A stretch of DNA of 64,000 nucleotides, taken from Candidatus Gastranaerophilales bacterium (GTDB lineage Bacteria; Cyanobacteriota; Vampirovibrionia; Gastranaerophilales; JAILCC01). The position numbers and the translations under genes are program-made. The DNA lies in contig JAQVHS010000001.1 in assembly GCA_028696075.1 (NCBI GenBank), positions 194,408 to 258,407 of the forward strand. The letters run 5' to 3'. Each line of letters starts with the position of its first letter. The stretch's first letter is position 1. The notes beneath the pieces are model-generated. The model saw only the letters and a list, made by a program, of their open reading frames with translations. It searched no databases and had not been told where the DNA came from. Positions 1-64,000 of the stretch are shown here, one piece after another.

Positions 1-1
1 A

Positions 2-511
2 GCTGCAAGAGCAAACCTGCAAATGTATGTTACAGGCTCGAGATACGAGGAAAAAATCCTTGCGGGCGCTAACGTAAGAAAAGCGCAAGGGGTTGTTCAA
101 GAGGTAAATTCTTACCTGCAGGAGAACCAAATCAAAACTCCGATTTCCGGTCAGATTACCGATATTGCGGTCGAAGAGGGCGAACTTGTCGGTGCGGGGT
201 ACACAATTATTACGATTGTTGATATTAATGATAACTGGGTAGTGTTTAATTTAAGAGAAGATTTGTTGTCAAAAATCAAAATGGGCAGTGAATTTGACGT
301 AACAATTCCCGCAGTGGGCAAAGAACCCGTAAAAGTTAAAGTCGATTATATTTCCGTACTCGGTAATTTTGCCACTTGGAGAGCTACCAAAGTCAGAGGC
401 GATTTTGATTTAAAAACTTTTGAAATCCATGCCCGCCCCGTTACTCCGCCCGAAGGACTTAGAGCAGGCATGAGCGCTATCGCTGATTGGAACAAAGTCG
501 GAAAGAACTAA
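2..511 (+). CDS. HlyD-family membrane-fusion (periplasmic adaptor) protein, C-terminal fragment; 5' end lies left of the window
   Basis: Frame is open from base 2 (no stop before the track ATG at 23) to TAA 509-511. HlyD-like C-terminal sequence (PISGQITDIAVEEGELVGAGYTIITIVD). Directly followed by two ABC-2 permease genes. Confidence 0.7.
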   Translation, partial: AARANLQMYVTGSRYEEKILAGANVRKAQGVVQEVNSYLQENQIKTPISGQITDIAVEEGELVGAGYTIITIVDINDNWVVFNLREDLLSKIKMGSEFDVTIPAVGKEPVKVKVDYISVLGNFATWRATKVRGDFDLKTFEIHARPVTPPEGLRAGMSAIADWNKVGKN

Positions 512-516
512 GCATT

Positions 517-1683
517 ATGAACGCTTTTGTCAAAACGTCAAAAAGAGAAGTTAAAAAACTGGCTGCAAACCCTTTTATCCTTGTGATTTTATTTATAGCG
601 CCCCTGTTCGTATGTTTTGTTATAGCGTTTACTTTTTTGGCGGGTTCCGCGACGGATTTACCCGTAGCGGTTCTGGATATGGACAACAGCAATCTTTCAA
701 GAAAGATTGTAAGAATGATTGATGCAACGCCTGCCTGTGAGGTCAAATACAGGGTTGCCGATTTAAAAGAAGGCAAAGAACTGATTTCAGGCGGAAATGC
801 TTATGCGCTGGTGTATATTCCAAAGGATTTCAAACGGGATATAACACGGGGAACCCGCCCGCAGCTTGTTTATTACTACAACAATCAGGCAATTTTAATC
901 GGAGGAGTTATAACAAAAGAAGTTCAAACCGCCATACAAAGCGTCATGGCAGGCATTACGCTAAAAATACAGATGAAAAAAGGGCTTCCAAAAGACGCTG
1001 CGATGGCAAAAATAAACCTTATAAGGGTAGATGAACATATACATTCAAACCCTTATTTGAATTACTCTTACTTTTTGTCCTATGCGGCTTTTGCGCATAC
1101 TTTTCAGATTATTATAATATTCCTGGTAATCTGGTCATTGGGGGTTGAGTTTAAAGAGGGAACAACAAAAGAATGGCTTGAAACCGCAAATAATTCCATA
1201 TTTGCGGCAGTTTTTGGCAAACTTGCGGTTTATATGGTTTGTTTTTTAGTATTGATGACGATTGCCTACGGCACCTACGTTTTAGCTTACAGCGCTCCGT
1301 TTGAAGCTAACCTGATTTTTTTAACTTTGGGAACTTTTTGCTTTATACTTGCATATCAAATGGCAGGAGTTATTTTTGTCGCAGTGTTGTCTAATTTAAG
1401 GTTTGCACTGAGCAGCGGTGCTTTTTATACTTCATTGGGGTTGACTTTTGCGGGAATGACTTATCCTGCTATGGCAATGCCGCCTTTTGCACAATTTTAC
1501 AGCGCATTATTACCTATAAGACCATATGTAAATCTTGTAATAGACCAAATGATGAGAGGTTTTGCACCAAAGTACGATGTTATTTATGTTGTTTGGATGT
1601 TGGCTTTGGCAGCTTTTGGGTTCTTCTTTTTACCGTTATTAAAAAAGCACGCTCAGGATGAAAGTTTGTGGTATCAGCTATGA
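517..1683 (+). CDS. ABC-2 type transporter permease (YhhJ/YbhS-like)
   Basis: ATG 517 lies 6 nt after the upstream stop, with GGAAAG upstream; the track ORF begins at an upstream TTG 487. N-terminal TM, large extracytoplasmic loop (LPVAVLDMDNSNLSRKI) and a C-terminal bundle of hydrophobic helices. Confidence 0.8.
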   Translation: MNAFVKTSKREVKKLAANPFILVILFIAPLFVCFVIAFTFLAGSATDLPVAVLDMDNSNLSRKIVRMIDATPACEVKYRVADLKEGKELISGGNAYALVYIPKDFKRDITRGTRPQLVYYYNNQAILIGGVITKEVQTAIQSVMAGITLKIQMKKGLPKDAAMAKINLIRVDEHIHSNPYLNYSYFLSYAAFAHTFQIIIIFLVIWSLGVEFKEGTTKEWLETANNSIFAAVFGKLAVYMVCFLVLMTIAYGTYVLAYSAPFEANLIFLTLGTFCFILAYQMAGVIFVAVLSNLRFALSSGAFYTSLGLTFAGMTYPAMAMPPFAQFYSALLPIRPYVNLVIDQMMRGFAPKYDVIYVVWMLALAAFGFFFLPLLKKHAQDESLWYQL

Positions 1684-2873
1684 AAAATCTTTGGCGCATA
1701 TTTCAATCAGAATTTAAAAATATGATGACAGACAAAGGCAGTATGCTTGTGATGGTGCTTGGGATTTTTATGTATTCGTTGTTTTATACTATCCCTTTTT
1801 CTACGCATATTTTGAGGGAAGTACCTCTGGGTGTGGTGGATTTTGATAACAGTTCTTTTTCAAGAGAATTTATAAGAAATTTAGACAGCAATGAATTTAT
1901 AAAAGTTACTTCCGAACCTATAGATATTGACGCTGCAAAAGAAGAATATTACCGTGATAAAATCAAGTCGTTTATCGTTATTCCAAAGGGCTTTGAAAAA
2001 GATATTTTAAGAGGCGGGCATTCTTTTATTACTTCTTATGAAGATAGCGCTTTTTTAATTATATACAAGCAGGTTGCAACGGGAATTATCACTACTGCAA
2101 CATCTTTTGGGGCAAAAATAGAGATAGGAAGCCTTATGAAAAAGGGCTTAAGCAAACAGCAGGCAATAAGTATGAAACTGCCGTTTGAATTTGTTGATAT
2201 GCCGCTTTATAACCCTGTATCAAGTTACCAAAATTACCTTTATCCGATTGTATTAATTTTAATATTGCAGCAGACTATGCTGATAGGCGCGGGGATTTTA
2301 GGCGGAACATTAAAGGAAAGGCTTAAAGGCTGCAAAGAATGGTCAAAAGACGGTGCTGTTGAGGTTAAGTCGGATAAGGTTAACGAATTCAGCGATAATC
2401 CCATAGAAATAGTGTTTGGCAAAAGTCTGGCTTATACATCAATTTATACAGTTTATACGCTGATATATTTTTTGATACCGCCGGCGTTTCTTGTTTATGA
2501 TATGAGCTATAACATAATACCAATGATTTTACTTTTTTTACCGTTTCTTTTTGCTACCGCATTTTTGGGGCAATTATTGGTGTTCTTTTATACCGGCAGA
2601 GAAAGTTCTTTGATGGCGCTTGTTGTTACTTCTGTTCCGCTGATATTTTTGCCGGGGTTTGTCTGGCCCACAGAAAGCATACCTTTCGGACTACTTGTAT
2701 TTTCAAAATTCATGCCCGCTACCCCCGCCATAAACGGCTTGATAAAAATAAACCAGATGGGCGCAAGCTTTTGGCAGGTTCAGGGTGATTTTTGGCTTTT
2801 GGTCGGACTTTGTGTGTTGTATTTTTTCCTCGCTTGCCTTGTGGTTAAGCGTATGCAGAAAAAAGTTAAATAA
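1680..2873 (+). CDS. ABC-2 type transporter permease, paralog of the preceding gene
   Basis: ATGA start/stop overlap with the upstream gene (ATG 1680, TGA 1681-1683); the track start is GTG 1668. Same architecture as the upstream gene (VPLGVVDFDNSSFSREFI loop, C-terminal TM bundle). Confidence 0.8.
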   Translation: MKNLWRIFQSEFKNMMTDKGSMLVMVLGIFMYSLFYTIPFSTHILREVPLGVVDFDNSSFSREFIRNLDSNEFIKVTSEPIDIDAAKEEYYRDKIKSFIVIPKGFEKDILRGGHSFITSYEDSAFLIIYKQVATGIITTATSFGAKIEIGSLMKKGLSKQQAISMKLPFEFVDMPLYNPVSSYQNYLYPIVLILILQQTMLIGAGILGGTLKERLKGCKEWSKDGAVEVKSDKVNEFSDNPIEIVFGKSLAYTSIYTVYTLIYFLIPPAFLVYDMSYNIIPMILLFLPFLFATAFLGQLLVFFYTGRESSLMALVVTSVPLIFLPGFVWPTESIPFGLLVFSKFMPATPAINGLIKINQMGASFWQVQGDFWLLVGLCVLYFFLACLVVKRMQKKVK

Positions 2874-2981
2874 TAAGTTTTTAAACCTGAAAATACCAAT
2901 GGCAATTTTTTTGTTCAAAAATTGTTTATTTAAACATATCAATTTTTCATGCAGAGTTAGAAATTAGAAAAGGAGAAAATT

Positions 2982-3290
2982 ATGTCAGAAGTGGGTGCAG
3001 TTGATTTTAGTAAAATAGGCAGTGCTGCAATAAGAGCAGAGGCTAAAAAAGGTGATTTCAAACGAGTATCACAACAATATCCCGAAGTTTATGAAGCATT
3101 GTTAGAAAAAGGGATAGCAAAGCCTGAAGGTACTGACTACAATAATTATAAGCTACATACGTCATTATTTAGTCAATCTAAGCCGACAGATGACGCTGCC
3201 CCAAAGACAGCACCTCCTAAACCATCGTCTGAAAAACTTGAAAAGCTCCTTGATAAACCAATAGAAAACACTTTTTCTGTTGAAGTATAA
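2982..3290 (+). CDS. hypothetical small protein
   Basis: AAAGGAG RBS just upstream of ATG 2982. 102 codons with a Pro/Lys-rich C-terminal half. Ends at a hairpin terminator. No family recognised. Confidence 0.5.
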   Translation: MSEVGAVDFSKIGSAAIRAEAKKGDFKRVSQQYPEVYEALLEKGIAKPEGTDYNNYKLHTSLFSQSKPTDDAAPKTAPPKPSSEKLEKLLDKPIENTFSVEV

Positions 3291-3299
3291 TAAAAGTAT

Positions 3300-3329
3300 T
3301 AAAAAGAGTGCTGATGGCACTCTTTTTAA
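3300..3329. terminator. bidirectional rho-independent terminator between convergent genes
   Basis: AAAAAGAGTGC-tgatg-GCACTCTTTTT: perfect 7-bp GC-containing stem (3305-3311 / 3317-3323) flanked by an A-run and a T-run. Confidence 0.75.
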
Positions 3330-3340
3330 TGCAAAATTTT

Positions 3341-3853
3341 TTACACTCCGCAGCCGCAGCAATGGCTGTTGTCGAAGGTGTCTTTATTCTTTATACAGGT
3401 GTTGCACTTCTCCTGCATTTTGCCCTCATTGACAAAATATTGAAAGCTCTTAATCCACTTAGGTTCTTTGCACGTGCAAGTCTGCATAAAAGTAAGAAAT
3501 TCAACAAACCTTTTTAAAACATCTTCCGTCATGGAAAATTCTATATTATTAGCAGAGGTTTCAATTTCTTCAGGCTTCATCATAAGCACCGTTTCTAAAA
3601 ATGTACGGATAGTTTGATGCCTGTTTATCTTTTCTTCGACAATTTTTTGCCCCTTGGACGTCATTGTAATTAAACCGTAAGGTTCGTATTTAAGGTAGCC
3701 TTTTTTTGCAAGTGCCTTAACGGCCTCTGAAGTTGAGGATGCGCCCACCTGCATTTTTGCCGCTACGTCTTTTACTCTCGCTGCGGAATTTTTTTGCACC
3801 AATTCATAAACAGTGTGCAAATATTTCTCAAGACTTTGGGTAAGTTCTTTCAT
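3341..3853 (-). CDS. DtxR/MntR-family metal-dependent transcriptional repressor with Cys-rich C-terminal tail
   Basis: N-terminal winged-helix and dimerisation region typical of DtxR/MntR (LEKYLHTVYELV..ARVKDVAAKMQV..SSTSEAVKALAKKGYL..YEPYG.ITMTSKG). The tail carries CTC...CNTC...HCCGCG. Confidence 0.8.
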   Translation of the reverse strand: MKELTQSLEKYLHTVYELVQKNSAARVKDVAAKMQVGASSTSEAVKALAKKGYLKYEPYGLITMTSKGQKIVEEKINRHQTIRTFLETVLMMKPEEIETSANNIEFSMTEDVLKRFVEFLTFMQTCTCKEPKWIKSFQYFVNEGKMQEKCNTCIKNKDTFDNSHCCGCGV

Positions 3854-3905
3854 TTTTTGCCTGTAATCATGCCTGCCTAATATTTTATGTTATACCATAA
3901 GATAC

Positions 3906-5507
3906 TTATTTTTTGAAATAAACGGGCATATACTTGTTTATATCCAATGGAACTGCTTGAGGCGGTTTGGTTTTTGTTTGATTTTTTTTGGTCATTGCAA
4001 TGTTTAGCTTTGGCAATATAATTCCAAGCATCAAAAGCGAATATGCAAGCCCTGAAATATGCGCTATGTTTAATTTTCTGATATTTTCTTTCACGAGCTT
4101 ACCGCCTTGAGCCGTTATTTCCGCATGGGTTTTCAGGGAAATATTTTTCAACCAGTGCGAGATACCTTTTCCCGGTTTTGAGATATTGAACAGATTTTCT
4201 TTTTTAGGGTCTAAAATTTGGGCAACACCTTTTGCCACAAAACCGCCTAAAACAAGCCAGTTAAGAAATCCCATATAATCTCTGAATACAGTTTCTCTTA
4301 ACTCTGTCTTGTCTTTTGATGCCAAAATCCTGCCCAAAACAAGCGCTCCAAAGACAACTTTGATAGCATGCCCGCTTGTTGCAGGTCCGGTAAGTTCTAA
4401 ACGCTTCACCAAATCTTTTAAACTGTTAATGTTCATCACCTTCACAAGCATTAAAATAAATCCGCTGCCTGCAAGAAGTTTATAAAGGTTTAAGTTCTTT
4501 TTCTTGTCTTCTCTCTTGTTTTGGGTGTTTAAGTCCGAAAGATAATCCATATTCCCTACAAATGCCGCAGTGCCTGTGCGTTTTTTTGTAATATATCGGT
4601 TTAACGCCTGATTTGTAAGTGCAAGCCCGATAGATAATGAAATTGCACCAAAGGTTTTGATACTGTTTAGCGCTTTTAATTTTTTGAGTATTGTTTCCGT
4701 ATCGGAAGAGTTGAATATATTTTGCCCTGCATCTATGGTATCTCTAAGAACGTTATGTATAGTACTTGTAACAGATTTCCCGCCGTTTTTAACGGTTATG
4801 TTATTTTCTGACAAAGTTGCATTAATTATTCTGTGGGTTATGATTTCCAGCAGGTTTTTTGAGTCATTCCCGCTGACGGTTTTGTCCGTTATTAACCTTG
4901 TTAATCCTTCTGATATACTTTGATGTGATTTGAGTGAGGTATGAATATTTTCAAATTCTTTATTACCCCATTTGAATTTTTGCCAGGCATCTTTGTCATA
5001 CCACCGGATTTTGTCCCAGTTAATTTCATTCCAGTTTATATTTTTATCCTTGCTAAAGCCTGATAAAGATGATAAAAGGTTCTCTACATAGCCTTTTGCT
5101 GTCTTATTTGAAGTGTTCCAAACATTATTTAATACATCAAGAATATTGTTGGATGCCCAGGAATTGTTATTTACTTTTACTTTTGGCTGTACAAATTTGG
5201 ACGCTGCTTTATTTATCAATTGCCCGAATAACCCGGCGGAAAAGCAGGCTATAAAAGTTCCCGTAAATTCCCTAAATGCCATCTCTGCAGCTGCATATTT
5301 GTTTCTTTCTCTATACTCTACAATAGGTCTTGGTATATCCATTGCAAACACATCAATCACAGAAGCGTTAATCATTGGTTTTGTATCAAGAATTGCCAGT
5401 CCTTTTGTTAATGTAGTGTCCAACACCCCTCTAAAATTGGGTTTTGAATAATTATTTTCTGCCTTCACTTTTATCATTTCTAACGTTCCTTTACTAAAAT
5501 TCTTCAC
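3906..5507 (-). CDS. hypothetical polytopic membrane protein
   Basis: 533-codon ORF from GTG 5507; an alternative ATG at 5477 is preceded by AAGGA. At least six hydrophobic segments. No family recognised. Lies 52 nt upstream of the DtxR-like gene on the same strand. Confidence 0.55.
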   Translation of the reverse strand: MKNFSKGTLEMIKVKAENNYSKPNFRGVLDTTLTKGLAILDTKPMINASVIDVFAMDIPRPIVEYRERNKYAAAEMAFREFTGTFIACFSAGLFGQLINKAASKFVQPKVKVNNNSWASNNILDVLNNVWNTSNKTAKGYVENLLSSLSGFSKDKNINWNEINWDKIRWYDKDAWQKFKWGNKEFENIHTSLKSHQSISEGLTRLITDKTVSGNDSKNLLEIITHRIINATLSENNITVKNGGKSVTSTIHNVLRDTIDAGQNIFNSSDTETILKKLKALNSIKTFGAISLSIGLALTNQALNRYITKKRTGTAAFVGNMDYLSDLNTQNKREDKKKNLNLYKLLAGSGFILMLVKVMNINSLKDLVKRLELTGPATSGHAIKVVFGALVLGRILASKDKTELRETVFRDYMGFLNWLVLGGFVAKGVAQILDPKKENLFNISKPGKGISHWLKNISLKTHAEITAQGGKLVKENIRKLNIAHISGLAYSLLMLGIILPKLNIAMTKKNQTKTKPPQAVPLDINKYMPVYFKK

Positions 5508-5761
5508 AAAAAAAAGTCCTTAAAATTTATTAAGGACCCTTTTCAATATCGAAAAATCTTTGCAGCGTTGACTAAGTCCTTAATTTCAAGAACTGACAAC
5601 AACAATACATATTTTGATTTAATTTTACATTCATGCTCATAACATATTATATTAAATAAAAAAATAAAATGTCAATACTCTAATCTTGTAAAAATTTAGT
5701 GTTTGTAGTATGTTATGGTATGGCATAAAAAATAAGGAAAGCAAAAAATCAAGGTTCTTCT

Positions 5762-6400
5762 ATGAAAAAAATACTATGCTATGGAGATTCAAATACATAC
5801 GGCTATAACCCCGAAAACTCGGGCAGATACAACAAAACAACCCGCTGGACAGCTTTGCTTGTGAAGTTGCTTGGCAATGACTATGAAATTATTGAAGAAG
5901 GCTGTAATAACAGGACAGGATTTGCCTATAACCCTTGCGGATTTATCCAAAACGGTCAAAAGTATTTACCTGTTTGCCTGAGAGAATATTCGGATATTGA
6001 TATTGCAATATTAGCGCTTGGAACAAACGATTTACAGACATCTTTTCATATAGATTGGGAGATTGTTGAAAAAGGGTTGCTGACTCTTATTGCAACGGTT
6101 AAAAAATTCCACCCCGGTGCAAGAATTATTATTGTGCCGCCTGTAATTTTAAGCGAAGATATCTTGAACGGTGCTTTTGCCCACCAGTTTGACCGAAATT
6201 CAATTGATAAATCAAAACAAATAGGTCAGATATATAAGCAAATTGCACAAGCAAGCCATTGTGAAATTATAGACTTTAATGAATTTGTATCGCCGTCAGA
6301 ACAAGACGGGCTGCATTATTGTGCGCAAGCTCATGCAATCATAGCTGAAAAACTGACAGATTTTATTGAGGAGGGAACTTTTAATGAAAATAACCGTTAA
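5762..6400 (+). CDS. SGNH/GDSL-family hydrolase
   Basis: Block I CYGDSNTYGY, block III GTNDL and block V DGLHY (catalytic Ser/Asp/His signature). Confidence 0.85.
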   Translation: MKKILCYGDSNTYGYNPENSGRYNKTTRWTALLVKLLGNDYEIIEEGCNNRTGFAYNPCGFIQNGQKYLPVCLREYSDIDIAILALGTNDLQTSFHIDWEIVEKGLLTLIATVKKFHPGARIIIVPPVILSEDILNGAFAHQFDRNSIDKSKQIGQIYKQIAQASHCEIIDFNEFVSPSEQDGLHYCAQAHAIIAEKLTDFIEEGTFNENNR

Positions 6401-6584
6401 CGGCAAAGAAGTAGAATTATATAACTCTGATACAATAGCGGATTTTATTGTAGAGAGAAAAATTGCAGGCACAATGTTTGTGATTGAAAAGAATTTAAAA
6501 ATTATTAACAAAGAAGACTATGCCTCAGAACCGCTTCAAGAAAGCGACACTATAGAGTTAGTCGGTTTTACCGGAGGGGGTTAA
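6384..6584 (+). CDS. thiS: ThiS/MoaD-family sulfur-carrier protein (C-terminus ...VGFTGGG-stop)
   Basis: 66 aa starting MKITVNGK from ATG 6384, with GAGGAGGG RBS at 6368-6375. Ends in Gly-Gly-Gly directly before the stop. Overlaps the SGNH gene by 17 nt. The track ORF begins further upstream at 6366. Confidence 0.8.
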   Translation: MKITVNGKEVELYNSDTIADFIVERKIAGTMFVIEKNLKIINKEDYASEPLQESDTIELVGFTGGG

Positions 6585-7685
6585 GTGAAAGTACTTGTCG
6601 GTATGTCAGGCGGTGTTGATTCATCAACAACAGCAATATTACTGAAGGAACAAGGACACCGGGTCATTGGAGCAACAATGGCTATTTGGGGTAAGGGCGG
6701 TATTTATAAGCAAATTCAGGAGGAGCTGGATAAACTGCCGAAAAAAGCTCATGGAGCTTGTCTTGGACCTGATGAGAAAGAAGATATTGAAGCCGCAAAA
6801 AAAATTTGTGAACAGATAGGTATAGAATTTCACGTTTTTGATTGTGCAAAGCAATATCAGGAAATTGTGCTTGAAAATTTTAAAAAAGAATATTTGCACG
6901 GAAGAACCCCGAACCCTTGCATTTGGTGTAACGCACTTATCAAGTTTGATGTTTTACCCCGCCTTGCAAAACTTAACGGTATTGAATTTGATAAATTCGC
7001 TACAGGACACTATGCAAGAATTGAACAGGGCAACAACGGGCAACTCCTTTTAAAAAGAGGAATAAACCCTAAAAAAGACCAGTCGTATTTCTTGCACAGA
7101 TTAAATCAGGAACAGTTGAAAAATATTCTTTTACCGTTAGGCGGATTTGAAAAATCCGAAATAAGAGAAATTGCAAAATCCCAAGAGTTGAGCGTTGCGG
7201 ATAAACCCGACAGTCAGGATTTTTATGAGGGCGATTATAACCGGCTTTTGCAGGTCGAAAACAAAACAGGAAATATTACGGATACAAAAGGCAATATTTT
7301 AGGAACCCATAACGGAATATGGAATTTCACAATCGGACAGAGAAAAGGGCTTGGTATCAGCTCTACGGAAGCGCTTTATGTAATTGAGCTTAAAAAAGAT
7401 ACAAATGAAGTTGTCGTCGGTTTTAAAGACAAAACCATGAACGACAAACTTATTGCTGTCAAAATGAATTGGATAGGGTATGATAAACCTGAGAAGGAAC
7501 TTCGATGTTTCGCAAAAATCCGCTCCACTCAGGAACCGGCAGAAGTAACGGTGACTCCTTTGGCAAATGATGATATAGAAGTTACATTTACAAATATGCA
7601 AAATTCCATTGCTCCCGGGCAAGCCGTCGTGTTATATGAAGGCGATACAGTCTTAGGCGGCGGAATTATTGATAAAGTCTTATAG
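6585..7685 (+). CDS. mnmA: MnmA-like tRNA 2-thiouridylase (PP-loop ATPase), atypical active site
   Basis: GTG start directly after the thiS stop, with GGAGGGGG upstream. PP-loop SGGVDSS; motifs RTPNPCIWCNALIKF, ATGHYAR, KDQSYFL and TIGQRKGLGI. At the DS(Q/T)xICF motif the sequence reads DSQDFYEG, so Tyr replaces Cys. Confidence 0.8.
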   Translation: MKVLVGMSGGVDSSTTAILLKEQGHRVIGATMAIWGKGGIYKQIQEELDKLPKKAHGACLGPDEKEDIEAAKKICEQIGIEFHVFDCAKQYQEIVLENFKKEYLHGRTPNPCIWCNALIKFDVLPRLAKLNGIEFDKFATGHYARIEQGNNGQLLLKRGINPKKDQSYFLHRLNQEQLKNILLPLGGFEKSEIREIAKSQELSVADKPDSQDFYEGDYNRLLQVENKTGNITDTKGNILGTHNGIWNFTIGQRKGLGISSTEALYVIELKKDTNEVVVGFKDKTMNDKLIAVKMNWIGYDKPEKELRCFAKIRSTQEPAEVTVTPLANDDIEVTFTNMQNSIAPGQAVVLYEGDTVLGGGIIDKVL

Positions 7686-7704
7686 ATTATAAGGGAATAA
7701 CGAA

Positions 7705-8427
7705 TTGATAAGATATGACAGAAATATATTAATCAATGAAATAGGCGCAGAGGGTCAAACAAAACTCCTGAGTGCAAAAGTTTTAATCTGCGGTGCAGGC
7801 GGGTTGGGGTCAACTGTTATTGCAAACCTTGCCGCTGCAGGAGTCGGCACTATCGGGATTGTAGACAATGATATTCTTGAGCTGTCTAATTTAAACAGAC
7901 AATATATTCATAAATTTGCAAATATCGGACAGGCAAAAATAAACTCTGCCAAAAACTGGATACAAGAATTTAACCCCGATATTAACATCAAGACTTATAA
8001 TGTAAGGCTCGATGAAAATAATTATCAATCAATTGCCGGCGAATATGATTTAATCATAGATTGTTTTGATAGTTTTGAATCAAAATTTTTACTAAATAAC
8101 ATTGCACTAAAGATGAATAAATCTTTAATAGCAGGCGGGGTAACGGAATTCAGGGGTCAGGTAACTACTGTTTTGCCCCATAAAAGTGCGTGTTTGAGAT
8201 GCCTGCTGCCTGATGCGGACCCGGAGGCTTATGTTGTAAAAGGAGTTATAAGCCCTACGGTATCTATGATAGCCTCTGTTGAATCTATGGAAGCTGTTAA
8301 ACTTATTCTCGGAACAGGTGAGCTTTTGACCAATCAATTGCTTGTCTTTGACGGATTACAAATGAACTTTAAAAAACTAAAATTTGAAAGAAATAAAAAC
8401 TGCAAATGGTGCAAAGATTATGAATAA
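7705..8427 (+). CDS. ThiF/MoeB/HesA-family E1-like adenylyltransferase
   Basis: TTG start with AAGGGAA upstream. RYDRNILINEIGAEGQTKL..VLICGAGGLGS nucleotide-binding fold. Two CxxC pairs (CLRC, CKWC). No rhodanese domain. Confidence 0.85.
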   Translation: MIRYDRNILINEIGAEGQTKLLSAKVLICGAGGLGSTVIANLAAAGVGTIGIVDNDILELSNLNRQYIHKFANIGQAKINSAKNWIQEFNPDINIKTYNVRLDENNYQSIAGEYDLIIDCFDSFESKFLLNNIALKMNKSLIAGGVTEFRGQVTTVLPHKSACLRCLLPDADPEAYVVKGVISPTVSMIASVESMEAVKLILGTGELLTNQLLVFDGLQMNFKKLKFERNKNCKWCKDYE

Positions 8428-9346
8428 GGAAGAATTATTAAAATTATATGACTTGGAGTTGGAGGAATTGGTTAAAATATCCTCGGCAATTACCAAAGAG
8501 CATTTTAAAAATACTGTAGAAGCCTGCTCTATTATCAGCGCAAAAACAGGTGAATGCCAAGAAAACTGCAAATACTGTTCCCAAAGCGCCCACAACGAAG
8601 CAAAGATTGAATGCCATCCTTTGCTTGAAGTTGAAAAAGTAAAACAGGCAGCGCTTGCGGCAAAAGAAAACGGCGCTACGAGATTTTGTATTGTAACATC
8701 AGGCAGAACCGTTGAAACCAAAGACTTTGGCAAAGTTTTAGACATGATAAAGGCAGTTGCATCAGTTGACGGAATACACTGCTGCGCTTCTTTGGGGCTT
8801 CTTGAAGAAGAGCAGATAAAACAAATTAAACAGGCAGGAGTAAAAAGATTTAACCACAATATCAATACATCAGAAAATTATCACAAAGAAATCTGTACCA
8901 CTCATAATTTTCAAGACAGAATAAATACAATCAAAACTTTGCAAAAATACGGGATAGAAGCCTGTACAGGCGTGATTTTGGGAATGGGTGAAACAAGGGA
9001 AGACAGGGTGGAGATGGCATTGTCTTTGGCTGAATTAAACCCTAAAACAGTTCCTGTCAATATTTTAAACCCCATCAAGGGTACCAAACTGGAGAATTAT
9101 TATGATAAAATTTCCGAAGAAGAAGTTCTAAGGACAATATGTATTTTCAGAATAGCAATGCCAAAAACAATACTAAGGTACGCAGGCGGCAGAAGTACAA
9201 GGTTTTCGCAAGAATATCAGTATTTAGGCATGCAAGCGGGAATTAACGGCATTCTTGTAGGGAATTACCTTACAACGAACGGAGTTGAAAAGGAAAACGA
9301 CCTGAAAATGCTTCATGATTTAGATTTACAATTAACCAAAGCTTAA
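8420..9346 (+). CDS. bioB: biotin synthase (radical SAM)
   Basis: ATG 8420 overlaps the upstream stop by 8 nt. CQENCKYCSQS radical-SAM motif, GATRFCIVTSGR, CCASLG, FNHNINTSENYH..TTHNFQDRINT and EACTGVILGMGE match BioB cluster ligand positions. Confidence 0.85.
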   Translation: MNKEELLKLYDLELEELVKISSAITKEHFKNTVEACSIISAKTGECQENCKYCSQSAHNEAKIECHPLLEVEKVKQAALAAKENGATRFCIVTSGRTVETKDFGKVLDMIKAVASVDGIHCCASLGLLEEEQIKQIKQAGVKRFNHNINTSENYHKEICTTHNFQDRINTIKTLQKYGIEACTGVILGMGETREDRVEMALSLAELNPKTVPVNILNPIKGTKLENYYDKISEEEVLRTICIFRIAMPKTILRYAGGRSTRFSQEYQYLGMQAGINGILVGNYLTTNGVEKENDLKMLHDLDLQLTKA

Positions 9347-9358
9347 AGGAGACAATTT

Positions 9359-17094: not shown

Positions 17095-17715
17095 ATGTCA
17101 AAAAAAGGGTTGTTTATTACGTTTGAGGGTGCGGACGGTTCAGGGAAAACCACACAGGTTAACAAAGTAAAAGAATATTTGGAAAACAAAGGGTACAAAT
17201 GCCTTTTAACGCGTGAACCCGGCGGAAGCGAACTTGGTGCGGAGATAAGGAAAATTTTGCTTCATTATGACGGTTATGTAGATTCACTTTGCGAACTTTT
17301 GCTTTATATGGCAGACAGGGCGCAGCACGTCAAAACTGTTATCATCCCCGCGATAGAGCGTGGCGAAATTGTACTTTGCGACCGCCATACAGATTCTTCT
17401 GTTGCCTATCAGGGCTACGGACGCGGGCTTGATATAGAGCGGATTGTAAAACTCAATGAGATAGCAACAGACGGTTTAGTCCCCGATTTAACTATTTTGT
17501 ACGATGTAGAAACAGACACAGCTATGACAAGAGTCGGTGAAACCAAAGACCGGCTTGAACAAGAGGGATATGCCTTTCATAAAAAATTAAGGTTAGGATA
17601 TCTTGAACTGGCAAAAAGGTTTGCTCAGCGGTTCGAAATTATAGACGCCAATAAAAACATAGACGAAGTATTTGAACAAACAAAAAAAATCATTAATAAA
17701 AAATTAGAGCAATAA
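17095..17715 (+). CDS. tmk: thymidylate kinase
   Basis: FITFEGADGSGKTTQ P-loop, TREPGG, and DRH..SSVAYQG (DRY-like) motifs. Confidence 0.9.
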   Translation: MSKKGLFITFEGADGSGKTTQVNKVKEYLENKGYKCLLTREPGGSELGAEIRKILLHYDGYVDSLCELLLYMADRAQHVKTVIIPAIERGEIVLCDRHTDSSVAYQGYGRGLDIERIVKLNEIATDGLVPDLTILYDVETDTAMTRVGETKDRLEQEGYAFHKKLRLGYLELAKRFAQRFEIIDANKNIDEVFEQTKKIINKKLEQ

Positions 17716-17724
17716 GCTTTTGCT

Positions 17725-17753
17725 GTGACAATTTTTCTGTAATGTTATATAAT
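17725..17753 (+). promoter_or_regulatory. sigma-70-like promoter candidate GTGACA-N17-TATAAT
   Basis: GTGACA 17725-17730, 17-nt spacer, TATAAT 17748-17753. Ends 7 nt before the fliI-like start, so the transcript would be almost leaderless or the start lies further in. Uncertain. Confidence 0.35.
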
Positions 17754-17760
17754 TTTAGGT

Positions 17761-19116
17761 ATGAGTGTGCAATCTAATCAAAAAACTTCTGTAGAAGAAA
17801 TCAAACAACGGACTTCTCAAATCCTCAAAGATACTTCGCTTTATGACTACAAAGGCAGTGTATCAAAGCTTTTGGGTTTAACTGTAGAGGTAAAACTTCC
17901 GGGTCTGAAAATCGGTGACCTTTGCTATATAGAAACGCAGGCAGGCGAAAAAAAGCCCGCCGAGGTTGTTGCTTTTAAAGGCGATGTAGCGCAGCTTTTG
18001 CTTTTATATGACGGAACCGGAATAGGGCAGGGAAGTTTGGTATCAAGTACAAGACAGCCGGTTATTATTCCGGTTGGCGATTTTTTGCTTGGCAGACTTA
18101 TAAATCCGTTAGGTGAACCGTTGGACGGCAGACCTCTAAATACCACGGGCGCGCAATGGGTAAGCATAGAAAACTCTCCGCCGGACGCATTTAACCGCCC
18201 CATCATTACAAAAACTTTTTCTACGGGAGTCAGGGCTATAGACTCTGTTCTAACCTTCGGCGCAGGGCAGCGTATGGGCTTATTTGCGGGTTCAGGAGTG
18301 GGGAAAAGTACTATGCTTGGTATGATTGCAAGAAACTCCGAAGCCGATGTCAATGTTATGGCGCTTATCGGAGAACGCGGCAGGGAAGTAAAAGAGTTTA
18401 TAGAAAACAGCCTTGGTGAAGAAGGCATGAAAAAATCCGTCCTTGTCTGCTCTACAGGAGACCAGCCACCTTTAATCAGAATGAAAGCCCTTTTGACTGC
18501 GACGGCTGTGTGTGAGTATTTTAGAGATCAGGGCAAAAAAGTATTTTTAATGACGGATACAATAACAAGATGTGCGATGGCAGGCAGAGAGGTCGGGCTT
18601 TCTATCGGTGAGCCTCCTACTATGAAAGGTTATCCGCCTTCAATTTTCTCATGGCTTCAAAAAGCGCTCGAGCGTACGGGAACAAGTCCAAAAGGCTCTA
18701 TAACCGCCTTTTATACAGTATTGATGGAGGGCGAAGATATTAATGACCCTGTAGTAGATACCGTCAGAGGTATTGTAGACGGACACGTATTTTTAAACAG
18801 AAGGGTTGCCGAAATGAACCATTATCCGGCGATTGATATTTTGGGCAGTATAAGCAGACTTTTTACGGAAATCACTGACAGAGAACAGCAGGAAGCTGCC
18901 GCCAAACTCAGGACGCTTCTTGCAGTTTACCGCGACAGTAAGGACTTAATCGATGTAGGTATGTATCAACCCGGGTCTAACCCTAAGCTTGATATAGCTA
19001 TTGAAATGATGCCTAATATAAACAGGTTTTTGCAGCAAAGCGTTAAAGACAGCGTTAGTATGGAAAGCACTACACAAACGCTCAAAGATATGATGAGAGA
19101 TGTGCATATATATTAG
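17761..19116 (+). CDS. fliI: flagellar/type III secretion export ATPase
   Basis: FliI/YscN-type sequence: GLFAGSGVGKSTMLGMIARN Walker A, ALIGERGREVKEFIE, VFLMTDTITRCAMAGREV Walker B region, and C-terminal ...YPAIDILGSISR. Confidence 0.85.
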   Translation: MSVQSNQKTSVEEIKQRTSQILKDTSLYDYKGSVSKLLGLTVEVKLPGLKIGDLCYIETQAGEKKPAEVVAFKGDVAQLLLLYDGTGIGQGSLVSSTRQPVIIPVGDFLLGRLINPLGEPLDGRPLNTTGAQWVSIENSPPDAFNRPIITKTFSTGVRAIDSVLTFGAGQRMGLFAGSGVGKSTMLGMIARNSEADVNVMALIGERGREVKEFIENSLGEEGMKKSVLVCSTGDQPPLIRMKALLTATAVCEYFRDQGKKVFLMTDTITRCAMAGREVGLSIGEPPTMKGYPPSIFSWLQKALERTGTSPKGSITAFYTVLMEGEDINDPVVDTVRGIVDGHVFLNRRVAEMNHYPAIDILGSISRLFTEITDREQQEAAAKLRTLLAVYRDSKDLIDVGMYQPGSNPKLDIAIEMMPNINRFLQQSVKDSVSMESTTQTLKDMMRDVHIY

Positions 19117-19131
19117 TAGAAAGAGGAATTA

Positions 19132-19989
19132 ATGAATATCAATCAGGAGTACAAAATTTTATCATTTTCAACATCTGAAACGAAAATGAAAAAAACTATG
19201 GGGAATTTAACGTTAGAAGCGGTTGAATCAGGCGAAATTTTTAACGCAAAGCTTTGGGAAGAAGATTTAAACAAATACGAAAAAAGATATTTCAAGGCCA
19301 ATAATATAGTATACGTTGAGGAAGGCACATATTCAGAACAGTACAAAAATCTGATAATAAAAAGAATGACCCTTGTAAAAGAAACGCTTGCAGGCTTGTC
19401 AAAAACGCAAGTTGATGAGCTTTTTACACATTTAACAGGGGTTATTGATTTAATAAAAAACGACGGTTATCGTTTAGCCTTGAAAGAACTTTATTTAGAA
19501 TATGAAGACCTTTTAAAAATCGCGCCCGCAGCCAAAAACAACCACCATAATTATGTAGGCGGTTTAATTGAACATATATCGGAGTGTGTCTGCATTGCAA
19601 AGGCTAATTTTGATTGTTTTATACGTCCTGTTGATGAAGATTTAATAATTACAGCCTGTTTAATGCACGATTTTGGGAAAATTTTTGAATACAAAATTGA
19701 TGTTGAATCAGGGTTTGTCGAAGTGGACGAAAGTTTTATCAAACGCTGGGTGAGCCATACGCAGTACGGTTTTGCGTGGGCTAATCAAAACGAATTTTAT
19801 GACCTTGCAAGAATTATAGCAGGACACCACGGACGCAAAGACTGGGGCGCCATTATTGACCTGGACGAAAAAAATCTTGAGCCTGAAATTTATTTAATGC
19901 ATCATATCGATGATATTTCAGCAAAATTCGGCGCTATTACAACAGCGGATATTGAAAATATTAAAGAAGTTGGGCAGCTGGGAAGCTGA
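19132..19989 (+). CDS. OB-fold plus HD-domain phosphohydrolase (YhaM-like 3'-5' exoribonuclease family)
   Basis: NHHNYVGGLIEHISECV and LMHDFGKI / GHHGRKDWGA HD-domain motifs, with an N-terminal OB-like region. The last 8 codons and the stop lie in an intergenic-type repeat. Confidence 0.6.
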   Translation: MNINQEYKILSFSTSETKMKKTMGNLTLEAVESGEIFNAKLWEEDLNKYEKRYFKANNIVYVEEGTYSEQYKNLIIKRMTLVKETLAGLSKTQVDELFTHLTGVIDLIKNDGYRLALKELYLEYEDLLKIAPAAKNNHHNYVGGLIEHISECVCIAKANFDCFIRPVDEDLIITACLMHDFGKIFEYKIDVESGFVEVDESFIKRWVSHTQYGFAWANQNEFYDLARIIAGHHGRKDWGAIIDLDEKNLEPEIYLMHHIDDISAKFGAITTADIENIKEVGQLGS

Positions 19990-20120
19990 GCAGCTGAGAG
20001 TTTAAGAGGTGAAGGGCTTAAGAGTTGTCATAGCAAAAAAAGCTGTCATACTGAACTTGGTTCAGTATCTATCCATACCTATTGGTAAGATGCTTATCTT
20101 GCTTCGCTTCTCGACATAAC
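19966..20120 (+). repeat. copy of the modular AGCTGRGA / ttaagaggtgaa / hairpin repeat family
   Basis: gaagttgggcagctgggaagctgagcagctgagagtttaagaggtgaagggcttaagagttgtcat...gtcatactgaacttggttcagtatc. Same word order as the loci at 15490, 42033, 52878, 53181 and 53428. Confidence 0.75.
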
Positions 20121-20137
20121 AGCTTATGCAGGTTGGG

Positions 20138-20455
20138 CTATTTGCCTTCTGAATAAGCATCACTTTCTTTGGAATAGTTTAAATTGCTGTCTAAAAACTT
20201 ATAAAAATTACTATTGCGTAACTCTGCATCATCATATTTAAAATTAGAAGTTCCTTGGGAAGAAGGCTTTTCCTGCTTTATAACCTTTTTATTTGCAGCC
20301 TCTTTTTCATATTTCATTTCATTTTTTTGCGCTCTTTGCATAAACAGCTCCTGTCTGTCAGGAGTTATATTTACCTGCCTTATTTTTGCCGCAGTATCAG
20401 CAAAAGCAGGTATTGCAGCAGCAAATATAAATACTAATAAAAATAGTTTTTTCAT
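20138..20455 (-). CDS. small secreted protein (signal peptide), hypothetical
   Basis: MKKLFLLVFIFAAAIPAFA-DT signal peptide, then a Lys/Glu-rich mature part. TTGAAA-N17-TAAAAT promoter-like sequence upstream (about 20482-20510 on the minus strand). Confidence 0.55.
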   Translation of the reverse strand: MKKLFLLVFIFAAAIPAFADTAAKIRQVNITPDRQELFMQRAQKNEMKYEKEAANKKVIKQEKPSSQGTSNFKYDDAELRNSNFYKFLDSNLNYSKESDAYSEGK

Positions 20456-20743
20456 AACATATCTTTTTAACTGACAGGATAATTTTACAATATTTACACC
20501 TGCTTTTCAAATAGTCTTTGGAGGATTTTTATTTACAAAACTTTATATTTTTTAAATCGTGAAAAATTGCAAGATTATTTGTAAAAATTCCAATTTCTCT
20601 CGCTATTAGTGATATTGTAAAAGTTTTATGTTAGAATGTTATCCATGCTGCAAAATATCTTTTTCCAAAAAATTTGTAGTTTTACATATTCGTATTAAAA
20701 TAAAGTGATATGCTCTATAGTTAAATGAGAAGGAAAAATAAAT

Positions 20744-22438
20744 ATGACATTACCAAAAGTTGCGTATTTTTCGATGGAGATGGCTTTAGACCAATCTCTT
20801 AGCACATATTCAGGGGGTTTAGGGTTTTTGGCAGGCAGCCATATGCAATCAGCAGGTTATTTGGGATTACCTATGGTTGGTGTAACATTTTTATGGTCTT
20901 TCGGCTACTATGACCAAAGAATTGATCAAAATAACAACGTTGAAGTTGCTTATTTAAGAAAACATTATGACTTCTTGACGGATACAAATATTACCGTAGA
21001 TGTCGAAGTTTTCGGACAAAATGTAAAAGTAAAAGCTTACAAAGTAGAGCCTCAATTATTCGGTACCTGTCCTGTTTATCTGTTAACTACCGATATTCCA
21101 GAAAACCCCGAAGAAATCAGAAAAATTTCTCACAGACTTTATGACGGAAACGAAAAAATCAGGGTAAGCCAGGAAATTATACTGGGTATTGCGGGTGTAA
21201 GAGTGCTTTTAACAGCAGGTTATAATTTTGATACACTTCATATGAACGAAGGACATGCACTTCCTGCAGCATTTGAACTTTTAAGAATGTATAACGGCAA
21301 TCTTGATAAAGTTAAAGAAAAAACCGTATTTACAACTCATACCCCTGTTGCGGCAGGTAACGAAGTTCACAAAGTTGATTTACTTTATGAAGCAGGATTT
21401 TTTGCAGGAACTTCAAAAGAAACCGCTATAAGACTTGGCGGCGAAGATTTCTCTTTAACCGTTGCAGCGCTTAGGATGAGCAGAATTGCTAATGCCGTAT
21501 CACAACTGCATGGACTTGTTTCTAACAAAATGTGGCAATGGGTTGAAGGCAAGTGTCCTATCACAGCTATTACCAACGCTGTTAACCTGCACTATTGGCA
21601 AGATGAAAGAATCGGGCAGGCTAAAACTTTTGAAGATTTGTTATCAGCTAAAATTGAAATGAAAAAAGAATTGTTCAAATACATTGCAAGTACTACCGGA
21701 AAAATGTTTGACCCTAACGTACTTACAATTACCTGGGCAAGAAGATTTGCCGATTATAAGAGAGCCTGGTTAATTCTGATGGACAGAGACAGAATTTCCA
21801 AACTTCTTAACGAAAATAAAATTCAACTTATTTTTTCGGGTAAATTCCACCCGGATGATACTATGGGACGTGAAATGTTTAACAACATTCTTCACCAGTC
21901 AAACGAACTTAAGAATGTTGTAGTCCTTCCAAACTACGAACTTGAACTTAGTGCGTTGTTGAAAAAAGGTACCGACGTTTGGTTGAACACTCCTTTAAGA
22001 CCGTTTGAAGCTTCAGGTACGTCAGGTATGTCAGCTAATATGAACGGCGCAATCCACCTGTCTATCTATGACGGTTGGACTGTTGAGGGTACATTTAACG
22101 GTATTAACGGTTACAGTGTTGAATATCCCGGCTTGGATGATGATATTCCATGGGAAGAAAGACACTGGAAAGACCACGAATATATTATGAACGTAATTGA
22201 AAAAGATATTATTCCTACATATTACGAAGATAAAAACCGCTGGGCGTACTTGTTGCGTCAGGCTGTAAGAATTTCTGAAGGTTACTTCAACTCTGACAGA
22301 ATGGTTATTGAATACTATAATAGACTATATAAACCCATAGCTCACAGAGATGGCAGCAACCCTGATTATGCCGATGAGGATTTGCAAGAAGAATCAAAAG
22401 CTAATTTGGATGCATGGACATACTCTAATATTAAATAG
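20744..22438 (+). CDS. alpha-glucan phosphorylase family (GT35) homolog; PLP-lysine position is Ser
   Basis: AYFSMEMAL....YSGGLGFLAGSH N-terminus and WLNTPLRPFEASGTSGMSANMNGA...YDGW core are typical of alpha-glucan family phosphorylases. The usual ...GTSGMK... reads GTSGMS here. Confidence 0.8.
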   Translation: MTLPKVAYFSMEMALDQSLSTYSGGLGFLAGSHMQSAGYLGLPMVGVTFLWSFGYYDQRIDQNNNVEVAYLRKHYDFLTDTNITVDVEVFGQNVKVKAYKVEPQLFGTCPVYLLTTDIPENPEEIRKISHRLYDGNEKIRVSQEIILGIAGVRVLLTAGYNFDTLHMNEGHALPAAFELLRMYNGNLDKVKEKTVFTTHTPVAAGNEVHKVDLLYEAGFFAGTSKETAIRLGGEDFSLTVAALRMSRIANAVSQLHGLVSNKMWQWVEGKCPITAITNAVNLHYWQDERIGQAKTFEDLLSAKIEMKKELFKYIASTTGKMFDPNVLTITWARRFADYKRAWLILMDRDRISKLLNENKIQLIFSGKFHPDDTMGREMFNNILHQSNELKNVVVLPNYELELSALLKKGTDVWLNTPLRPFEASGTSGMSANMNGAIHLSIYDGWTVEGTFNGINGYSVEYPGLDDDIPWEERHWKDHEYIMNVIEKDIIPTYYEDKNRWAYLLRQAVRISEGYFNSDRMVIEYYNRLYKPIAHRDGSNPDYADEDLQEESKANLDAWTYSNIK

Positions 22439-22456
22439 TTTGTTTTTAATCAAATT

Positions 22457-22494
22457 AAAAAATCCCTTGAACCTGTGTTTAGGGGATTTTTTTG
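22457..22494 (+). terminator. rho-independent terminator
   Basis: AAAAAATCCCT-(13 nt)-AGGGGATTTTTTTG directly after the stop of the phosphorylase-like gene. Confidence 0.7.
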
Positions 22495-22533
22495 TACTTT
22501 GCATAAAAATAAGTGTGTGTTATTTTAATATTT

Positions 22534-23673
22534 ATGAACAAAGAACAAAAATATTGGCTTGCATTTGCAAAGACTGACGGCATAGGGAGTATGACCCTGT
22601 CTGATATATATAAGAAATTCGGCAGTATGAAAGAAGCCTGGGAGGCTTCAACAGCAGATTGGCTTGCCTCCGCAATGGTTTTAACCGCTTCTTATGAAGA
22701 ACCTGAAAAGGTTTGTAGGTTAAAACTCGCTACCATAGAAAAATTCAAACAAAAACAAAAAGAGATTGATATCGAAGCCTTGGAAAAAGAGCTTTTAAAA
22801 AAAGAAGTAAAATTTATAACTATTTTAGACAAAAGCTATCCGCCTATTCTAAAGCAAATTTACAACCCGCCTGCAACATTGTTTTATAAAGGTAATTTTC
22901 CTAAAATAAATTTAGAATTCGCTCTTGCTGCAGTAGGCAGCAGAAATTGCAGTTTTAACGCTGTAGAAAGCACAAAATCAATTATCAGCGAACTTAACGG
23001 CAGCGATTTGACAATAGTCAGCGGCGGCGCCAAAGGCATTGATACGGTTTCCCATGAAGCGGCGCTTAATGCCGGGTTAAAAACAATAGCTGTCTTAGGC
23101 GGCGGATTTGATAACTTGTACCCTAAATCTAATGCAAAACTTTTTGAAAGAATTGTTAAAGCGGGAGGAGCATTAGTCAGCGAATACCATCCCTGTGTTT
23201 TCCCCGAAGCGTTCAGATTTCCGTTAAGAAACCGTATTATAAGCGGATTATCCAAAGGTACGCTTGTATCTGAAGCAGGTGAAAAAAGCGGAGCGTTAAT
23301 CACGGCAAGGCTGTGTTTGGAACAAAATCGCGAATTAATGTGTTTGCCGGGAATAATTTCAAACCCCAATACGTATGGCACGCACAAACTATTGAAAGAC
23401 GGCGCCGGACTTGTTACTTGCGGAGCGGATATTTTGAACTATATGGGATGGGAAGAAAAAAATACCACTTGCGTTAATAATCAGGCTGTTGTAGACTTAA
23501 CCGAAGAAGAGAAAATTGTTTATGACATAATAAGCTTGGAACCGTCGGGTTCTGACAAAATCATAAGTCTGACAAAATTTGATGTCGGTGATGTAATGGT
23601 CATTTTGACAACATTGGAACTAAAGGGAGTAATTAAACAATTACCCGGTGAAACATATATGAGAATTAATTAA
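22534..23673 (+). CDS. dprA: DNA processing protein DprA/Smf
   Basis: ATG 22534 (MNKEQKYWLAF); the track start 22513 is less likely. SGGAKGIDTVSHEAAL Rossmann-like core and a C-terminal winged-helix-like domain. Confidence 0.85.
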   Translation: MNKEQKYWLAFAKTDGIGSMTLSDIYKKFGSMKEAWEASTADWLASAMVLTASYEEPEKVCRLKLATIEKFKQKQKEIDIEALEKELLKKEVKFITILDKSYPPILKQIYNPPATLFYKGNFPKINLEFALAAVGSRNCSFNAVESTKSIISELNGSDLTIVSGGAKGIDTVSHEAALNAGLKTIAVLGGGFDNLYPKSNAKLFERIVKAGGALVSEYHPCVFPEAFRFPLRNRIISGLSKGTLVSEAGEKSGALITARLCLEQNRELMCLPGIISNPNTYGTHKLLKDGAGLVTCGADILNYMGWEEKNTTCVNNQAVVDLTEEEKIVYDIISLEPSGSDKIISLTKFDVGDVMVILTTLELKGVIKQLPGETYMRIN

Positions 23674-25988
23674 TGGCAACAAAAGAGAGCAAAAAAACAA
23701 CTAAAGTAAAAACAACCAAAGAGCCTGCGGCCCCAAAGGATAACTATCTTGTAATAGTAGAGTCGCCTGCAAAATCCAAAACCATTAACAAAATGCTCGG
23801 CAGCAATTACAAAATTTTAGCAAGTTACGGGCATATCAGAGATTTTCCCAAAAAAGTTTTGGGAGTAGATGTGAAAAACAACTTTGAACCCGTGTTCGAA
23901 GTTATCCCTGATAAAAAGAAAGTAGTAGCAGAACTTAGCAAAAATGCGAAAAAAGCTTCCAAAATTTATCTTGCCCCCGACCCTGACCGTGAGGGAGAAG
24001 CCATAGCCTGGCATATTGCACAGGTTTTGGATGTAGATGATTCTAAAATTTTGCGTATAGAATTTAATGAAATAACCCAAAAAGCGATTACAGAAGCTGT
24101 TAACCACCCTCGCGATATTGATATGAACAGGGTAAAAGCACAGCAGACAAGGCAAATTTTAGACAGAGTGGTCGGTTATAAAATAAGCCCCGTTCTTTGG
24201 AAAAAATTAAGCAATAACAGGCTTTCGGCAGGGCGTGTACAAAGTGTAGCCCTTCGTCTGATTTGCGAAAGAGAAGAAGAAATAGAAGCTTTTGTTACGC
24301 AGGAATATTGGAAAATTTCCGCCGACTTAAGCAAAGTTAAATCAACTGCCCAATTTAGTGCTGAATTAGTTAAGTTTCAAGGCAATAAAATAGAGATAAA
24401 TAACGAAGAAGAAGCCAAAAAAATCACCGATGCACTGGAAGCTAAAGGCGTAGAATTTAAAGTTTCCAAAACAACAAAAAAAGAATCCCAAAGAAACCCT
24501 CAGGCGCCTTTTATTACAAGCACCCTGCAAAGAGAAGCCAGCAACCGTTTAGGCTATGGCGTAGCAAAGACAATGCAGATTGCACAAAAGCTCTATGAAG
24601 GTATTGAATTGGGCGCTGAAGGTCCTGTCGGCCTTATCACCTATATGAGAACCGACAGTACAAGAATTTCAGATGATGCTCAAGCTGCGGCAAAAGACTT
24701 TATAGAGAGCCGCTACGGCAAGGAATATTACCCTAAAACACCAAGAGTGTATAAGAAAAAAGGCAAAAATGTTCAGGACGCTCACGAAGCTGTCAGACCT
24801 TCCTATGTGGAAAGAACTCCGCAATCGCTTAAAGCGTATCTTACATCAGAACAATTTAAGCTGTATAAGCTTATTTGGGATAAATTTATGGCAAGCCAGA
24901 TGGAAAGCGCAAGAGTTGAAAATAAAGCTGTAGAGATTGACGCGCTTGATTATACTTTCAGAATGAGTGCAAGCAAAATTTTATTTAACGGATTTTTGGC
25001 GGTATATGATGACAGAGAAGAAGACGAGCAGGATTCAAGCATCCCTGATTTAGAAAAAGACGATAAACTTGTACTTCGCAAGCTCAACCCTACGCAACAT
25101 TTTACGCAACCTCCGCCGCGTTATTCGGAAGCCAGTCTTGTTAAAGTACTGGAAGAAAAAGGAATAGGACGACCAAGTACCTATGCGCCTATTATTTCTA
25201 AAATCCAGCAAAAAACATATATAGAAAAGATTGAAAAATCACTTCGTCCGACACTTCTGGGCAAAACTGTTAACACCCAGCTGATAAACCATTTCGGCAA
25301 CATTGTTGACTACAATTTCACGGCTAATATGGAGCAAACTTTGGACGAGATTGCAGAGGATAAAGCGGAATGGAAAAAAGTAATTCATGATTTTTACACA
25401 CCGTTTATTGAAATTGTTAATAAAGCCGATGAAAATATGGAAAAAGTAAAAATCGTATCAGATGTAAAATGCCCTAACTGCGGCAAAGATATGCTTGTCA
25501 AAACAAGCCGCTGGGGAACACAATTTTTAGGCTGCAGCGGATATCCGGAGTGCAAAACTATGCTGCCGATGACGGCTCAAAACGGGGAGGCAGCAGCAGA
25601 ATCTGTACAAGAGCAGGTCAGCGAAGAAAAATGCGCTAAATGCGGCGGTGATATGGTTGTAAAGCACGGACCTTACGGACAGTATTTGCAATGCGTTGAT
25701 GAAAATTGTAAAAACAGGCAAAAAATAGTTGTAAAAACAGGTGTAAAATGTCCCAAGGACGGTTGTAGCGGAGAAATTATACAGAAGAAATCACGCTACG
25801 GAAAAATATTCTATGCCTGCAATAAATACCCCGATTGCGATTTCGCATTATGGAATTTGCCTACCGGTGAAAAATGCCCGAAATGCGGCGCACTGTTGGT
25901 AAAAAAATTCCTAAAAAGCGGTGAAAAAATAGAATGTTCATCGAAAACATGTGATTATAAACAAACAGTATCGCGGGAAGAAAAATAA
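23673..25988 (+). CDS. topA: DNA topoisomerase I with four C-terminal zinc ribbons
   Basis: TAATG overlap with dprA. Toprim LVIVESPAKSKTI. Active-site GLITYMRTDS. Four CxxC...CxxC modules at the C-terminus. Confidence 0.95.
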   Translation: MATKESKKTTKVKTTKEPAAPKDNYLVIVESPAKSKTINKMLGSNYKILASYGHIRDFPKKVLGVDVKNNFEPVFEVIPDKKKVVAELSKNAKKASKIYLAPDPDREGEAIAWHIAQVLDVDDSKILRIEFNEITQKAITEAVNHPRDIDMNRVKAQQTRQILDRVVGYKISPVLWKKLSNNRLSAGRVQSVALRLICEREEEIEAFVTQEYWKISADLSKVKSTAQFSAELVKFQGNKIEINNEEEAKKITDALEAKGVEFKVSKTTKKESQRNPQAPFITSTLQREASNRLGYGVAKTMQIAQKLYEGIELGAEGPVGLITYMRTDSTRISDDAQAAAKDFIESRYGKEYYPKTPRVYKKKGKNVQDAHEAVRPSYVERTPQSLKAYLTSEQFKLYKLIWDKFMASQMESARVENKAVEIDALDYTFRMSASKILFNGFLAVYDDREEDEQDSSIPDLEKDDKLVLRKLNPTQHFTQPPPRYSEASLVKVLEEKGIGRPSTYAPIISKIQQKTYIEKIEKSLRPTLLGKTVNTQLINHFGNIVDYNFTANMEQTLDEIAEDKAEWKKVIHDFYTPFIEIVNKADENMEKVKIVSDVKCPNCGKDMLVKTSRWGTQFLGCSGYPECKTMLPMTAQNGEAAAESVQEQVSEEKCAKCGGDMVVKHGPYGQYLQCVDENCKNRQKIVVKTGVKCPKDGCSGEIIQKKSRYGKIFYACNKYPDCDFALWNLPTGEKCPKCGALLVKKFLKSGEKIECSSKTCDYKQTVSREEK

Positions 25989-26034
25989 AGTTCCGGGTCT
26001 GTTTAATTATTTTGAAATTTGACCTAAGGGTTGA

Positions 26035-26847
26035 TTAACCGATTTTAGTAAAGGTGTTATACAGATTGTTCAGTTCTTTAAAGTTATTCGCCTTCAAGCA
26101 GGTTGTTAAATATTGTGAGCTGTAAGCAGAGCATGCATCACCGTTAAAATCATATCTGCCCAAAGACAACAGCCCGTTTTTCGGCATTTTGGACGCAATC
26201 GTTTCTATCAGTGCAGAACGTTTTGCCTGAGGCAAATACGGTAAAAAATTCCTTGCCAGAACAATTGAAGGTATCGGATTATTCTGAGCTACCGCGAGCG
26301 CATCTGCCCGAGCAAATTGCACCGTATCTTTGACAACGTCGCGCAGTTCGAAATAACCGCTTTTACGGGATGCCTTGTTAACTTCAACAGATTTTTTAAA
26401 AAAATCACCCATCGTAAGATTTTTTAAATTTTTTAAACTTAAAATTATATCGATATAATCAATAAATAATATCCCTTTTTTGGCTTTTGCAATCATGTCA
26501 TTATCAACGTCATTGGCCATTATAGGAAAATATTTTTTTGCCTGATTTAATCCTAATCTATCGATTAATATCATTGCAAGAGAATAAGGTTCAGAACCGT
26601 CTGAGCAGGCAAAGCTTCTTATTTTGGTGCCATCGGGAAATTTTTGTATTATATAGTCTGCTGCTTTGCTCCAATCCAAATCACATCTGAAAAAATTGCT
26701 GTTATTCCTATAAAGCATTTCTCCTGCAGGAGTTGTAACTATTCTGGTAATACTTCCAAAAGACGTATTATTCACGGCAGCTGTATTTTCCTGCTTTTTG
26801 GCAGACAATTGAGATACATTATAAGGTTTAAAAAAATTAACTTGCAT
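26035..26847 (-). CDS. CheR-like SAM-dependent methyltransferase
   Basis: ATG 26847 with GAGG 8 nt upstream; the track start is TTG 26859. IRSFACSDGSEPYSLAMIL resembles the CheR IWSAGCSTGEEPYS motif. The N-terminal 60 aa are not CheR-like. Confidence 0.55.
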   Translation of the reverse strand: MQVNFFKPYNVSQLSAKKQENTAAVNNTSFGSITRIVTTPAGEMLYRNNSNFFRCDLDWSKAADYIIQKFPDGTKIRSFACSDGSEPYSLAMILIDRLGLNQAKKYFPIMANDVDNDMIAKAKKGILFIDYIDIILSLKNLKNLTMGDFFKKSVEVNKASRKSGYFELRDVVKDTVQFARADALAVAQNNPIPSIVLARNFLPYLPQAKRSALIETIASKMPKNGLLSLGRYDFNGDACSAYSSQYLTTCLKANNFKELNNLYNTFTKIG

Positions 26848-26901
26848 AACTAACCTCAATCATATAAATCTCAAGATAAAAAAAATTTGTTATGCAATAT
26901 G

Positions 26902-28176
26902 CTAAATTTGTGATTTTTCCAAGGCTTGATTAATATCTTCAATAATATCTTCTATATCCTCAATGCCAATACTTAACCTGATAAAATCTTCACTCAAGCC
27001 GGCAGCTTCCTGCTCTTGGGGGTTAAGCTGCTGATGGGTAGTGCTTGCGGGGTGAATGACCAAGGATTTGGCATCACCAATATTAGCTATGTGGGACAAG
27101 AGTTTTACGCTATCTATAAATTTTACTCCCGCTTCTTTGCCTCCTTTTATGCCAAAAGCCACTATTCCGCTTTGACCGCTGGGAAGGTATTTTTGAGCAA
27201 GGGTATAATTTTCGTCATCTTTTAGCCCGGGATAAATTACCCAGCCCACACCCGGATGTAATTTTAAAAACTCTGCAACTTTAAGGGCATTTTCGCTGTG
27301 TTTTTTCATACGCAGACTTAAAGTTTCTATTCCCTGTAATATTAAAAACGCGTTAAAAGGACTAAGCGCAGCTCCCGTATCACGAAGGATTTTAACCCTC
27401 ATTTTGGCTATAAAGGCGCAGTTGCCAAAAGCTTCCGTATAGCTTAAGCCGTGGTAACTCGGGTCTTTGTCTGTAAGGGTAGAGAATTTGCCTGATTTTG
27501 TCCAATCAAACTTACCGCTGTCTACCACTATTCCGCACATACTGGTGCCATGCCCGCCTAAATATTTGGTAGCAGAGTGAATTACAATATCTGCACCAAA
27601 ATCAACAGGTTTAAGCAAACTCGGGGTTGAAACCGTTGAATCAATGACAAGCGGAATATTATGTTTGTGTGCAATTTCGGCTAATCCTTCTATATCAGCA
27701 ACGGTTAAACGGGGATTAGCGATGGTTTCCGCAAAAATAAGTTTTGTCTTGGGAGTAATTGCTTTTTCAAACTCCAATGGGTCTGCGCTTTTAACAAAGT
27801 GTGTTTTTATCCCTAAATTAGGCAGGGTATTTTGAAACAGCGTATGAGTTCCGCCGTAAATAGAGCTTGAAGAAACAATCTCATCGCCTTGCATAGCAAT
27901 ATTTAAAATTGTATAAAAAATCGCAGACATACCTGAAGATACCGCCAAAGCAGCTGCGCCATGTTCAAGCATTGCAAGGCGTTTTTCCAAAACATCGGTA
28001 GTAGGATTCATAAGCCTTGTATAAATATTACCCGCCTGAGTGAGATTAAACAGATTTTTCGCATGTTCGGAGCTGTCAAAAGCAAATGCCGTTGTTTGAT
28101 AAATCGGTAACGCTCTTGAATTCGTAGCTTTATCAGGTTCCTGTGCGCCATGAATTTCTATAGTGCTGTCTTTCAT
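26902..28176 (-). CDS. metY: O-acetylhomoserine sulfhydrylase
   Basis: ATG 28176 preceded by AAGGAGAAAAATT. The track ORF extends to 28248 but would overlap the upstream gene by 61 nt. [14 protein letters not shown]-lysine motif. Cys/Met-metabolism PLP fold over the full length. Confidence 0.9.
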
Positions 28177-28187
28177 AATTTTTCTCC

Positions 28188-28385
28188 TTAACCGCCGCCA
28201 AAAAATCCGACAATTTCTATGCCGTCGTTTTCCTGTAATATCGTGCAATAATTTTCTTTGTAAATGATTTCCTTGTTTTTTTCCACTACAAACATTTTGG
28301 ACTTTACATTTGCAAATTCTATTAAATCCAAAATAGTAGCGTTTTCTTTAATATTAATATTTTTACCGTTTAAGATTACATTCAT
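28188..28385 (-). CDS. ThiS/MoaD-family sulfur-carrier protein, second copy (C-terminus ...VGFFGGG-stop)
   Basis: 65 aa, [10 protein letters not shown]... Paralog of 6384-6584 (shared F[VI][VI]EKN..II.KE.Y....LQE.D.IE[LI]VGF.GGG). Stop lies 9 nt before the metY start. Start overlaps the upstream PHP gene by 23 nt. Confidence 0.75.
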
Positions 28386-29037
28386 TTTCGCTTATTTCGC
28401 CTTTTTTTATTATAGCTTCCACGCTGTGAGAATCACTTCCGCCTGTTTGCAATAAATTCAGCTCTTGTGCGATTTTTTCGACATCAGAAGCTTCATAAAA
28501 TTTTATTATACTCCTGTGCCTGCGATAAGCATAATTTGTTTCCAATCCGTCAAGCCCGTACGTTATTAATTTTTTTACGGTGTTTTTCAAATTTAAGCTC
28601 CAGCAGCATGCAGGATGAGCCAAAACCGCTATACCGCCTGCAGCCTTAATTGCCTTTATAACAGCTTTTGCGCTCCTGTAATTGATTAATCTTATAATAT
28701 CGTTTGTGGCACAAAGCTTGTTTTTTGCATAAAGCTTGATTAATTCAGGATGATTTACATCAATCCCGTAACCTAAAATATGCATGTATACATATCCGTG
28801 CCAGCAGTCAAATTCAACGCTTTTAATAATTTGAATTTCATCATCACTTTGCACCTGATTATGGGCGGCAACAACATTGTGATCTGTTATAGCAATAATT
28901 TTAAACCCTTTTTCCTTGCAGGCATCAGCGACTTGCTGCGGAGTGTTTTCACCGTCGGAACAGTCGGTGTGAATATGCAAATCCACCGTATTAAAAAAAT
29001 CCTCTTTTTTTATATTTGCTAAAAAGTCTTTCATCAC
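28363..29037 (-). CDS. PHP-domain metal-dependent hydrolase
   Basis: VDLHIHTDCSDGENTP N-terminal PHP motif, ITDHN, AHP and GGSDSH metal-ligand motifs. 224 aa. Confidence 0.75.
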   Translation of the reverse strand: MMKDFLANIKKEDFFNTVDLHIHTDCSDGENTPQQVADACKEKGFKIIAITDHNVVAAHNQVQSDDEIQIIKSVEFDCWHGYVYMHILGYGIDVNHPELIKLYAKNKLCATNDIIRLINYRSAKAVIKAIKAAGGIAVLAHPACCWSLNLKNTVKKLITYGLDGLETNYAYRRHRSIIKFYEASDVEKIAQELNLLQTGGSDSHSVEAIIKKGEISENECNLKR

Positions 29038-29038
29038 G

Positions 29039-29317
29039 CTAGCCTGCTATTTGTAAAAGGAGCATTATAACTACCCTTTGCACAAGTCCTAATACAATAA
29101 AAGCCACAATCGGGGATAAATCTATTCCTGATATAGGCGGTATAAGGTTTCTGAAAGGAGTTAAAATAGGGTCTGTAATATCCTTTAAAGTTTTGCCAAA
29201 ACCGCTGTACCAGTTCATATTAGGAACCCAGGACAGTAAAATTCTGACTAAAAGAGTCCATATAAGAATTTCAAAAAACAAATTTATACCATTTATAATA
29301 ATTGCTATTGACATCAT
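29039..29317 (-). CDS. yggT: YggT-family membrane protein
   Basis: 92 aa with two TM helices. ILLSWVP....ITDPILTPFRNLIPPISGIDLSPIVAFIVL is typical of YggT/Ycf19. Confidence 0.75.
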   Translation of the reverse strand: MMSIAIIINGINLFFEILIWTLLVRILLSWVPNMNWYSGFGKTLKDITDPILTPFRNLIPPISGIDLSPIVAFIVLGLVQRVVIMLLLQIAG

Positions 29318-30123
29318 AAACGTCCTCTTTTTAAAGTTTCAAAACAGTAACAATTTTTCTGCTCTTGCGGAATAACTTCAATTAAATCGAACAATACTTT
29401 CTTCAAATTGGTAATGTTTTTTTCAAATACTTCTATTACGGCGCTATGGCTAACCGGCTCTGTATCGCTTACCAAACCGGCATCATAGTCCGTAACAAGA
29501 CAAATGGTAACAGGACACATGTCAAATTCTTTCACCAAATGGCTTTCAGGGTAGTTGGTCATTCCTATAACGCTCCAGCCTTGAGAAGTATAGAATTTTG
29601 ATTCGGCTTTTGTGCTGAATCTCGGACCGTTAATAACAAGCATTGTACCTGTTTGATGAACAGTTACATTATTCTTTTGTGCCGCTTGAACTGCTAAATC
29701 ACGAAGCTCGGGACAATAAGGGTCTGCAGCGCTAATATGTGTACATATCGGACCTTCAAAGAAAGTATCTTTTCTGCCTGAAGTCCAATTGACAAACTGG
29801 TCAACAATGACAAAATCACCCGGTGCAATTTCTTTTTGCAGGCTGCCTACCGCACAAGGCGAAATAACCCTCTTAACCCCTAAAGCTCTCATCGCCCAAA
29901 CGTTAGCGCGATAGTTAATTTGATGGGGCAAAATTGTATGTTTTCTGCCGTGGCGCGGCAAAAATGCAACTTTTTTATCGCATATTGTACCTAGCATAAG
30001 ACTGTCTGAGGGTGAACCGTAGGGGGTTTCTATTTGAACTTCTTTAATATCATCTAAAAATTTGTAAAATCCGCTGCCGCCAAAAATACCTATGTCAGCT
30101 TTTTCTTTAACGTCATTAAACAT
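29314..30123 (-). CDS. mtnP: S-methyl-5'-thioadenosine phosphorylase
   Basis: IGIFGGSGFY, FLPRHGRKHTILPHQINYRANVWAMRALGV and GMTNYPE motifs of MTAP-type PNP family. Confidence 0.9.
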   Translation of the reverse strand: MFNDVKEKADIGIFGGSGFYKFLDDIKEVQIETPYGSPSDSLMLGTICDKKVAFLPRHGRKHTILPHQINYRANVWAMRALGVKRVISPCAVGSLQKEIAPGDFVIVDQFVNWTSGRKDTFFEGPICTHISAADPYCPELRDLAVQAAQKNNVTVHQTGTMLVINGPRFSTKAESKFYTSQGWSVIGMTNYPESHLVKEFDMCPVTICLVTDYDAGLVSDTEPVSHSAVIEVFEKNITNLKKVLFDLIEVIPQEQKNCYCFETLKRGRL

Positions 30124-30256
30124 AGCCGCTCCTCATCAGACTAAACCGCTTAAAATATTATCACCCAAAATCAATATATTTACAATGCGTTTGACCGTTA
30201 AATTTTTTCATGATAACTTTTATCTATAGATTAAAAAGAAACAACGAGGAGTCATC

Positions 30257-30757
30257 ATGCAAGTTATATTAAAAAAAGACGTACAATCAGTAGGCGAAAC
30301 AGGTGATGTGGTAGAAGTAAAAGACGGTTATGCCCGCAACTATTTACTACCTAACAATATGGCAGAAGCTGCTACAAAAGGAGCTTTGGCTAACAGAGAG
30401 AGAAATTTGGTCCGCATCAAAGCCAAAGCTGAAAAATTACATCAGGAAGCCGTAGAAAAAGCGGAAAAAATAAACCTTCTTGAAGTGGTTACAATCGAAG
30501 CCAAAGCAGGCGAAAAAGGAAAGCTTTTCGGCGCTGTTACTACAAAGAAACTGGCTGATGTTATTGCCGAAAAATCAGGCATAGAAGTTGACAGAAAAAA
30601 TATTTCTTTAGACAGACCTATTAACCAAATCGGAAGCTATGAGCTATTGATTAAATTATCTTCAAAAGTTTCTACAAAAATCGGCATTGAAGTAAAAGCC
30701 ATTGAAATTATTAAAGAATCTATCATTGAAGAAGTACAAGAAACTGAAGAAAATTAA
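30257..30757 (+). CDS. rplI: 50S ribosomal protein L9
   Basis: MQVILKKDVQSVGETGDVVEVKDGYARNYLLP N-terminal domain, long connecting helix, C-terminal domain. GAGGAG RBS. Confidence 0.95.
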   Translation: MQVILKKDVQSVGETGDVVEVKDGYARNYLLPNNMAEAATKGALANRERNLVRIKAKAEKLHQEAVEKAEKINLLEVVTIEAKAGEKGKLFGAVTTKKLADVIAEKSGIEVDRKNISLDRPINQIGSYELLIKLSSKVSTKIGIEVKAIEIIKESIIEEVQETEEN

Positions 30758-30775
30758 TTTTTCCAATACATAAAC

Positions 30776-30806
30776 AAAAAAGGTATAGAATTTATACCTT
30801 TTTTTG
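30776..30806 (+). terminator. rho-independent terminator
   Basis: AAGGTATA-gaatt-TATACCTT followed by TTTTT. Confidence 0.7.
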
Positions 30807-30889
30807 TGCCAAAATTTCGCTGTTATTTAACCTATTTGTAACGCAGGTATTTTTTTGCTACTATATTATTAGGTTCACAAGGAATTAAG

Positions 30890-31855
30890 ATGAAGAAAAA
30901 ACAAACCTATATTGTACTCGATGTTGAAACAACAGGACTTGATGTCTATAAAGAAAAAATGATTGAATTTGCCGCTGTAAAGCTGGTTGGCAATAAAATA
31001 ACAGAAACATTTGAAACTTTAATAAATCCGCAGCAGCCAATAAGACACTCAAGTTTTTTGGTGCATGGTATTTCTCAAGAAGAAGTAGAAAACCAACCCG
31101 TTTATGAAGAAATCATGCCCGCGATTTTGGAATTTATAGGGGACTATCCCCTTGTCGGACATAACGTGATTTTTGACTACAGCTTTTTAAACAGAGCGAC
31201 TAAAAATCTCTACGGAAAAGAACTTACAAATCATATAATAGATTCTCAGGCTATGTTTAAAGAAGTTTTCCCGGAAGAAGCCTCCCACGGGCTGGAAGCC
31301 TTAATGACAAGGATGAAGGTTATATTTTCAACAAGACACCGTGCCATGGCTGACACAATGGGACTTGCGCAGGCTTTCCCAAAACTTAAAAAACTCTATG
31401 ATAAAAAATGCGCCTGGCAGCTTTCGCAATGCGAAAATGTTCCCTATCTGTTTGAAAGATACCTTAGAGTCCAAAATGCCATTCAGGTAATGCAGTCGGA
31501 ACTTTTGGACTTAAAATCAATATTTAAAGTTTATTTTGAAAACGGCGGCGATGAAGTTATGTCAGTTACCGGCGAAACTTTGGTCTATAACTCTAAATCA
31601 GGTTATACTTATGACTTTGAAAAAATCAGACCCTGCCTTGATGAAATTGAATCAATTAATAAAGTCATCAAATTAAACAGCGGTTTATTAGACAGAATGG
31701 TTTTGAGTAAAAGTCTTGATGATGATGTAAAAGAAATATTACGCTCTGCAAGGACAGGATTTTCTGAAAACAAAAGCGTTAACATTGTCAAAGCCTCTAA
31801 AAACGGTAACGGGAATGGTAACGGCAACGGTAACGGCAGCCACGAAAACGATTAA
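30890..31855 (+). CDS. DEDDh 3'-5' exonuclease (DnaQ/epsilon-like) with uncharacterised C-terminal domain and (Asn-Gly)6 tail
   Basis: Exo I VLDVETTG, Exo II GHNVIFDYSFL and Exo III HRAMADT motifs in the first 170 aa. The remaining 150 aa are unrecognised. Ends KNGNGNGNGNGNGSHEND. Confidence 0.8.
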   Translation: MKKKQTYIVLDVETTGLDVYKEKMIEFAAVKLVGNKITETFETLINPQQPIRHSSFLVHGISQEEVENQPVYEEIMPAILEFIGDYPLVGHNVIFDYSFLNRATKNLYGKELTNHIIDSQAMFKEVFPEEASHGLEALMTRMKVIFSTRHRAMADTMGLAQAFPKLKKLYDKKCAWQLSQCENVPYLFERYLRVQNAIQVMQSELLDLKSIFKVYFENGGDEVMSVTGETLVYNSKSGYTYDFEKIRPCLDEIESINKVIKLNSGLLDRMVLSKSLDDDVKEILRSARTGFSENKSVNIVKASKNGNGNGNGNGNGSHEND

Positions 31856-32400
31856 TGATGAGAATTACCGCAGGCAAATTCAGACAAAAACAAGTTAAAA
31901 CTATTGACTCAAAAAATATAAGACCCTCTCTGTCTAAAACCAGAGAAAGTATTTTTAATATTTTACAAAACCAAACAGAAGGTACGGTTTGGCTGGATTT
32001 ATTTGCAGGCAGCGGAATTATAGGGCTGGAAGCAGCTTCAAGAGGAGCACAGAAAATTATTTTCGTTGAAAAAAATCCCGGGCATTTTAAACTTTTGAAA
32101 GAAAATCTCTCTCAATTTGAATTTGAATACGAAGCTTATTTAAAAGACGCAATAAAAGCCCTTGATTATTTTAAAGAAGACCAATTTGATTTTATTTTTC
32201 TTGACCCTCCTTATAAAAGTGATTTAGCTGAAAGTGCATTAAAAATTATTGTATCAAAAAAACTCCTCAATTCGAACGGTATAATCATAATAGAATGCCC
32301 AAAGGATAAGGAGTTTGAGGATTTAACCAAGGAATTAAATCTTACAATAAGAACCCAAAAACTTTACGGCGATACAAAGCTTTATTTTATATCGATATAA
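31855..32400 (+). CDS. rsmD: 16S rRNA (guanine966-N2)-methyltransferase
   Basis: RITAGKFRQKQV...RPSLSKTRESIFNIL, LDLFAGSGIIGLEAASRGA and FLDPPY motifs. Confidence 0.85.
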   Translation: MMRITAGKFRQKQVKTIDSKNIRPSLSKTRESIFNILQNQTEGTVWLDLFAGSGIIGLEAASRGAQKIIFVEKNPGHFKLLKENLSQFEFEYEAYLKDAIKALDYFKEDQFDFIFLDPPYKSDLAESALKIIVSKKLLNSNGIIIIECPKDKEFEDLTKELNLTIRTQKLYGDTKLYFISI

Positions 32401-32411
32401 TAATAAACCAT

Positions 32412-35400
32412 CTAATCCAAAGAGCGGGCGGATAATTTCACCATGCCGTCGTATTTTTTATTAATAGTATTGATTAAATCATTGGAAGTATTGAGCCAAA
32501 ACCCGTTATTGGCAAGAATTTTCACGGGAGAATCTTCTTTTACCGTTATGATAAGCGGATCAGAACCTTTATATTTGATTAAGTCATCTTTAAGAGCGGC
32601 TATATCCTCAAACTTCATTGTATGCAAAAACTCAAGGTCAATAATATTTGTGTTTTCAACCATTTTAACTGAATCAACCACAATGCTTGTAGTTTTGCCT
32701 TCTTCATCATCACCCCGCTGTTGAAGTTTGCCTGCAATGATTACTTTGGCTTCTTTTTCCAAATAATCGCCGTAAAGCTCCATCTGTTTGCTGAACATTA
32801 CAAACTCAACACTCCCCGTGAGGTCTTCTATCACGCCTGCTTTAAAAAGCTTACCTTTTTTCGTTGTCAGCATCCTTACACTGCTTAAAAGCCCGCATAC
32901 TGTTACAGGCACAGCATCAGGAAGGTCTGAAAGCTGAGAAATTTTGTGCGTGGTTAAAAACGGCAAATGCCTTTGAATACTGGATAAAGGGTGTGAAGTT
33001 ACGTAAAAACCCAAAAGTTCTTTTTCAAACATTTGAATTTCTGTATCGGTAAACTCTTCATCGCTGCCCTGCAAAGTATAATTTCCTGCTTCCTCATCCT
33101 CGCCGAATGCAGCAAAAAGCCCCATCTGTCCGCTTTCTTTACGCTGAATTTCTCTTTGTGCCGAGCTTATTACATTGTCGATGTTGTTTACAAGCTGCTT
33201 TCTGCTTTTTTCAAGTTCGCCGAAAGCGCCCGCTTTTATAAGACTTTCAAGCGTTCTTTTGTTTAAGCCGCTTACCCTGCTGCAAAAATCGTAAAAAGAC
33301 TTGAACGGTTTTTCTTTTCTCTCTTTTTCAATCTCTTCAATAAAAGCCATACCAACGTTTTTGATTGAAGCAAGACCAAATCTTATATTATCTTTGTCAG
33401 GCGAAAAACTGGCATTAGAAGAATTTACATCAGGGGGAAGCACTTTAATACCGAGTTTTTGGCATTCTGCAATGTATGCCTGGGTTTTTTCCTGGTTATC
33501 ACTTACGCTTGATAATAACGCGCTAAAATATTCTATGGAATAATGGGCTTTTAAATAAGCTGTTTGATAAGCCAAAAATGCATAAGCGGCGCTATGCGCC
33601 CTGTTAAAACAGTATTCGGCGAATTTTTCCATACTGTTAAATAAATCTTCCGCAACAGCTCTGTCAACTTTGTTTTGCACAGCTCCGTCAATGAAAATCG
33701 CCCTTTGTTTATCCATTTCGGATTTTTTCTTTTTACCCATAGCGCGTCTTAACAAATCAGCTTGCCCCAGCGAATAGCCGGCGAGAGATTGTACTATCTG
33801 CATAATTTGTTCCTGATAAACCATTGTGCCATAGGTATCTTTTAAAATCGGTTCCAAAAGAGGATGGGCATAGGTAACTTTTTCACGTCCGTGTTTACGG
33901 TTTACGAAAGAATCAATCATGCCTGATTCCAAAGGTCCGGGTCTGTACAGCGCCACCAGAGCGCCTATATCCTCAAATGCCGAAGGACGTAGGTTTTTCA
34001 CAAGCTGTTTCATCCCTTGTGATTCAAGCTGAAATACTCCGTCGGTTTCGCCGCTTGACAGCAGGTCATAAGTAGCTTGATCATCAAGCGGAATTTTATT
34101 AATATCAATATTTTCGCCAGTCCTGCTTTTAATCATTTTTAACGTTTGGTCAATAATGGTAAGGTTTCTCAATCCCAAAAAGTCCATTTTTAACAGCCCT
34201 ATAGAGTCAACATCGCTCATAGAGTATGTTGTTACCACTATATTTTCTTTAGTTCGCTGCAAAGGAACAATTTCATTAAGATTGTCTTTAGAAATAATTA
34301 CACCTGCCGCGTGAGTGCCGTAGTTATTTTTGATACCTTCAATGGAGATTGCAAGGTCAACAAGCTCTTTTACCTGCGGTTTTTCGTCGTACTCTTTTTT
34401 AAGCGGCATTCCGTCTTTTAACGAATCAACGAGCTTCATTTTGGGACCTGAAATTACCATTTTTGCAAGTTCGTTTGAAGTTGAGTAATCAATGTCCAAA
34501 ACTCTCGCAACGCCCTTAAGCGCAGCTCTGGCTGCTAATGTTCCGAACGTAATAATCTGACAAACCCGCTCTTCGCCGTACTTACGTGTAACATAATCAA
34601 TCGCATCGGCACGTTTTTCGATACAAAAATCGATATCTACGTCGGGCATGCTTACACGTTCGGGGTTTAAAAATCTCTCAAATAACAGATTATGTTCAAT
34701 CGGGTCTAAATCCGTAATCTCAAGAGCATAAGCAATCAAACTGCCTGCCGCAGACCCCCTGCCCGGTCCTACGGGAATATTATGTCTTTTTGAATAATTG
34801 ATAAAATCCCATACAATTAGAAAATATGCCGCAAAACCCATTTTTTCAATTGTTTCCAGCTCAAATTTATATCTTTTGTCAAGCTCGGTGGTAATTTCAC
34901 CGTAACGTTTTTTTAATCCGTCACGAACCAGCTTATGAAGATATGATTCGACCGTAAACCCTGCAGGAACTTCATAATCAGGAATAAGCGTTTTACCGAG
35001 TTCCATTATAAGATTGCATTTATCGGCAATTTTTACGGTATTTTCTATGCAGGTGTTAAAGGTGGCATCATCAAGCCAACTGAAAGCTAATCTCAATTCA
35101 TCGGCGGTTTTGATATAAAATTCGTTATTCGGGAAACGCATTCTATTAGGGTCTTCGTAGGTTTTGCCTGTTTGCAGACAAAGCAAAACATCATGCGCCT
35201 TTGCATCTTCGGGTCTGTTATAATGGCTGTCATTTGTTATTACAAGCTCAATATCAAGCTCTTTTGCTATCTTAATCAACTGCGGGTTTGCACGTTTTTG
35301 CTCGGGCAAATTATGGTCTTGCAATTCTATATAGTAGTCTTCGCCAAAAAGGTCTTTGTACCATTTCGCCTGCTCTTTTGCTTTTGCATAATTATCCTGC

Positions 35401-35837
35401 AAAATGTATTTGTTTAACTCTCCGCCAAGACATGCGCTTAAACAAATCAAGCCTTCGTTGTGTTGTTTTAAAAGCTCGTGATTAATTCTGGGTTTATAAT
35501 AAAAGCCGTCTAAGTTTGCTATACTGACAAGTTTAACAAGATTTTTATACCCTGTTTTATTTTTGGCAATTAAAATCAGGTGGTACATAGGGTTGTTTTT
35601 GGGGTCTTTTTCGGACAATTCCCCGGTATGCATATAAATTTCGCAGCCCACAAGCGGCTTTATATGGTTTTCTTTTGCAAATTTATAAAATTCAATAGCG
35701 CCGTACATCACGCCATGGTCTGTCAAAGCACAGGCAGGCATATTATTTGCCTGACAAAAACTTATCAGTTCTTTAATCCGGGTTGCCCCGTCTAAAAGAC
35801 TGTATTCCGTGTGCAAATGTAATGGAACATACTGCAT
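32412..35837 (-). CDS. dnaE: DNA polymerase III alpha subunit
   Basis: PHP N-terminus FVPLHLHTEYSLLDGA, polymerase core (GPGRGSAAGSLIAYAL, MPDVDIDF) and OB-fold C-terminus. 1141 aa without interruption. Confidence 0.95.
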   Translation of the reverse strand: MQYVPLHLHTEYSLLDGATRIKELISFCQANNMPACALTDHGVMYGAIEFYKFAKENHIKPLVGCEIYMHTGELSEKDPKNNPMYHLILIAKNKTGYKNLVKLVSIANLDGFYYKPRINHELLKQHNEGLICLSACLGGELNKYILQDNYAKAKEQAKWYKDLFGEDYYIELQDHNLPEQKRANPQLIKIAKELDIELVITNDSHYNRPEDAKAHDVLLCLQTGKTYEDPNRMRFPNNEFYIKTADELRLAFSWLDDATFNTCIENTVKIADKCNLIMELGKTLIPDYEVPAGFTVESYLHKLVRDGLKKRYGEITTELDKRYKFELETIEKMGFAAYFLIVWDFINYSKRHNIPVGPGRGSAAGSLIAYALEITDLDPIEHNLLFERFLNPERVSMPDVDIDFCIEKRADAIDYVTRKYGEERVCQIITFGTLAARAALKGVARVLDIDYSTSNELAKMVISGPKMKLVDSLKDGMPLKKEYDEKPQVKELVDLAISIEGIKNNYGTHAAGVIISKDNLNEIVPLQRTKENIVVTTYSMSDVDSIGLLKMDFLGLRNLTIIDQTLKMIKSRTGENIDINKIPLDDQATYDLLSSGETDGVFQLESQGMKQLVKNLRPSAFEDIGALVALYRPGPLESGMIDSFVNRKHGREKVTYAHPLLEPILKDTYGTMVYQEQIMQIVQSLAGYSLGQADLLRRAMGKKKKSEMDKQRAIFIDGAVQNKVDRAVAEDLFNSMEKFAEYCFNRAHSAAYAFLAYQTAYLKAHYSIEYFSALLSSVSDNQEKTQAYIAECQKLGIKVLPPDVNSSNASFSPDKDNIRFGLASIKNVGMAFIEEIEKERKEKPFKSFYDFCSRVSGLNKRTLESLIKAGAFGELEKSRKQLVNNIDNVISSAQREIQRKESGQMGLFAAFGEDEEAGNYTLQGSDEEFTDTEIQMFEKELLGFYVTSHPLSSIQRHLPFLTTHKISQLSDLPDAVPVTVCGLLSSVRMLTTKKGKLFKAGVIEDLTGSVEFVMFSKQMELYGDYLEKEAKVIIAGKLQQRGDDEEGKTTSIVVDSVKMVENTNIIDLEFLHTMKFEDIAALKDDLIKYKGSDPLIITVKEDSPVKILANNGFWLNTSNDLINTINKKYDGMVKLSARSLD

Positions 35838-35908
35838 ATTCCGAACCTGTACTCCCTAACCATACCTTTATACTATTGTACAATCCACAGAGCTGCGGTG
35901 CAAACAAA

Positions 35909-36166
35909 TTATTTTTTGGAGTAAAAAAACTTTAACATAATAACAGCAAGTATTTGAAGGAACACCACACCGTTAAATATAACCATGGAATTTGATTTGA
36001 AAATCAAGCCATGTACACCCCACAAAAACGTCGCACTTGCATAAAGCCCAAGCATCCAATAGGAAAAATCTTTTGCGGATTTTGTTTTTAGTACCCTGTA
36101 AATTTGCGGCAGATATGCTATAGACATTAAAATGCCCGCTATATAACCGTAAAATTCTTTTGGCAT
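35909..36166 (-). CDS. SemiSWEET / PQ-loop family small membrane protein
   Basis: 85 aa with three TM helices and the LPQ motif in TM1 (SIAYLPQIYRVLKTKS). Lies 4 nt downstream of the aminotransferase gene. Confidence 0.7.
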   Translation of the reverse strand: MPKEFYGYIAGILMSIAYLPQIYRVLKTKSAKDFSYWMLGLYASATFLWGVHGLIFKSNSMVIFNGVVFLQILAVIMLKFFYSKK

Positions 36167-36170
36167 AAGC

Positions 36171-37289
36171 TTACACCTTAGAAGAACAAGCTGCTATAGC
36201 TTCTTTTACCGTATTTACAACCATTTGCTGCTGCTCAAACGTAAGCTCTGCAAACATAGGCAGCGACATAACTTTTTTGGTCTTTTCTTCTGTCACAGGT
36301 AAATCGCCTTCTTTACCGCCCAGATAGGCATGTACTTTTTGCAGGTGAAGAGGAACAGGATAATAAATCATCGCTCCGACACCATGGTCTTGTAAATATT
36401 TATGGACAGCATCTCTGTTTTCTACCTGTATTGTATATTGATGATAAACACAGTATGTATCGTCTAATTCTTTTGGAGTTACTACTCCTTCTGCGTCTTT
36501 TAAAAGTTCATTGTAGCGATAAGCATTTTCCCTGCGTTTTTTATTCCATTCTTCAATGTAAGGTAATTTTACTCGCAAAATTCCTGCCTGAACTTCATCT
36601 AAACGGCTGTTAACGCCGATTTCATCGTGATAATATCTGACAGCTCCGCCATGGTTTCTCAAAGCAATCATTCTGTCCGCCAAAAAATCGCTGTTTGTTG
36701 TTGCCATACCGCCATCTCCGCAAGCTCCGAGGTTTTTGGTCGGGAAGAAACTGAAACAGTTAATATCACCGAAAGAACCGACTTTTTGACCTTTATACTC
36801 GGCTCCTATTGCCTGGCAGCAATCTTCTATTACATAAAGGTTATAACGTTTTGCTACGTCCATGATTACATCCATATCACAAGGCTGACCGTAAAGGTGG
36901 ACAGGAATAACGGCTTTGGTTTTGGAGGTGATTTTGCTTTCCAACAAAGCAGCGTCAAGGTTAAATGTATCACCGTCAATATCAATAAAAACAGGTGTTG
37001 CGCCTACTATACCTATGGCTTCTGTTGTTGCTACAAAAGTAAACGCTACTGTGATAACTTCATCTCCCGGTCCTACATCAAGCGCACGAAGCGCCAAATG
37101 CAGCGCATCCGTTCCCGAATTTAACGCAACCGCTCTTTTTACCCCGCAAAAATCCGCTATTTCCTGTTCTAATCCCTTGTTGTGCTTGCCTAAGATATAT
37201 TGCCCCGATTTTAAAACTTCTAAAACTGTTTTTTCAACATCTGCCTGTATTTGAGCATATTGTTTTGTTAAATCCAAGATAGGTATCAT
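36171..37289 (-). CDS. DegT/DnrJ/EryC1/StrS-family sugar aminotransferase
   Basis: ATG 37289 (MIPILDLTKQY) preceded by GGAGAGAAAGAA; the track ORF extends 51 codons further upstream without family similarity. FSFFPTKNLGACGDGG PLP-lysine motif. Confidence 0.85.
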   Translation of the reverse strand: MIPILDLTKQYAQIQADVEKTVLEVLKSGQYILGKHNKGLEQEIADFCGVKRAVALNSGTDALHLALRALDVGPGDEVITVAFTFVATTEAIGIVGATPVFIDIDGDTFNLDAALLESKITSKTKAVIPVHLYGQPCDMDVIMDVAKRYNLYVIEDCCQAIGAEYKGQKVGSFGDINCFSFFPTKNLGACGDGGMATTNSDFLADRMIALRNHGGAVRYYHDEIGVNSRLDEVQAGILRVKLPYIEEWNKKRRENAYRYNELLKDAEGVVTPKELDDTYCVYHQYTIQVENRDAVHKYLQDHGVGAMIYYPVPLHLQKVHAYLGGKEGDLPVTEEKTKKVMSLPMFAELTFEQQQMVVNTVKEAIAACSSKV

Positions 37290-37442
37290 TTCTTTCTCTC
37301 CATTTTTTGTCTCATGAAATGATTTTAGCACATTAATTTTAGCGGGGTGAAACTCTTTATATATTCTTAAGACACCGTTTGGAAAAGTTTTGCAAGCACG
37401 GACGGAAGTTTGGGAGTTATTAAGGGTATCCTGTTTTACCAA

Positions 37443-37486
37443 TAAAAAAGAAGCCGCTAAATTACTTTTTAGTCAGCTTCTTTTTG
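37443..37486 (-). terminator. rho-independent terminator after fabF
   Basis: Minus strand reads AAAAAGAAGCTGAC-(loop)-GCGGCTTCTTTTTT. Confidence 0.6.
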
Positions 37487-37506
37487 ATAGTTGATTTTAT
37501 AAGAAC

Positions 37507-38772
37507 TTAATCTTTATACTTTTTAAAGATTAACGATGCATTATGTCCGCCAAAACCAAATGAATTAGACATTGTTACGTTCAAGTCATCTGTTTTTTGT
37601 GCAACATTAGGCACTAAATTAATACCGGCAGGAATAGCTTCATCACGATTTTCCAAATTAATGGTAGGAGGGACTAAATTTTCCTGCATGGCTTTTATAC
37701 ACACAATAGCTTCGGCTCCGCCCGACGCACCCAAAAGATGTCCATGAATGCTTTTTGTAGAGCTGACAAACAAACTGCCGTTTGTTACATAATCACCAAA
37801 AACCTTGCATAAAGCTTTAATTTCGGCAACATCGCCAACAGAAGTACTTGTTCCGTGGGTGTTAACATAATTAACATCCTCAGGTTTTATCCCTGCTGTT
37901 CTTATAGCGTTTTTCATAGCCAAAGCCGCCCCGTCGCCTTCAGGATGCGGGGCAACAATATCGTAAGCATCGGCAGAAGCGCCGTAACCTATGATTTCGC
38001 AGTAGATTTTTGCACCTCTTTTTTTAGCATGTTCAAGCTCTTCCAGCATTAATAAACAAGCGCCTTCCGACATAACAAACCCGTCCCTGTCTTTGTCGTA
38101 AGGACGACTGGCTTTTTCAGGTTCATCGTTTCTGGTAGAAAGTGTTCTTGCACTTGTAAACCCGCCCATTCCGAGATTTGTAATAGCAGCTTCTGTTCCG
38201 CCTGCAATCATAATATCGGCATCATCATATTGAATAGCTCTGAAAGCATCTCCTATGGAATTTGCCGCTGTTGCACAAGCAGTAACAACAGCTTTATTAG
38301 GACCTTTGGCATTGTGGGCAATGGATATTCTACCGGCCGCTATATCGACAATCATCATTGGAACAGTAAAAGGACTGCATTTTGCAGGACCTCTGTTTAT
38401 AATCAAATGGTGATTTTTTTCAATAGTTTCCATACCTCCGGCAGCGCTGCCCACGAACACGCCAAATCGTTCAGGATTGACATTATCGGCTGTTATGCCT
38501 GCGTCGTTGCATACTTCATCAGCAGCAACCATAGCAAGCTGCGTAAATCTGTCCATCCTTTTTGCTTCTTTGGGGTCCATATATTGAGCCGCATTAAAGT
38601 CGGTAAATTCTCCGGCTATTTTAACAGGGTGGTTAGTTGCGTCAATTATACTAATGTTTTTAATGCCGCTTTTGCCTTGTTTTACATTATCCCAAAACAA
38701 GTCCGCACCAACACCGTAAGGAGTAACAGCACCAACGCCTGTTATAACAACTCTTCTTGGTTTGCAAGTCAT
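37507..38772 (-). CDS. fabF: 3-oxoacyl-ACP synthase II
   Basis: Active-site TACATAANSIGDA. HGTSTSVGD and GHLLGASG His motifs. C-terminal SNSFGFGGHNASL. Confidence 0.95.
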   Translation of the reverse strand: MTCKPRRVVITGVGAVTPYGVGADLFWDNVKQGKSGIKNISIIDATNHPVKIAGEFTDFNAAQYMDPKEAKRMDRFTQLAMVAADEVCNDAGITADNVNPERFGVFVGSAAGGMETIEKNHHLIINRGPAKCSPFTVPMMIVDIAAGRISIAHNAKGPNKAVVTACATAANSIGDAFRAIQYDDADIMIAGGTEAAITNLGMGGFTSARTLSTRNDEPEKASRPYDKDRDGFVMSEGACLLMLEELEHAKKRGAKIYCEIIGYGASADAYDIVAPHPEGDGAALAMKNAIRTAGIKPEDVNYVNTHGTSTSVGDVAEIKALCKVFGDYVTNGSLFVSSTKSIHGHLLGASGGAEAIVCIKAMQENLVPPTINLENRDEAIPAGINLVPNVAQKTDDLNVTMSNSFGFGGHNASLIFKKYKD

Positions 38773-38796
38773 TATTAAGTTCCTATTTTAATCTTT

Positions 38797-39030
38797 TTAC
38801 GAGTGGCTTTCGATGTAGTCTACAGCGTCTTTAACTGTTTGAATTTTTTCTGCATCTTCATCAGGAATTTCGCATCCGAATTCTTCTTCAAATGCCATTA
38901 CAAGTTCAACGGTATCCAAAGAATCCGCTCCTAAATCAGCTGTAAAACTTGCTGATTCAACTACTTGTGATTCATCAACGCTTAGTTGTTCCACTACAAC
39001 TTTTTTTACTCTTTCTAAAGTGTTACTCAT
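38797..39030 (-). CDS. acpP: acyl carrier protein
   Basis: 77 aa with the [19 protein letters not shown] phosphopantetheine-attachment motif. Confidence 0.95.
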
Positions 39031-39147
39031 TTTAATTTCCTCTTAATTTTATACTAATAACATATAATCATATTTTTTTATTTAATTACAAAAATGCAAA
39101 TTATGCAAATTTGTAAATATACCTGCAAAAACGGCATAAACAGAGCG

Positions 39148-39876
39148 CTAAATCACCAAACCGCCGTCTACGCCTAATATCTGACCTGTAATATAAGGTG
39201 CATCCGCAACAAAAAATTTAACGGCTTTTGCTATATCGGAAGGCAAACCAAGTTTTTTAAGGGGAATAGCTTCAGCTATTTTTTCACCGTCAAGATTTTT
39301 TGTCATATCGGTTTGGATAAATCCCGGGGCAATGGCATTAACCCTGATATTTCTTGCGGCAAGTTCTTTTGCAAGTGATTTTGTAAACCCTATTAACCCT
39401 GCTTTTGCTGCAGAATAATTAGCCTGCCCGGCATTGCCGTAAACTCCGGAAACACTTGCCATATTGATGATAACACCTTCTCTTTGTTTCATCATGATTT
39501 TTGCAACCGGTTTTGTTACATAAAATGCGCTGCTTAAATTTACATTTATAACCTGTTCCCATTCTTCGTCAGACATCCTGATAAGCAGATTATCGCGTGT
39601 AATTCCGGCATTGTTGACCAAAACATCAATTCTGCCAAATTCGTTCATAATATTGTCTATACCGGTTTTAACTTCTTCTTTATTACTCACGTCGAATTGC
39701 ACGGCCGCTGCGCTGACGCCGAATGCCCGGAGTTCTTTGAGAGTTTCTTCTACGGCGGAAGCATTGGAAGCATAGTTAACAACTATATCAAACCCGGCTT
39801 TTGCAAGTTCTAATGCACAAGCTTTGCCTATTCCGCGCGAACCTCCCGTTATAAGGGCTAATTTATTCTCGCTCAT
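39148..39876 (-). CDS. fabG: 3-oxoacyl-ACP reductase
   Basis: TGGSRGIGKA, NNAGI and YSAAKAG SDR motifs. Located in the fab operon context. Confidence 0.9.
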   Translation of the reverse strand: MSENKLALITGGSRGIGKACALELAKAGFDIVVNYASNASAVEETLKELRAFGVSAAAVQFDVSNKEEVKTGIDNIMNEFGRIDVLVNNAGITRDNLLIRMSDEEWEQVINVNLSSAFYVTKPVAKIMMKQREGVIINMASVSGVYGNAGQANYSAAKAGLIGFTKSLAKELAARNIRVNAIAPGFIQTDMTKNLDGEKIAEAIPLKKLGLPSDIAKAVKFFVADAPYITGQILGVDGGLVI

Positions 39877-39948
39877 AATTTTCTCCCGAATTTGTACCTT
39901 TGTTAATTATATTATAAAAATACGTCTATTGCACAAATCTGAAAAAAT

Positions 39949-40593
39949 TTAAGCGCCGCAAGAAATACTAAGTACTATAATATCTTTAAAACCTTGTTTT
40001 TTAAGGCTTGTTACTATTTCAGAAACGGTTGTGCCTGTTGTTACAATATCATCAATTAAAATGATTTTTTTCCCGGCTTCGTTTTGAAAATTTACCTTAA
40101 AGGCATTATTAAGCGCTTTTTTTCTTTCCGTTATATGCAGTTTGTACATCGGCGGAGTATCTTTTACACGGGTTATAAGATTATTGTTTACCTGAAGGTT
40201 GGTTTTGCGTGCAAATTCATTTGCAACAAGTTCCATGTGATTATATTTCCTTTTTTTAAAACGGTGAGGATGGATAGGAACAAAACAAACTTCATAATTT
40301 TCTACGGGAATTTTTAACTGTTCAACCAAAGAACGGAGCATTTCGGCAAGTATAGGGGCAAATTCTCTTTTTTTATGGTACTTGATAGCCCGTATAATTT
40401 TTTTAATCTCATCTCTGTAAGCAGCTGCATAATAAATATTTATGCCTTGCTTTTTCAAGCTGCCAAAAGACAGATTTTGAATAACTTTATCTTTACAATC
40501 GGGGCAAATAATATCACAGGAAAACGTTTTCGCACAAGTATAACATTTCCTTTTATAAATATAGGCAAGAAGCTTTGTAAAAAAATTAATCAT
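39949..40593 (-). CDS. comF: ComF-family protein (phosphoribosyltransferase domain)
   Basis: ATG 40593 (MINFFTKLL). N-terminal CxxC...CPDC zinc finger. C-terminal PRTase motif ILIDDIVTTGTT. Confidence 0.75.
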   Translation of the reverse strand: MINFFTKLLAYIYKRKCYTCAKTFSCDIICPDCKDKVIQNLSFGSLKKQGINIYYAAAYRDEIKKIIRAIKYHKKREFAPILAEMLRSLVEQLKIPVENYEVCFVPIHPHRFKKRKYNHMELVANEFARKTNLQVNNNLITRVKDTPPMYKLHITERKKALNNAFKVNFQNEAGKKIILIDDIVTTGTTVSEIVTSLKKQGFKDIIVLSISCGA

Positions 40594-40654
40594 AATTGTT
40601 AATAATTTATATAACTGATAGAATATATTTAACCACAATTTATGAGGATATAAA

Positions 40655-42016
40655 ATGCACATAATTATAATGCTTCTTTTAATAAGCGTATTGATTTTAG
40701 TTCATGAAGCAGGTCATTTTTTTGCCGCAAGAATATTCGGCATAAAAGTGGACAGAGTAGGCTTCGGGCTTCCTATAGGACCTACGTTATTTGAAAAAAA
40801 AATAGGTGATATTACATACTGTATACATGCATTTTTAATGGGCGGATATGTAGGGTTTCCTGATGATAACCCCGAAAGCGAAATCCCGAAAGACGACCCC
40901 GACAGGATTTCCAATCGTCCTGCTTGGCAAAAAATCATTGTTATTTCAGCAGGTGTTACGGCAAACGTCATTATAGCTTATCTATTGGTAATGTCAGTAG
41001 CGTTTTTTGCAGGTGAACTACCGAGCGGGCAATACAAAATCCTCGCAGGCGAAACCGTGGCTAATTCGGCAGCAAGGCAAACAGGTATACAGAAAGGCGA
41101 CCAAATTATTTCTGTTAACGGTATTGACGTTACAAACCCCATGATTTTTATTGAAACAATCCGAAGAAGCAAACCGGCAGACGGTTTTGTGCAGCAACAA
41201 GATATTGAAGCACAAGTTAAAAACATCATGAAGGCTAATCCTGAAATTACAAATGAAAATGCTCCCCTTACTCTGGGTATGGAAATAAAAGTGCCAAAAG
41301 CAAGGTCAGAAGCACCTGTTATGCTGCCGCAGGATTTTTATCTCAGAACACAAAAAAAACCTGACGGTATAGCACTTTCTCACAAACATAAAGATTTAAG
41401 AGATGAAATAGCCCAAACAGACAAAATATATGCTAACGGCGAATACAGCGTTTATGATATAGCTCTTGCCAGCGCAGACACTTTTCATCCCATTAAAATA
41501 ACCGTTAAACGTGATAAAAGACTTGTAAAACTTAAAGAAGTATATCCGAATAAAGACGGTATCCTGGGCATTAATTTGCAAATAGGAGAAATGTTTAAAC
41601 CCGTGGATTCTTTTAAAAGCTTGATGAAAATGTCCAATGATTATATTGTAAGAAACACTATTTTAATGGTAGACGGGCTGGTAAAATTAATTATAGGCAA
41701 AGTATCTGCCGACAATCTACATGGCATTGTTGCCATTGTAAAGCTTGGCGGTGACACTATTAAAAATAACGGGATTTTTGACGGTATTCTTTTAACGGCA
41801 TTAATAAGTATTGACCTTGCCATTATTAATTTATTGCCTATTCCTGCATTAGACGGCGGTCATATTATGTTTATTATTATAGAAAAAATTATAGGCAGAC
41901 CTTTAAATGAAGAGGTTATAGAAAATATTTCCAAAATCTTTTTCTTGCTGCTGCTCGGCTTGATGGTGGTTATAATCGTCAATGATGTCTTTGCCCTTAT
42001 AATGAAGAAATTCTAG
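40655..42016 (+). CDS. rseP: RIP metalloprotease RseP (site-2 protease, M50)
   Basis: HEAGHFFAA zinc motif, internal PDZ-like region and C-terminal NLLPIPALDGGH motif. Confidence 0.9.
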   Translation: MHIIIMLLLISVLILVHEAGHFFAARIFGIKVDRVGFGLPIGPTLFEKKIGDITYCIHAFLMGGYVGFPDDNPESEIPKDDPDRISNRPAWQKIIVISAGVTANVIIAYLLVMSVAFFAGELPSGQYKILAGETVANSAARQTGIQKGDQIISVNGIDVTNPMIFIETIRRSKPADGFVQQQDIEAQVKNIMKANPEITNENAPLTLGMEIKVPKARSEAPVMLPQDFYLRTQKKPDGIALSHKHKDLRDEIAQTDKIYANGEYSVYDIALASADTFHPIKITVKRDKRLVKLKEVYPNKDGILGINLQIGEMFKPVDSFKSLMKMSNDYIVRNTILMVDGLVKLIIGKVSADNLHGIVAIVKLGGDTIKNNGIFDGILLTALISIDLAIINLLPIPALDGGHIMFIIIEKIIGRPLNEEVIENISKIFFLLLLGLMVVIIVNDVFALIMKKF

Positions 42017-42032
42017 CAAAAATCAGCTTAAT

Positions 42033-42089
42033 GGTTGAAGAGGTGAAGAGGTGAAAAGCTTAAGGAAGCTCGGCAGCTGGGAAGCTGAG
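42033..42089 (+). repeat. copy of the modular intergenic repeat family
   Basis: ggttgaagaggtgaagaggtgaaaagcttaaggaagctcggcagctgggaagctgag, starting 17 nt after the rseP stop. Confidence 0.7.
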
Positions 42090-42129
42090 TTTATGTAGGT
42101 TAGGTTTTAACCCAACTTACTTGGTAGCG

Positions 42130-43269
42130 CTATTTACGTGCTTTTTTTCCGGTTTCTCTTTCTTTTTCCAAGGTGCGTTTCACATTATCCAAAGAGATTT
42201 TCAACAACATTTTTCTGTTTTTGCCGTCAAAAAACACAAACCATAACTTTTGTTTGGGGTTTTCAATATTAAAAGAAATTTTTCCTGCCATGCGTGAATT
42301 AGGCGATAATTTTTTAAACCACAAATCCGTATCGCTAAACGGAGAAGCATGAAAAACAGCCTTCGTGTCATTCATCAAAGCCATATCAAATGTAGACAGC
42401 TGCCTGTCTGTTTTATTAACTATACTAAGTGTCAGTGTAATAGTATTCGGTTCACCGAAGGGGTCTTTTTCATAAGTAATATTTGTAATTCGTACATCTA
42501 AATTCTCATTAAAAAATTCATTATCCAAAAGCGCTGATTCTTTCATGACCCTTAATTTTGTTTTTTCGGTAAGTTTAACATTAATCTCATCACCTTGTGC
42601 AAGCAACACCTCATTGCCTTTTTTGCTCATAGCAACGGCAAGTCCGACAGCACCGCCCACACCTGCTCCGCCGATAACCGTATAGCCCTGACTTGCTACA
42701 GCCGCAGGAAGTCCGAACATTTGCAATGCCAGTAATCCGCCCAACGCGCCTCCGCCTAGAGTATAGCCGGCATGAGTAGCCGTAACCTTAGCCGCATTGG
42801 CAACAGGATTTCTTTTAGTGGTCATTCTAGCTTCTATCGGAATTTCTCTGCCGTCAGGAGTTACAATATAGTCAAAATTAAGCGTCACATTGGCATCACG
42901 GCTAAAACGCTTGGAATTCACAATCTCGATAATTGTGCCGTGGGCAACGCTTCCTGCCGGAACTACAACCCCGTCCTCGGTTTTGATTTCATTTGTAATC
43001 TGGGCAAAAAATTCATCGCCTCTGACGTTATTTTCGGTATTAATAATGTTGGCGACAACCATTTTAACCACTGTTCCTTTGTCTAAAACCGTGGTTTTAT
43101 CGGTTAAAATCTCACTGTCTTCTTTAAACTCATCGTTAATTTGAGCATAACCGCGAAAAACATAGCCATTTTCACCCATTTTAGGGGCTTCCGCACTATA
43201 AGACACAGTACCTGCAAAAAGGCTTATAACAAGAGCTGCTGCCGCTAATATATTTAAAGGCTTTCTCAT
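42130..43269 (-). CDS. secreted hypothetical protein with glycine-zipper segment
   Basis: Signal peptide MRKPLNILAAAALVISLFAGTVSYSA. Central GGGALGGLLALQMFGLPAAV..GGAGVGGAVGLAVA. Beta-rich C-terminal domain. No family assigned. Confidence 0.55.
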   Translation of the reverse strand: MRKPLNILAAAALVISLFAGTVSYSAEAPKMGENGYVFRGYAQINDEFKEDSEILTDKTTVLDKGTVVKMVVANIINTENNVRGDEFFAQITNEIKTEDGVVVPAGSVAHGTIIEIVNSKRFSRDANVTLNFDYIVTPDGREIPIEARMTTKRNPVANAAKVTATHAGYTLGGGALGGLLALQMFGLPAAVASQGYTVIGGAGVGGAVGLAVAMSKKGNEVLLAQGDEINVKLTEKTKLRVMKESALLDNEFFNENLDVRITNITYEKDPFGEPNTITLTLSIVNKTDRQLSTFDMALMNDTKAVFHASPFSDTDLWFKKLSPNSRMAGKISFNIENPKQKLWFVFFDGKNRKMLLKISLDNVKRTLEKERETGKKARK

Positions 43270-43351
43270 TTCTTCCCCAAGTACTTTATTCCATACTAAT
43301 ATAATATATTATTTTAGACAAATTTTCATCAATCAGGTGATTTAGGAATTG

Positions 43352-43750
43352 TTAATCTTTGGTATTCAATACAAACCCTTTTGGCAAAAGTTCTTTAATC
43401 GTAGTAGTGCAATATCCGTCTTTTGTTTCAAATATAAGCTCCGCATCCGGGCTAAACTCATAAATCCACTGCCTGCAAGCGCCGCAAGGCGGGCAATCAA
43501 GCATATTTTCCGCAACTATTGCAATGGCAACAAGTTTAGCTTTTTCACCTGCGGCAACTGCCGTAGAAATGGCGTTACGCTCTGCACAAAGACTTAACCC
43601 GTAGCTGGCATTTTCAACATTACAACCCGTATACATATTTCCGTTTTCAAACAAAACGCAAGCCCCGACAGGAAAATTTGAATAAGGAGCGTAAGCGTTT
43701 TTGCTTACTTCCTTTGCTTTTGCCAGTAACTCGTCATAATTTATTTTCAT
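43352..43750 (-). CDS. cdd: cytidine deaminase
   Basis: CAERNAI and CPPCGACRQ zinc-binding motifs. 132 aa. Confidence 0.9.
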   Translation of the reverse strand: MKINYDELLAKAKEVSKNAYAPYSNFPVGACVLFENGNMYTGCNVENASYGLSLCAERNAISTAVAAGEKAKLVAIAIVAENMLDCPPCGACRQWIYEFSPDAELIFETKDGYCTTTIKELLPKGFVLNTKD

Positions 43751-43753
43751 AAA

Positions 43754-45376
43754 TTATCCTTTTTTCTTAAGTACATTGTCAGAAGCGGCTTTTACCAAGC
43801 CGTAGAAAAGCGGATGGGGTCTTTCCGGTCTTGATTTAAACTCCGGATGGAACTGGCAGCCTACAAACCAGTCATGTTCGGGTAACTCTACCATTTCAAC
43901 AAGGTTTTTGTTAGGCGACATGCCGGCAAAAACCAACCCTGCTTTTTTAAATTGTTCTATGTATTTGTTATTTACTTCGTACCTGTGGCGATGACGTTCC
44001 GAAATAACATTGCTGCCGTAAACAGCATTGGCTTTGGAGCCTTTTTTGAGGTGGCATTCGTATTTGCCTAACCGCATGGTACCGCCGTAGCCTTCTACAA
44101 ATTTTTGCTCTTCCATAAGGTCAATGACGGGATTGGTGGTACTCTCATCAAATTCCTTGCTGTTAGCGTCTTTTAGCCCGCAAACGTTTCTTGCATATTC
44201 AATCACCATACATTGCATACCAAGGCAGATGCCTAAAAACGGCACGTTGTTTTCCCTGCAATATCTGACAACGTTGATTTTGCCTTCTATCCCCCTTATG
44301 CCAAATCCGCCCGGAACTATCACACCGTCCAATCCCGCCAAAGCTTCTTTTGCTTTTTCCATATCAAGCAAATCCTCGGAGGATACCCATTGTAAATCGA
44401 CATTTGCAAGGTTTGCAAACCCTGCATGTTTAATGGATTCAACAACGGAAATATAAGCGTCGGACAGCTTTGTATATTTACCGGCAATCGCAATTTTTAC
44501 GGTATGGGTAGGGTTTTTCACTTTTTCCAAAAGCTCGTTCCATTCGGTTAAATCAGGCTCCCTGTCCTCCATCCCAAGTCTTTTGATAACCTGAGTGGCA
44601 AGTCCTTGTTTTTCAAGCATAACAGGTACTTCGTAAAGATATTTTGCATCTTTGCATTCAATAACAGCCTCAGGGTCAACATTTGTAAACAGAGCCAGTT
44701 TATCCCTTTCTGTTTTAGGGATAGATTTTTGGGTTCTGCAAACCAAAATATCAGGCTGAATACCCTGACTTCTTAACGTCATAACGCTGTGTTGCGAGGG
44801 TTTTGTTTTAAGTTCGCCTGCAACGTTAATAAAAGGAAGCAGGGTTACATGGATAAACAAAGCGTTTTGGAACCCTGCGCTAAATCTGAACTGCCTTATA
44901 GCCTCAATAAAGGGCAAGCCTTCGATATCGCCGACAGTGCCGCCTATTTCGCAGATTACAAAGTCGGTTTTTTTGCCGGATGTGGCTGCCTGTTTAATTC
45001 TTGATTTAATTTCATCCGTAATATGGGGAACGGTTTGTACGGTTCCGCCAAGATAATCGCCGCGGCGTTCTTTATTAATAACATTCAGATAAACGCTGCC
45101 TGATGTAACGCTGTTTGCTTTACTCAATGTTACATCGGTAAATCTCTCATAGTGTCCCAGGTCTAAATCCGTTTCAGCTCCGTCATCGGTTATGAAAACT
45201 TCGCCATGTTGAAAAGGACTCATAGTCCCGGGGTCAACGTTAATATAAGGGTCAAATTTTTGGATAGTAACAGAATATCCTCTTGCTTTTAACAATTTAC
45301 CTAAAGAAGCCGCTACAATCCCTTTGCCTAAAGAACTTACTACTCCGCCCGTTACAAATATATATTTAGTTGTCAT
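43754..45376 (-). CDS. pyrG: CTP synthase
   Basis: [18 protein letters not shown]-terminus and GICLGMQ glutamine amidotransferase Cys motif. 540 aa. Confidence 0.95.
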
Positions 45377-45542
45377 CTCTCACCCTTTTTAAAATATCAA
45401 TATCCTTTCATTATATTTCAAATCAACAAAAAATTCAGAATGTAAATTTATTTTTACCGCAGGTTATATGACTATTATAAATCTTTTACCGACAGACGAT
45501 GTATGATATTATATTCTTAAAACAACAATCAGGCAGGCAAAA

Positions 45543-48500
45543 ATGATTAACGCTCAAATCCAACCTTCTAAAATCACTCCGAACGAAAAACAGTCAGAAT
45601 GTATCAGAACGCTTGAAGGACCTGTTATGGTACTGGCAGGACCCGGCACAGGCAAGACTTTCAGCATTATTCACCGTTTAGCGTATATGCTTGAAGAAGG
45701 CATAACACCCGAAAGTATTTTGTGTCTGACTTTTTCAGAAACAGCCGCTGCCGAAATGAAAAGCAGACTTGTACAGCAAACAGGCACAATAGCTTCAGGG
45801 GTTGCCATTCATACATACCATGCTTTTTGCAATGAAATAATCAGGCAATATCCATCTCATTTTGACCTTTTAGAAGGGGTTTCGCTGATTGATGATGTAA
45901 CAAAATTTGACCTTATGAAAAAAGTCGTCGATGAATTTAACCCAAAATTCCACCTTACCAAATGGGGCGAAGCCGATTTTTATATCAAAGAACTTATTTC
46001 AGCCGTTGCCGAAATCAAAAAAAACAGGATGGAGAAAACAGCTTACTTTGATAATTTAAAAACCCACCCCGACTGGATGCCAAAGTTCATGCAAATGCAG
46101 GAAGAGTACAAAGAACGGGAAGAAAAAGGCAAACTTGTCAAAACTTTTTTGAGCAATTTTGAGCGGCAGCAAAAGAAAATCGGCAAAGCACGCGAAGCCT
46201 GGGAAATTTACGAATGCTACGACCTTCTTTTGAAAAAAAACAACTTTATCGATTTTGACGATATGATAAACCTCGTATTAGAAGTATTTGACGAGAATAC
46301 GGAATTTCTTTCGCTTGTTGCCAAAAAGTTTAAATATTTTTTGGTGGACGAATATCAGGACACCAACGTTTCCCAAAACCAAATAGTCTTTAAGCTGGCA
46401 CAAGGCGCGAAAAGCGAAAATATTTTTGTGGTGGGAGATGACGATCAGATTATTTTCGGATTTCAAGGCGCGCAGACAGACAACCTTGAAAACTTTTTGG
46501 AAAAATACCCCCGCACAAAGGTCATCTGCCTCAATGAAAACAACCGCTCTTCCCAAACTATCCTTGATTTGAGCTATGAAGTGATTTCGCAGGACGGTTC
46601 AAGGCTTGAAATTAACCCGAAATTCCAATCCTACAATATTTCCAAACGCTTAACCGCTAAAAATCAAACAATCTGCGCCAAAGACCAAAAAGTCAAAATC
46701 CACGGATTTGAAGACTTGAAGCAGGAAAACAATTTTATTGCCGAAGATATAGAAAACCTGATTAATTCGGGAACTTTACCGGCTAACGACAACGGCGAAG
46801 CCGATTTATCCCAAATCGCAATTTTAAGCCGAAGGAACGATGAATTAATGGAGTTTGCGGAGCTTTTAAAAGCCAAAAATATTCCTTTTCAGATAAAAAG
46901 CACAAAAAGTATCTTTCAGATAAACGCTTCTTTGCTGATTTACTTTTACTTAAAAGTTCTTGATAATAATGCATATTATACGGATAAACTCTTCGGTTTA
47001 CTGCTTTCTCAGCCGTTTGAATTTGAGACGGAAGATTATTTATTTCTAATGGAACAAAATAAACTCAACCACAGGGATTTTATTTTTAATATCAGCGAAA
47101 ACCTTGATAAAAATTGGGTTAATAAAGAAAAGGTTGTCGGCTTTATGGAAGCTTTTAACAGTTTAAAAGAGCTAAAATCCCACACTCATCCTAAAAACCT
47201 TATCATTGAACTGATTAATAAAACAGGAATTTTGGCGTATTATTTAAACAGTGAGATAAACAGAACAGAAAATATTTTAGCCGTTAAAAAAATAACCGAT
47301 GAGGCTGCCGCATTTTTAAACCTTAAATCCTACTGCACTTTAGGTGAATTTTTGGAACATCTTGATACCGCTTACAAGGAAGATATTGACATATCAACAG
47401 ACAAAGACGATTTTACCCGAAACGCCGTGCAGCTGGTAACCTTGCATGGCGCCAAAGGACGCGAATTTGCCCATGTTTATATCCCGAATTTAGTAGCTGC
47501 AAGGTGGGAAAAAAATCCCTCGAGGCAAGGCGCCTCCCTTCCTATAGAAAAAACCTCCTCTGTTCCCGAAGAAGAAGCCAAAAACGCAGAGCTGTTAAAA
47601 CTTTTGTTTGTAGGAATTACACGGGCAAAATATGCTCTCAATCTTTCTTATTCAAATATGATTAACAACAAACCTCAAGAGCTGACAAGTTATTTGACTA
47701 ATATTACAAACAATGACAACCTGTTTGAAAAATACAACCATACCCTAAGCGGTGAGAATTATCTGTTTGAAATCGCAAAAAGCTTCAGCATCAAGGATTT
47801 TGACTACAAAAAGGAATTCAAAGAAGAGTTAAAAGCAATGCTGAAAAACTTTGTCCTAAGCCCGAGTGCGCTTAATTCTTATTTGAATTGCCCAAGAAAT
47901 TTTTTGTATTCATATGTTCTAAAAATACCAATATTGGATAAAGAATGGGAAATGGCAAATTACGGGAACAGTATCCATAAAACCCTTGAATACTCTGTTT
48001 CAATTGCAAAAGAAAAGGGTGAATATCCCGATAAAATCGGGGTGCTTGAAGTCTTTAAGAAAAAAATCGGCGAACAAAAATTTGAAGATGAGAAGCAAAG
48101 AAATATTTACCAAAAAAGGGGAATTTCTTCGCTTGAAAAATTTTATCCCAAAATGCTTGAAACTCCGCCGAAAAATATTTTTGCAACAGAATTTGCCTTT
48201 GATTTTGTACCCGTAGAAAACGGCTTTGTAAAAGGTTTCATAGACCGAATAGAACAAAACAGCGACGGGACTTTTTCCCTGTTTGACTACAAAACCGGCA
48301 GTGCAAAAAGTAAAGCCCAAATAGCAGACGGCAAAGATTATGAAAGTTATTTAAACCAGCTGCGATTTTATAAATTCGCCTTCGAAACCTTATATGAAGG
48401 CTCCAAAGTATCACAAACCGGGCTTATTTTTGTAGAAGAATTTGACAAGAACTTCTATACAGCATTAACCGATGAAGACAATAAAAAGATTAAAGAAAAA

Positions 48501-48614
48501 ATAACAGCTACTTACGAAAATATTAATGCGCTTAATTTTTCACCAATAGAGCAGAATGATAAAAATTGCTGTTTTTGCGAATATAGACAACTTTGTAATT
48601 TGAATATATTATAA
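45543..48614 (+). CDS. UvrD/PcrA-type helicase fused to a C-terminal PD-(D/E)XK nuclease with Cys cluster (AddB/Cas4-like)
   Basis: Walker A AGPGTGKT, DEYQDT and VTLHGAKGREF helicase motifs. C-terminal SPSALNSYLNCPRNF..., GFIDRIE....LFDYKTG and CCFCEYRQLC. Confidence 0.8.
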   Translation: MINAQIQPSKITPNEKQSECIRTLEGPVMVLAGPGTGKTFSIIHRLAYMLEEGITPESILCLTFSETAAAEMKSRLVQQTGTIASGVAIHTYHAFCNEIIRQYPSHFDLLEGVSLIDDVTKFDLMKKVVDEFNPKFHLTKWGEADFYIKELISAVAEIKKNRMEKTAYFDNLKTHPDWMPKFMQMQEEYKEREEKGKLVKTFLSNFERQQKKIGKAREAWEIYECYDLLLKKNNFIDFDDMINLVLEVFDENTEFLSLVAKKFKYFLVDEYQDTNVSQNQIVFKLAQGAKSENIFVVGDDDQIIFGFQGAQTDNLENFLEKYPRTKVICLNENNRSSQTILDLSYEVISQDGSRLEINPKFQSYNISKRLTAKNQTICAKDQKVKIHGFEDLKQENNFIAEDIENLINSGTLPANDNGEADLSQIAILSRRNDELMEFAELLKAKNIPFQIKSTKSIFQINASLLIYFYLKVLDNNAYYTDKLFGLLLSQPFEFETEDYLFLMEQNKLNHRDFIFNISENLDKNWVNKEKVVGFMEAFNSLKELKSHTHPKNLIIELINKTGILAYYLNSEINRTENILAVKKITDEAAAFLNLKSYCTLGEFLEHLDTAYKEDIDISTDKDDFTRNAVQLVTLHGAKGREFAHVYIPNLVAARWEKNPSRQGASLPIEKTSSVPEEEAKNAELLKLLFVGITRAKYALNLSYSNMINNKPQELTSYLTNITNNDNLFEKYNHTLSGENYLFEIAKSFSIKDFDYKKEFKEELKAMLKNFVLSPSALNSYLNCPRNFLYSYVLKIPILDKEWEMANYGNSIHKTLEYSVSIAKEKGEYPDKIGVLEVFKKKIGEQKFEDEKQRNIYQKRGISSLEKFYPKMLETPPKNIFATEFAFDFVPVENGFVKGFIDRIEQNSDGTFSLFDYKTGSAKSKAQIADGKDYESYLNQLRFYKFAFETLYEGSKVSQTGLIFVEEFDKNFYTALTDEDNKKIKEKITATYENINALNFSPIEQNDKNCCFCEYRQLCNLNIL

Positions 48615-48647
48615 AAGAACTGCAGGTAATGAAAAGGAGTATTTTAG

Positions 48648-48899
48648 ATGAAAAAACGATTAATCTTAGCAATGGCGCTTGTTATGTTTTTTTCAAGCGG
48701 AGCTTATGCCACATCTGATTTGGCAAAAAATTTGTTAAAAACAGCTGTACAAACAAAAATAAGCAACTGTTATCACAATTCCGGTTTTAACCTGTCATCA
48801 ACAATTTGGTCTTATACCTATATTGAAGCGCTAAAGCACTCCAAAATAACCTTGGCTAAAAAATTGATACAGAAAATAAAAAAATCAAAGGAAAAATAA
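48648..48899 (+). CDS. small secreted hypothetical protein
   Basis: AAAGGAG RBS. Signal peptide MKKRLILAMALVMFFSSGAYA. 83 aa. Confidence 0.5.
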   Translation: MKKRLILAMALVMFFSSGAYATSDLAKNLLKTAVQTKISNCYHNSGFNLSSTIWSYTYIEALKHSKITLAKKLIQKIKKSKEK

Positions 48900-49013
48900 C
48901 TCTTAGGCTGCTAAAACATTATCTAAAGTAAGTTTTTAAAGAATAAAATGAGTTTGATTTTTTTTAAAAAAAATGTGATAATTAAATGCGTAACTTTATG
49001 AGGAACTTCAAAA

Positions 49014-49529
49014 ATGGAACAAAATACAGATAAAGACTACCTGATGCGACAATATGAAATGTATTGCAGTATGAAGGAACAATTTGTAGATAGAAACTTT
49101 ACAACAAATAAATTTTATTTGGTAACTGTAATAATCATATTCGTAATAATGTTTTTTACCAAGGATATAAGCTTCAGCTACAATATTACGGCAAATATCA
49201 TAATGTCTCTAATCGGTATGGCGGTTGCATTTTTCTGGTGGTCCAACGCTGATGCCTACAATATTATGATTAAAGTTAAACTTAAACATGTAATTGATGA
49301 AATTGAAAAACAGCTGCCTATGCAAATTCACCTGCTTGAAGCAAAAGGATTTTCGCAATACAAAAAACAGCATAAAGTATTAATATTTTCGGATATGCAA
49401 AAAGGTGTAGCAATAGCGATGCTGCTTGTTTTCTTTGCCTTATTTATAGTTTCAGCCAGCTACCCTGTTATAGAAAATTTTATCGGACCAATTGAAAGCA
49501 GCACTATTATTGAAGAAGTTGTACAATAG
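49014..49529 (+). CDS. hypothetical membrane protein
   Basis: 171 aa with three hydrophobic helices. No family recognised with confidence. Confidence 0.5.
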   Translation: MEQNTDKDYLMRQYEMYCSMKEQFVDRNFTTNKFYLVTVIIIFVIMFFTKDISFSYNITANIIMSLIGMAVAFFWWSNADAYNIMIKVKLKHVIDEIEKQLPMQIHLLEAKGFSQYKKQHKVLIFSDMQKGVAIAMLLVFFALFIVSASYPVIENFIGPIESSTIIEEVVQ

Positions 49530-49565
49530 TATCTGTTTTGTGTTTTTAAACAGAATGTAATAAAT

Positions 49566-51035
49566 ATGGATAAAAAAATATTAGTTATAGATGACAGCAA
49601 AACCCAACTCCTGACAACGAAAATGAAGTTAGAGAAGAACGGTTTTGAAGTGGTTTGTGCAGAGAATGGAATGGACGGTATGAAAAAAGTGTATGAAACC
49701 TGCCCGGACCTCGTCTTATCTGATATTATCATGCCGAATATTAACGGTTATCACTTATGCAGACTATTAAAACAGGATGAAAAAACTTCTCACATCCCGA
49801 TAATTTTGCTGACGGTTTTGGATAAAAAAATAGACCGCTTTTGGGGCATAAGAGCAGGTGCTGACGGATTTTTTAACAAAGACGGCAACAGTGAAGAATT
49901 AATCCAGAAGATTTATGATTTACTGGAAAAAGCCGAAGAAGACAAACGCTTTTCCCCTGCCTGCCAAATTATGGATGATTATGATTTTAATACCAAAATT
50001 ACCGAAATTTTGGACGAGTCTTTGGTTGAATCTACCTTAATCAATGAATTTAGGGATTTAGCAGAATTTGTACTGGAAGAAAAAATCTTTAATAACAGAT
50101 TATTTGAGCTTTTGTCCTCCATTTTGGATTACAATCTGGCGGGTGTTTTCTACAATGACAGTGATAAAAAAGATAAGGTAATTTATTTTTCGCAAAATGA
50201 ATGCGAAGTAAGCAGTGATATTATTTCTCAAACGAGGGATTTAATTCATACCCATATTACAGACAGGAATCTTGCTTATTCGCAATATAAACTTGATTAT
50301 AAAATCCTTGAAAGCTCAGCGAATATCAAATCCTTTAGACAAAATATCGATGACATGAACCAATTCAAATCAGAGCTTATAATCCCCATAGAAAACGAGG
50401 GGAAATTAATAGGAGCTTTAGCGTTGTTCCATGTTTTACCAAACAAATATAATAATTCCAAAATCCTTCATATTGTGCTTTCCGAATTAAAAATGGTGCT
50501 GAAAATAAGATGGCTGTACTCCGAAACCAAGCTGCTGTCCATTATCGACCCATTAACAACCTTGTATAACCGCAGATATTTTCAGCAGGTACTGGAAAAA
50601 GAATTTTCACGTTCAAATCGTTATGCCTCACCATTAAGTATTGCCATGGTTGATATTGATAATTTCAAAAAGTTAAACGACAGTTACGGTCATTTATTTG
50701 GTGATGAAATTTTGCAAACCATTTCCAAACTGTTTTTGGATTCTTTCAGAAAAACTGACTATGTAGCCAGATACGGCGGTGAGGAATTAGTGGCTGTTTT
50801 GCCTGAAACCACGCTTGAGCAAGCTATAATACCGTTTGAAAGACTAAGAAACAAAATTCAAAACTATGCTTTCGTTTATGATGAAAAAAGAATAAACGTA
50901 ACCGTCAGTATCGGCATTGCCCAAAATAATTTTGACATGCTGACTACCGATAATTTCATCAAACAAGCTGACGAAGCGTTATACATTGCAAAAGAAAAAG
51001 GCAAGAACAGAATAGAATTGGCATTTTCGGGGTAA
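49566..51035 (+). CDS. response regulator receiver - central sensor-like domain - GGDEF diguanylate cyclase
   Basis: REC domain (ILVIDDS..., DLVLSDIIMPNINGY, K in ILLT..). C-terminal DPLTTLYNRRYF, RYGGEEL (GGEEL active site) and an RKTD I-site 5 residues upstream. Confidence 0.85.
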   Translation: MDKKILVIDDSKTQLLTTKMKLEKNGFEVVCAENGMDGMKKVYETCPDLVLSDIIMPNINGYHLCRLLKQDEKTSHIPIILLTVLDKKIDRFWGIRAGADGFFNKDGNSEELIQKIYDLLEKAEEDKRFSPACQIMDDYDFNTKITEILDESLVESTLINEFRDLAEFVLEEKIFNNRLFELLSSILDYNLAGVFYNDSDKKDKVIYFSQNECEVSSDIISQTRDLIHTHITDRNLAYSQYKLDYKILESSANIKSFRQNIDDMNQFKSELIIPIENEGKLIGALALFHVLPNKYNNSKILHIVLSELKMVLKIRWLYSETKLLSIIDPLTTLYNRRYFQQVLEKEFSRSNRYASPLSIAMVDIDNFKKLNDSYGHLFGDEILQTISKLFLDSFRKTDYVARYGGEELVAVLPETTLEQAIIPFERLRNKIQNYAFVYDEKRINVTVSIGIAQNNFDMLTTDNFIKQADEALYIAKEKGKNRIELAFSG

Positions 51036-51037
51036 TT

Positions 51038-52060
51038 ATGGATAATACTTTTTTTCTGACTCAAGACAACGAAATTTTACCTGAATTTTTAATCGCCTTC
51101 GTTAATGACCAAGGCTACGCTTTTGATATAAAGTTCCTGGTAAAAATTATTCAGCTGCCTTCTTTTGCAGCAATAGAAAAAACACCGCCTAACGCAGCGG
51201 GCATAATAAATTTACATGGTGAAAATATAGCGGCATATGATTTAAAAACCTGTTTGGGGCTTGAACAAAAAGAATTTTCCGCTTCGCAGCAGGTTTTGGT
51301 TTTTAATGTAAATGAGAAAAAATTTGCGATTATTGTTGACAAAACAGGAGATATTATAACAGCAAATATATCAACCTCCAAAGCTATAGCGTACAATTCC
51401 GTTAATAAGTTTTTATCTGCCGGTTTGGAAATTAATCAAGCGCAAATTATTCTGGTTGATATAGAAAAATTCATAAACCAGTTTGATAATCTTGAATACT
51501 CTATTACCGGTATTTCCGATATAAAGCCGCCTTCTTCCTGCAATGCCGTTGTTAAACTTGAAGAAAGGGCCGTTATTCTGCAGGAAAAACAGGAAACAGC
51601 GCTAAATATCGATTATGAAAACATAGAAAAGTTTTTAATTTTTTCGCTAAATGACGAATATTACTGTTTTAGCCTTAGATATGTAAAAAAAATCAAAACA
51701 ACCACAGATAAATCTATAACAATAATCCCATGCACCCCGCCTTATATTAAAGGCATTATTAACTTCAGGGGAGATTATGTCTGCCTTATTGATATTAAAA
51801 GCTTTTTAAACATAGGTAATGATAAACCGAAAAATAAATTGACCGTTATAATTATAAACATCGATAAGTACAAACTTGCAATGATTGTAGATAATATCGT
51901 TGATATCACAAATTTGCCGTTTGAAATGGTGAAGCCCAAAGATGATGATTCGGGTTTCATAATCGGTGAACTTTACAATAACGAAGATAAAAGACTTATT
52001 AACATTTTAAATGTCGAAAAGTTATTTTCGAGCGAAAATATAAACATAGAAGATTATTAA
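51038..52060 (+). CDS. cheW: protein with two tandem CheW-like domains
   Basis: Two copies of the CheW pattern: FLIAFVNDQGYAFDIKFLVKI...AAGIINLHGENIAAYDLK and FLIFSLNDEYYCFSLRYVKKI...IKGIINFRGDYVCLIDIK. Starts 3 nt after the GGDEF gene. Confidence 0.75.
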   Translation: MDNTFFLTQDNEILPEFLIAFVNDQGYAFDIKFLVKIIQLPSFAAIEKTPPNAAGIINLHGENIAAYDLKTCLGLEQKEFSASQQVLVFNVNEKKFAIIVDKTGDIITANISTSKAIAYNSVNKFLSAGLEINQAQIILVDIEKFINQFDNLEYSITGISDIKPPSSCNAVVKLEERAVILQEKQETALNIDYENIEKFLIFSLNDEYYCFSLRYVKKIKTTTDKSITIIPCTPPYIKGIINFRGDYVCLIDIKSFLNIGNDKPKNKLTVIIINIDKYKLAMIVDNIVDITNLPFEMVKPKDDDSGFIIGELYNNEDKRLINILNVEKLFSSENINIEDY

Positions 52061-52074
52061 ATAAGGAAGATACA

Positions 52075-52878
52075 ATGAAAATAGGCTTTATCGGAGCAGG
52101 AAAATTAGGAAGTTCAATAATAGAAGGATTGAAAAAATCATCGCTGCAAGCAGAAATTACCGCATACGACCCTCATTCGGTTTTTTTAGAAAATCTGGTT
52201 CAAACATACGGCTTAAAAACCGCCGCTGATAATGCCGATTTGGTGAATAGTTCAGATGTGGTTGTAATCGCTCTAAAACCTGCTATTGTTGGTGAAGCAG
52301 TGAAAGAATTAAAGAACTTGTTCAAAGACAAACTTGTAATATCCCTGGCCGCAGGGGTAAACACGTCAGATGTAGAAGAAATTGCGCCTGATATTTGTAT
52401 CGCAAGAGTTTTAACCAATACTCCAAGCGCTTTTGGCGTGGGGATGTCAACGATTTCTAAAGGCAGAAATTTAAGCGAAGCGCAGCTTGAACTTTGCAAA
52501 GATATTTTTACTCAAGTCGGCGAAGTCATAGTCATAGACGAAAAATTTATGGATATTTCAACCTCTTTGGCAGGCAGCGGTCCCGCTTTCTTTTATGCCG
52601 TGGCACAAGGGTTCGCTAAAGGTTGTGAAAAGCTTGGTATGAGTGAAAAAGATGCTATTTTACTTTCCGCACAAACAATGCTTGGCGCTGCCAAAATGAT
52701 TACCTCTTCAGGTCAAACACCGGAAGAATTAATCAAACGTGTCGCAACCCCCGGCGGCTGTACCATAGAGGGATTAAATTATTTAGCAAGCCAAAATCTT
52801 GAAAAGATTTTAATCGAGTGTATGGAAGTTACTGCCAAAAAAGCAGCTATCCTGGCACATATAGGGAAAGAGGGCTAG
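52075..52878 (+). CDS. proC: pyrroline-5-carboxylate reductase
   Basis: IGFIGAGKLGSSI NADP-binding fold. C-terminal VATPGGCTIEGL motif. Confidence 0.9.
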   Translation: MKIGFIGAGKLGSSIIEGLKKSSLQAEITAYDPHSVFLENLVQTYGLKTAADNADLVNSSDVVVIALKPAIVGEAVKELKNLFKDKLVISLAAGVNTSDVEEIAPDICIARVLTNTPSAFGVGMSTISKGRNLSEAQLELCKDIFTQVGEVIVIDEKFMDISTSLAGSGPAFFYAVAQGFAKGCEKLGMSEKDAILLSAQTMLGAAKMITSSGQTPEELIKRVATPGGCTIEGLNYLASQNLEKILIECMEVTAKKAAILAHIGKEG

Positions 52879-52926
52879 GAAGCTTGGCAGCTGAGAAGCT
52901 GAGATTGGGTTTAAGAGCTTAAAAAA

Positions 52927-53084
52927 GCAGGCTTTACGATATAGGATAGAACGCTATTCACTGTGTGAAATCAGAGTATTACTTTGCCTAACGACATTTT
53001 TAACCACTTAGGCTAAGTTATGCTCTGATTGAGTTTGAATAGCACCAGACTTTAGAAATAAACTTTAATAGTAGTAAAGCCTGC
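52927..53084. other. 158-nt nested-helix element (candidate structured RNA or hairpin-type MITE)
   Basis: Four nested complementary pairs. gcaggctttac 52927-37 pairs with gtaaagcctgc 53074-84. gctattca 52953-60 pairs with tgaatagc 53036-43. aatcagagtat 52969-79 pairs with atgctctgatt 53020-30 (one G-U). actttgcctaa 52981-91 pairs with ttaggctaagt 53008-18 (one mismatch). Confidence 0.5.
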
Positions 53085-53105
53085 GACAGAACCCAACTAA
53101 GCGTA

Positions 53106-53165
53106 TTTTTTCTTTTTCTTTGGTTCGTTTCTTTTTCTTTTTGTTCGCATAAAAAGAAAAAGAAA
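53106..53165 (+). other. triple-helix-competent module: mirror pyrimidine tracts plus complementary purine tract
   Basis: T6CT5CT3 (53106-53121), ggttcg, T3CT5CT5 (53128-53142), gttcgcat, A5GA5GA3 (53151-53165). Tract 2 is the exact complement of the purine tract. Tract 1 is the exact mirror of tract 2. Confidence 0.6.
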
Positions 53166-53180
53166 TGGACAATCAATATA

Positions 53181-53546
53181 GCAGCTGAGAAGCTGGGATT
53201 GAGCTTAAGGAAGCTTGGCAGCTAAGAAGCTGGGAAGAGGTGAAGTCTTCTTAATGTCATGCTGAATTTATTTCAGCATCTCATTATTGTACGTCGATAT
53301 AAACCAGGCTCAACCATGCGACCCTGAAACAAGTTCAGGGTGACAGCCTTATTGTCATACTGGGAGGCTGGGAGATTATTTTGCCGTCATTGCGAAAATG
53401 TGTAAGCATTTGAAGCAATCCATAGGAAAGAAGCTTGGCAGCTGAGAAGCTGGGAAGCTGTGATTGAGTTTAAGAGGTGAAAAGGAAGTTGGGCAGCTGA
53501 GAAGTTGGGAAGCTGAGAGGGTGAAGGGATGAAGAGCTTAAGAGTT
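53181..53546 (+). repeat. dense cluster of the modular intergenic repeat family plus hairpin modules
   Basis: AGCTGRGA-type words, ttaagaggtgaaaag and gtgaagagcttaag words. Hairpins gtcatgctgaatttatttcagcat (53256-53279), accctgaaacaagttcagggt (53321-53341) and gtcattgcgaaaatgtgtaagcatttgaagcaatc. Confidence 0.8.
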
Positions 53547-53572
53547 CATTGTAGCCTTCGGCAAGTCTTTTC

Positions 53573-53750
53573 AGGCTTCACACTCTGCTTGCGCATTTTT
53601 CCGCCTGTGCAATCATTGAAAGCGAAATTGCTGTCGCAATTTGTTTCAATGTAGATTGCTTCGCTCCGCAACGGCGGTGGTATTATGCTTGCTACAAAGC
53701 CTGCTCACCGCAGCCTTTTTGCAGCGCATCGGCTTCACACTCTGCTTGCG
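53573..53750 (+). repeat. 20-nt direct repeats (ggcttcacactctgcttgcg) 158 nt apart
   Basis: Identical 20-mers at 53573-53592 and 53731-53750, enclosing a hairpin-rich segment (gattgcttcgctccgcaacggcgg etc.). Confidence 0.8.
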
Positions 53751-53957
53751 GCGCATAAAAAAACCCAAGGGTTTGATTAATTCCGTGGGCTGGGTAATAA
53801 GGGGTATTTAGGGTTTAATTAAAATCTCTCTTAAAATCTCTCTATGTGATTTCTTAGCTCTCATACTTTATTAAAAACATTTCAGCATAAAAGATTGCCA
53901 TATTAAGTATATACTTTCTTAATACAACTTAACGATATGGGATGAACTCAAGCTATA

Positions 53958-55652
53958 TCAGGCTTCTTCCTTATCAAAAAACTTTAAAATTTTTGATAAC
54001 AGATTATTTTCATAAGGGTTTTGCACATGCGATTCGAGCTGTTTTATACGTGATTTGACATGCTCATCGTCGGTACAAAGGTTAGAATTCTCGTCATAAT
54101 ACTTATAATTCTCAAGCGCGGCGTCAAAATCCTTCATTTGATAAAGACAATCCGCATTGAGCAAATAAAATTCAAAATCCTTTGTCCCTTCATCAAGAAT
54201 ACTTTGCAATTTTAAATGCGCCAAATCGTATTCTTTTTGAGCAATATGAATTTTTGACGCTTCTTTCACCGCAAATTCCCTGTCAGGCTCATGCTCTGCC
54301 AGCCTTTCGTAAAAATCAAGCGCCTGATATTTTTCCTCTCCTTGTGCTTGAAGGTTAGCAAGTTTTTTTATGGCCTGATAATCCTTATCATCATAATGAA
54401 CCGCCCACGTAAATTCATCGATTGCGTCCTGAATTTCACCTTTTAGCTGATGATAAAGCCCGAAATTATAATGAGCTTTGCTGTTATCGCCTTTAAGTTC
54501 GTACATTTGAGCCAATTTACGGTAACCTAAAGGGCTGTTAGGCAATTTTTTAATAATACGCTCGCAGTATTTTTGCGCTTCGTCAAAATCCTCTTCAAGC
54601 GAGTAGAACCCTGCCAAAGCCGTTAAAACTTCATTATCATCGGGTTGAAGCTTTTCGGTTTCAAGCAAAACTCTTTTTGTCTCTTCTTTTTTGGATTGTT
54701 TAAGATAAGCTTTTGCCAAATTGACATTAAGGCTTACGTTGTTCGGTTCCGCCATATGCAGCTTTTCATAAAGCTGCTGCGCTTCAAACATATGCTCGGT
54801 TTCAAGCAGTAAATCAGCCAGTTCCGTCATTGCTTTTTTGTTATCGGGATAAATTTTCAAAGCACGTTTCAGAACCTCAATAGCGGCATCAATATTATTC
54901 AATTCAGTGTAGATTTCTGCAAGCTCCATAAACACATTAAAATTTTCTTCCGTCATACCGAGGATTGCAAGATATTCGTCCAATGCGTTATGAAATTTTT
55001 TCTTATCCTTATAGCATTTCGCAAGCCTGTATCTGACGGTTAAAACATCCTGCTCATCCTGCGCCAAAGACAAAGCCCTCTTGTACTCGCTCTCCATGTG
55101 GTTTAAAGACTTCTCAAGCTCAAAAATCCTTGCTCTTGTAAGGTGATACATAAGTTTATCCGTATGTTCATAAATTTCCGCAAGCTGCCTTAACGCCACG
55201 TCATTATCAGGAGTAATAGTAAGCAGTTTGTTATAATATTCCGCAGCTTCTTCCTTTTTGCCTAAAATCAAACAGGCATGCGCCAAAACCTCAATATTAT
55301 CCTGATTTTGAGGGTCAGCAGCATAGAGGTCTTTATAAACCGTATAAGCTAAATCATACCTGTCGGCATTTTCAAAAACCATAGCGACACGCTGCTGAAA
55401 TTCAGGCGCCATATCAGGGTTATAAACCCTTTCGTAGTAATCAGCGGCTTCCATAAAGTTGCCCTCTGATTCTAATATTTGTCCCATAATAAAACAGGCA
55501 TGGGGATGGTTCGGCTCAACGGTTATAAACTTCATCAGATAAATTTTTGCATTGTCCAAGTCATTATTGTTCAAATATTCAAAAACTTTTTCTACCCTGG
55601 CATCGTAGGTCTTAAGAGTGATTTCGCCTGCCGCTGAATTTGGTTCGTCCAT
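53958..55652 (-). CDS. TPR-repeat protein
   Basis: ATG 55652 with a GGGGGG RBS, 2 nt after the upstream stop; the track start is 55676. Repeated 34-residue A/Y/L-patterned helices throughout (…AIEVLKRALKIYPDNKKAMTELADLL…). Confidence 0.8.
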   Translation of the reverse strand: MDEPNSAAGEITLKTYDARVEKVFEYLNNNDLDNAKIYLMKFITVEPNHPHACFIMGQILESEGNFMEAADYYERVYNPDMAPEFQQRVAMVFENADRYDLAYTVYKDLYAADPQNQDNIEVLAHACLILGKKEEAAEYYNKLLTITPDNDVALRQLAEIYEHTDKLMYHLTRARIFELEKSLNHMESEYKRALSLAQDEQDVLTVRYRLAKCYKDKKKFHNALDEYLAILGMTEENFNVFMELAEIYTELNNIDAAIEVLKRALKIYPDNKKAMTELADLLLETEHMFEAQQLYEKLHMAEPNNVSLNVNLAKAYLKQSKKEETKRVLLETEKLQPDDNEVLTALAGFYSLEEDFDEAQKYCERIIKKLPNSPLGYRKLAQMYELKGDNSKAHYNFGLYHQLKGEIQDAIDEFTWAVHYDDKDYQAIKKLANLQAQGEEKYQALDFYERLAEHEPDREFAVKEASKIHIAQKEYDLAHLKLQSILDEGTKDFEFYLLNADCLYQMKDFDAALENYKYYDENSNLCTDDEHVKSRIKQLESHVQNPYENNLLSKILKFFDKEEA

Positions 55653-55654
55653 TT

Positions 55655-56950
55655 TTATACCCCCCTGCCGCAGCATTTTTTGTACTTTTTACCGCTGTTA
55701 CAAGGACAGGGGTCGTTGCGCCCAACCTTTTGTACAGGCATAATGCTGTCTTTTTCTTCAAAATTATTTAACAGATTTTTAAATGCCAAAGAAGAATACA
55801 GCGTTGTTGTCGATGAGAAAAATTCATTCTCAAGGTAGAATTTTTTATATGTTGCCATAATTTCGTCAAGGGATTTAAACTTAGTTTCCAAAATCTCATT
55901 CACCCGTGAAAGAAATTTTTCACCGTATTTTTCGTAAGCCAACTGAAGTGCAATAGGCGGAACCTTTACCTTTTGTACAAATTCTTCCATGCATTCTTTG
56001 TAGCCTTCAATTTTGGTGTAATCATCAGACTCAAAGATATTCATAAACACATCAAAGAACGGAACAACATTCAATCCCGAGCGCTCATCGGCTATCAAAG
56101 TAACTCCGTAAGGCTTTTTGTGTGAAGAAAATCCCTGTTTTGTCGTTTGGAATAAATCGTTTCCGCTTGAAAATTCAGTTACTTCAAAAAATTTGTCGGC
56201 GGCGGGTGTATCAATATACTTTTGAATTTTTTGGTCGGAGATTTTTCTGCTGCCGTCCATATACTCGTTGAAAATCTGAATTAATTCATCAATTTTTTTG
56301 TTTGAAGTTGTAGTAAATTGTGCTTTAAAAAAGTTGTTGAATTTGGCAGTAATATCTGAAGCCATAGCTTTAAGCTCTTGAAGTTTTTCAGGGTTATCAC
56401 GGTATATTAAAACCGGATTTTGGGCTTGTCTTGTAACCACCAGCTGAAAAGCTTTTTCGCGGTCTTTGTAGCTTATATGTTCCAAAATATGATACAAATG
56501 ATATTCATCTTCAAATTTTACCACTCTTGCTATTAAAAAACAGCCGACACTAACGCCTTTAAAGCGCACCATTTTATCGAGCGGCTTGGCAAAATACAGC
56601 TTTTCATTAATATAGTTAAAAAGCTCAAAACCGTCTTTTAAAATACGTCTAACTTGAAAAACGCCGTTAATGCTGTCTTTTAGGGACTTAATGATTGATT
56701 TTTCTTTTTCCGTAATGTGGGGCATACCCGCAAGCGCCAAATCAAATACAGATTTTTTATCTTTGCCTATTCTGCGCTCAAAAATATAGTTGATAGTTGC
56801 AGTCGAAAGAATTTTTTCGCTGCCTTCTTTTATCCCTGTCATTGAATAATAATCCTGCAAATCTTTTTTCAAATTAAGGTTTGAATTAATATACATATAA
56901 ATTTTGCTTATCACTTGTGATATTTGTTCATTTTTTTCCTGAACCAACAT
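55655..56950 (-). CDS. SEC-C motif-containing protein, otherwise uncharacterised
   Basis: ATG 56950 in a TAATG overlap with the upstream gene. C-terminal [23 protein letters not shown] zinc motif. The rest is unrecognised. Confidence 0.65.
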
Positions 56951-57732
56951 TAATTTTTCTCCTTTAAGCATCCTAAAATAGCGTGTCTGCCTGTTTTGCC
57001 GTTTTCTTTTCTGTAAGAATAAAAAGTATTAACGCCGCAGCTTGTACAAAAATTACAAATATCAATATTTTTTATTCCGATTTTATTAAGCTGAATTGCA
57101 TTAATCATTTTCAAGTCAACTTTTATCCCGTCTGCGGTCCTAGAAAATATATTAGCATAATCACCTTCAATAGTCATATTCAACTGTCGGGCAATATCCT
57201 CGGATACTTCAAAACAAGACTGCGAAATCCCTGCCCCTATCGCAACTTTTATATCGGCAGGGTTTGAATTAAACTGCTCGACAAAAATCAAGCCTGCTTT
57301 TTGAGCTATTCTCTCTGCGCTGCCCCGCCAGCCGGCATGGATTATACCCATAACATTTTTGACAGGGTCAAACAAAATCAACCCTATACAATCCGCAAAC
57401 AATAACATAACCGGCAGCCCTGTAATATTTGTTATAACACCGTCAGTATCAGATAAATCATAAGGCTGCTGTGTATCTTGCGCAATCACCGCAATATTTG
57501 CGGTATGTTTTTGTTCGGGGATAAGCAGTTTGTCAAAATCAACCTGCAAATAATCACAGGCGGCTTTTCTGTTTTGGAGTATAAATTTTGTATCCGTATT
57601 GCCGAAATCTTTGCTGCTCATGCTAAATCCGTAAGGGTTTTTGTTATCTTTTCTTGTTGTAAAAACATGGGATAATATACTGTTGTCAAAAATATCCGAT
57701 TTCATGAACTGTTTTGTTTCAAAATAAAACAT
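56950..57732 (-). CDS. pgeF: YfiH/PgeF-family (laccase-domain) protein
   Basis: ATG 57732 in a TAATG overlap with rlm[19 protein letters not shown] and CNFCTSC...FYSYRKE motifs. Confidence 0.8.
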
Positions 57733-58760
57733 TACTCCGCCCTGCTCCTCAACTGCCCGCAAGCTGCATCAATATCAGCCCCCCTCTCAAGGCGAACCGT
57801 TACTTTATGGCTTGAGCGCTCTAAAATAAACTTGAATTTGTTAATCTGCTCCATGGAAGGTTTTGCAAAATCCTCATTGCAAGCAGGATTATAAGGGATT
57901 ATGTTTATATTGCAATGAAGGTTTTTCAAAAGCGCCAAAACCTCATGGGCGTCTTCCAAAGAATCATTAACCCCTTTTATAATAGTATATTCTATGGTTG
58001 CACGTCTGCCCGTATGGTTTACAAGCCCTTCCATAGCTTTGATTACATTGTTTATATTGTATTTGTTCTCAACAGGCATAAGTTTTTGACGGACTTGGCT
58101 GTTAGGGGCATGCAAAGATAGCGCCACGGTCGCCTGAAAATCAATTTCCTTGAGTTTTTGTATCCCCGGAATTATACCGCTTGTAGATACCGTTATACGC
58201 CTAATGCCGATTCCGACTTCTGTATTAATAATCTCAATTGATTTTAAAACGTTATCAATGTTCAGCAAAGGTTCGCCCTGTCCCATAAAAACAACATTAG
58301 AAATACGCAGCTTCGTATCGCGCTGCATTACCATCAACTGCTCAACTATTTCCTGCGGTGTTAAATTACGCACAAAACCGCTCTTGCCTGTAGCGCAAAA
58401 AACACACCCTACGGCACATCCTATCTGTGAACTTACACAAGCCGTCAAATTAGGGCGGTTATCAAAACGCATAAGTACGCATTCTACACGGTTGCCGTCC
58501 GCAAATTCTACCAGATATTTAACCGTACCGTCTGTACTTATTTGCTTTTTTTTGATGAAAACGTTGCTTAGAACAGTGTTTCGCTCAAGATTAGCTTTAA
58601 ATGCTTTAGAAATATTGCTCATCTCGTCAAAATCCGAAGCGAATTTGCTGTAAATCCAGGAATGCAGCTGCTTTGCCCTGAACTTTGGTTCTCCCAATGC
58701 CTCAACCGTTTCTTCAAGTTCTTTTAAAGTTTTTGAGCTTAATATAACCGTGTTTTCCAT
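57732..58760 (-). CDS. rlmN: 23S rRNA/tRNA (adenine-C2)-methyltransferase, radical SAM
   Basis: FRAKQLHSWIY N-terminus, CAVGCVFCATG radical SAM motif, GMGEPLLN-like FMGQGEPLLN and C-terminal DIDAACGQL. Confidence 0.9.
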   Translation of the reverse strand: MENTVILSSKTLKELEETVEALGEPKFRAKQLHSWIYSKFASDFDEMSNISKAFKANLERNTVLSNVFIKKKQISTDGTVKYLVEFADGNRVECVLMRFDNRPNLTACVSSQIGCAVGCVFCATGKSGFVRNLTPQEIVEQLMVMQRDTKLRISNVVFMGQGEPLLNIDNVLKSIEIINTEVGIGIRRITVSTSGIIPGIQKLKEIDFQATVALSLHAPNSQVRQKLMPVENKYNINNVIKAMEGLVNHTGRRATIEYTIIKGVNDSLEDAHEVLALLKNLHCNINIIPYNPACNEDFAKPSMEQINKFKFILERSSHKVTVRLERGADIDAACGQLRSRAE

Positions 58761-58784
58761 AACTTTATTGTATTACAAAATCAT

Positions 58785-61289
58785 TTAAAAAATCAGTTTA
58801 AAAACTTTAATACTCTGCGGCGGCAGCGCAACGGCCTTATCGGCTAAATTCTTTTTGTTGACGATATTTTCCAATAAATCTGTTTCCAAAACTTCTTTCG
58901 CGCCAAAGTCTATGTGTATTTTCTTCTCAACATCATTATAGTTAAAGATTTTGATTATCAAGCCGTCTTTTGATTGTGCTTCTTTTACAGAGTGGACATA
59001 AACCCCTTCTGATTGGTGGTGCAAATTCAAATCAGGCAAAACCGTCTTTTTGCCGAAACCTTGCATCGTAACAACAGGATTGTAGAAAAAATCAGCTTGA
59101 GCAAACATTTCATCAATATTTTCAGTTAACAAAAGGGCATATTCCTGCTCAAATTCCCGCAAACACTGCCCTCCAGGAGTGGGCAACGGTGGACCCGCTG
59201 CCGTGTTGCGTGTCAGCAGAGATTTTTGCGCAATCTCGCCAAACCCCCGCATAAGCGTTATATTAAGGTTATTTTTATAAACTTCATATTCATTCAAGCC
59301 CTTTGTTAAAACACATAATCCCTGTGTCTGGACAAAACGCTGCAGGGCGCCTGTGTTCAGAGAAACTTCGACATTTTTAGGGGCAGGAAGAAGTTTTTCA
59401 AGCTCATATTCAGGCGAAAATGCTCTTTTTATAGCCCCAAAATTATCCTCGCTTAAAGTTGTTGTAATATCTTTAGGCAGGGGAAAATTAAGCTTTAGCA
59501 TATGATTTTTGGCTTTATTTGCAAAAATAAGCTTAAAATCAAGCCGCGGTGAATTTTCTGCTAATTCTATAACAAGTTTAAAATCATGTTTCAAAAGTTT
59601 TTTGGAGCGGGTGGATTTCTTCATGCCGTTTGCAATAACGCCGGCAGGGATTTTGAGCGTATATTTCAGCTCAAGTGAACATAATACTTTGCCCTGTTGG
59701 GCAATTTTGGAAGAAATAAACTGCGCTTTGAGCGGTTTATCACCCATAACAGGTGAAAAATTATAGCTGTCGCCGACATCGGCTATATCAAAAATCTGAT
59801 GAAGGTTTTTAAACTCTAAACCGTTGAGTTTATTTTTGATATCTAAACTGCCGTTTTTATTAACTTTTATGCGAATAATAGCATTTTCAAGCTCGTTTGG
59901 CAAAACTTTCAACGCTGTTTTCTCAGGCGGTGTAATTTGCAGCGGCGTTAGTGCAAAAGGTTTCAAATCCTTGCCTAAAAGAGCGTACTCATAGCAGGTT
60001 TTGTAATTTTCCTGCACGGGAATATTGTGAATATCGTATGAAATTGAACGCGGAAATGCTTTAAACGACCTTAATTTTTGAAGCGGAAGTTTTTTGTTTG
60101 AAATAAGCCTGATTACACCGCTGTATTTGAAATTAGAAAGGTTAAGCGCAAAAAATTCATCTTTTTTTATTTTGCGCTCAAGCGCAAAAAGCGTTTCATT
60201 TAAAACACTTTGGCTTATTTGTTCGATTTTTTCAAAACGCATCTCGTTTTCCCTGTGGACGCTGTCTAAGCTGCAGCCGCAAATACTGTCATGGGCGTGA
60301 TTTTGTAAAAGTAAATGCCAGGCGTTTTGAAGCTCGTTATGAAATGATTTTTCGCCAAAAACACAAGCACAAATTGCGCCCAACGGTTCTGCTATTTTAC
60401 CCAAATTCCACATAGCAGAAGCATTTTGCTGTTTCAGATAAACTCTTGAAGAAAAACAAGACGGCAAAATCGAGTTCCTGCTGTTATCCCTGAGTTCACC
60501 CTCAATTGTATTGATGTTTTCACCGCAAGCAGCGGTAACCGTATTAAAATACTCTTCCAAAGTTGAAAGTTTTATCTCATAATTTTTAAGGTATTTATTC
60601 AAATAGCTGATTTTCTGCTTCAAATTATCGCAGCAGCCCAAATGGTCAGCGCCTATCGGCAAAAGTATATTTTCCGTCAAATTATATTTAGAAATATTAT
60701 CCAAAAAACCCTCTATGTTCTTTGCGGTTCTGACCGCAGCGGTTTTTTTGGACAAATAATCTTGAAAATAGCCTTCAACAAGCAAGGTTGCCCGGACTTG
60801 ATAATTATTAAACTTCCACAGAAATTCTGATTTTTCATGTCCTGCGCCGCGCCAGACAAGAGCGTTTTTAATATCAGTCAGTTCAAATAGCATAGGCATA
60901 CAGGCGTTATGCCCGAAAGCATCAGGCAAATATCCCGCAAAATCCGACATTCCCATTTTTTGGGAATATTTGATACCATACAAAAGATTACGTGCTAAAC
61001 TCTCGCCGTTTACCAAAAATTCATCCGTAAGCGCATAAAAAGGACCTATAAACAGTTTTTTTTCTTTGATTAAATTTTTTACAAACGTTTCTTTTTCAGG
61101 ATAAAGTTCCAAATAGTCAATAAGAGCAACCGTTTGCCCGTCGAGATAAAAGGAATTTATCTGCCCTGCTGTAAGCTTGTTAAAAATATCCTCAAGTACA
61201 CGAACAAGCCTTATTCGGTATTCTTCAAAAGGCTTGTACCATTCTCTGTCCCAGTGGGTTTGTAAGTATGCAAAAACTTGTTTTTTCAT
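58785..61289 (-). CDS. glycoside hydrolase family 38 (alpha-mannosidase / mannosylglycerate hydrolase-like)
   Basis: N-terminal QTHWDREWY, PDAFGH and HAHDSICGCS motifs. 834 aa. No signal peptide. Confidence 0.75.
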   Translation of the reverse strand: MKKQVFAYLQTHWDREWYKPFEEYRIRLVRVLEDIFNKLTAGQINSFYLDGQTVALIDYLELYPEKETFVKNLIKEKKLFIGPFYALTDEFLVNGESLARNLLYGIKYSQKMGMSDFAGYLPDAFGHNACMPMLFELTDIKNALVWRGAGHEKSEFLWKFNNYQVRATLLVEGYFQDYLSKKTAAVRTAKNIEGFLDNISKYNLTENILLPIGADHLGCCDNLKQKISYLNKYLKNYEIKLSTLEEYFNTVTAACGENINTIEGELRDNSRNSILPSCFSSRVYLKQQNASAMWNLGKIAEPLGAICACVFGEKSFHNELQNAWHLLLQNHAHDSICGCSLDSVHRENEMRFEKIEQISQSVLNETLFALERKIKKDEFFALNLSNFKYSGVIRLISNKKLPLQKLRSFKAFPRSISYDIHNIPVQENYKTCYEYALLGKDLKPFALTPLQITPPEKTALKVLPNELENAIIRIKVNKNGSLDIKNKLNGLEFKNLHQIFDIADVGDSYNFSPVMGDKPLKAQFISSKIAQQGKVLCSLELKYTLKIPAGVIANGMKKSTRSKKLLKHDFKLVIELAENSPRLDFKLIFANKAKNHMLKLNFPLPKDITTTLSEDNFGAIKRAFSPEYELEKLLPAPKNVEVSLNTGALQRFVQTQGLCVLTKGLNEYEVYKNNLNITLMRGFGEIAQKSLLTRNTAAGPPLPTPGGQCLREFEQEYALLLTENIDEMFAQADFFYNPVVTMQGFGKKTVLPDLNLHHQSEGVYVHSVKEAQSKDGLIIKIFNYNDVEKKIHIDFGAKEVLETDLLENIVNKKNLADKAVALPPQSIKVFKLIF

Positions 61290-61338
61290 ACTCTGATTGT
61301 AACCGTTTTTTCACATCAGGGCAATGTTTTTGGGGAAA

Positions 61339-62022
61339 CTATCTCACCTTATACATTGTATTAAATGTTCTGTCGCCTGCATCGCCAAGACCCGGTATTA
61401 TATAGCCTTTTTCATTTAATCTTTCATCAATCCAGGTCGTTACTACTTTTACGTTAGGGTATTTTGAATGAATTTTTTTAATGCCCTGCTCTACGCTCAA
61501 AAGGCAGACAAAACGGATATTTTCCTGCGGGATACCTTTTTGCAGGTAAAGTTTAATGGCTTCAAGCGCACTGCCGCCTGTTGCAAGCATAGGGTCTAAA
61601 ATATAAACATAAGTCCGCTTGGGGTTCTCAAATATAGCGGGCAGTTTGTTGTAATACCATACCGGCTCCAGTGTTTCATCATCTCTGTAAAGCCCTATAT
61701 GCTGGACTATTGCGTCCGGCAAAAGGTTAAGAGCGACTTCTGAAAACAAAAGAGCAGCACGCAAAATCGGTGCAATGATAACCTGTACATTAGGGTCAAT
61801 CACTTTTACACTTGCTTGTGTCATAGGGGTTGCGATAGCTTTTTCCACCACAGGCAGGTTGTCTGTTGCACTAAAAAACAATACCTCGGCAAGCCTTTTG
61901 GTTGCGTTTCTGAATAGTTCGGGGGTAGTGTTTTTATCCCTCATTATAGCAAGGTTTTGCAAGGCAATAGGATGGTTGCAAACGCTTATATTTACTTTTT
62001 GTTCTTCTTCTGTTTTGTGCAT
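61339..62022 (-). CDS. upp: uracil phosphoribosyltransferase
   Basis: ATG 62022 preceded by AAGGAAAAAATT; the track ORF extends to 62100 and would overlap the upstream gene. ILDPMLATGGSA PRPP motif and PGLGDAGDR. Confidence 0.9.
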   Translation of the reverse strand: MHKTEEEQKVNISVCNHPIALQNLAIMRDKNTTPELFRNATKRLAEVLFFSATDNLPVVEKAIATPMTQASVKVIDPNVQVIIAPILRAALLFSEVALNLLPDAIVQHIGLYRDDETLEPVWYYNKLPAIFENPKRTYVYILDPMLATGGSALEAIKLYLQKGIPQENIRFVCLLSVEQGIKKIHSKYPNVKVVTTWIDERLNEKGYIIPGLGDAGDRTFNTMYKVR

Positions 62023-62032
62023 AATTTTTTCC

Positions 62033-62989
62033 TTATATAGCATTGTTAATTTTTTGTGTAACAGTTTTGGCTTTTTCCATATTTGTTTCAAGTTTCTCAA
62101 GATTTTGAGTGGTAATTTTGCTGTCTAACACCTCTGCTTGCTGCCGGAATTTTTCGGTGTTGGTGTTTAAACGCGAAAACCGCTGCATGTGAGGGATATA
62201 GCAGTCTGTTTTTTTGCATATCTGACCGGTTTTTACGCAATATCGTCTTATGGCTTTTCGGTTACTGTCAATTAAACGGGTATAGTTCTTAAGGCTTTGT
62301 TTGGAATACTTTGCCACTGATAATATTTTGGGGAAGTTAACAGTATCATTAATATTCTCGGCATAATTATACGAATGCCCCATTATTACATTTGCGTTCT
62401 TCATATTATGCCGCAAGGTTGTTCCGCCTTGTTCTATGTTATTCGATATTATTTTAACATCTCTGTTCAGCTTTGCTGTTTCATTTTTAAATTTTTGGGT
62501 TTGGGCTTTTACTTCCTGATAGTTTCTATCCCCTATAAAAGTCGATAACCCTTTAGCTGTCATCATTGTAGCTTTTATAAAGGATTTGGAAACATCCATT
62601 GCGGCGGATATTCTTATTGGCTCTTCGACAATAAGACCGGCTTTTCCTTTAGCGAACGAAGGCGGACTTAATTCAATCGAGCGTGAACCCGCCAAACCTG
62701 AAAATTGAATAGAGGCAACCGTTCCGGACGGGATTGTGATATCAGGGTTGAGTACCACAAAATCAACATAAATTTCATCATAAATAGTATGAATTTTAGT
62801 TACATGTCCTATATCCACACCCATAATTCTCACCGGCGAACCTATTTCTATCCTGTCAATATCTTTAAATACAAGGTGGTAAACTTTGCCGTAATCAAAA
62901 AGATTTTGAACCAGTTTAAAACCCGCAAATACAAACGTTCCTAAAAATATAGCCAGTATAATTATTTCTGCAAAATGTGACTTTTTCAT
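62033..62989 (-). CDS. MlaD/MCE-domain protein with N-terminal TM anchor
   Basis: N-terminal TM helix. MCE domain YHLVFKDIDRIEIGSPVRIMGVDIGHVTKI...QFSGLAGSRSIELSP. Long helical C-terminus. No mlaE or mlaF adjacent. Confidence 0.75.
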   Translation of the reverse strand: MKKSHFAEIIILAIFLGTFVFAGFKLVQNLFDYGKVYHLVFKDIDRIEIGSPVRIMGVDIGHVTKIHTIYDEIYVDFVVLNPDITIPSGTVASIQFSGLAGSRSIELSPPSFAKGKAGLIVEEPIRISAAMDVSKSFIKATMMTAKGLSTFIGDRNYQEVKAQTQKFKNETAKLNRDVKIISNNIEQGGTTLRHNMKNANVIMGHSYNYAENINDTVNFPKILSVAKYSKQSLKNYTRLIDSNRKAIRRYCVKTGQICKKTDCYIPHMQRFSRLNTNTEKFRQQAEVLDSKITTQNLEKLETNMEKAKTVTQKINNAI

Positions 62990-63062
62990 AATTCAATAAT
63001 ATAATATTTGAAGCACCGCTGCAAGTAACCGTGAAGATAAGTAATAAGGGCATAAGAAGAAA

Positions 63063-63941
63063 TTGAAATTTTTAAAAGAGTTAATATTAAAAGAAAAATT
63101 CTGCGCATGGCTTTTTATATCGCCTGCTCTGATAGGAACTTTGATATTTATAATTTTGCCGATATTTTGCTCTTTTTACTTCAGTTTTTTGGATTGGGAT
63201 TTGCTTTCCAAGCCAAAGTTTGTAGGTTTAGCAAATTACAGCGCTTTGCTTTGGGACAAATTCTTTTGGGAAATACTTGGAAACACTTTGATATATGCGA
63301 TTTTTACAACTATATTCGGGGTAATTATTCCTTTGGTTTTGGCTGTGGTTTTAAATAATAAGCTCAAATTTTCAGGAGTTTTAAAGACGATTTATTTTAT
63401 CCCTTTTATCACACCTATGATAGTAGTAGCTGTAGTTTGGGCGTGGATATTCGACCCGAATTACGGAATAGTCAACTGGCTGATTAATATGAAGCTTAAG
63501 TGGCTTTATGATACGGCTTTGGCAATGCCGGTTTTGATTTTTGTAAGCGTTTGGAAAAATATCGGCTATAATATGCTGATTTTGCTTGCGGGTCTGCAAA
63601 CAATTCCCGATAGTCTTAATGAAGCGGCAGAAATTGACGGTGCAACAGCTTTGCAGAAGTTTTTTAACGTTACCTTGCCGATGTTAAGCCCGACGATTTT
63701 GTTCGTATGCTTAATTACCACTATTTCATCATTTCAGGTATTTGATTTGATTTATCTAATGACGCAGGGCGGACCTGAAAATTCAACCACCGTACTTGTT
63801 TATTGGATGTACAAAAATGCGTTTGAATTTTTCAAAATAGGAAAAGCTTCAGCCATAGCATTTATTTTGTTCTTTGTAATACTATCTTTAACAGCTATAC
63901 AATGGTTTACCCGTAAAAAATGGGTTTACGGCGAAGATTAG
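63063..63941 (+). CDS. carbohydrate ABC transporter permease (MalF/UgpA-type)
   Basis: TTG start. Six TM helices. EAA loop LNEAAEIDGATALQKFFNVTLPML. Confidence 0.85.
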   Translation: MKFLKELILKEKFCAWLFISPALIGTLIFIILPIFCSFYFSFLDWDLLSKPKFVGLANYSALLWDKFFWEILGNTLIYAIFTTIFGVIIPLVLAVVLNNKLKFSGVLKTIYFIPFITPMIVVAVVWAWIFDPNYGIVNWLINMKLKWLYDTALAMPVLIFVSVWKNIGYNMLILLAGLQTIPDSLNEAAEIDGATALQKFFNVTLPMLSPTILFVCLITTISSFQVFDLIYLMTQGGPENSTTVLVYWMYKNAFEFFKIGKASAIAFILFFVILSLTAIQWFTRKKWVYGED

Positions 63942-64000
63942 TTTGTTATCTGAATTTTCTTATGGCTTGCCTTCGCACTCAAGAGCAATTTAGCAAATTA

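Follow-up and report, generated by a model that had tools for sequence, protein, structure and literature searches.

How does an MnmA-type tRNA 2-thiouridylase obtain its sulfur when the cysteine on which its chemistry is thought to turn is missing? The mechanism of MnmA is disputed, with one model placing a persulfide on E. coli Cys199 and the other a [4Fe-4S] cluster ligated by Cys199; both treat the residue as indispensable, and published MnmA classes all retain this loop cysteine (PMC7025502, PMC11784392, PMC8053098, PMC13066941). The mnmA gene at 6585..7685 (+ strand) of the window, the whole 64-kb stretch of DNA analysed here, encodes a PP-loop tRNA 2-thiouridylase homologue without a Cys199-equivalent cysteine. 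Because this mobile-loop residue is missing, the protein fits neither described mechanistic class, and we refer to it as the deletion type ("C-CxxC-delta"). The source of the window MnmA is a gut Melainabacterium. A natural clade that lacks Cys199 and keeps the other MnmA hallmarks is a ready-made experiment, which constrains the general mechanism either way.

An MnmA homologue with a loop deletion

The protein scores 391.9 bits against the NCBIfam equivalog MnmA model NF001138 (cutoff 284) and 347.4 bits against TIGR00420 (cutoff 236.95). Pfam PF03054, PF20259 and PF20258 all match at full length, and the three-domain layout of MnmA is present: a PP-loop HUP domain, a PRC barrel and a C-terminal beta-barrel. 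The AF2 model has a mean pLDDT of 95.3 and aligns to 2hma, 2det and 2der with TM 0.86-0.90 (Foldseek), while sequence identity to D-type MnmAs is 36-37%. The ATP pyrophosphatase motif SGGVDSS of the PP-loop (6606..6626, + strand; aa 8-14) contains Asp12, which all 95 deletion-type and all 130 canonical sequences compared have in common. Within HGACLG (6750..6767, + strand; aa 56-61), Cys59 is the first cysteine of the "CC" motif and is kept, and Leu60 stands at the second-cysteine position. The CIWC site (6918..6929, + strand; Cys112, Cys115) corresponds to Asp99/Cys102 of E. coli and Cys105/Cys108 of T. thermophilus, and its residues are 100% conserved in the deletion-type and canonical groups alike. 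KDQSYFL and TIGQRKGLGI lie at aa 164-170 and 249-258. A first-pass annotation of this DNA had described a full-length MnmA homologue with a retained CxxC pair, and every motif that it quoted was found in the translation. Its suggestion of a different substrate is unlikely, because the tRNA-binding domains and motifs are all kept. Judged from its sequence, the protein is an MnmA homologue and probably an isofunctional enzyme.

The same annotation had placed a tyrosine at the Cys199 position, within the loop KPDSQDFYEGDY (7203..7238, + strand; aa 207-218). HMMER alignments against 2der, 2hma, 9hln and 9hlv and three independent MAFFT alignments all put a gap, and no residue, under E. coli Cys199, and no nearby cysteine moves into the column. 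The loop aligns as DSQD--FYE-GDY against DSQDICFVPDGDY, with two to three residues deleted (DSQD--FY versus DSQDICF) and the site of the "IC" deletion between Asp212 and Phe213. Phe213 pairs with the phenylalanine that follows the canonical cysteine and Tyr214 with the residue after that; both align past the cysteine, so Tyr214 is no replacement for it and the "IC" dipeptide has been deleted. The annotation was thus right that the cysteine is absent and wrong about the event, which is a deletion accompanied by loss of a second cysteine elsewhere rather than a Cys-to-Tyr substitution. The cysteines of the protein are residues 59, 75, 87, 112, 115 and 318. As none falls between residues 116 and 317, and the nearest lies about 95 residues from the loop, the loss holds whatever the alignment. 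DSQ[DN]FY is found in 119 of the 120 most similar homologues in the database (67-100% identity), and among the nearest cluster representatives at 50% identity 77 of 150 lack the IC dipeptide. The missing loop cysteine is neither an assembly artefact nor chance.

The deletion is common to 21 of the 80 species-level genome matches listed, from several anaerobic phyla. Across a larger comparison, the Cys199 column holds cysteine in 0/95 deletion-type and 130/130 canonical sequences; the second cysteine of "CC" is present in 0/95 (Y, F or L instead) versus 97/130, and Cys59 is kept in 94/94 true deletion-type and 100/130 canonical C-type proteins. The one apparently Cys59-less deletion-type member, P0225, proved to be a misaligned canonical protein. 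Exactly three cysteines, Cys59, Cys112 and Cys115, are invariant across deletion-type MnmAs, and comparison of the 95 deletion-type with the 130 canonical sequences revealed no compensating cysteine unique to the subclass besides the already present Cys59. Rare variants without the Cys59 insertion (L129/P0426, P0427) have gained a cysteine in the loop (DSQDFC), which points to a need for a third cysteine.

A neighbour-joining tree built without the motif columns gathers 84 of the 95 deletion-type proteins into a single pure clade whose nearest canonical relatives are C-type. The subclass is near-monophyletic and multi-phylum, and both types occur in Chloroflexota, Verrucomicrobiota, Cloacimonadota and Desulfobacterota. 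No description of a Cys199-less MnmA, or of MnmA in Melainabacteria, was found in the literature searched, and within that scope the deletion type is a large subclass without prior description. NCBI names its members plain MnmA. Residue-based transfer of annotation, such as a "cysteine persulfide intermediate" feature, would be wrong for these proteins.

The subclass also differs in gene context. Among the matches listed, a class-V aminotransferase (Pfam) lies within 3.5 kb of 27/59 canonical mnmA loci, from several phyla, versus 1/23 deletion-type loci (Fisher p = 2e-4). The 64-kb window and all of the ThiF loci contain neither a desulfurase nor NifU. The cysteine-desulfurase gene linkage typical of canonical C-type MnmA is lost in the deletion type.

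The thiS-mnmA-thiF(-bioB) cassette and its neighbours

Directly upstream of mnmA, thiS (6384..6584, + strand) encodes a 66-aa ubiquitin-like sulfur carrier with the C-terminus ...VGFTGGG, matched by Pfam ThiS and by TIGR01683 (55.5 bits, cutoff 37.45). The GTG start of mnmA follows immediately after the thiS stop codon, and GGAGGGGG, which encodes the ThiS glycine tail, also serves as the mnmA ribosome-binding site. On the other side lies a gene for a ThiF/MoeB-type E1-like adenylyltransferase (7705..8427, + strand; 240 aa; Pfam ThiF, 251.5 bits, full length). Its invariant cysteines, as read from the ThiF alignment, include a Zn site of two CxxC pairs, and it has neither a rhodanese domain nor a loop cysteine. 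The protein scores below the NCBIfam cutoffs (TIGR02356, 214.1 versus 275.25; MoeB NF004281, 234 versus 266), those for MoeB without exception. The fourth cassette gene, bioB (8420..9346, + strand), shares its first 8 nt with the end of thiF and encodes a biotin synthase (TIGR00433, 383.8 bits versus cutoff 225). Its best PDB match is the type II BioB 8vdw; assignment as a clear type II enzyme was rejected, with cysteine at both swap positions. The physiological sulfur donor of anaerobe-type BioB is explicitly not known (PMC10813225), and the position of bioB here is a lead on the sulfur supplier of anaerobic biotin synthases. The co-directional cluster ends with cysK (9359..10294, + strand; cysteine synthase A; TIGR01139, 457.6 bits versus cutoff 350.95), which holds this place in the window only and is absent from the other cassette loci.

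ThiF-orthologue loci were collected by a metagenome scan with the ThiF alignment; a single ThiF sequence as query gave no match. No gene adjoins this ThiF clade more often than mnmA, which lies directly upstream of thiF in 17 of 36 evaluable loci and mostly overlaps it by 14-50 nt. These 17 loci represent 10 lineages at <90% MnmA identity, and three further cassette loci (L155-L157) were reached from a divergent MnmA. At least 13 diverged lineages, for the most part Gastranaerophilales-like, carry the translationally coupled cassette. ThiS precedes mnmA wherever the sequence suffices, except in L094 and L114. A ThiS ending in VGF[FTV]GGG stands upstream of mnmA in L095, L097, L098, L100, L106, L108, L112, L113, L129 and L155-L157, and the order thiS-mnmA-thiF-bioB recurs in L129, L155, L156 and L157. 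The cassette MnmA is always of the deletion type; among the matches listed, none of 59 canonical loci carries the cassette. A candidate "ThiF" beside canonical MnmA in L052 is TcdA-like, lacks the Zn-site cysteines and is followed by an Rrf2 regulator; it is no ThiS-activating E1. Mapped onto the MnmA tree, the cassette-bearing loci comprise the basal L129, one entire clade, and the window, which is nested among gut lineages with rearranged loci; this scatter indicates that the arrangement is ancestral.

The first-pass annotation had drawn attention to the flanking ThiS and ThiF genes, a link that the recurrence in 17 of 36 evaluable ThiF loci and three more carries beyond local coincidence. 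No ThiS or ThiF neighbours appeared in four gene-context searches with close MnmA homologues or, among the matches listed, in 80 genome loci (from species other than those that bear the cassette); the reading of the adjacency as a coincidence was overturned by the ThiF-centred look-ups. Constant co-occurrence, which the annotation had proposed checking, proved false: the subfamily is large and multi-phylum, and among the matches listed most of its mnmA genes have no ThiS or ThiF within 6 kb. None was found at that distance outside Melainabacteria-like lineages, that is in Dehalococcoidia, Kiritimatiellia, Desulfobacterales, Treponema, Cloacimonadota, Verrucomicrobiota and gut "Alphaproteobacteria". 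The closest relatives of the window MnmA (69-77% identity) are encoded in unrelated contexts, and L009, L011 and L158 keep mnmA-bioB with thiS and thiF absent. The link of mnmA to thiS and thiF is therefore dispensable in cis.

A second ThiS-like carrier (28188..28385, - strand; 65 aa, ending GFFGGG; Pfam ThiS) is encoded directly upstream of metY (26902..28248, - strand), the gene for an O-acetylhomoserine sulfhydrylase (TIGR01326, 653.4 bits versus cutoff 495.1). It shares 43% identity with the first ThiS (tblastn), is probably served by the same ThiF (7705..8427), and forms with MetY an HcyS/MetY-like pair. The window thus holds two ThiS paralogues, each beside a different sulfur consumer. 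MetY adjoins ThiF or ThiS-ThiF in L119, L137 and L139, and the same ThiF clade also neighbours BioB. Since the clade adjoins MetY and BioB and the second ThiS lies by MetY, ThiS and ThiF may serve other sulfur consumers. The carrier may also serve MetY, BioB and CysK instead of MnmA, as in the CysO/CysM and HcyS/MetY themes (PMC1779556).

A thiamine or molybdenum cofactor role for ThiS and ThiF was considered and rejected. The 64-kb window contains no ThiG, ThiH, ThiO or Moa genes, none of ThiG/H/C/D/E or Moa is among the recurrent neighbours of 44 ThiF loci, and neither the window nor eight cassette loci gave an Rfam match to a TPP or SAM riboswitch. MnmA as a ThiI-like sulfurtransferase for ThiS-AMP was likewise rejected, because this MnmA has neither a rhodanese domain nor a cysteine to carry the persulfide, one of which that role requires. 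In genomes that lack ThiG, the genes for MnmA, BioB, ThiS and ThiF have been noted among the sulfur genes that cluster with Thi4 (PMC13325395).

The sulfur donor and rival explanations

By analogy with TtuA/TtuB, we propose that deletion-type MnmA is a functional tRNA U34 2-thiouridylase of a distinct subclass, without a persulfide-accepting cysteine and here fed by ThiS-thiocarboxylate, a reading to which we give an even chance. The PP-loop would adenylate C2 of U34, as in all MnmAs, and the sulfur would come as a nucleophile, not as a desulfurase- or Tus-relayed persulfide on a loop cysteine. In this lineage the nucleophile would be the C-terminal thiocarboxylate of the cassette ThiS, made by the cassette ThiF; the working analogy is the supply of TtuA by TtuB/TtuC and of Ncs6 by Urm1/Uba4. 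It might attack the free iron of a putative [4Fe-4S] cluster held by Cys59, Cys112 and Cys115, or the adenylate directly. The lone ThiF is probably responsible for charging the ThiS beside MetY as well, and BioB and CysK may also draw on it. Members of the subclass in other phyla may rely on free sulfide or on a carrier that is unlinked. TtuA/TtuB and Ncs6/Urm1 combine a thiocarboxylate with a three-Cys [4Fe-4S] cluster (PMC7025502, PMC13066941). Counting against the proposal, T. thermophilus MnmA takes its sulfur from desulfurases despite the presence of TtuB/TtuC in the same organism, and its Cys55, the counterpart of Cys59, can be dispensed with (PMC7025502). A thiocarboxylate donor had been suggested before from the flanking genes alone; the recurrent cassette gives that plausible idea a better foundation, but it stays a proposal.

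The cassette offers a concrete donor candidate; if it is the true donor, anticodon thiolation in bacteria would join the processes served by ubiquitin-like sulfur carriers. More tentatively, the system may be the first bacterial wobble-uridine thiolation to run on a ubiquitin-like thiocarboxylate, a convergent, MnmA-based counterpart of Urm1-Uba4-Ncs6 and a third mechanistic class, with ThiS-COSH also reloading the BioB auxiliary cluster; this extended version we regard as doubtful.

The main rival account of the same proteins is direct use of sulfide, which we think possible though on balance improbable. MnmA would be a [4Fe-4S] enzyme (Cys59, Cys112, Cys115) that binds free hydrosulfide on the fourth iron, a mode proposed for NcsA of M. 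maripaludis and for MnmA assayed in vitro with sulfide, and ThiS and ThiF would serve BioB, CysK, MetY or general sulfur assimilation, with mnmA merely co-regulated. As the habitats are sulfide-rich and anoxic, a persulfide relay and its acceptor cysteine would be unneeded; and since three conserved cysteines suffice for a sulfide-binding cluster, no protein donor is strictly needed. The invariance of exactly three cysteines and the compensating loop cysteine of the Cys59-less variants are consistent with this, as is the occurrence of the subclass, across several phyla, in anaerobe-dominated lineages whose mnmA loci have no desulfurase and no ThiS/ThiF close by (among the matches listed). The ThiF clade's adjacency to MetY and BioB and the mnmA-bioB pairs that lack thiS and thiF in L009, L011 and L158 point the same way, and in vitro both holo-MnmA and NcsA work with sulfide (PMC8053098, PMC10067955). 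What sulfide use leaves unexplained is why mnmA should be the ThiF clade's commonest neighbour, and why, in at least 13 diverged lineages, it should sit in overlapping frames between thiS and thiF. Moreover, BioB, CysK and MetY are all absent from many cassette loci (e.g., L094, L095, L097, L100 and L113).

Classical chemistry could persist if Cys59 had taken over the role of Cys199, with persulfide delivered by an unlinked cysteine desulfurase. The invariance of Cys59 in the subclass (94/94, versus 100/130 in canonical C-type proteins) would fit such a relocation, as would the L129-type variants with a loop cysteine in its place, and in the AF2 secondary structure the isolated three-residue strands 58-60 and 212-214 are possible partners. 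Yet E. coli MnmA has the equivalent Cys49 and its C199A mutant is inactive (PMC11784392), the equivalent Cys55 of T. thermophilus is dispensable (PMC7025502), and the subclass has lost its linkage to desulfurase genes. We consider relocation very unlikely. Slightly more remote still is an accessory paralogue, in which a canonical mnmA elsewhere would make s2U34, the deletion type would act on another tRNA position or another RNA, or would bind tRNA without catalysis, and ThiS and ThiF would belong to thiamine or other metabolism. Two mnmA paralogues are known in Clostridia, and both MnmA types occur in the same phyla. However, conservation is strong throughout the three domains and at the tRNA-contact motifs (KDQSYFL, GQRKGLG, C-terminal barrel), the equivalog cutoff is passed, neither the window nor any of about 150 loci yielded a second MnmA, and thiamine genes and a TPP riboswitch are absent. 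The broad divergence within Gastranaerophilales (50-77% identity, one clade) also resembles that of a vertically inherited housekeeping gene.

Comparison with known systems

The T. thermophilus MnmA exemplifies the [4Fe-4S]-dependent C-type (CC-CxxC-C; Shigi et al. 2020, PMC7025502), with which the window protein shares the fold, three domains, PP-loop and CxxC. A cluster with three protein ligands is conceivable from the sequence of the deletion type too, but the C-type has a third ligand (Tt Cys200) and the CC pair, and the deletion type lacks both (here Cys59-Leu60). Whereas C-type genes show iscS/nifS-nifU-Rrf2 linkage (27/59 canonical loci among the matches listed), mnmA here lies between thiS and thiF. 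The D-type of E. coli and B. subtilis (C-DxxC-C), in which IscS-Tus or YrvO passes persulfide to Cys199, likewise has a single cysteine at the "CC" motif, Ec Cys49 corresponding to Cys59. It combines DxxC with a Cys199 whose replacement (C199A) inactivates the E. coli enzyme (PMC11784392), while the deletion type has CxxC and no Cys199.

TtuA-TtuB-TtuC (Thermus s2T54) and Ncs6/Ctu1-Urm1-Uba4 (eukaryotic s2U34) resemble the cassette in setting a PP-loop thiouridylase beside a GG-terminated carrier, with an E1 that is possibly shared. The corresponding carrier here is ThiS (6384..6584), which ends GGG and whose arrangement is conserved in the cassette loci, and the corresponding E1 is ThiF (7705..8427). 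The window enzyme does not belong to the TtuA/Ncs6 family: it has the MnmA fold, and TtuA aligns with TM 0.24-0.35 (Foldseek), over the PP-loop core only. By analogy it may work like these enzymes in using a thiocarboxylate, as a non-member. Archaeal NcsA/ThiI of Methanococcus maripaludis (PMC10067955) offers the likeness of an anaerobe thiouridylase without a persulfide relay, with a three-Cys [4Fe-4S] cluster and sulfide as donor; it is of another protein family, whereas here a dedicated carrier and E1 are encoded with mnmA.

CysO-MoeZ-CysM and HcyS-HcyF-MetY (gene neighbourhoods, PMC1779556) join a ThiS-like carrier and an E1 to a PLP sulfhydrylase, a combination that the window also holds in one neighbourhood for ThiS/ThiF, not for MnmA (CysK, 9359..10294; ThiS2-MetY, 26902..28385). 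They differ from the arrangement here, where no JAMM/MPN peptidase gave a Pfam match among window ORFs of at least 110 aa and no rhodanese domain was found. Most cassette loci go without CysK and MetY, and always with MnmA.

The MnmA homologue and its missing loop cysteine

The ORF at 6585-7685 (+ strand) is an MnmA by sequence and fold. It scores 391.9 bits against the NCBIfam MnmA equivalog (cutoff 284), matches three of three Pfam MnmA domains at full length, and has the same sequence as an entry that NCBI names MnmA, from a Candidatus Gastranaerophilales MAG. An AlphaFold2 model with 48 homologues as input (mean pLDDT 95.3) matched the MnmA crystal structures 2hma, 2det and 2der at TM 0.86-0.90. 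The PP-loop, the CxxC pair (Cys112, Cys115) and the tRNA-side motifs are all kept, in agreement with the first-pass annotation, which had described a full-length MnmA homologue retaining CxxC. That annotation also described a Tyr in place of the catalytic Cys (E. coli Cys199). The cysteine is indeed absent, but not by substitution. Aligned to four solved MnmAs with HMMER, and in each of three MAFFT alignments, the protein has a gap in the Cys199 column (DSQD--FYE-GDY versus DSQDICFVPDGDY); loss of the Ile-Cys dipeptide together with one further residue is thus a better description than a Tyr substitution. Because residues 116-317 contain no cysteine, absence of the loop Cys does not depend on the alignment, and no nearby Cys can be moved into the column.

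Of the 120 closest homologues (67-100% identity), all but one share this loop. Among the best 150 50%-identity cluster representatives, drawn from 1.84 billion proteins, the dipeptide is absent in 77 and present in 73. Across GTDB species, each represented by one genome, a scan found the deletion type in 21 of the best 80 loci, in Melainabacteria, gut "Alphaproteobacteria" MAGs, Dehalococcoidia, Kiritimatiellia, Desulfobacterales, other "Deltaproteobacteria", Treponema, Cloacimonadota and Verrucomicrobiota; both MnmA types occur inside the same phyla. In a neighbour-joining tree computed with motif columns removed, 84 of the 95 deletion-type sequences form a single pure clade within the CxxC ("C-type") radiation. 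The deletion is perfectly linked to a second change, as the "CC" motif reads C(Y/F/L) in all 95 deletion-type sequences (CC in 97 of 130 canonical sequences). The first Cys of this motif, Cys59 in the window protein, is present in 94/94 true members, leaving the subclass with exactly three invariant cysteines (59, 112 and 115). Two MnmAs from thiS-mnmA-thiF loci, P0426 (L129, 4016-5011) and P0427 (L155, 4660-5649), lack the entire 28-residue insertion bearing Cys59 and carry a Cys directly after the loop Phe (DSQDFC), which looks like compensation preserving three cysteines. The exception, P0492 from a 1.5-kb contig, has neither the insertion nor the DSQDFC Cys. We conclude that existence of the subclass is near certain.

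The papers searched describe D-type (C-DxxC-C) and C-type (CC-CxxC-C) MnmAs and a C-type that lacks the CC region; each keeps the loop cysteine, and mutating it inactivates the E. coli and Thermus enzymes (PMC7025502, PMC11784392, PMC8053098, PMC13066941). A type without the loop cysteine was not found described in the literature searched. Since this defining feature proved absent on testing, the window protein is neither D-type nor C-type by class-defining residues.

Gene neighbourhood of mnmA and thiF

In the window, mnmA lies in a compact co-directional cluster on the + strand (6384-10294). It comprises thiS (6384-6584; 66 aa, C-terminus GGG), whose stop abuts the mnmA GTG start, mnmA itself, a thiF/moeB-type E1 gene (7705-8427), bioB (8420-9346; 8-nt overlap with thiF) and cysK (9359-10294). 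A GDSL-family hydrolase ORF (5762-6400, +) overlaps the thiS start with its 3' end and may be the first operon gene, because the best + strand promoter-like site (5624-5653) lies upstream of it; its connection to sulfur chemistry is not obvious. Convergent with cysK is hydE, an [FeFe]-hydrogenase maturase gene (10291-11343, −; TIGR03956, 381 bits), and HydE-like genes also lie close to ThiF in L112, L117 and L128. Next to a 533-aa ORF without a Pfam hit (3906-5507, −) is an MntR/DtxR-like regulator (3341-3853, −) whose C-terminal tail is unusual in being Cys-rich (...CNTCIKNKDTFDNSHCCGCGV); the pair is also found 5' of mnmA in locus L158. ORFs of 350 aa (11427-12479, −) and 379 aa (42130-43269, −) match no Pfam family, and a tRNA-His (GTG) gene is at 12886-12961 (−). 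Further thiamine, molybdopterin, Fe-S assembly and cysteine desulfuration genes were looked for in the 64-kb window, and none were found.

The subfamily does not always co-occur with ThiS/ThiF, a point raised by the first-pass annotation: tblastn and HMM searches found neither ThiS nor a MoeB-type ThiF within 6 kb of mnmA in any of 88 MnmA-centred loci. In homologues at 69-77% identity, mnmA follows flagellar rod genes or lies beside radA/cinA or an AsnC regulator. The sole apparent ThiF neighbour, beside a canonical MnmA, is a TcdA-like protein. From this MnmA-centred view the adjacency appeared accidental, a reading reversed by ThiF-centred loci. There, mnmA was directly 5' of the ThiF orthologue in two of three context look-ups, and in a metagenome scan (ThiF at ≥55% identity) deletion-type mnmA was directly 5' of thiF at 17 of 36 evaluable loci, the reading frames overlapping by 14-50 nt in most of the 17. 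ThiS (C-terminus VGF[FTV]GGG) is encoded 5' of mnmA wherever sequence suffices, except in one lineage (L094/L114). The 17 loci fall into 10 lineages that share <90% MnmA identity, reaching down to about 50%. Three more loci (L155-L157), retrieved with the most divergent cassette MnmA, all carry thiS-mnmA-thiF-bioB, identical in order to the window and L129. L156 (Ga0466704_088407) bears the NCBI label "Heliobacteriaceae bacterium" (MnmA P0431; probably ThiF P0392 too), indicating either a cassette outside Melainabacteria or a misclassified MAG.

No other protein neighbours the ThiF clade nearly as often as MnmA does; BioB and MetY are the other recurring sulfur-related neighbours, and the remainder vary. 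On the MnmA tree, L129 at the base carries the cassette, as does one whole clade; the window, which carries it too, is nested among gut lineages with rearranged loci. The simplest reading of this pattern is an ancestral cassette repeatedly broken up. Three loci keep mnmA-bioB without thiS/thiF (L009, 5026-8158; L011, 6001-8000; L158, 5001-7101). In L009, nadA, encoding another three-Cys [4Fe-4S] enzyme, lies 5' of the deletion-type mnmA. Neither TPP, SAM nor other riboswitches were found in the window or eight cassette loci. A conserved cassette, whose genes are translationally coupled, is well supported.

The deletion type has lost the gene linkage to desulfurases. Of 59 canonical loci, 27 have a class-V aminotransferase (cysteine desulfurase family, checked with Pfam) no more than 3.5 kb from mnmA, versus 1 of 23 deletion-type loci (Fisher p = 2e-4, on phylogenetically non-independent counts). 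Canonical loci with a desulfurase often also carry NifU, in 18 loci, and an Rrf2 regulator, in 15; desulfurase and NifU are both absent from the window and from every ThiF locus. Among loci with canonical CC-CxxC-C mnmA (L025-L088), Rrf2 regulator-desulfurase-NifU is frequently 5' of mnmA, spanning Bacillota, Anaerolineae, Desulfuromonadota, Cloacimonadota, Ignavibacteria and Actinomycetota, and cysK adjoins several.

Candidate routes of sulfur delivery

We propose that the PP-loop would adenylate C2 of U34 as in other MnmAs, that persulfide would no longer be received on the loop cysteine, and that sulfur would instead arrive as a nucleophile, in this lineage putatively the ThiS thiocarboxylate generated by ThiF. 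This could attack the free iron of a Cys59/Cys112/Cys115 [4Fe-4S] cluster, or the adenylate directly. The three invariant cysteines and the compensating loop Cys of Cys59-less variants favour a three-ligand site. The AlphaFold2 secondary structure contains isolated three-residue strands at 58-60 and 212-214, and we conjecture that these might pair, placing Cys59 beside the deletion site. As the ThiF lacks both a rhodanese domain and a loop cysteine, the simplest guess is that free sulfide sulfurates ThiS-AMP. By analogy, the system may work like TtuA/TtuB/TtuC and Ncs6/Urm1/Uba4, where TtuB-COSH supplies TtuA and Urm1-COSH supplies Ncs6, although the window MnmA falls outside the TtuA and Ncs6 catalytic families (TM 0.24-0.35, PP-loop core only).

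In the main rival, a rewired cluster would let the subclass work with free sulfide, and ThiS/ThiF would serve BioB, CysK and MetY. The many phyla in which no carrier is linked agree with this view, but it does not account for the position of mnmA, in particular, between thiS and thiF in 13 or more diverged lineages, in many of which BioB, CysK and MetY are absent nearby. Cys59 may also have become the persulfide acceptor, or the deletion-type protein may be an accessory paralogue beside a canonical mnmA, consistent with phyla that contain both types. We consider the thiocarboxylate mechanism plausible, with roughly an even chance. For the disputed MnmA mechanism, the subclass is a test case supplied by nature, with a concrete candidate sulfur donor.

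BioB and a second ThiS beside MetY

The cassette BioB scored 265 bits against type II ([4Fe-5S]) 8vdw and 194 bits against E. coli 1r30, and carries Cys at each of the two "swap" positions (VEAC, Ec Ser43/Bo Cys52; TRFC, Ec Cys97/Bo Ser106). The donor of the fifth sulfide to type II biotin synthase is unknown, and genome-neighbourhood searches for it failed (PMC10813225). The thiS-mnmA-thiF-bioB order (window, L129, L155-L157) is a candidate answer, and cassette bioB offers a lead on the sulfur supplier of anaerobic biotin synthases (PMC10813225).

A second ThiS-like ORF (28188-28385, −; 65 aa, C-terminus GFFGGG) lies directly 5' of MetY, an O-acetylhomoserine sulfhydrylase (26902-28248, −), and overlaps the end of a PHP-domain ORF (28363-29037, −). 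MetY-ThiF or MetY-ThiS-ThiF arrangements are also present among ThiF loci, and association of a carrier/E1 with cysteine synthase and O-acetylhomoserine sulfhydrylase genes is known (PMC1779556). Together these suggest that one ThiF probably charges two or more carriers, each with its gene beside that of a different sulfur-consuming enzyme. By analogy, ThiS2-MetY is a predicted HcyS/MetY-like thiocarboxylate route to homocysteine. No JAMM peptidase is in sight beside ThiS2-MetY (26902-29037), and the PHP-domain hydrolase might take that role. In Thermus, TtuC serves TtuB, ThiS and MoaD, and the window ThiF, with its putative charging of two carriers, is reminiscent of this single activator.

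Follow-up and report, generated by a model that had tools for sequence, protein, structure and literature searches.

A 64-kb stretch of DNA from a Candidatus Gastranaerophilales MAG (a melainabacterium of the gut), referred to below as the window, contains two genes for small ThiS-like sulfur carriers. The second of these, thiS2, lies between a gene for a PHP-domain protein and metY, and this position raises the question of whether ThiS2 hands sulfur to MetY and whether the adjoining hydrolase releases the product, as an earlier note on this DNA had proposed.

Gene content of the two thiS loci

On the minus strand the genes are tightly packed in the order mtnP - yggT - PHP - thiS2 - metY, followed by a methyltransferase gene:

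29314-30123, minus strand: mtnP, 5'-methylthioadenosine phosphorylase, heads the run (TIGR01694 286.8, cut-off 274.85; NF005876 339.5, cut-off 306)
29039-29317, minus strand: yggT, small membrane protein (PF02325 E 8.6e-22; YGGT 77.8, cut-off 27)
28363-29037, minus strand: PHP-domain phosphoesterase, predicted; GTG start, alternative ATG at 29034 (PF02811 40.9, cut-off 26.4)
28188-28385, minus strand: thiS2, 65 aa ending in GFFGGG-stop (PF02597 E 6.7e-8, 33.4, cut-off 22.5; TIGR01683 55.8, cut-off 37.45)
26902-28176, minus strand: metY, ATG start, longest ORF from TTG 28248 (PF01053, Cys_Met_Meta_PP, E 7e-141; TIGR01326 654 bits, cut-off 495)
26035-26859, minus strand: CheR-like SAM-dependent methyltransferase, 42 nt 3' of metY (PF01739 E 7.6e-23)

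The ORF and junction check confirms the gene order, overlaps, gaps and AAGGAG ribosome-binding site as described earlier, and the identities given to the five genes from mtnP to metY are borne out by Pfam and NCBIfam scores above the cut-offs. The mtnP/yggT junction is an ATGA with a 4-nt overlap, yggT and PHP are separated by 1 nt (4 nt with the ATG start of PHP), PHP and thiS2 overlap by 23 nt, and a gap of 11 nt separates thiS2 from metY. The Shine-Dalgarno sequence of metY is strong (AAGGAG, 11 nt past the thiS2 stop) and includes the final two nucleotides of the TAA codon that terminates thiS2 (taAGGAGaaaaattATG). Terminator-like sites are found neither between thiS2 and metY nor between metY and the CheR-like methyltransferase gene, which is possibly the last gene of the metY transcript. 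Promoter-like sites are located at 30201-30157, within the 133-nt gap separating mtnP from the divergent rplI. The GC content is 28.8% for thiS2, 33% for yggT and 37-41% for PHP, mtnP and metY. In no related locus was yggT found beside PHP or metY, and it is a co-transcribed bystander.

The other carrier gene is part of a plus-strand cluster:

5762-6400, plus strand: GDSL/SGNH hydrolase, overlaps thiS1 by 17 nt (PF13472 E 1e-18)
6384-6584, plus strand: thiS1, in the canonical position of the lineage upstream of mnmA and thiF (TIGR01683 55.9, cut-off 37.45)
6585-7685, plus strand: mnmA, tRNA 2-thiouridine(34) synthase variant (NF001138 391.9, cut-off 284)
7705-8427, plus strand: thiF/moeB-type E1-like adenylyltransferase, no rhodanese domain (NCBIfam MoeB/ThiF/UbaA matches E 1e-63 to 1e-73, all below the equivalog cut-offs)
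8384-9346, plus strand: bioB (TIGR00433 383.8, cut-off 225)
9359-10294, plus strand: cysK (TIGR01139 457.6, cut-off 351)

Following thiF, bioB and cysK round off a "sulfur island".

The adjoining hydrolases

According to the earlier note, the PHP protein would replace HcyD and cleave a ThiS2-homocysteine amide, the SGNH hydrolase would act likewise on ThiS1 adducts, and both gene overlaps would reflect translational coupling. Besides the overlaps of 23 and 17 nt, this model can draw on the lack of a JAMM protease in the window, on the PHP-metY adjacency common to three species (window, L001 and L002) and on a sub-threshold match of PHP to the CehA/McbA carbamate-hydrolase domain (58 bits, cut-off 80), owing to which non-phosphoester chemistry in a PHP fold is not unthinkable. 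The genomic context of PHP argues against it. The gene is conserved and apparently single-copy across 80 Gastranaerophilales species (no isolate occurs twice among the 80 loci), but thiS was found within about 6 kb of the orthologue in none of these species-level loci, and metY follows PHP in just two (L001 and L002), with no carrier gene between them. Instead, PHP stands beside unrelated genes in 73 of the 80 loci, in divergent orientation to a gene for a membrane protein; farther upstream, most of these loci carry a Zn-ribbon gene and RNase PH. PHP is also missing from all eight distinct thiS contexts examined, and thiS was found near none of 80 metagenomic metY loci; the profile of PHP-thiS-metY triads suggested earlier thus yields no other triad in either set.

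The protein itself points to a different chemistry. Its nine metal ligands (H20, H22, D27, H52, E74, H85, H140, D201 and H203) are invariant among 46 homologues, as are three arginines. The best sequence matches in the PDB are 9etk, 3e0f, 7ug9 and 2yb1, representing RNase AM (YciV/TrpH) and the 3',5'-nucleoside bisphosphate (pAp) phosphatase Cv1693, and the top Foldseek match of the AlphaFold2 model (pLDDT 89) is the PHP domain of RNase AM (7ug9, E 3.5e-15). Like these enzymes, the window protein has a PHP barrel with nine metal ligands, but it is about 60-70 residues shorter due to a missing insertion domain, and its NCBIfam scores fall far short of the equivalog cut-offs (82 vs 375 and 76 vs 400). 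The tail encoded by the 23-nt overlap is unconserved between the window and L001-L004 and predicted to be disordered (residues 215-223, pLDDT below 50). Judged by sequence and modelled fold, PHP is most probably a widely conserved nucleotide or RNA 5'-phosphoesterase, a short relative of RNase AM/TrpH. It is a bystander outside the carrier chemistry, and its position beside thiS2 and metY is lineage-specific; as a partner of the carrier it is ruled out by the unconserved context, the full metal site, the fold matches and the disordered overlap tail.

The SGNH-thiS1 overlap at 6384-6400, cited earlier as mirroring the PHP-thiS2 junction, is real (17 nt) but recurs in no other ThiS locus examined: no SGNH homologue lies beside thiS in L081-L085, L166-L170 or L174, and the usual upstream gene in related loci is a small GerE-type regulator. 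The overlap is particular to the window genome and the SGNH hydrolase a lineage-specific neighbour. The pairing of hydrolase and carrier genes is therefore no more than chance, and release of the amino acid by these non-JAMM hydrolases is highly improbable.

Carriers, E1 and sulfhydrylase

ThiS2 has an intact reading frame, retains all family-conserved positions including the MFVVEKN... signature and the GG terminus, and passes both curated ThiS thresholds with scores on par with ThiS1 (TIGR01683 55.8 vs 55.9). Since the two carriers are only 47% identical, ThiS2 should be an old retained paralogue or an acquired gene and not a recent duplicate; its best identity to any protein in a database of 5.8 billion sequences is 58-61%. 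The second copy of the melainabacterial ThiS sulfur carrier, thiS2, is intact and lineage-specific. As had been pointed out, the protein ends directly in GGG and needs no C-terminal processing, unlike the HcyS carrier of Wolinella succinogenes, which reportedly does. The ThiF at 7705-8427 is, as earlier stated, the sole E1 in the window and presumably activates both ThiS1 and ThiS2; its identity to the ThiF proteins of other thiS clusters in Melainabacteria is 59-66%.

The genes thiS, mnmA and thiF occur together not only in the window but also in at least six further loci from Melainabacteria, and ThiS and ThiF usually serve MnmA. The closest ThiS1 homologue (L174) lies in a GerE-thiS-mnmA-thiF cluster. 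The window MnmA, aligned with PDB 9hln and with six orthologues from Melainabacteria, retains the CxxC motif, while the equivalent of Cys199 is deleted; it has no counterpart of the Cys199/Cys200 residue found in both known types of MnmA. Elsewhere in Melainabacteria metY follows thiS-mnmA in three lineages, in two of them before thiF: the order is cysE-thiS-mnmA-metY-thiF in L082, where the metY stop and thiF start overlap by 4 nt, thiS-mnmA-metY-larE-thiF in L170, and thiS(3' end)-mnmA-metY in L175 (annotated ACD_20C). The ThiS-MetY association is hence recurrent in Melainabacteria and no one-off.

By sequence, MetY is placed in the conventional clade of O-acetylhomoserine (thiol)-lyases (homocysteine synthases). 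Among solved structures it is closest to 8sf5 (556 bits) and to T. maritima MetY 7kb0 (547 bits), a sulfide-using enzyme, whereas the thiocarboxylate-dependent W. succinogenes MetY 3ri6 scores just 270 bits. Orthologues without a nearby thiS are found in L171-173 (72% identity) and in L001 and L002 (61-68%). Furthermore, the MetY of L082 is 79-81% identical to stand-alone MetYs, so that the ThiS-linked enzymes form no separate clade. No sulfate-assimilation genes accompany metY. The animal gut, from which most such MAGs were sampled, is generally sulfide-rich, and a carrier would be less needed there.

A JAMM motif (H.H...S..D) is absent from every window ORF of at least 60 aa, in agreement with the earlier note; no window protein scanned matches MPN/JAB in Pfam, and the genes called in L082, L170 and L175 include no JAMM/JAB hydrolase. 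To our knowledge, every characterised sulfhydrylase-carrier system requires such a hydrolase for amino-acid release. Its absence from the window and these clusters, the placement of MetY in the sulfide-using clade, far from the Wolinella enzyme, and the close orthologues without a carrier gene nearby all count against an HcyS-type pathway.

That pathway, HcyS/HcyF/HcyD/MetY of W. succinogenes (Krishnamoorthy & Begley 2011, as cited in PMC5764234 and PMC8191291), corresponds to neighbourhood class 4e of Iyer et al. 2006 (PMC1779556). Shared with it are a carrier of the ThiS/MoaD fold, ending in GG and encoded directly before an O-acetylhomoserine sulfhydrylase, and an E1-like adenylyltransferase without rhodanese domain; in contrast, the window lacks a JAB/JAMM protease, SirA and sulfate/sulfite assimilation genes, its E1 is encoded 20 kb away in another operon, and its MetY is not orthologous. 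Of the pathway "hallmark" seen earlier in the gene order, the thiS-metY adjacency stands, but the non-Wolinella MetY and the missing JAB and sulfate-assimilation genes leave it weak. The CysO/CysM/MoeZ/Mec+ cysteine pathway of Mycobacterium tuberculosis (class 4d, PMC1779556) follows the same logic of a thiocarboxylated ThiS-like carrier donating sulfur to a PLP sulfhydrylase, and the window has cysK three genes past thiS1; however, JAB (Mec+), ClpS and the rhodanese domain of MoeZ are missing, and the sulfhydrylase adjoining thiS2 is MetY, not CysM. With the TtuB/TtuC/TtuA (Thermus) and Urm1/Uba4/Ncs6 tRNA 2-thiolation relays (PMC8584467) the thiS1 cluster has in common a co-encoded carrier, E1 and PP-loop tRNA thiouridylase, although the latter is of the MnmA family and not TtuA/Ncs6; thiocarboxylate use by any MnmA is not described in the reviews consulted.

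Readings of the thiS2-metY pairing

In the reading tentatively favoured here, with rather less than even confidence, ThiS2 would serve MetY as its dedicated carrier and be charged by ThiF, the only one in the window. We infer that ThiF would adenylate the C-terminal Gly of ThiS2, that sulfide or a persulfide would turn the acyl-adenylate into ThiS2-COSH, and that the latter, replacing free sulfide, would attack the PLP-bound O-acetylhomoserine-derived intermediate on MetY, with homocysteine being freed by a hydrolase encoded outside the metY operon. ThiS1 would supply the neighbouring Cys199-less MnmA for tRNA s2U34, and PHP, YggT and MtnP would be co-transcribed bystanders. In favour of this reading are the 11-nt spacing of thiS2 and metY with a strong metY ribosome-binding site and no intervening terminator, the ThiS2 scores above both family thresholds, and the repeated ThiS-MetY linkage in Melainabacteria. 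A carrier thiocarboxylate as sulfur donor of a MetY has precedent (PMC8191291), and ThiS/E1/OAH-sulfhydrylase neighbourhoods have been described (PMC1779556). Counting against a dedicated carrier are the weak Shine-Dalgarno sequence and the low GC content of thiS2. The same two features fit the main alternative, rated nearly as probable, in which the genes form a co-regulated sulfur island without direct ThiS-to-MetY transfer: ThiS/ThiF would feed MnmA for tRNA s2U34, MetY would use free sulfide, and cysE, cysK, metY, bioB and larE would cluster through shared regulation or because cysteine is the carrier's sulfur source. ThiS2 would then be a carrier that is redundant or acts as a back-up, a leftover of a thiS-mnmA-metY cluster since rearranged, or a copy gained horizontally, and it would feed MnmA or another acceptor. 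Consistent with this, thiS-mnmA-thiF without metY is the commonest arrangement (L083-85, L166, L174), cysE, bioB, cysK and larE also occur in ThiS clusters, a JAB gene is seen in none, and the MetY clade includes the sulfide-using 7kb0 as well as close stand-alone orthologues. Independent links of ThiS/ThiF with cysteine synthase and OAH sulfhydrylase were likewise attributed to cysteine donating sulfur to ThiS (Iyer et al. 2006, PMC1779556). Left unexplained, however, is the retention of an intact, divergent second thiS right before metY and outside the thiS1 cluster, and metY lying between carrier and E1, with translational coupling to thiF in L082, is a closer arrangement than a loosely clustered regulon would give.

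A role of ThiS2 in thiazole/thiamine synthesis (with ThiG or Thi4) or with another acceptor outside the window, the metY adjacency being accidental, seems quite unlikely. In its favour, both carriers score above the TIGR01683 "thiS" equivalog cut-off, the E1 resembles ThiF/MoeB, and in some prokaryotes ThiS/ThiF are found clustered with Thi4 (bioRxiv 10.1101/2025.09.23.678117). Unlike in the thiamine system, however, ThiG, ThiH, ThiO, ThiC and ThiE, and also Thi4, are absent from the window and from the called genes of the related thiS loci, the co-encoded clients being MnmA, MetY, BioB, CysK and LarE. As the vitamin pathways reported to be complete in Melainabacteria (PMC3787301) also do not include thiamine, a thiamine role for the two copies is improbable, and the recurrent thiS-mnmA-metY linkage gives an accidental landing upstream of metY a low chance. 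Very unlikely, too, is a decaying relic, i.e. a poorly expressed or non-functional leftover of an insertion or duplication: the weak translation signal, the start 23 nt inside the PHP frame, the GC content and the lack of any orthologue above 61% identity would suit it, but not the intact frame, the conserved positions and GG terminus or the ThiS1-like HMM scores.

In the nearest relatives sampled PHP and metY are directly adjacent, and in the window thiS2 sits between them. Its location directly before metY may mean carrier-mediated methionine synthesis.

The metY operon and its carrier gene

On the minus strand, the genes mtnP, yggT, PHP, thiS2 and metY follow one another exactly as the earlier note had claimed, with all five family assignments above curated thresholds. 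The junctions between the open reading frames likewise agree with that description: mtnP and yggT overlap by 4 nt (ATGA), yggT and PHP are 1 nt apart, PHP and thiS2 overlap by 23 nt, and 11 nt containing (ta)AGGAG separate thiS2 from metY.

Genes of the metY operon and the gene behind it
29314-30123, minus: mtnP; curated family threshold passed
29039-29317, minus: yggT; curated family threshold passed
28363-29037, minus: PHP-domain gene; PF02811, 40.9 (threshold 26.4)
28188-28385, minus: thiS2, 65 aa, ending GFFGGG-stop; PF02597, 33.4 (threshold 22.5); TIGR01683, 55.8 (threshold 37.45)
26902-28176, minus: metY; TIGR01326, 653.7 bits (cut-off 495.1), full-length match
26035-26859, minus: CheR-like methyltransferase gene, 42 nt after metY

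The carrier ThiS2 is a bona fide member of the ThiS family, as both curated cut-offs are passed and the C-terminal Gly-Gly is present (FFGGG end). It is 47% identical to ThiS1, the product of the second carrier gene of the window, and its best homologues in the database search reach 58-61% identity. In the identity matrix ThiS2 is about equally far (51-62% identity) from all melainabacterial ThiS proteins, and the ThiS and MetY matrices do not separate duplication from transfer as the origin of the gene. The GC content of thiS2 is 28.8%, compared to 34% for thiS1, 33% for yggT and 37-41% for PHP, mtnP and metY; this low value could indicate a foreign origin or merely reflect the K/N/I-rich make-up of a short gene. 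The Shine-Dalgarno sequence of thiS2 is weak. A search for insertion scars flanking the gene returned just chance repeats of 9-11 nt. Neither a methionine/SAM riboswitch nor a T-box was found upstream of the operon; Rfam at gathering threshold gave only tRNA-His. The single internal terminator candidate is a weak site within thiS2, with more such sites present in shuffled sequence.

The CheR-like methyltransferase gene stands isolated behind metY; the window has just two other signalling genes, one for a response-regulator-GGDEF protein and one for a double-CheW protein, both a long way off (49566-52060, plus strand). On the other side of the operon, a DnaQ/RNase T-type exonuclease of 321 aa (30890-31855, plus strand) carries a long C-terminal extension with a (GN)6 repeat at its end (...KNGNGNGNGNGNGSHEND). 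Four further sizeable open reading frames went unmatched in Pfam at E 1e-4.

Open reading frames lacking a Pfam match
3906-5507, minus: 533 aa, membrane/secreted-like with low-complexity tail
11427-12479, minus: 350 aa, membrane/secreted-like with low-complexity tail
14233-15129, plus: 298 aa
42130-43269, minus: 379 aa

The PHP protein and the hydrolase-carrier pairing

The earlier note had proposed that the PHP protein releases the amino acid from ThiS2 in place of a JAMM protease. A phylogenetic profile of PHP-ThiS-MetY triads, as suggested there, was assembled from 80 loci with a PHP orthologue (one genome per species), almost all of which carry the label Gastranaerophilales or Melainabacteria, and from 80 metY loci of metagenomic origin; these were searched by tblastn with 17 window proteins and by a ThiS HMM built on 108 homologues. 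No triad was found beyond the window. The PHP gene is treated as a single-copy orthologue, since no isolate occurs twice among the 80 loci. According to the HMM, thiS is absent from all 80 PHP loci, and metY adjoins the PHP gene in only two of them, L001 and L002. In L001 the PHP stop and the metY start overlap by 11 nt and in L002 the two genes are 17 nt apart, leaving no space for a carrier gene in either locus.

The usual surroundings of the PHP gene are of a different kind. In 73/80 loci it is divergent from a gene for a membrane protein of ~330 aa; further upstream, about 1-3 kb from the PHP match within L005-L080, a small (74-aa) Zn-ribbon gene is found in 65 and RNase PH in 53 of the 80 loci. 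The vicinity of RNase PH is in keeping with a function of the PHP protein in RNA processing, similar to that of RNase AM. All these canonical neighbours are missing from the window and from the four loci L001-L004. The thiS2 gene may have been inserted in the window lineage or lost in the L001-L004 lineage, one event either way.

The nine metal ligands of the PHP protein (H20, H22, D27, H52, E74, H85, H140, D201, H203) are unchanged throughout a set of 46 homologues, as are several arginines. Among proteins of solved structure, the nearest in sequence are RNase AM of V. cholerae and E. coli, a TrpH from Bifidobacterium and the pAp phosphatase Cv1693, and an AlphaFold2 model of the PHP protein (pLDDT 89) matches best the PHP domain of RNase AM in Foldseek (7ug9, E 3.5e-15, TM 0.68/0.74), followed by 9etk, 2yb1 and 3e0f. 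A segment of ~45 residues, which in the PDB homologues separates the two aligned blocks and corresponds to the insertion domain, is missing, and the scores stay below the equivalog cut-offs for RNase RNM (NF047791, 82.4 vs 375) and nucleoside bisphosphate phosphatase (NF041577, 76.1 vs 400). As judged from residue conservation and the predicted fold, the protein is a PHP phosphoesterase of the RNase AM/TrpH type without insertion domain and with sub-equivalog scores. An identity as JAMM/MPN isopeptidase was rejected both for the PHP protein, which is a PHP barrel, and for the GDSL-like SGNH protein encoded before thiS1; the E...HxH...S..D zinc motif occurs in neither.

The PHP tail encoded by the overlap with thiS2 follows the conserved ...SVEAIIKK, differs in each of the window and L001-L004, and is predicted to be disordered (pLDDT < 50, AlphaFold2). 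Being variable and presumably unstructured, it marks the 23-nt overlap as an incidental run-on rather than a conserved coupling device. With a profile devoid of further triads, the ligands and fold of a phosphoesterase and a non-conserved tail, the proposed action of the PHP protein on the carrier is not supported, and we conclude that the gene is a co-transcribed bystander.

thiS loci, MnmA and MetY in Melainabacteria

The gene order at the second carrier locus also corresponds to the earlier description.

Genes of the thiS1 locus
5762-6400: GDSL/SGNH gene
6384-6584: thiS1
6585-7685: mnmA
7705-8427: thiF
thereafter: bioB, cysK

A radical-SAM gene near this locus (10291-11343, minus strand), convergent with cysK, might by its position near ThiS be taken for ThiH; it encodes the [FeFe]-hydrogenase maturase HydE (TIGR03956, 381 > 255). 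The overlap of the SGNH gene with thiS1, regarded earlier as a mirror image of the PHP-thiS2 overlap, was seen in this genome only among the related thiS loci compared. The usual gene before melainabacterial thiS codes for a GerE-type regulator of 70-78 aa, which may regulate the adjoining thiS and whose place is occupied by the SGNH gene in the window; elsewhere cysE, a radical-SAM gene or an unannotated membrane protein is found. Two overlapping hydrolase-carrier pairs in one genome thus resembled a pattern, while comparative genomics reveals both pairings to be lineage-specific.

GerE/LuxR-type HTH genes directly upstream of thiS in related loci
L083, 4703-4933
L166, 2524-2736
L167, 4712-4948
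L174, 297-530

The thiS-mnmA-thiF operon itself (6384-8427 in the window) is recurrent in Melainabacteria. Homologues of ThiS2 mostly lie in this triad (L083-L085, L166, L174), and three further lineages (L082, L170, L175) harbor metY inside the operon.

thiS operons including metY
L082: cysE-thiS-mnmA-metY-thiF, the metY stop overlapping the thiF start
L170: thiS-mnmA-metY-larE-thiF
L175: thiS (3' end)-mnmA-metY, the MetY annotated ACD_20C

Hence thiF and metY share an operon in L082 and L170, whereas the ThiF/MoeB-type E1 of the window is encoded 20 kb from metY, in the thiS1-mnmA operon. The MetYs of the three lineages are 67-69% identical to that of the window. The L082 enzyme is 79-81% identical to stand-alone MetYs, so that the ThiS-linked MetYs form no separate clade; the closest relatives of the window MetY (72% identity, L171-L173) stand alone, and thiS is near metY in none of the 80 metagenomic metY loci.

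The ThiS/ThiF operons collect sulfur enzymes and look like 'sulfur-insertion islands': that of L082 (4075-9262) includes serine O-acetyltransferase and BioB, that of L170 (65-4450) a LarE-family sacrificial sulfur transferase, and that of the window (5762-10294) BioB and CysK. A thiS context unlike the others is found in L081 (4227-6756 of a 2.6-Mb contig), where the closest ThiS2 homologue (61% identity) has a radical-SAM gene on one side and a histidine/phenylalanine ammonia-lyase-family gene on the other.

The seven ThiS-linked MnmAs examined from Melainabacteria have all retained CxxC (PNPCxxCN) as well as a conserved Cys in 'ACYGP', and all seven lack Cys199/Cys200, with DSQDFY and a 3-residue deletion in place of the DS(T/Q)GICF of the E. 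coli/B. subtilis type. These cysteines have been described as persulfide carrier or third Fe-S ligand (PMC7025502). In the papers of 2020-2021 that were consulted, including that one, thiocarboxylate donors are assigned only to TtuA/Ncs6 and the Fe-S mechanism of MnmA is left open. Taken together with the thiS-mnmA-thiF triad, this suggests a MnmA subtype taking its sulfur from the thiocarboxylate ThiS-COSH.

Sulfur donor of MetY

A carrier gene before an O-acetylhomoserine sulfhydrylase gene had been taken as the hallmark of the HcyS/HcyF/HcyD/MetY pathway of Wolinella succinogenes. According to PMC8191291, the carrier thiocarboxylate of that organism is the sulfur donor of a MetY; the pathway is also described in PMC5764234, and ThiS/JAB/E1/OAH-sulfhydrylase neighbourhoods were catalogued in 2006, with class 4e as the HcyS type (Iyer 2006, PMC1779556). 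The adjacency holds, as the gene of a GG-ending carrier of ThiS/MoaD fold lies 11 nt upstream of metY; a neighbouring JAB/JAMM gene, sulfate-assimilation genes and an orthologous MetY do not go with it. For an E1 encoded with the carrier the picture is mixed, since the window has one, but 20 kb away. The H.H...S..D motif of JAMM occurs in no window ORF of at least 60 aa (regex), about 50 window proteins scanned with Pfam/NCBIfam contain neither an MPN/JAB domain nor sulfate/sulfite assimilation proteins or SirA, and the genes called in L082, L170 and L175 include no JAB/JAMM gene. Furthermore, the MetY is not orthologous. That of W. succinogenes (3ri6) matches the window MetY with 270 bits at rank 29, beneath methionine gamma-lyases, whereas the two top-ranking PDB entries are 8sf5 with 556 bits and, with 547 bits, the T. 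maritima enzyme 7kb0, which uses sulfide. Against the 'homocysteine synthase' equivalog NF006096 the window MetY reaches 678.5, slightly under the cut-off of 726. The PDB matches place it in the conventional clade, to which the T. maritima enzyme also belongs. The locus may by analogy work like the Wolinella system but is not a member of it. Characterised sulfhydrylase-carrier systems need a JAB/JAMM protease for amino-acid release.

Thiamine synthesis offers no evident use for the carriers here: the window is devoid of thiamine genes, and the thiazole synthase partners ThiG, ThiH and ThiO are found neither in the window nor in the gene calls for the related thiS loci. The vitamin pathways described as complete in Melainabacteria do not include that of thiamine (Di Rienzi 2013, PMC3787301, the only work found on melainabacterial vitamins); nothing specific was found on thiamine or methionine in Gastranaerophilales.

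From the gene content, junctions and comparative contexts observed, we infer each chemical step of the best reading as follows. ThiF would adenylate ThiS2, sulfide or persulfide would convert it to ThiS2-COSH, MetY would combine the latter with O-acetylhomoserine, and homocysteine would be freed by a hydrolase encoded elsewhere, while ThiS1 would supply MnmA. This reading, held tentatively and at somewhat less than an even chance, explains an intact, divergent second carrier exactly before metY in a genome where metY is not part of the thiS1 operon; the recurring thiS-mnmA-metY operons, the Wolinella precedent and the lack of thiamine genes in the window count for it. Against it count the MetY clade, the stand-alone orthologues and the lack of a JAB hit, and these same points favor the main rival. 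There, the sulfur islands would be co-regulated and centred on tRNA thiolation by a ThiS/ThiF-MnmA relay, with free sulfide as the substrate of MetY and with thiS2 redundant. The low GC content and weak Shine-Dalgarno sequence of thiS2 also weigh against its use by MetY. The rival is a serious possibility, well short of probable. Rather unlikely as a whole is the broader proposal of a JAMM-less ThiS/ThiF thiocarboxylate relay in Melainabacteria with two clients, the Cys199/Cys200-less MnmA for tRNA s2U34 and the conventional-clade MetY for homocysteine, each with its own carrier paralogue here (ThiS1, ThiS2) and with homocysteine released by some non-JAMM hydrolase.

What remains is a modestly interesting variant, namely a melainabacterial MetY of the conventional clade that is linked to ThiS but lacks a JAMM partner. 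The more solid by-product is the conserved triad with its Cys199-less MnmA, which offers a testable candidate for the sulfur donor of MnmA not of the E. coli type. Should ThiS2 truly be the sulfur source of MetY, homocysteine synthesis from a carrier thiocarboxylate would include a MetY clade otherwise known as a user of free sulfide, and would reach the sister lineage of Cyanobacteria that lacks photosynthesis, raising the question which enzyme stands in for the JAMM protease.

What the first reader, a model, noticed from the sequence alone, without database searches (positions are those of the whole stretch)
52927..53084. 158-nt rod-like nested-helix element immediately upstream of the triplex module
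Four nested complementary segments fold the whole interval into one long interrupted hairpin. The pairs are 11 bp (52927-37 with 53074-84), 8 bp (52953-60 with 53036-43), 11 bp with one G-U (52969-79 with 53020-30), and 10 bp with one mismatch (52981-91 with 53008-18). The apical loop is 16 nt. The one non-canonical position in the third helix is G-U on the + strand but A-C on the - strand, which weakly favours a + strand RNA. The element plus the triplex module (52927-53165) is bracketed on both sides by copies of the modular AGCTGRGA repeat (52878-52922 and 53181-53262). It therefore looks like cargo inserted into a repeat site. It could be a stable structured sRNA whose 3' end is capped by the triple helix. 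It could instead be a hairpin-type MITE with 11-bp terminal inverted repeats.
Basis: seen in the sequence. Interest (0 to 1): 0.55.

Follow-up and report, generated by a model that had tools for sequence, protein, structure and literature searches.

The report
Orphan long hairpin downstream of proC
A 158-base stretch just after the proC gene of an uncultured gut cyanobacterial relative really does fold into an unusually stable long hairpin, but it has no relatives anywhere I could search, so it is most likely an ordinary transcript-end hairpin or a relic palindromic repeat, not a new RNA gene.

Summary
All four helices are at the stated coordinates. The segment folds far better than shuffles on both strands (z -6.3 on +, -5.4 on -). 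It has the third-lowest folding energy of 5108 same-size windows, at only 36% GC.

The interpretation could not be confirmed either way. I found no Rfam match and no second copy in the 64-kb window. There was no real match in 185,579 species genomes, JGI metagenomes, IMG/VR, plasmids or phages, and none at ORF level. Relatives sharing the RR-GGDEF/CheW/proC block have ilvD 17-22 nt after proC, so they lack the spacer and the element.

The + strand preference is not robust. It rests on one G-U pair. The 8-bp helix forms only in - strand RNA or ssDNA. On the - strand the closing stem is followed directly by U6. On the + strand an extra outer helix brings the stem end to 3 nt before a U-rich tract.

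Best reading, at low confidence: unique resident spacer DNA, flanked by multicopy octamer arrays, that acts as a two-way transcript-boundary hairpin between convergent proC and a TPR gene. A low-copy MITE-like palindrome and a triplex-capped sRNA remain possible. Interest is low.

The parts
52879..52922 (+). Left octamer (AAGYTGRG) repeat array. It starts at the proC stop codon. Its last module, GATTGGGTTTAAG, supplies the 5' arm of the outer helix.
   Evidence: G52908 is A in the three other copies of this module.
52905..52912 (.). 5' arm of outer helix H0. It pairs with 53089-53096 (7 Watson-Crick pairs plus 1 G-U).
   Evidence: The MFE structure. Pair probabilities are 0.66-1.00 on + and 0.66-1.00 (0.00 for the T-G wobble) on - with flanks of 150 nt or more.
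52921..52926 (-). A6 on the + strand, which reads UUUUUU on the - strand directly after the closing stem. This is a terminator-like tail for - strand transcription.
   Evidence: Sequence. T6 starts at 0.3% of positions, so adjacency has about a 2% chance. The - strand fold shows a closed rod followed by U6.
52927..52937 (.). H1 5' arm, GCAGGCTTTAC. It pairs with 53074-53084 (11/11 bp).
   Evidence: I7. Probability is 0.97-1.00 on both strands.
52953..52960 (.). H2 5' arm, GCTATTCA. It pairs with 53036-53043 (8/8 bp). It forms in - strand RNA and ssDNA, not in + strand RNA.
   Evidence: I14. Probability is 0.01 on + and 0.95-1.00 on -. See also the ssDNA fold.
52969..52991 (.). H3+H4 5' arm. 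It pairs with 53008-53030: 20 Watson-Crick pairs, 1 G-U (T52977-G53022) and 2 T-T mismatches.
   Evidence: (I1).
52992..53007 (.). 16-nt apical loop, CGACATTTTTAACCAC.
53008..53030 (.). H3+H4 3' arm.
   Evidence: I1.
53036..53043 (.). H2 3' arm.
   Evidence: I14.
53074..53084 (.). H1 3' arm, GTAAAGCCTGC.
   Evidence: I7.
53089..53096 (.). 3' arm of outer helix H0, GAACCCAA. In the global fold 2+3 further pairs extend the stem to 53102.
53106..53121 (+). U-rich tract U6CU5CU3, 3 nt after the extended stem on the + strand. It is a candidate terminator tail for proC.
   Evidence: Sequence. Structure.
53123..53170 (.). A/T-rich hairpin (U-rich arm, 8-nt loop, A-rich arm). With 53109-53121 it could in principle form 13 base triples.
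   Evidence: I2, I3. (-24.1 kcal/mol, z -4.5). The triplex topology is my own inference.
53180..53246 (+). Right octamer repeat array, in the same orientation as the left one.
   Evidence: D1, D2, D6.

Best explanation
The hairpin is a single-copy, lineage-specific stretch of the spacer between the convergent genes proC (+) and a TPR gene (-). It works, if it works at all, as a transcript-boundary structure for both directions.

- strand: RNA polymerase coming from the right would transcribe the full rod (H4 to H1) and then UUUUUU immediately after the closing stem. That is the arrangement of an intrinsic terminator. It would stop antisense read-through into proC.

+ strand: proC has no terminator before the element, so read-through RNA would contain it. 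The outer helices bring the base of the stem to 3 nt before a U6CU5CU3 tract. That could terminate transcription. In any case the hairpin of about -50 kcal/mol would block 3'-to-5' exonucleases, as REP and ERIC elements do.

What is shown: the structure, its statistical exceptionality, the absence of an intervening + strand terminator, and the positions of the A/U runs. What is inferred: transcription, termination and stabilisation.

The octamer arrays on both sides are the multicopy sequence. They most likely invaded a resident spacer, rather than the hairpin being cargo dropped into them.
For: - Both flanking genes point into the 1080-nt spacer, so the element is in no 5' leader.
- No terminator-like site lies between the proC stop (52878) and the element.
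- H1 has probability about 1.0 on both strands. The whole rod forms on the - strand.
- A6 at 52921-52926 abuts H1, which gives U6 on the - strand. Chance adjacency is about 2%.
- H0 plus 5 further pairs end at 53102, and the U-rich tract starts at 53106.
- Canonical hairpin-plus-U-run terminators are used in this genome, for example AAACCCAAGGGTTT with a U-run on the - strand at 53761-53774 after the TPR gene, and 15166-15189.
- The element is unique, while the arrays recur at 4 loci in the window and in 24 JGI contigs.
- Relatives lack the spacer altogether, so it is a recent, lineage-specific junction.
Against: - A 136-nt structured interior is far larger than the 3-8 nt loop of a normal intrinsic terminator, and the consensus scan did not call it.
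- The + strand U-tract is 3-9 nt from the stem end, and the outer helices are weak.
- The TPR gene already has its own terminator about 700 nt upstream on the - strand, so a backstop may see little traffic.
- The A6 run could be a chance variant of the array module TTAAGGAAGC.
- There are no expression data and no conservation data of any kind.
- A hairpin this long and this DNA-symmetric (39 of 40 pairs Watson-Crick) is also what a palindromic repeat element looks like.
Confidence: 0.38

Rival explanations
1. It is a low-copy or decayed hairpin-type MITE, or a palindromic intergenic repeat in the style of ERIC, Correia or RUP. On this reading it is selfish or neutral DNA that landed in a spacer already packed with small repeats. 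Any RNA effect would be incidental.
For: - It has 11-bp perfect terminal inverted repeats, is 158 bp long and AT-rich, and has no coding capacity.
- The palindrome is almost strand-symmetric: 39 of 40 pairs are Watson-Crick, and both strands and ssDNA fold well.
- The spacer is a mosaic of at least four other short repeat families.
- It is absent from the syntenic site in relatives.
- One copy in 64 kb is compatible with a few tens of copies per genome.
Against: - There is no second copy in the window by blastn, nhmmer or a covariance model.
- There is no target-site duplication. The flanks are AAAAAA and GACAGA.
- The exact-TIR scans found only three chance hits inside coding DNA of unrelated taxa in 185,579 species genomes, none in JGI metagenomes and none in IMG/VR.
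- There is no blastn match in plasmids or phages and no ORF-level relative.
- No transposase, RAYT or integrase occurs among window ORFs of 150 aa or more.
- Complementarity extends beyond the supposed termini into the flanks (H0).
Confidence: 0.3
2. It is a stable + strand non-coding RNA or proC 3'-UTR-derived sRNA, consisting of the hairpin plus the adjacent U-rich/U-rich/A-rich module. The 3' end would be protected by an intramolecular U.A-U triple helix, a bacterial analogue of the MALAT1/PAN ENE.
For: - The + strand fold is 8 kcal/mol better than the - strand fold, and there is one G-U pair on +.
- It is co-oriented with proC and with all octamer arrays in the window.
- TTTCTTTTTCTTT occurs twice (53109, 53128) and its complement once (53153). 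Their order allows 13 triples (the topology is inferred).
Against: - There is no promoter-like site upstream on +.
- There is no 3'-end-forming signal and no tRNA-like structure after the A-tract.
- There is no homologue of either part anywhere.
- No ENE-type 3'-end triplex in bacteria turned up in the RNA-triplex review I searched by keyword (PMC13541005).
- The first U-tract has a simpler reading as a terminator tail.
- The duplicated U-arm may just be a 19-nt tandem duplication giving two alternative hairpins.
Confidence: 0.07
3. It is a functionless relic. A local inverted duplication or rearrangement scar arose when the proC-ilvD adjacency seen in relatives was broken. It persists neutrally in a spacer under little selection.
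For: - It lies at a synteny break exactly here.
- The sequence is an orphan, with no strand-specific signal stronger than about p=0.02.
- The other repeat-filled spacer in the window is also bracketed by a long-range inverted repeat, 15189/16016.
Against: - The matches are concentrated in perfect blocks (11/11, 8/8, 20/23). They are separated by unrelated segments of unequal length (15 vs 30 nt, 8 vs 5 nt). That does not look like uniform decay of a duplication.
- Its folding energy is extreme for its GC content.
Confidence: 0.2

Closest known systems
ERIC/IRU, Correia (CREE) and RUP elements: small palindromic intergenic repeats or MITEs of bacteria (from my own knowledge of these families)
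   Same: Size of 100-160 bp, terminal inverted repeats and a long imperfect hairpin. Non-coding, and located in transcribed intergenic DNA 3' of genes. Such elements can terminate or stabilise transcripts.
   Different: Only one copy was found in everything I could search. There is no target-site duplication (Correia elements have TA), no sequence similarity, and no partner transposase in the window.
Bidirectional intrinsic terminators and REP-type 3' mRNA stabilisers
   Same: It lies between convergent genes. The stem is stable, with an A-run on one side and a U-rich run on the other. It would block 3' exonucleases on physical grounds.
   Different: The hairpin interior is 136 nt instead of a 3-8 nt loop. 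The + strand U-tract is offset by 3-9 nt. It is not repeated like REP. The consensus terminator scan did not detect it.
MALAT1/PAN ENE triple-helix 3'-end protection (eukaryotic and viral)
   Same: The adjacent module has the order U-rich, U-rich, A-rich. Its register allows 11 U.A-U and 2 C+.G-C triples.
   Different: It has no U-rich internal loop flanked by stems, no defined 3' end and no conservation, and it sits in a bacterial context. The hairpin itself has no counterpart in ENEs.
6S RNA
   Same: A rod of about 160-190 nt with a closing stem, a large internal loop and an apical stem-loop.
   Different: There is no match to Rfam 6S models even at E<=10 on a 1.3-kb search. The closing stem is only 11 bp. 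The internal loop (15/30 nt) sits next to the closing stem rather than centrally.

Membership tests
MITE / palindromic intergenic repeat (ERIC, Correia, RUP type) | Terminal inverted repeats, small size and no coding capacity | tested here: met
   11/11-bp TIRs and a 158-bp length. Only spurious short ORFs are present.
MITE / palindromic intergenic repeat (ERIC, Correia, RUP type) | Multiple dispersed copies in the genome | tested here: inconclusive
   There is no second copy in the 64-kb window. The exact-TIR scans of public collections gave no real hit. The rest of the source MAG could not be read. Logan contigs stop at 52939 and 53772.
MITE / palindromic intergenic repeat (ERIC, Correia, RUP type) | Target-site duplication flanking the TIRs | tested here: not met
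   The left flank is ...CTTAAAAAA and the right flank is GACAGAACC... There is no direct repeat.
MITE / palindromic intergenic repeat (ERIC, Correia, RUP type) | TIRs match those of an autonomous IS in the same genome | not testable with these tools
   No transposase occurs among window ORFs of 150 aa or more. The rest of the genome is unavailable.
Intrinsic (Rho-independent) terminator | Stable stem immediately followed by a U-run | tested here: met
   On the - strand, GUAAAGCCUGC is followed directly by UUUUUU. On the + strand the stem ends at 53102 and the U-rich tract starts at 53106.
Intrinsic (Rho-independent) terminator | Compact hairpin with a short loop (3-8 nt) | tested here: not met
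   136 nt lie between the H1 arms. The consensus scan does not report it.
Intrinsic (Rho-independent) terminator | Transcripts end there | not testable with these tools
   No expression data are available.
Any curated RNA family (Rfam 15), including 6S RNA, Y RNA and riboswitches | Covariance-model match | tested here: not met
   Nothing reaches the gathering threshold in this region. At E<=10, only sub-threshold microRNA-precursor models match inside 52927-53084.
Conserved structured ncRNA (generic) | Homologues with compensatory base changes | not testable with these tools
   No homologue was found. The nearest ProC relatives are 51% identical and lack the spacer. Covariance model R1 finds nothing in 243 kb of related loci.
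ENE-like triple-helix 3'-end cap | Two U-rich strands and one A-rich strand in an order and register able to form U.A-U triples | tested here: met
   TTTCTTTTTCTTT at 53109 and 53128, and AAAGAAAAAGAAA at 53153. The parallel third-strand topology was checked by reasoning only.
ENE-like triple-helix 3'-end cap | A-tract at, or processed to, the RNA 3' end; triplex actually forms | not testable with these tools
   No terminator or tRNA-like processing signal follows 53165. No structure probing is available.
Retron msr/msd, bridge RNA or omega RNA | Adjacent reverse transcriptase, IS110 recombinase, or TnpB/IscB gene | tested here: not met
   The neighbours are RR-GGDEF, CheW, ProC, a TPR protein and a SEC-C protein. 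No such gene occurs among window ORFs of 150 aa or more.

The most novel reading that the evidence does not exclude
The hairpin and the adjacent U-rich/U-rich/A-rich module together make one stable + strand RNA. Its 3' end would be sealed by an intramolecular U.A-U/C+.G-C triple helix. That would be a bacterial counterpart of the MALAT1/PAN ENE 3'-end protection mechanism, a type I found no bacterial example of in my limited literature check.
Probability: 0.05. Interest if true: 0.8.

Novelty: new member of a known kind. Interest (0 to 1): 0.2.

Why it matters
As it stands it matters little. It is one orphan hairpin in one metagenome-assembled genome, with no conservation or expression evidence.

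It is a useful caution. An exceptional folding score and neat nested helices do not distinguish an RNA gene from a palindromic DNA relic or a terminator.

It would matter in two cases:
- End-mapping shows a discrete RNA capped by the neighbouring triplex-capable module. That would be a new bacterial RNA-stabilisation mechanism.
- The element turns out to be one of a family that targets the octamer arrays.

The octamer arrays themselves recur in 24 JGI metagenome contigs, where they form inverted-pair hairpins of about 95 nt with mostly purine-purine or pyrimidine-pyrimidine variation. They may be the more rewarding object.

Tried and rejected
- Rfam at gathering threshold, and at E<=10 on 1.3 kb: only sub-threshold microRNA-precursor models, mostly on the A/T hairpin.
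- Second copy in the window by repeat finder, pattern search, blastn with word size 7, nhmmer --max and single-sequence covariance model R1: only self and self-reverse-complement.
- Exact-TIR scan of genome contigs: three hits, in Chitinophagales, Cytophagales and Cognaticolwellia. All lie inside unrelated DNA that reads like coding sequence, about the number expected by chance, so I rejected them. The source genome itself gave no hit, so it is either absent from that collection or masked there.
- TIR scan of metagenome contigs and viral contigs, and a triplex-pattern scan of viral contigs: nothing.
- blastn (distant mode) against plasmids and phages: nothing.
- Synteny: three look-ups of 49-50% identical ProC relatives gave five loci with proC-ilvD adjacency and no spacer.
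- Octamer-array scan of JGI metagenomes, to reach genomes carrying the same repeats: 24 loci, none with the element or the triplex module. One weak T-rich similarity in L034 lies inside an apparent IS30-like element (read by eye, not Pfam-scanned) and I dismissed it as low complexity.
- ORF-level search with the 67-aa open frame across the element: no candidates.
- Exact-protein look-ups to recover other assemblies of the spacer. My first two look-ups used wrong minus-strand coordinates and were repeated. Only the TPR gene from its second ATG was on record. Its Logan contig stops at 53772.
- Reading the Logan contig break at 52939 as evidence of a repeat: rejected as uninformative. The same contigs also break inside coding genes.
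- AACCCAAC as a recurrent array-associated motif: 3 hits against 2.2 expected, not significant.
- 6S RNA, retron, riboswitch, attC and tRNA-like readings: rejected on the absence of a model match, the absence of a partner gene, the convergent-gene context, or the sequence.

Full report
**Context.** The window is a chromosomal stretch of about 38% GC carrying housekeeping genes, including DNA polymerase III alpha, topoisomerase I, CTP synthase and ribosomal protein L9. Its ProC protein is identical to one from an NCBI metagenome-assembled genome named Candidatus Gastranaerophilales bacterium. This group is a non-photosynthetic relative of cyanobacteria. The next-closest ProC in 5.8 billion proteins is only 51% identical. 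The finding lies in a 1080-nt spacer between proC (52075-52878, +) and a convergent TPR-repeat gene (53958-55676, -).

- 52927-37 with 53074-84, 11/11 bp.
- 52953-60 with 53036-43, 8/8 bp.
- 52969-91 with 53008-30. Read base by base, this pair has 20 Watson-Crick pairs, one T52977-G53022 wobble and two T-T mismatches.
- A 16-nt loop at 52992-53007.

Thirty-nine of the 40 rod pairs are Watson-Crick. The segment folds far better than dinucleotide shuffles:
- + RNA: -54.6 kcal/mol, z -6.3.
- - RNA: -46.3 kcal/mol, z -5.4.
- ssDNA: -24.8 kcal/mol, z -5.0.

In my scan of every 158-nt window on both strands, it has the third-lowest energy of 5108. Its GC is 36%, against 51-58% for the two windows above it.

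**Two refinements to the anatomy.**
1. In + strand RNA the 8-bp helix has probability about 0.01, because two local hairpins win. The unbranched rod is what - strand RNA (0.99) and ssDNA adopt.
2. Pairing continues outside the 11-bp arms. Helix H0, 52905-52912 with 53089-53096, has 7 Watson-Crick pairs plus one G-U and probability 0.9-1.0 in context. Its 5' arm is the last module of the left repeat array. In this copy the module reads GATTGGGTTTAAG. The three other copies in the window have A at the position of G52908.

**Caveat on the assembly.** The independent Logan assembly of run SRR22315504 covers the flanks only up to 52939 and from 53772. The interior of the element rests on the window alone.

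**Does it have relatives?** I found none by any of these searches:
- Rfam gives nothing at gathering threshold. At E<=10, only sub-threshold microRNA-precursor models match, mostly on the neighbouring A/T hairpin.
- The window has no second copy by repeat finder, pattern search, blastn with 7-mers, nhmmer or a covariance model built from the rod.
- A scan for both terminal arms at 120-150 nt spacing over 185,579 species genomes gave three hits in DNA that reads like coding sequence from unrelated taxa. That is about what chance predicts.
- A slightly longer version of the pattern gave nothing in JGI metagenomes. The original pattern gave nothing in IMG/VR.
- Plasmid and phage collections gave no blastn match.
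- A protein-level search with the open frame across the element found no candidate.
- Relatives with 49-50% identical ProC keep the upstream gene order (response-regulator/GGDEF, CheW, proC). In them ilvD starts 17-22 nt after proC, so the spacer and everything in it is specific to this lineage.

**What surrounds it?** The spacer is a mosaic of short repeats:
- Octamer arrays (unit AAGYTGRG) at 52879-52922, 53180-53246 and 53427-53535.
- A GTCATGCTGAA...TTCAGCATC hairpin module at about 53256, also present three times at 15561-15824.
- Further hairpins and a 20-nt direct repeat towards the TPR gene.

All five strict octamer-pattern hits in the window are on the + strand. Most array sites lie just 3' of a + strand gene.

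The same pattern retrieved 24 JGI metagenome contigs. There the arrays occur mostly as inverted pairs: about four units, then roughly 25 nt, then about four inverted units. These form hairpins of about 95 nt. None of those contigs contains the 158-nt element.

The arrays are multicopy and the hairpin is unique. The simpler history is that arrays spread into a resident spacer, not that the hairpin is cargo dropped into an array. There is no target-site duplication either way.

Two facts point the other way:
- The complete rod forms only on the - strand.
- The run A6 at 52921-52926 abuts the closing stem. On the - strand the hairpin is therefore followed at once by UUUUUU. T6 begins at 0.3% of positions, so this adjacency has roughly a 2% chance on either strand with a little slack.

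On the + strand, H0 and five further pairs carry the stem to 53102. A U6CU5CU3 tract begins at 53106.

This genome does use ordinary hairpin-plus-U-run terminators. One, AAACCCAAGGGTTT at 53761-53774 with a U-run on the - strand, follows the TPR gene. Another lies at 15166-15189. No such site lies between the proC stop codon and the element.

**Most likely mechanism.** I read the element as a transcript-boundary hairpin between two convergent transcription units.
- On the - strand it would act like an intrinsic terminator and protect proC from antisense read-through.
- On the + strand it would sit in the proC 3' untranslated region. It could terminate at the U-rich tract. At the least it would block 3' exonucleases as REP and ERIC elements do. 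That comparison comes from established knowledge, not from a test here.

The structure, its position and the flanking runs are shown. Transcription, termination and stabilisation are inferred. The 136-nt interior is very unlike a normal terminator loop. My confidence is only about 0.4.

**Rivals.**
- A low-copy or old MITE-like palindrome fits the size, the terminal repeats, the near-perfect strand symmetry and the repeat-rich setting. It lacks copies, a target-site duplication and a partner transposase in everything I could search. The rest of the source genome was not readable, so it stays at about 0.3.
- A functionless rearrangement relic at the proC/ilvD synteny break is about 0.2.
- The + strand sRNA capped by a triple helix is possible on sequence grounds. 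TTTCTTTTTCTTT occurs twice and its complement once, in an order that allows 13 triples. It has no promoter, no 3'-end signal and no tRNA-like processing site. It has no homologue, and I found no bacterial precedent in the triplex review I searched by keyword (PMC13541005). I put it at about 0.07.

**Verdict.** The feature is real and statistically exceptional. It is also an orphan, single-copy in all the data I could search, and explainable by ordinary biology. Interest is low unless end-mapping or a copy count in the full genome says otherwise.

Noticed in passing
window 15497-15537, 15928-15973, 19955-20008, 42036-42099, 52868-52922, 53180-53246, 53427-53535; loci L011-L034: Octamer arrays (unit AAGYTGRG). 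All five strict-pattern hits in the window are on the + strand, and most array sites lie just 3' of a + strand gene. The same pattern occurs in 24 JGI metagenome contigs (GC 37-53%). There the arrays mostly form inverted pairs: about 4 units, then roughly 25 nt, then about 4 inverted units. These make hairpins of about 95 nt whose unit variation is mostly R/R or Y/Y, that is, G-U tolerant. This looks like a widespread, unnamed hairpin repeat family.
   Followed up: partly
window 53106-53170: A triplex-capable module. TTTCTTTTTCTTT appears at 53109 and 53128, and AAAGAAAAAGAAA at 53153. The pyrimidine unit is mirror-symmetric, so the upstream copy could pair either as an alternative hairpin arm or as a parallel Hoogsteen third strand (13 triples). 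There is no other copy in the window, IMG/VR, plasmids or phages.
   Followed up: partly
window 15189-15202 and 16016-16029: A perfect 14-nt inverted repeat, TTGCGGATTTGCGG / CCGCAAATCCGCAA, with arms 813 nt apart. It brackets an entire repeat-filled spacer. My rough estimate of the chance expectation is about 0.002 per kb-sized region. The spacer also holds an exact 36-nt direct repeat at 15318/15453. There is no Rfam match at E<=0.1.
   Followed up: partly
window 15521-15931 and 53234-53360: A tandem repeat of about 127 nt, present three times. Each unit carries two small hairpins (GTCATGCTGAAC...TTCAGCATC and CCCTTTGTCAAATAAATTCAGGG). A partial related copy lies in the proC-TPR spacer.
   Followed up: no
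window 53574-53593 and 53731-53750: A 20-nt exact direct repeat, GGCTTCACACTCTGCTTGCG, flanks a 137-nt GC-rich segment. Windows spanning it have some of the lowest folding energies in the scan on both strands (-55.4 and -52.6 kcal/mol). It may be another inserted element with a duplication at its ends.
   Followed up: no
window 12590-12650 vs 12843-12904, next to tRNA-His 12886-12961 (-): Sequence overlapping the 3' part of the tRNA-His gene and its downstream flank is duplicated 253-254 nt away at 90-96% identity. No second tRNA is detected there. This may be a scar of an integration or excision at the tRNA.
   Followed up: partly
window 52878-53958 vs L005, L006, L008-L010: A synteny break. 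In five loci from relatives, the block RR-GGDEF / CheW / proC is followed within 17-22 nt by ilvD. In the window, proC is followed by a 1080-nt repeat-filled spacer and a convergent TPR gene.
   Followed up: yes
L034 1-1300: An apparent IS30-like transposase gene (identified by eye from the sequence, not Pfam-scanned), with apparent terminal repeats (CAAGTT...GCAAC / GTTGC...AACTTG). It sits directly next to an octamer-array hairpin in a JGI contig. Its 5' leader contains a T-rich direct repeat (TTTTTCTTTTTGG twice). This superficially resembles the triplex module and is probably a low-complexity coincidence.
   Followed up: no

What the first reader, a model, noticed from the sequence alone, without database searches (positions are those of the whole stretch)
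53106..53165. Perfect 15-position triple-helix module: two mirror-symmetric pyrimidine tracts plus the complementary purine tract on one strand
The + strand reads T6CT5CT3 (53106-53121) - GGTTCG - T3CT5CT5 (53128-53142) - GTTCGCAT - A5GA5GA3 (53151-53165). Tract 2 is the exact Watson-Crick complement of the purine tract, giving a 15-bp hairpin. Tract 1, minus its first T, is the exact mirror image of tract 2. It therefore matches the purine tract 5'-3' position by position, with T opposite A and C opposite G. This is the geometry needed for a parallel pyrimidine-motif triplex (13 U*A-U plus 2 C+*G-C triples) folded as a paperclip from a single strand. Both connecting loops contain GTTCG. An ordinary terminator or a low-complexity tract does not need simultaneous mirror and inverted symmetry. 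Nor does it need both C/G interruptions kept in register in all three tracts. No U-run follows the hairpin on either strand. Known RNA triple helices of this style (MALAT1 and the KSHV PAN ENE, which protect 3' ends) are eukaryotic or viral and shorter. I know of no bacterial counterpart. In duplex DNA the mirror repeat is also a canonical H-DNA former, which could act as a replication or recombination hotspot. The module lies 21 nt downstream of a 158-nt nested-helix element, inside a repeat-flanked non-coding island after proC.
Basis: partly seen in the sequence, partly recalled or inferred. Interest (0 to 1): 0.78.

Follow-up and report, generated by a model that had tools for sequence, protein, structure and literature searches.

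The report
A/T-rich intrastrand triplex repeat module
The three matching T-rich and A-rich tracts are real, and they are one copy of a short intergenic element that recurs in gut Melainabacteria, Bacteroidales and other microbes; its design lets one strand fold into a hairpin with a third strand, a kind of element already described in bacteria as DNA but never given a function.

Summary
This copy alone is weak evidence. A T-run with two interruptions is mirror-symmetric almost automatically, and tract 1 plus its linker also reads as a 19-nt tandem repeat.

Comparison settles the question. A metagenome scan found more than 120 hairpins with these arms. About half carry a third tract in the same order. 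Where arms are asymmetric, the third tract is the mirror of the arm rather than a direct copy (41 mirror, 1 direct, 22 ties). C positions and T-run lengths move together in all three tracts. Near-identical modules occur several times per genome in Candidatus Gastranaerophilales whose proteins are only about 45% identical to this genome's.

The element is not tied to any gene, is not a terminator and matches no Rfam family. Here it lies in a repeat island at a synteny break after proC.

It belongs to a known kind: intrastrand triplex motifs (PIT/BoxC/TMECO, ITxF class IV on +, class II on -). So "no bacterial counterpart" is wrong for DNA. An RNA triple helix like that of MALAT1 remains possible: the stem is far more stable as + strand RNA. 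It is untested.

The parts
53106..53121 (+). Tract 1: T6CT5CT3, the candidate third (Hoogsteen) strand. It runs parallel to, and in register with, the purine tract.
   Evidence: A mirror relation to tract 2 holds across the element family. The tract is conserved as T5CT5CT3 in Gastranaerophilales relatives.
53122..53122 (+). One-nucleotide connector (G) between tract 1 and the clamp.
   Evidence: unpaired in the minimum-energy fold. Connectors of 0-2 nt recur in related modules.
53123..53127 (+). Clamp, 5' strand: GTTCG. It pairs with 53166-53170 through 3 Watson-Crick and 2 G.U pairs on the + strand.
   Evidence: (I2). Compensatory changes in the clamp and an invariant G.T at the junction in related modules.
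53128..53142 (+). Tract 2: T3CT5CT5, the Watson-Crick pyrimidine arm of the hairpin.
53143..53150 (+). Hairpin loop GTTCGCAT. In + strand RNA, G53143.U53150 and U53144:A53149 close it to a 4-nt loop UCGC.
   Evidence: The loop sequence is not conserved; relatives have GCGTC.
53151..53165 (+). Tract 3: A5GA5GA3, the purine arm of the hairpin and the strand that would be read by both pyrimidine tracts.
53166..53170 (+). Clamp, 3' strand: TGGAC.
   Evidence: (I2). Relatives have TGAAC, so the A-to-G change keeps pairing only on the + strand.
52927..53084 (.). Context, not shown to be part of the element: a 158-nt nested helix 21 nt upstream. It is unique, with no homologue in the window or in the fetched loci. 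On the minus strand its outer stem is followed by T6 (52921-52926).
52868..53545 (.). Context: a mosaic island of (GAAGCTGR)n octamer repeats and REP-like hairpins. It includes GACCCTGAAACAAGTTCAGGGTGACA at 53320-53345, which also sits next to the module in relatives L144 and L160.
52075..52878 (+). Context: proC, the upstream co-directional gene. Synteny with relatives ends at its stop codon.

Best explanation
53106-53170 is one copy of a conserved, dispersed intergenic element. Its defining property is that a single strand carries three blocks in order: a Hoogsteen-type pyrimidine tract, a Watson-Crick pyrimidine tract and the purine tract. This makes it an A/T-rich intrastrand triplex motif (ITxF class IV on the + strand, class II on the - strand), the A/T-rich counterpart of E. 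coli BoxC/PIT/TMECO.

Proposed mechanism. When the + strand is single-stranded, most probably as RNA read through from proC, tracts 2 and 3 plus the GUUCG/UGGAC clamp zip into a 22-bp hairpin. Tract 1, joined by a 1-nt connector that crosses the deep groove of the 5-bp clamp (as loop 1 does in an H-type pseudoknot), can lie in the major groove. This would give up to 13 U.A-U and 2 C+.G-C triples. The product would be a compact roadblock for 3'-to-5' exonucleases and helicases. It would stabilise and insulate the upstream message. As single-stranded DNA it could stall polymerases and favour rearrangement. It is a generic structural module of repeat islands, not a proC-specific regulator and not a terminator.

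Shown: the symmetry, its recurrence, mirror covariation, strand asymmetry of the stem, several copies per genome in relatives, no gene linkage, and a position at a synteny break.

Inferred: that the triplex forms, that RNA is the folding molecule, and the roadblock role.
For: - Exact symmetry, and non-random against shuffles.
- More than 120 metagenome hairpins share these arms. Of 130 non-redundant pyrimidine-purine hairpins in the fetched loci, 64 have a third tract in this block order, against 5 in the control order. Mirror beats direct copy 41 to 1, with 22 ties.
- Unambiguous mirror cases have unequal C spacing: L111 T5CT5CT3CT2 / T2CT3CT5CT4, L107 T6CT3CT4C / CT4CT3CT5, L201 T3CT4CT5 / T5CT4CT3, L102, L103.
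- The module is about 93% identical, apart from the loop, in Candidatus Gastranaerophilales contigs. An orthologous protein is only 45% identical. There are at least 2 copies per contig or assembly.
- The stem is far more stable on the + strand as RNA (-24.1 against -13.4 kcal/mol) than the difference seen as DNA (-13.9 against -12.0). The same bias holds in 46 of 55 informative modules.
- The clamp shows compensatory changes and an invariant G.T at the junction.
- No recurrent neighbouring gene family, and the downstream genes are unrelated.
- Among modules with strong strand asymmetry, the upstream gene is co-oriented in 9 of 12 (my cross-tabulation).
- The kind is documented. Isolated strands of BoxC/TMECO form triplexes in vitro, and pyrimidine-type intrastrand triplexes can form in RNA whereas purine-type ones cannot (PMC4666352).
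Against: - No expression data exist for this organism, and triplex formation was not measured.
- Over all modules, orientation relative to flanking genes is close to random: upstream co 22 against anti 16, both neighbours co 10 against both anti 7.
- Next to tRNA genes, the tRNA-sense strand reads hairpin then purine tract.
My deep-groove connector geometry is an inference by analogy, not a model.
- For E. coli TMECO no in vivo triplex footprint and no promoter or terminator activity was found.
- Only one copy lies in this 64-kb window, and none in about 80 kb of unbiased sequence from relatives at about 50% identity.
- In one lineage (L092 and similar) tract 1 has decayed while the hairpin is kept.
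- U-rich flanks have more pairing partners than A-rich ones, which inflates part of the strand asymmetry.
Confidence: 0.5

Rival explanations
1. DNA-level element only. The same three-tract design folds in transiently single-stranded DNA (lagging-strand template, displaced non-template strand) or as H-DNA or a cruciform under supercoiling. It stalls replication or repair and promotes local rearrangement, or it is the recognised structure of a REP-like selfish repeat spread by a transposase acting on single-stranded DNA. Any RNA fold is incidental.
For: - This is the view in the literature for BoxC/PIT/TMECO, including an association with genomic instability.
- No orientation bias relative to genes.
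- The module sits in a mosaic of REP-like repeats that are also conserved across distant genomes.
- It lies exactly where synteny with relatives breaks: proC-ilvD in relatives, proC-repeat island here, with no ilvD remnant.
- Several copies per genome and a longer shared repeat unit in relatives.
- Pairs in inverted orientation.
Against: - The G.U-dependent stem asymmetry is large for RNA (10.7 kcal/mol) and small for DNA (1.9 kcal/mol).
- Connectors of 0-2 nt fit an A-form deep groove better than B-form DNA (inference).
- Duplex-level H-DNA needs only the mirror repeat, not the purine tract on the same strand.
- No transposase or integrase is linked to the modules.
- TMECO gave no in vivo triplex footprint.
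Confidence: 0.3
2. Plain hairpin plus extra T-rich or A-rich tract with a conventional role. Examples: a 3' stabilising hairpin, a bidirectional or oligo-T termination signal (especially in the archaeal-looking contigs), or an Hfq/S1-type A/U-rich binding platform. The mirror register would then be a side effect of a period-6 design, and no triplex would form.
For: - Both orientations occur 4-20 nt after stop codons.
- In archaeal-looking contigs the T-rich arm starts 3-7 nt after purH or tRNA genes.
- About half of the hairpins with these arms have no third tract.
- One lineage keeps the hairpin but lets tract 1 decay.
Against: - No T-run follows the hairpin on either strand here, and the stem is A/U-rich. 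The organism has canonical terminators, such as GACTCTC...GAGTGTC followed by T6 beside tRNA-His.
- Protein or polymerase signals read 5' to 3' and do not predict mirror order. Yet non-periodic arms are mirrored exactly.
- A type-B module sits inside an rpoA-sized ORF/rplQ gene pair, where a terminator would be harmful.
Confidence: 0.12
3. Mutational by-product. A (T5C)n/(A5G)n microsatellite hairpin whose 5' arm plus linker was tandemly duplicated by slippage. The three-way symmetry would be automatic and unselected.
For: - 53109-53127 and 53128-53147 form a 19-20-nt direct repeat that includes the asymmetric GTTCG.
- Tandem Repeats Finder reports period-6 TTTTTC x5.8 and AAAAAG x2.5.
- Any T-run with two interruptions is mirror-symmetric about their midpoint (what the sequence shows directly).
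Against: - The same module is conserved in genomes about 45% identical at protein level, and there the second GTTCG is absent.
- T-run lengths are mirrored (T6...T3 | T3...T5), not copied.
- Across families mirror beats direct 41 to 1, including non-periodic arms that slippage cannot produce.
Confidence: 0.05
4. Coding or leader-peptide feature: a Phe-rich reading on the + strand, or a Lys/Arg-rich small ORF on the - strand (53176-53018, 52 aa; 53172-53065, 35 aa).
For: - Weak sub-threshold Rfam hits to Phe_leader.
- ORFs are listed on the - strand.
Against: - No start codon for the + strand Phe-rich frame.
- No Pfam match for either - strand ORF.
- No biosynthetic gene lies downstream.
- Related modules differ in frame and flanks.
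Confidence: 0.02

Closest known systems
Potential intrastrand triplex (PIT) elements, BoxC/TMECO repeats of E. coli, and the ITxF classes (Hoyne et al. 2000; Holder et al. 2015, PMC4666352)
   Same: Three consecutive homopurine or homopyrimidine blocks on one strand: pyrimidine arm, purine arm and a mirror third block. The order is the same (Y-R-R on one strand, Y-Y-R on the other). Both are intergenic, occur in several copies, have no linked gene function or orientation, and associate with variable loci.
   Different: TMECO is G/C-rich (CCCTCNCCC / GGGNGAGGG), has 9 triads, favours the purine motif (class II) and is proteobacterial. This element is A/T-rich with 15 triads. It favours the pyrimidine motif (class IV), which can also form in RNA. 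It has a conserved 5-bp clamp with G.U pairs, and it is found in Gastranaerophilales, Bacteroidales and archaeal-looking contigs. The exact 13-mer is not in the paper's held supplements.
MALAT1 / MEN-beta triple helix and viral or transposon ENEs (PAN RNA)
   Same: The order is U-rich Hoogsteen tract, U-rich Watson-Crick tract, then a genomically encoded A-rich tract. It would be a U.A-U stack with occasional C+.G-C. In some related modules (L103) the two U tracts are joined by a stem-loop, as in MALAT1.
   Different: Those elements are eukaryotic or viral, have 10 triples or fewer with a C-G reset, and need the A tract to be the mature 3' end (RNase P/mascRNA processing or a poly(A) tail). 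Here there is no evidence of a 3' end, no tRNA-like element downstream, no Rfam match and no orientation bias relative to genes.
H-DNA-forming homopurine.homopyrimidine mirror repeats
   Same: Tract 1 and tract 2 form a perfect pyrimidine mirror repeat with a 6-nt spacer, the classical H-y substrate.
   Different: H-DNA needs only the mirror repeat in duplex DNA. This family also keeps the complementary purine tract on the same strand, which points to folding of a single strand.
REP/BIME-type mosaic extragenic repeats
   Same: Short structured modules scattered in intergenic islands, combined with other small hairpin repeats. They are conserved in sequence across diverged genomes. REP hairpins are known barriers to 3' exonucleases (established knowledge).
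   Different: REPs are simple imperfect palindromes recognised by RAYT transposases. No such enzyme was linked here, and the third mirror tract has no REP equivalent.
Triple-helix pseudoknots of SAM-II and preQ1-II riboswitches and telomerase RNA
   Same: U.A-U major-groove triples in bacterial RNAs. A short connector crosses the deep groove.
   Different: Those have a few ligand-dependent triples inside 5'-UTR pseudoknots upstream of specific genes. This would be a long, ligand-free stack in a gene-independent element.

Membership tests
Intrastrand triplex motif (PIT / ITxF class IV on +, class II on -) | Three consecutive homopurine or homopyrimidine blocks on one strand | tested here: met
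   Y (53106-53121), Y (53128-53142), R (53151-53165).
Intrastrand triplex motif (PIT / ITxF class IV on +, class II on -) | The pyrimidine and purine blocks are antiparallel Watson-Crick complements | tested here: met
   tract 2 equals the reverse complement of tract 3, 15 of 15.
Intrastrand triplex motif (PIT / ITxF class IV on +, class II on -) | The third block obeys the Hoogsteen code in the right polarity (T over A, C over G, parallel to the purine block) | tested here: met
   15 of 15 in register. Family-wide, mirror beats direct 41 to 1.
   Stem 15 and loop 1 of 6 nt fit. Loop 2 is 8 nt, or 4 nt if the two closing pairs seen are counted.
Intrastrand triplex motif (PIT / ITxF class IV on +, class II on -) | The isolated strand forms a triplex in vitro (CD, NMR, UV melting) | not testable with these tools
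   ViennaRNA models secondary structure only.
E. coli BoxC / TMECO repeat family | Consensus CCCTCNCCC N3-6 GGGNGAGGG N3 GGGNGAGGG | tested here: not met
   The sequence is A/T-rich with a different consensus. It is analogous, not homologous.
E. coli BoxC / TMECO repeat family | Several intergenic copies with no link to gene function or orientation | tested here: met
   At least 2 copies per contig or assembly in relatives. No shared neighbouring genes. Orientation close to random. Only one copy in this 64-kb window.
MALAT1 / ENE-type RNA triple helix (3'-end stabiliser) | U-rich Hoogsteen tract, U-rich Watson-Crick tract and A-rich tract on one RNA in that order | tested here: met
   Met at sequence level on the + strand.
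MALAT1 / ENE-type RNA triple helix (3'-end stabiliser) | The A-rich tract is the mature 3' end (poly(A) tail, or cleavage next to a tRNA-like element) | tested here: inconclusive
   No tRNA-like element lies downstream. The 3' ends themselves cannot be mapped with these tools.
MALAT1 / ENE-type RNA triple helix (3'-end stabiliser) | Match to curated RNA family models | tested here: not met
   No Rfam family at gathering score. Below threshold there are only generic hairpin hits, and the BTnc231 hit is spurious.
MALAT1 / ENE-type RNA triple helix (3'-end stabiliser) | Transcribed in the sense that carries the two U-rich tracts | not testable with these tools
   proC is co-directional 228 nt upstream of tract 1. 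Family-wide orientation is unbiased.
Intrinsic (Rho-independent) terminator | G+C-rich stem directly followed by a U-run | tested here: not met
   no site called at the module, the stem is A/U-rich, and there is no T-run on either strand.
H-DNA mirror repeat | Homopurine.homopyrimidine mirror repeat with a short spacer | tested here: met
   Extrusion under supercoiling or low pH cannot be tested.
REP/BIME-type dispersed repeats | Dispersed palindromic units clustered in mosaic islands and mobilised by a RAYT-type transposase | tested here: inconclusive
   The mosaic island and a shared REP-like unit are present. No transposase was looked for in the whole genome, and none is linked in the loci.

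The most novel reading that the evidence does not exclude
The module would be the first long (10-17 triple) U.A-U/C+.G-C RNA triple helix family in prokaryotes. It would be a MALAT1-like, genomically encoded paperclip formed by + strand transcripts. The third strand would enter over a short clamp through the deep groove. It would shield mRNA or sRNA 3' regions from exonucleases, or act as a pH/Mg-sensitive switch. It would be widespread in Gastranaerophilales, Bacteroidales and some archaea.
Probability: 0.2. Interest if true: 0.85.

Novelty: new member of a known kind. Interest (0 to 1): 0.58.

Why it matters
Intrastrand triplex motifs have been catalogued in prokaryotes since 2000, but nobody has shown that the triplex geometry itself is selected. 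The comparison made here gives that evidence for an A/T-rich family: the mirror relation, not a direct copy, is kept when C positions, spacings and run lengths change. Unlike the G/C-rich E. coli motif, this family uses the pyrimidine motif, which RNA can also adopt. The question of whether bacteria use long RNA triple helices therefore becomes directly testable. Related modules occur in Bacteroidales (Phocaeicola/Bacteroides-like contigs), a group with cultivable members, where 3'-end mapping and mutagenesis are feasible. If the effect is at DNA level only, the element still marks a synteny break and may help explain repeat-island formation.

Tried and rejected
- Rfam at gathering and E-value thresholds on the window and on 31 related loci found no family. 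The repeated weak BTnc231 hits proved unrelated when the alignment was read.
- My first idea was a hairpin plus slippage duplication in a (T5C)n microsatellite. I rejected it after the metagenome comparison.
- Mobile element with a linked gene: all-against-all BLAST of flanking ORFs found no recurrent family. The genes between the two L082 modules are housekeeping (purH, a cytidylyltransferase, FKBP26), not an integrase.
- Phage origin: the viral scan with the strict pattern found 0 hits, and the loose pattern found 3, which I did not read; by position they appear to be the same places as metagenome hits L115 and L098, which carry no third tract.
- proC-specific regulator: relatives at about 50% identity have ilvD directly after proC, with no module in about 80 kb.
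- Terminator: no call at the site.
- Small ORFs and a Phe leader.
- Close relatives of this genome for locus-level comparison: none exist in the collections. The best proC match is 51% identical, and the genome scan gave 38%.
- A literature search for the 13-mer itself found nothing relevant.
- The nested helix has no homologue.

Full report
**Observation.** The + strand reads T6CT5CT3 (53106-53121), GGTTCG, T3CT5CT5 (53128-53142), GTTCGCAT, A5GA5GA3 (53151-53165). Tract 2 is the exact reverse complement of tract 3. Tract 1 without its first T is tract 2 read backwards.
- proC ends at 52878.
- A 158-nt nested helix occupies 52927-53084.
- The module starts 21 nt later.
- The next gene, a convergent TPR protein, ends at 53958.
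- No T-run follows the hairpin on either strand, and no terminator is called there.

Chance does not explain it. Three of the window's 21 homopurine or homopyrimidine tracts of at least 13 nt lie in these 60 nt. Pyrimidine-purine hairpins with arms of at least 10 nt occur 0.023 times per shuffled window. Three-tract modules under much laxer limits occur 7 times in 500 shuffles.

**Why this copy alone proves little.** The tracts are pieces of a period-6 (T5C)n/(A5G)n pattern. A T-run with two interruptions is mirror-symmetric about their midpoint by construction. In addition, 53109-53127 and 53128-53147 read as a tandem direct repeat that includes the asymmetric GTTCG. My first working explanation was therefore a hairpin plus a slippage duplication.

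The linker is also not a free loop. GTTCG (53123-53127) pairs with TGGAC (53166-53170). In + strand RNA the stem has 22 bp with a 4-nt loop.

**What the comparison showed.** The organism is an NCBI MAG of Candidatus Gastranaerophilales. Its nearest proC relatives are only about 51% identical, so homologous-locus comparison was impossible.

I spent the single metagenome scan on the arm pattern TTTCTTTTTCTTT N4-24 AAAGAAAAAGAAA. About half of the 103 non-redundant hits carry a third tract in the same block order as the window.

I then searched all fetched loci with a general detector, which found 130 non-redundant pyrimidine-purine hairpins.
- 64 have a third tract of the same polarity next to its own arm. 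Only 5 have the control arrangement.
- The third tract matches the mirror of the arm better than a direct copy in 41 cases, ties in 22 and loses in 1.

The decisive cases have unequal C spacing, which neither periodicity nor duplication can produce:

| Locus | Tract 1 | Tract 2 | Tract 3 |
|---|---|---|---|
| L111 | T5CT5CT3CT2 | T2CT3CT5CT4 | A4GA5GA3GA2 (the paired part of A6GA5GA3GA2) |
| L107 | T6CT3CT4C | CT4CT3CT5 | A5GA3GA4G |
| L201 | T3CT4CT5 | T5CT4CT3 | A3GA4GA5 |
| L102 | T3CT3CT4 | CCT4CT3CT3 | not listed |
| L103 | T4CT5CT2CT | TCT2CT5CT2 | not listed |

The T-run lengths next to the linker also change together: 3/3/3, 4/4/4 and 5/5/5. It rejects the slippage explanation.

**Relatives of this copy.** L085, L144, L160, L167 and L128 carry T5CT5CT3-GGTTCG-T3CT5CT5-GCGTC-A5GA5GA3-TGAAC.
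- L160 encodes a sigma factor deposited as Candidatus Gastranaerophilales.
- An orthologous protein in L128 is only 45% identical to the window's. Yet the module is about 93% identical outside the loop.
- Two copies lie on one 25.8-kb contig and two in another assembly. There the module is embedded in a shared unit of at least 200 nt.
- The REP-like hairpin GACCCTGAAACAAGTTCAGGGTGACA that follows the module in L144 and L160 is present in the window at 53320-53345.
- GTTCG in the second loop is specific to this genome.

**Other lineages.** A second type has a short third tract T4-5CT5, one G, then the hairpin. It occurs on contigs whose AsnB clusters with Phocaeicola sartorii and which carry the Bacteroidetes FopS sRNA. 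A third group looks archaeal: it has an FKBP26-type protein and a 118-nt tRNA gene, which suggests an intron. That assignment is an inference.

**What it is not.**
- It matches no Rfam family, and the weak BTnc231 hits are spurious.
- It is not linked to any gene family. Downstream genes include xerD-like, tatC, asnB, terminase, rplQ, folA, pckA and a sigma factor.
- It is not a phage feature.
- It is not coding.
- It is not specific to proC. Relatives keep RR-GGDEF/CheW/proC, but ilvD follows directly there. Here ilvD is absent without a remnant, and the repeat island takes its place. The module therefore lies at a synteny break.
- The island is one of four in the window built from (GAAGCTGR)n octamers and REP-like hairpins.

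**Which strand and which molecule.** As RNA, the hairpin with clamp is worth -24.1 kcal/mol on the + strand against -13.4 on the - strand. As DNA the values are -13.9 against -12.0. Across modules with a third tract, the strand with two pyrimidine tracts folds better in 46 cases and worse in 9. Part of this is the general advantage of U-rich flanks.

In the Gastranaerophilales-type modules the clamp shows compensatory changes (GGTTCG/TGAAC, GGTGCG/TGCAC, GGCACG/TGTG). It also has an invariant G.T at the junction on that strand. The window's TGGAC keeps pairing only on the + strand. These points favour folding of the + strand, and RNA more than DNA.

Against a sense-RNA role, orientation relative to flanking genes is near random overall. 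Beside tRNA genes, the tRNA-sense strand carries the purine version. Among modules with strong asymmetry the upstream gene is co-oriented in 9 of 12 (my cross-tabulation), which is only suggestive.

**Geometry (inference).** With the clamp closed, tract 1 is joined to the base of a 5-bp helix by a single G. In the second type, one G joins the third tract to a stem whose first 4 bp are not covered by the third strand. This recalls loop 1 of H-type pseudoknots, where 1-2 nt cross 6-7 bp of the deep groove of an A-form helix. Such a short connector would suit RNA better than B-form DNA.

**Comparison with what is known.** The block order defines an intrastrand triplex motif.
- Hoyne et al. (2000) described PIT elements. 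Holder et al. (2015) built the ITxF database with four classes. Class IV is Hoogsteen-pyrimidine-purine and class II is pyrimidine-purine-reverse Hoogsteen.
- The E. coli BoxC/TMECO repeat (CCCTCNCCC N3-6 GGGNGAGGG N3 GGGNGAGGG) forms a triplex as an isolated strand. It showed no promoter or terminator activity and no in vivo footprint, and it associates with locus variability.
- Those authors note that pyrimidine-type intrastrand triplexes can form in RNA while purine-type ones cannot.
- A 2026 review lists bacterial RNA triple helices only in riboswitches and group II introns.

The window's module is thus a new, A/T-rich, pyrimidine-motif member of a known kind. The claim of 'no bacterial counterpart' holds only for a MALAT1-like RNA role, which remains untested.

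**Verdict.**
- Best explanation (0.5): a conserved single-strand triplex-forming repeat module acting as a structural roadblock, most likely in + strand RNA.
- Main rival (0.3): the same fold matters only in DNA, for instability or selfish spread.
- The most novel reading, a prokaryotic RNA triple-helix family, has a probability of about 0.2.

Noticed in passing
window 15300-15980, 19945-20080, 42025-42100, 52868-53545: Four intergenic islands are built from purine-rich octamer repeats (GAAGCTGR)n plus REP-like hairpins (TGTCATGCTGAA..TTCAGCATC). The first island has three 126-127-nt tandem units. The Logan contig for proC breaks 60 nt after the gene, inside the first repeat.
   Followed up: partly
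window 52921-53084: A 158-nt nested helix that is strongly structured and unique, with no Rfam hit. On the minus strand its 11-bp outer stem is followed directly by T6 (52921-52926), so it could be the 3' end of a minus-strand RNA or a terminator for read-through from the TPR gene.
   Followed up: partly
window 52879-53957 compared with L205, L206, L208, L209: A synteny break. Relatives at about 50% identity have RR-GGDEF / CheW / proC / ilvD / a convergent gene of about 545 aa. Here ilvD is missing, with no remnant anywhere in the window, and the 1.08-kb repeat island occupies its place.
   Followed up: yes
window 53574-53593 and 53731-53750; 53819-53842: A perfect 20-nt direct repeat GGCTTCACACTCTGCTTGCG, with copies 157 nt apart, and a tandem TTAAAATCTCTC x2 just before the end of the TPR gene.
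   Followed up: no
window 53380-53416: The hairpin GTCATTGCGAAAATGTGTAAGCATTTGAAGCAATCC resembles the 'cattgcga...gaagcaatcc' small repeat that I recall as widespread in Cyanobacteria and Bacteroidetes metagenomes. This rests on memory and was not tested.
   Followed up: no
window 12590-12631 and 12843-12884: A 42-nt repeat (90% identical) containing a canonical terminator-like hairpin (GACTCTC..GAGTGTC followed by a T-run on the minus strand). One copy ends 2 nt from tRNA-His (12886-12961, minus strand) and the other lies about 255 nt away on the same side. This shows the organism uses ordinary intrinsic terminators.
   Followed up: no
window 1-64000: Cumulative GC skew rises to a maximum near 24-26 kb and then falls back to zero. 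This could be a replication landmark or just a switch in gene-strand bias.
   Followed up: no
L201 378-655, L107 102-464, L103 2144-2513, L174 517-1025, L082 6824-9731; arrays in L091, L102, L145: Triplex-type modules often come in pairs in inverted orientation, 200-450 nt apart (2.9 kb in L082), with the third tracts facing inward. They also occur in dense arrays. The L082 pair encloses housekeeping genes, not an integrase.
   Followed up: partly
L151 1117-1147: A second-type module lies 4 nt after an rpoA-sized ORF and 19 nt before rplQ, in the two-U-tract sense. Its purine arm runs into the GGAAGGAG just upstream of the rplQ start codon.
   Followed up: no
L085, L144, L160, L167, L128 (about 70 nt upstream and 60 nt downstream of the module): In Gastranaerophilales relatives the module is embedded in a conserved unit of at least 200 nt that occurs in several copies (…ACGAGGGGGTTCGGGGGCTTGCCCCTGACCGATATGTCAGTTTGTCATGTTCG[module]TGAACAAACGGTAAG…). 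Its nature was not determined.
   Followed up: no
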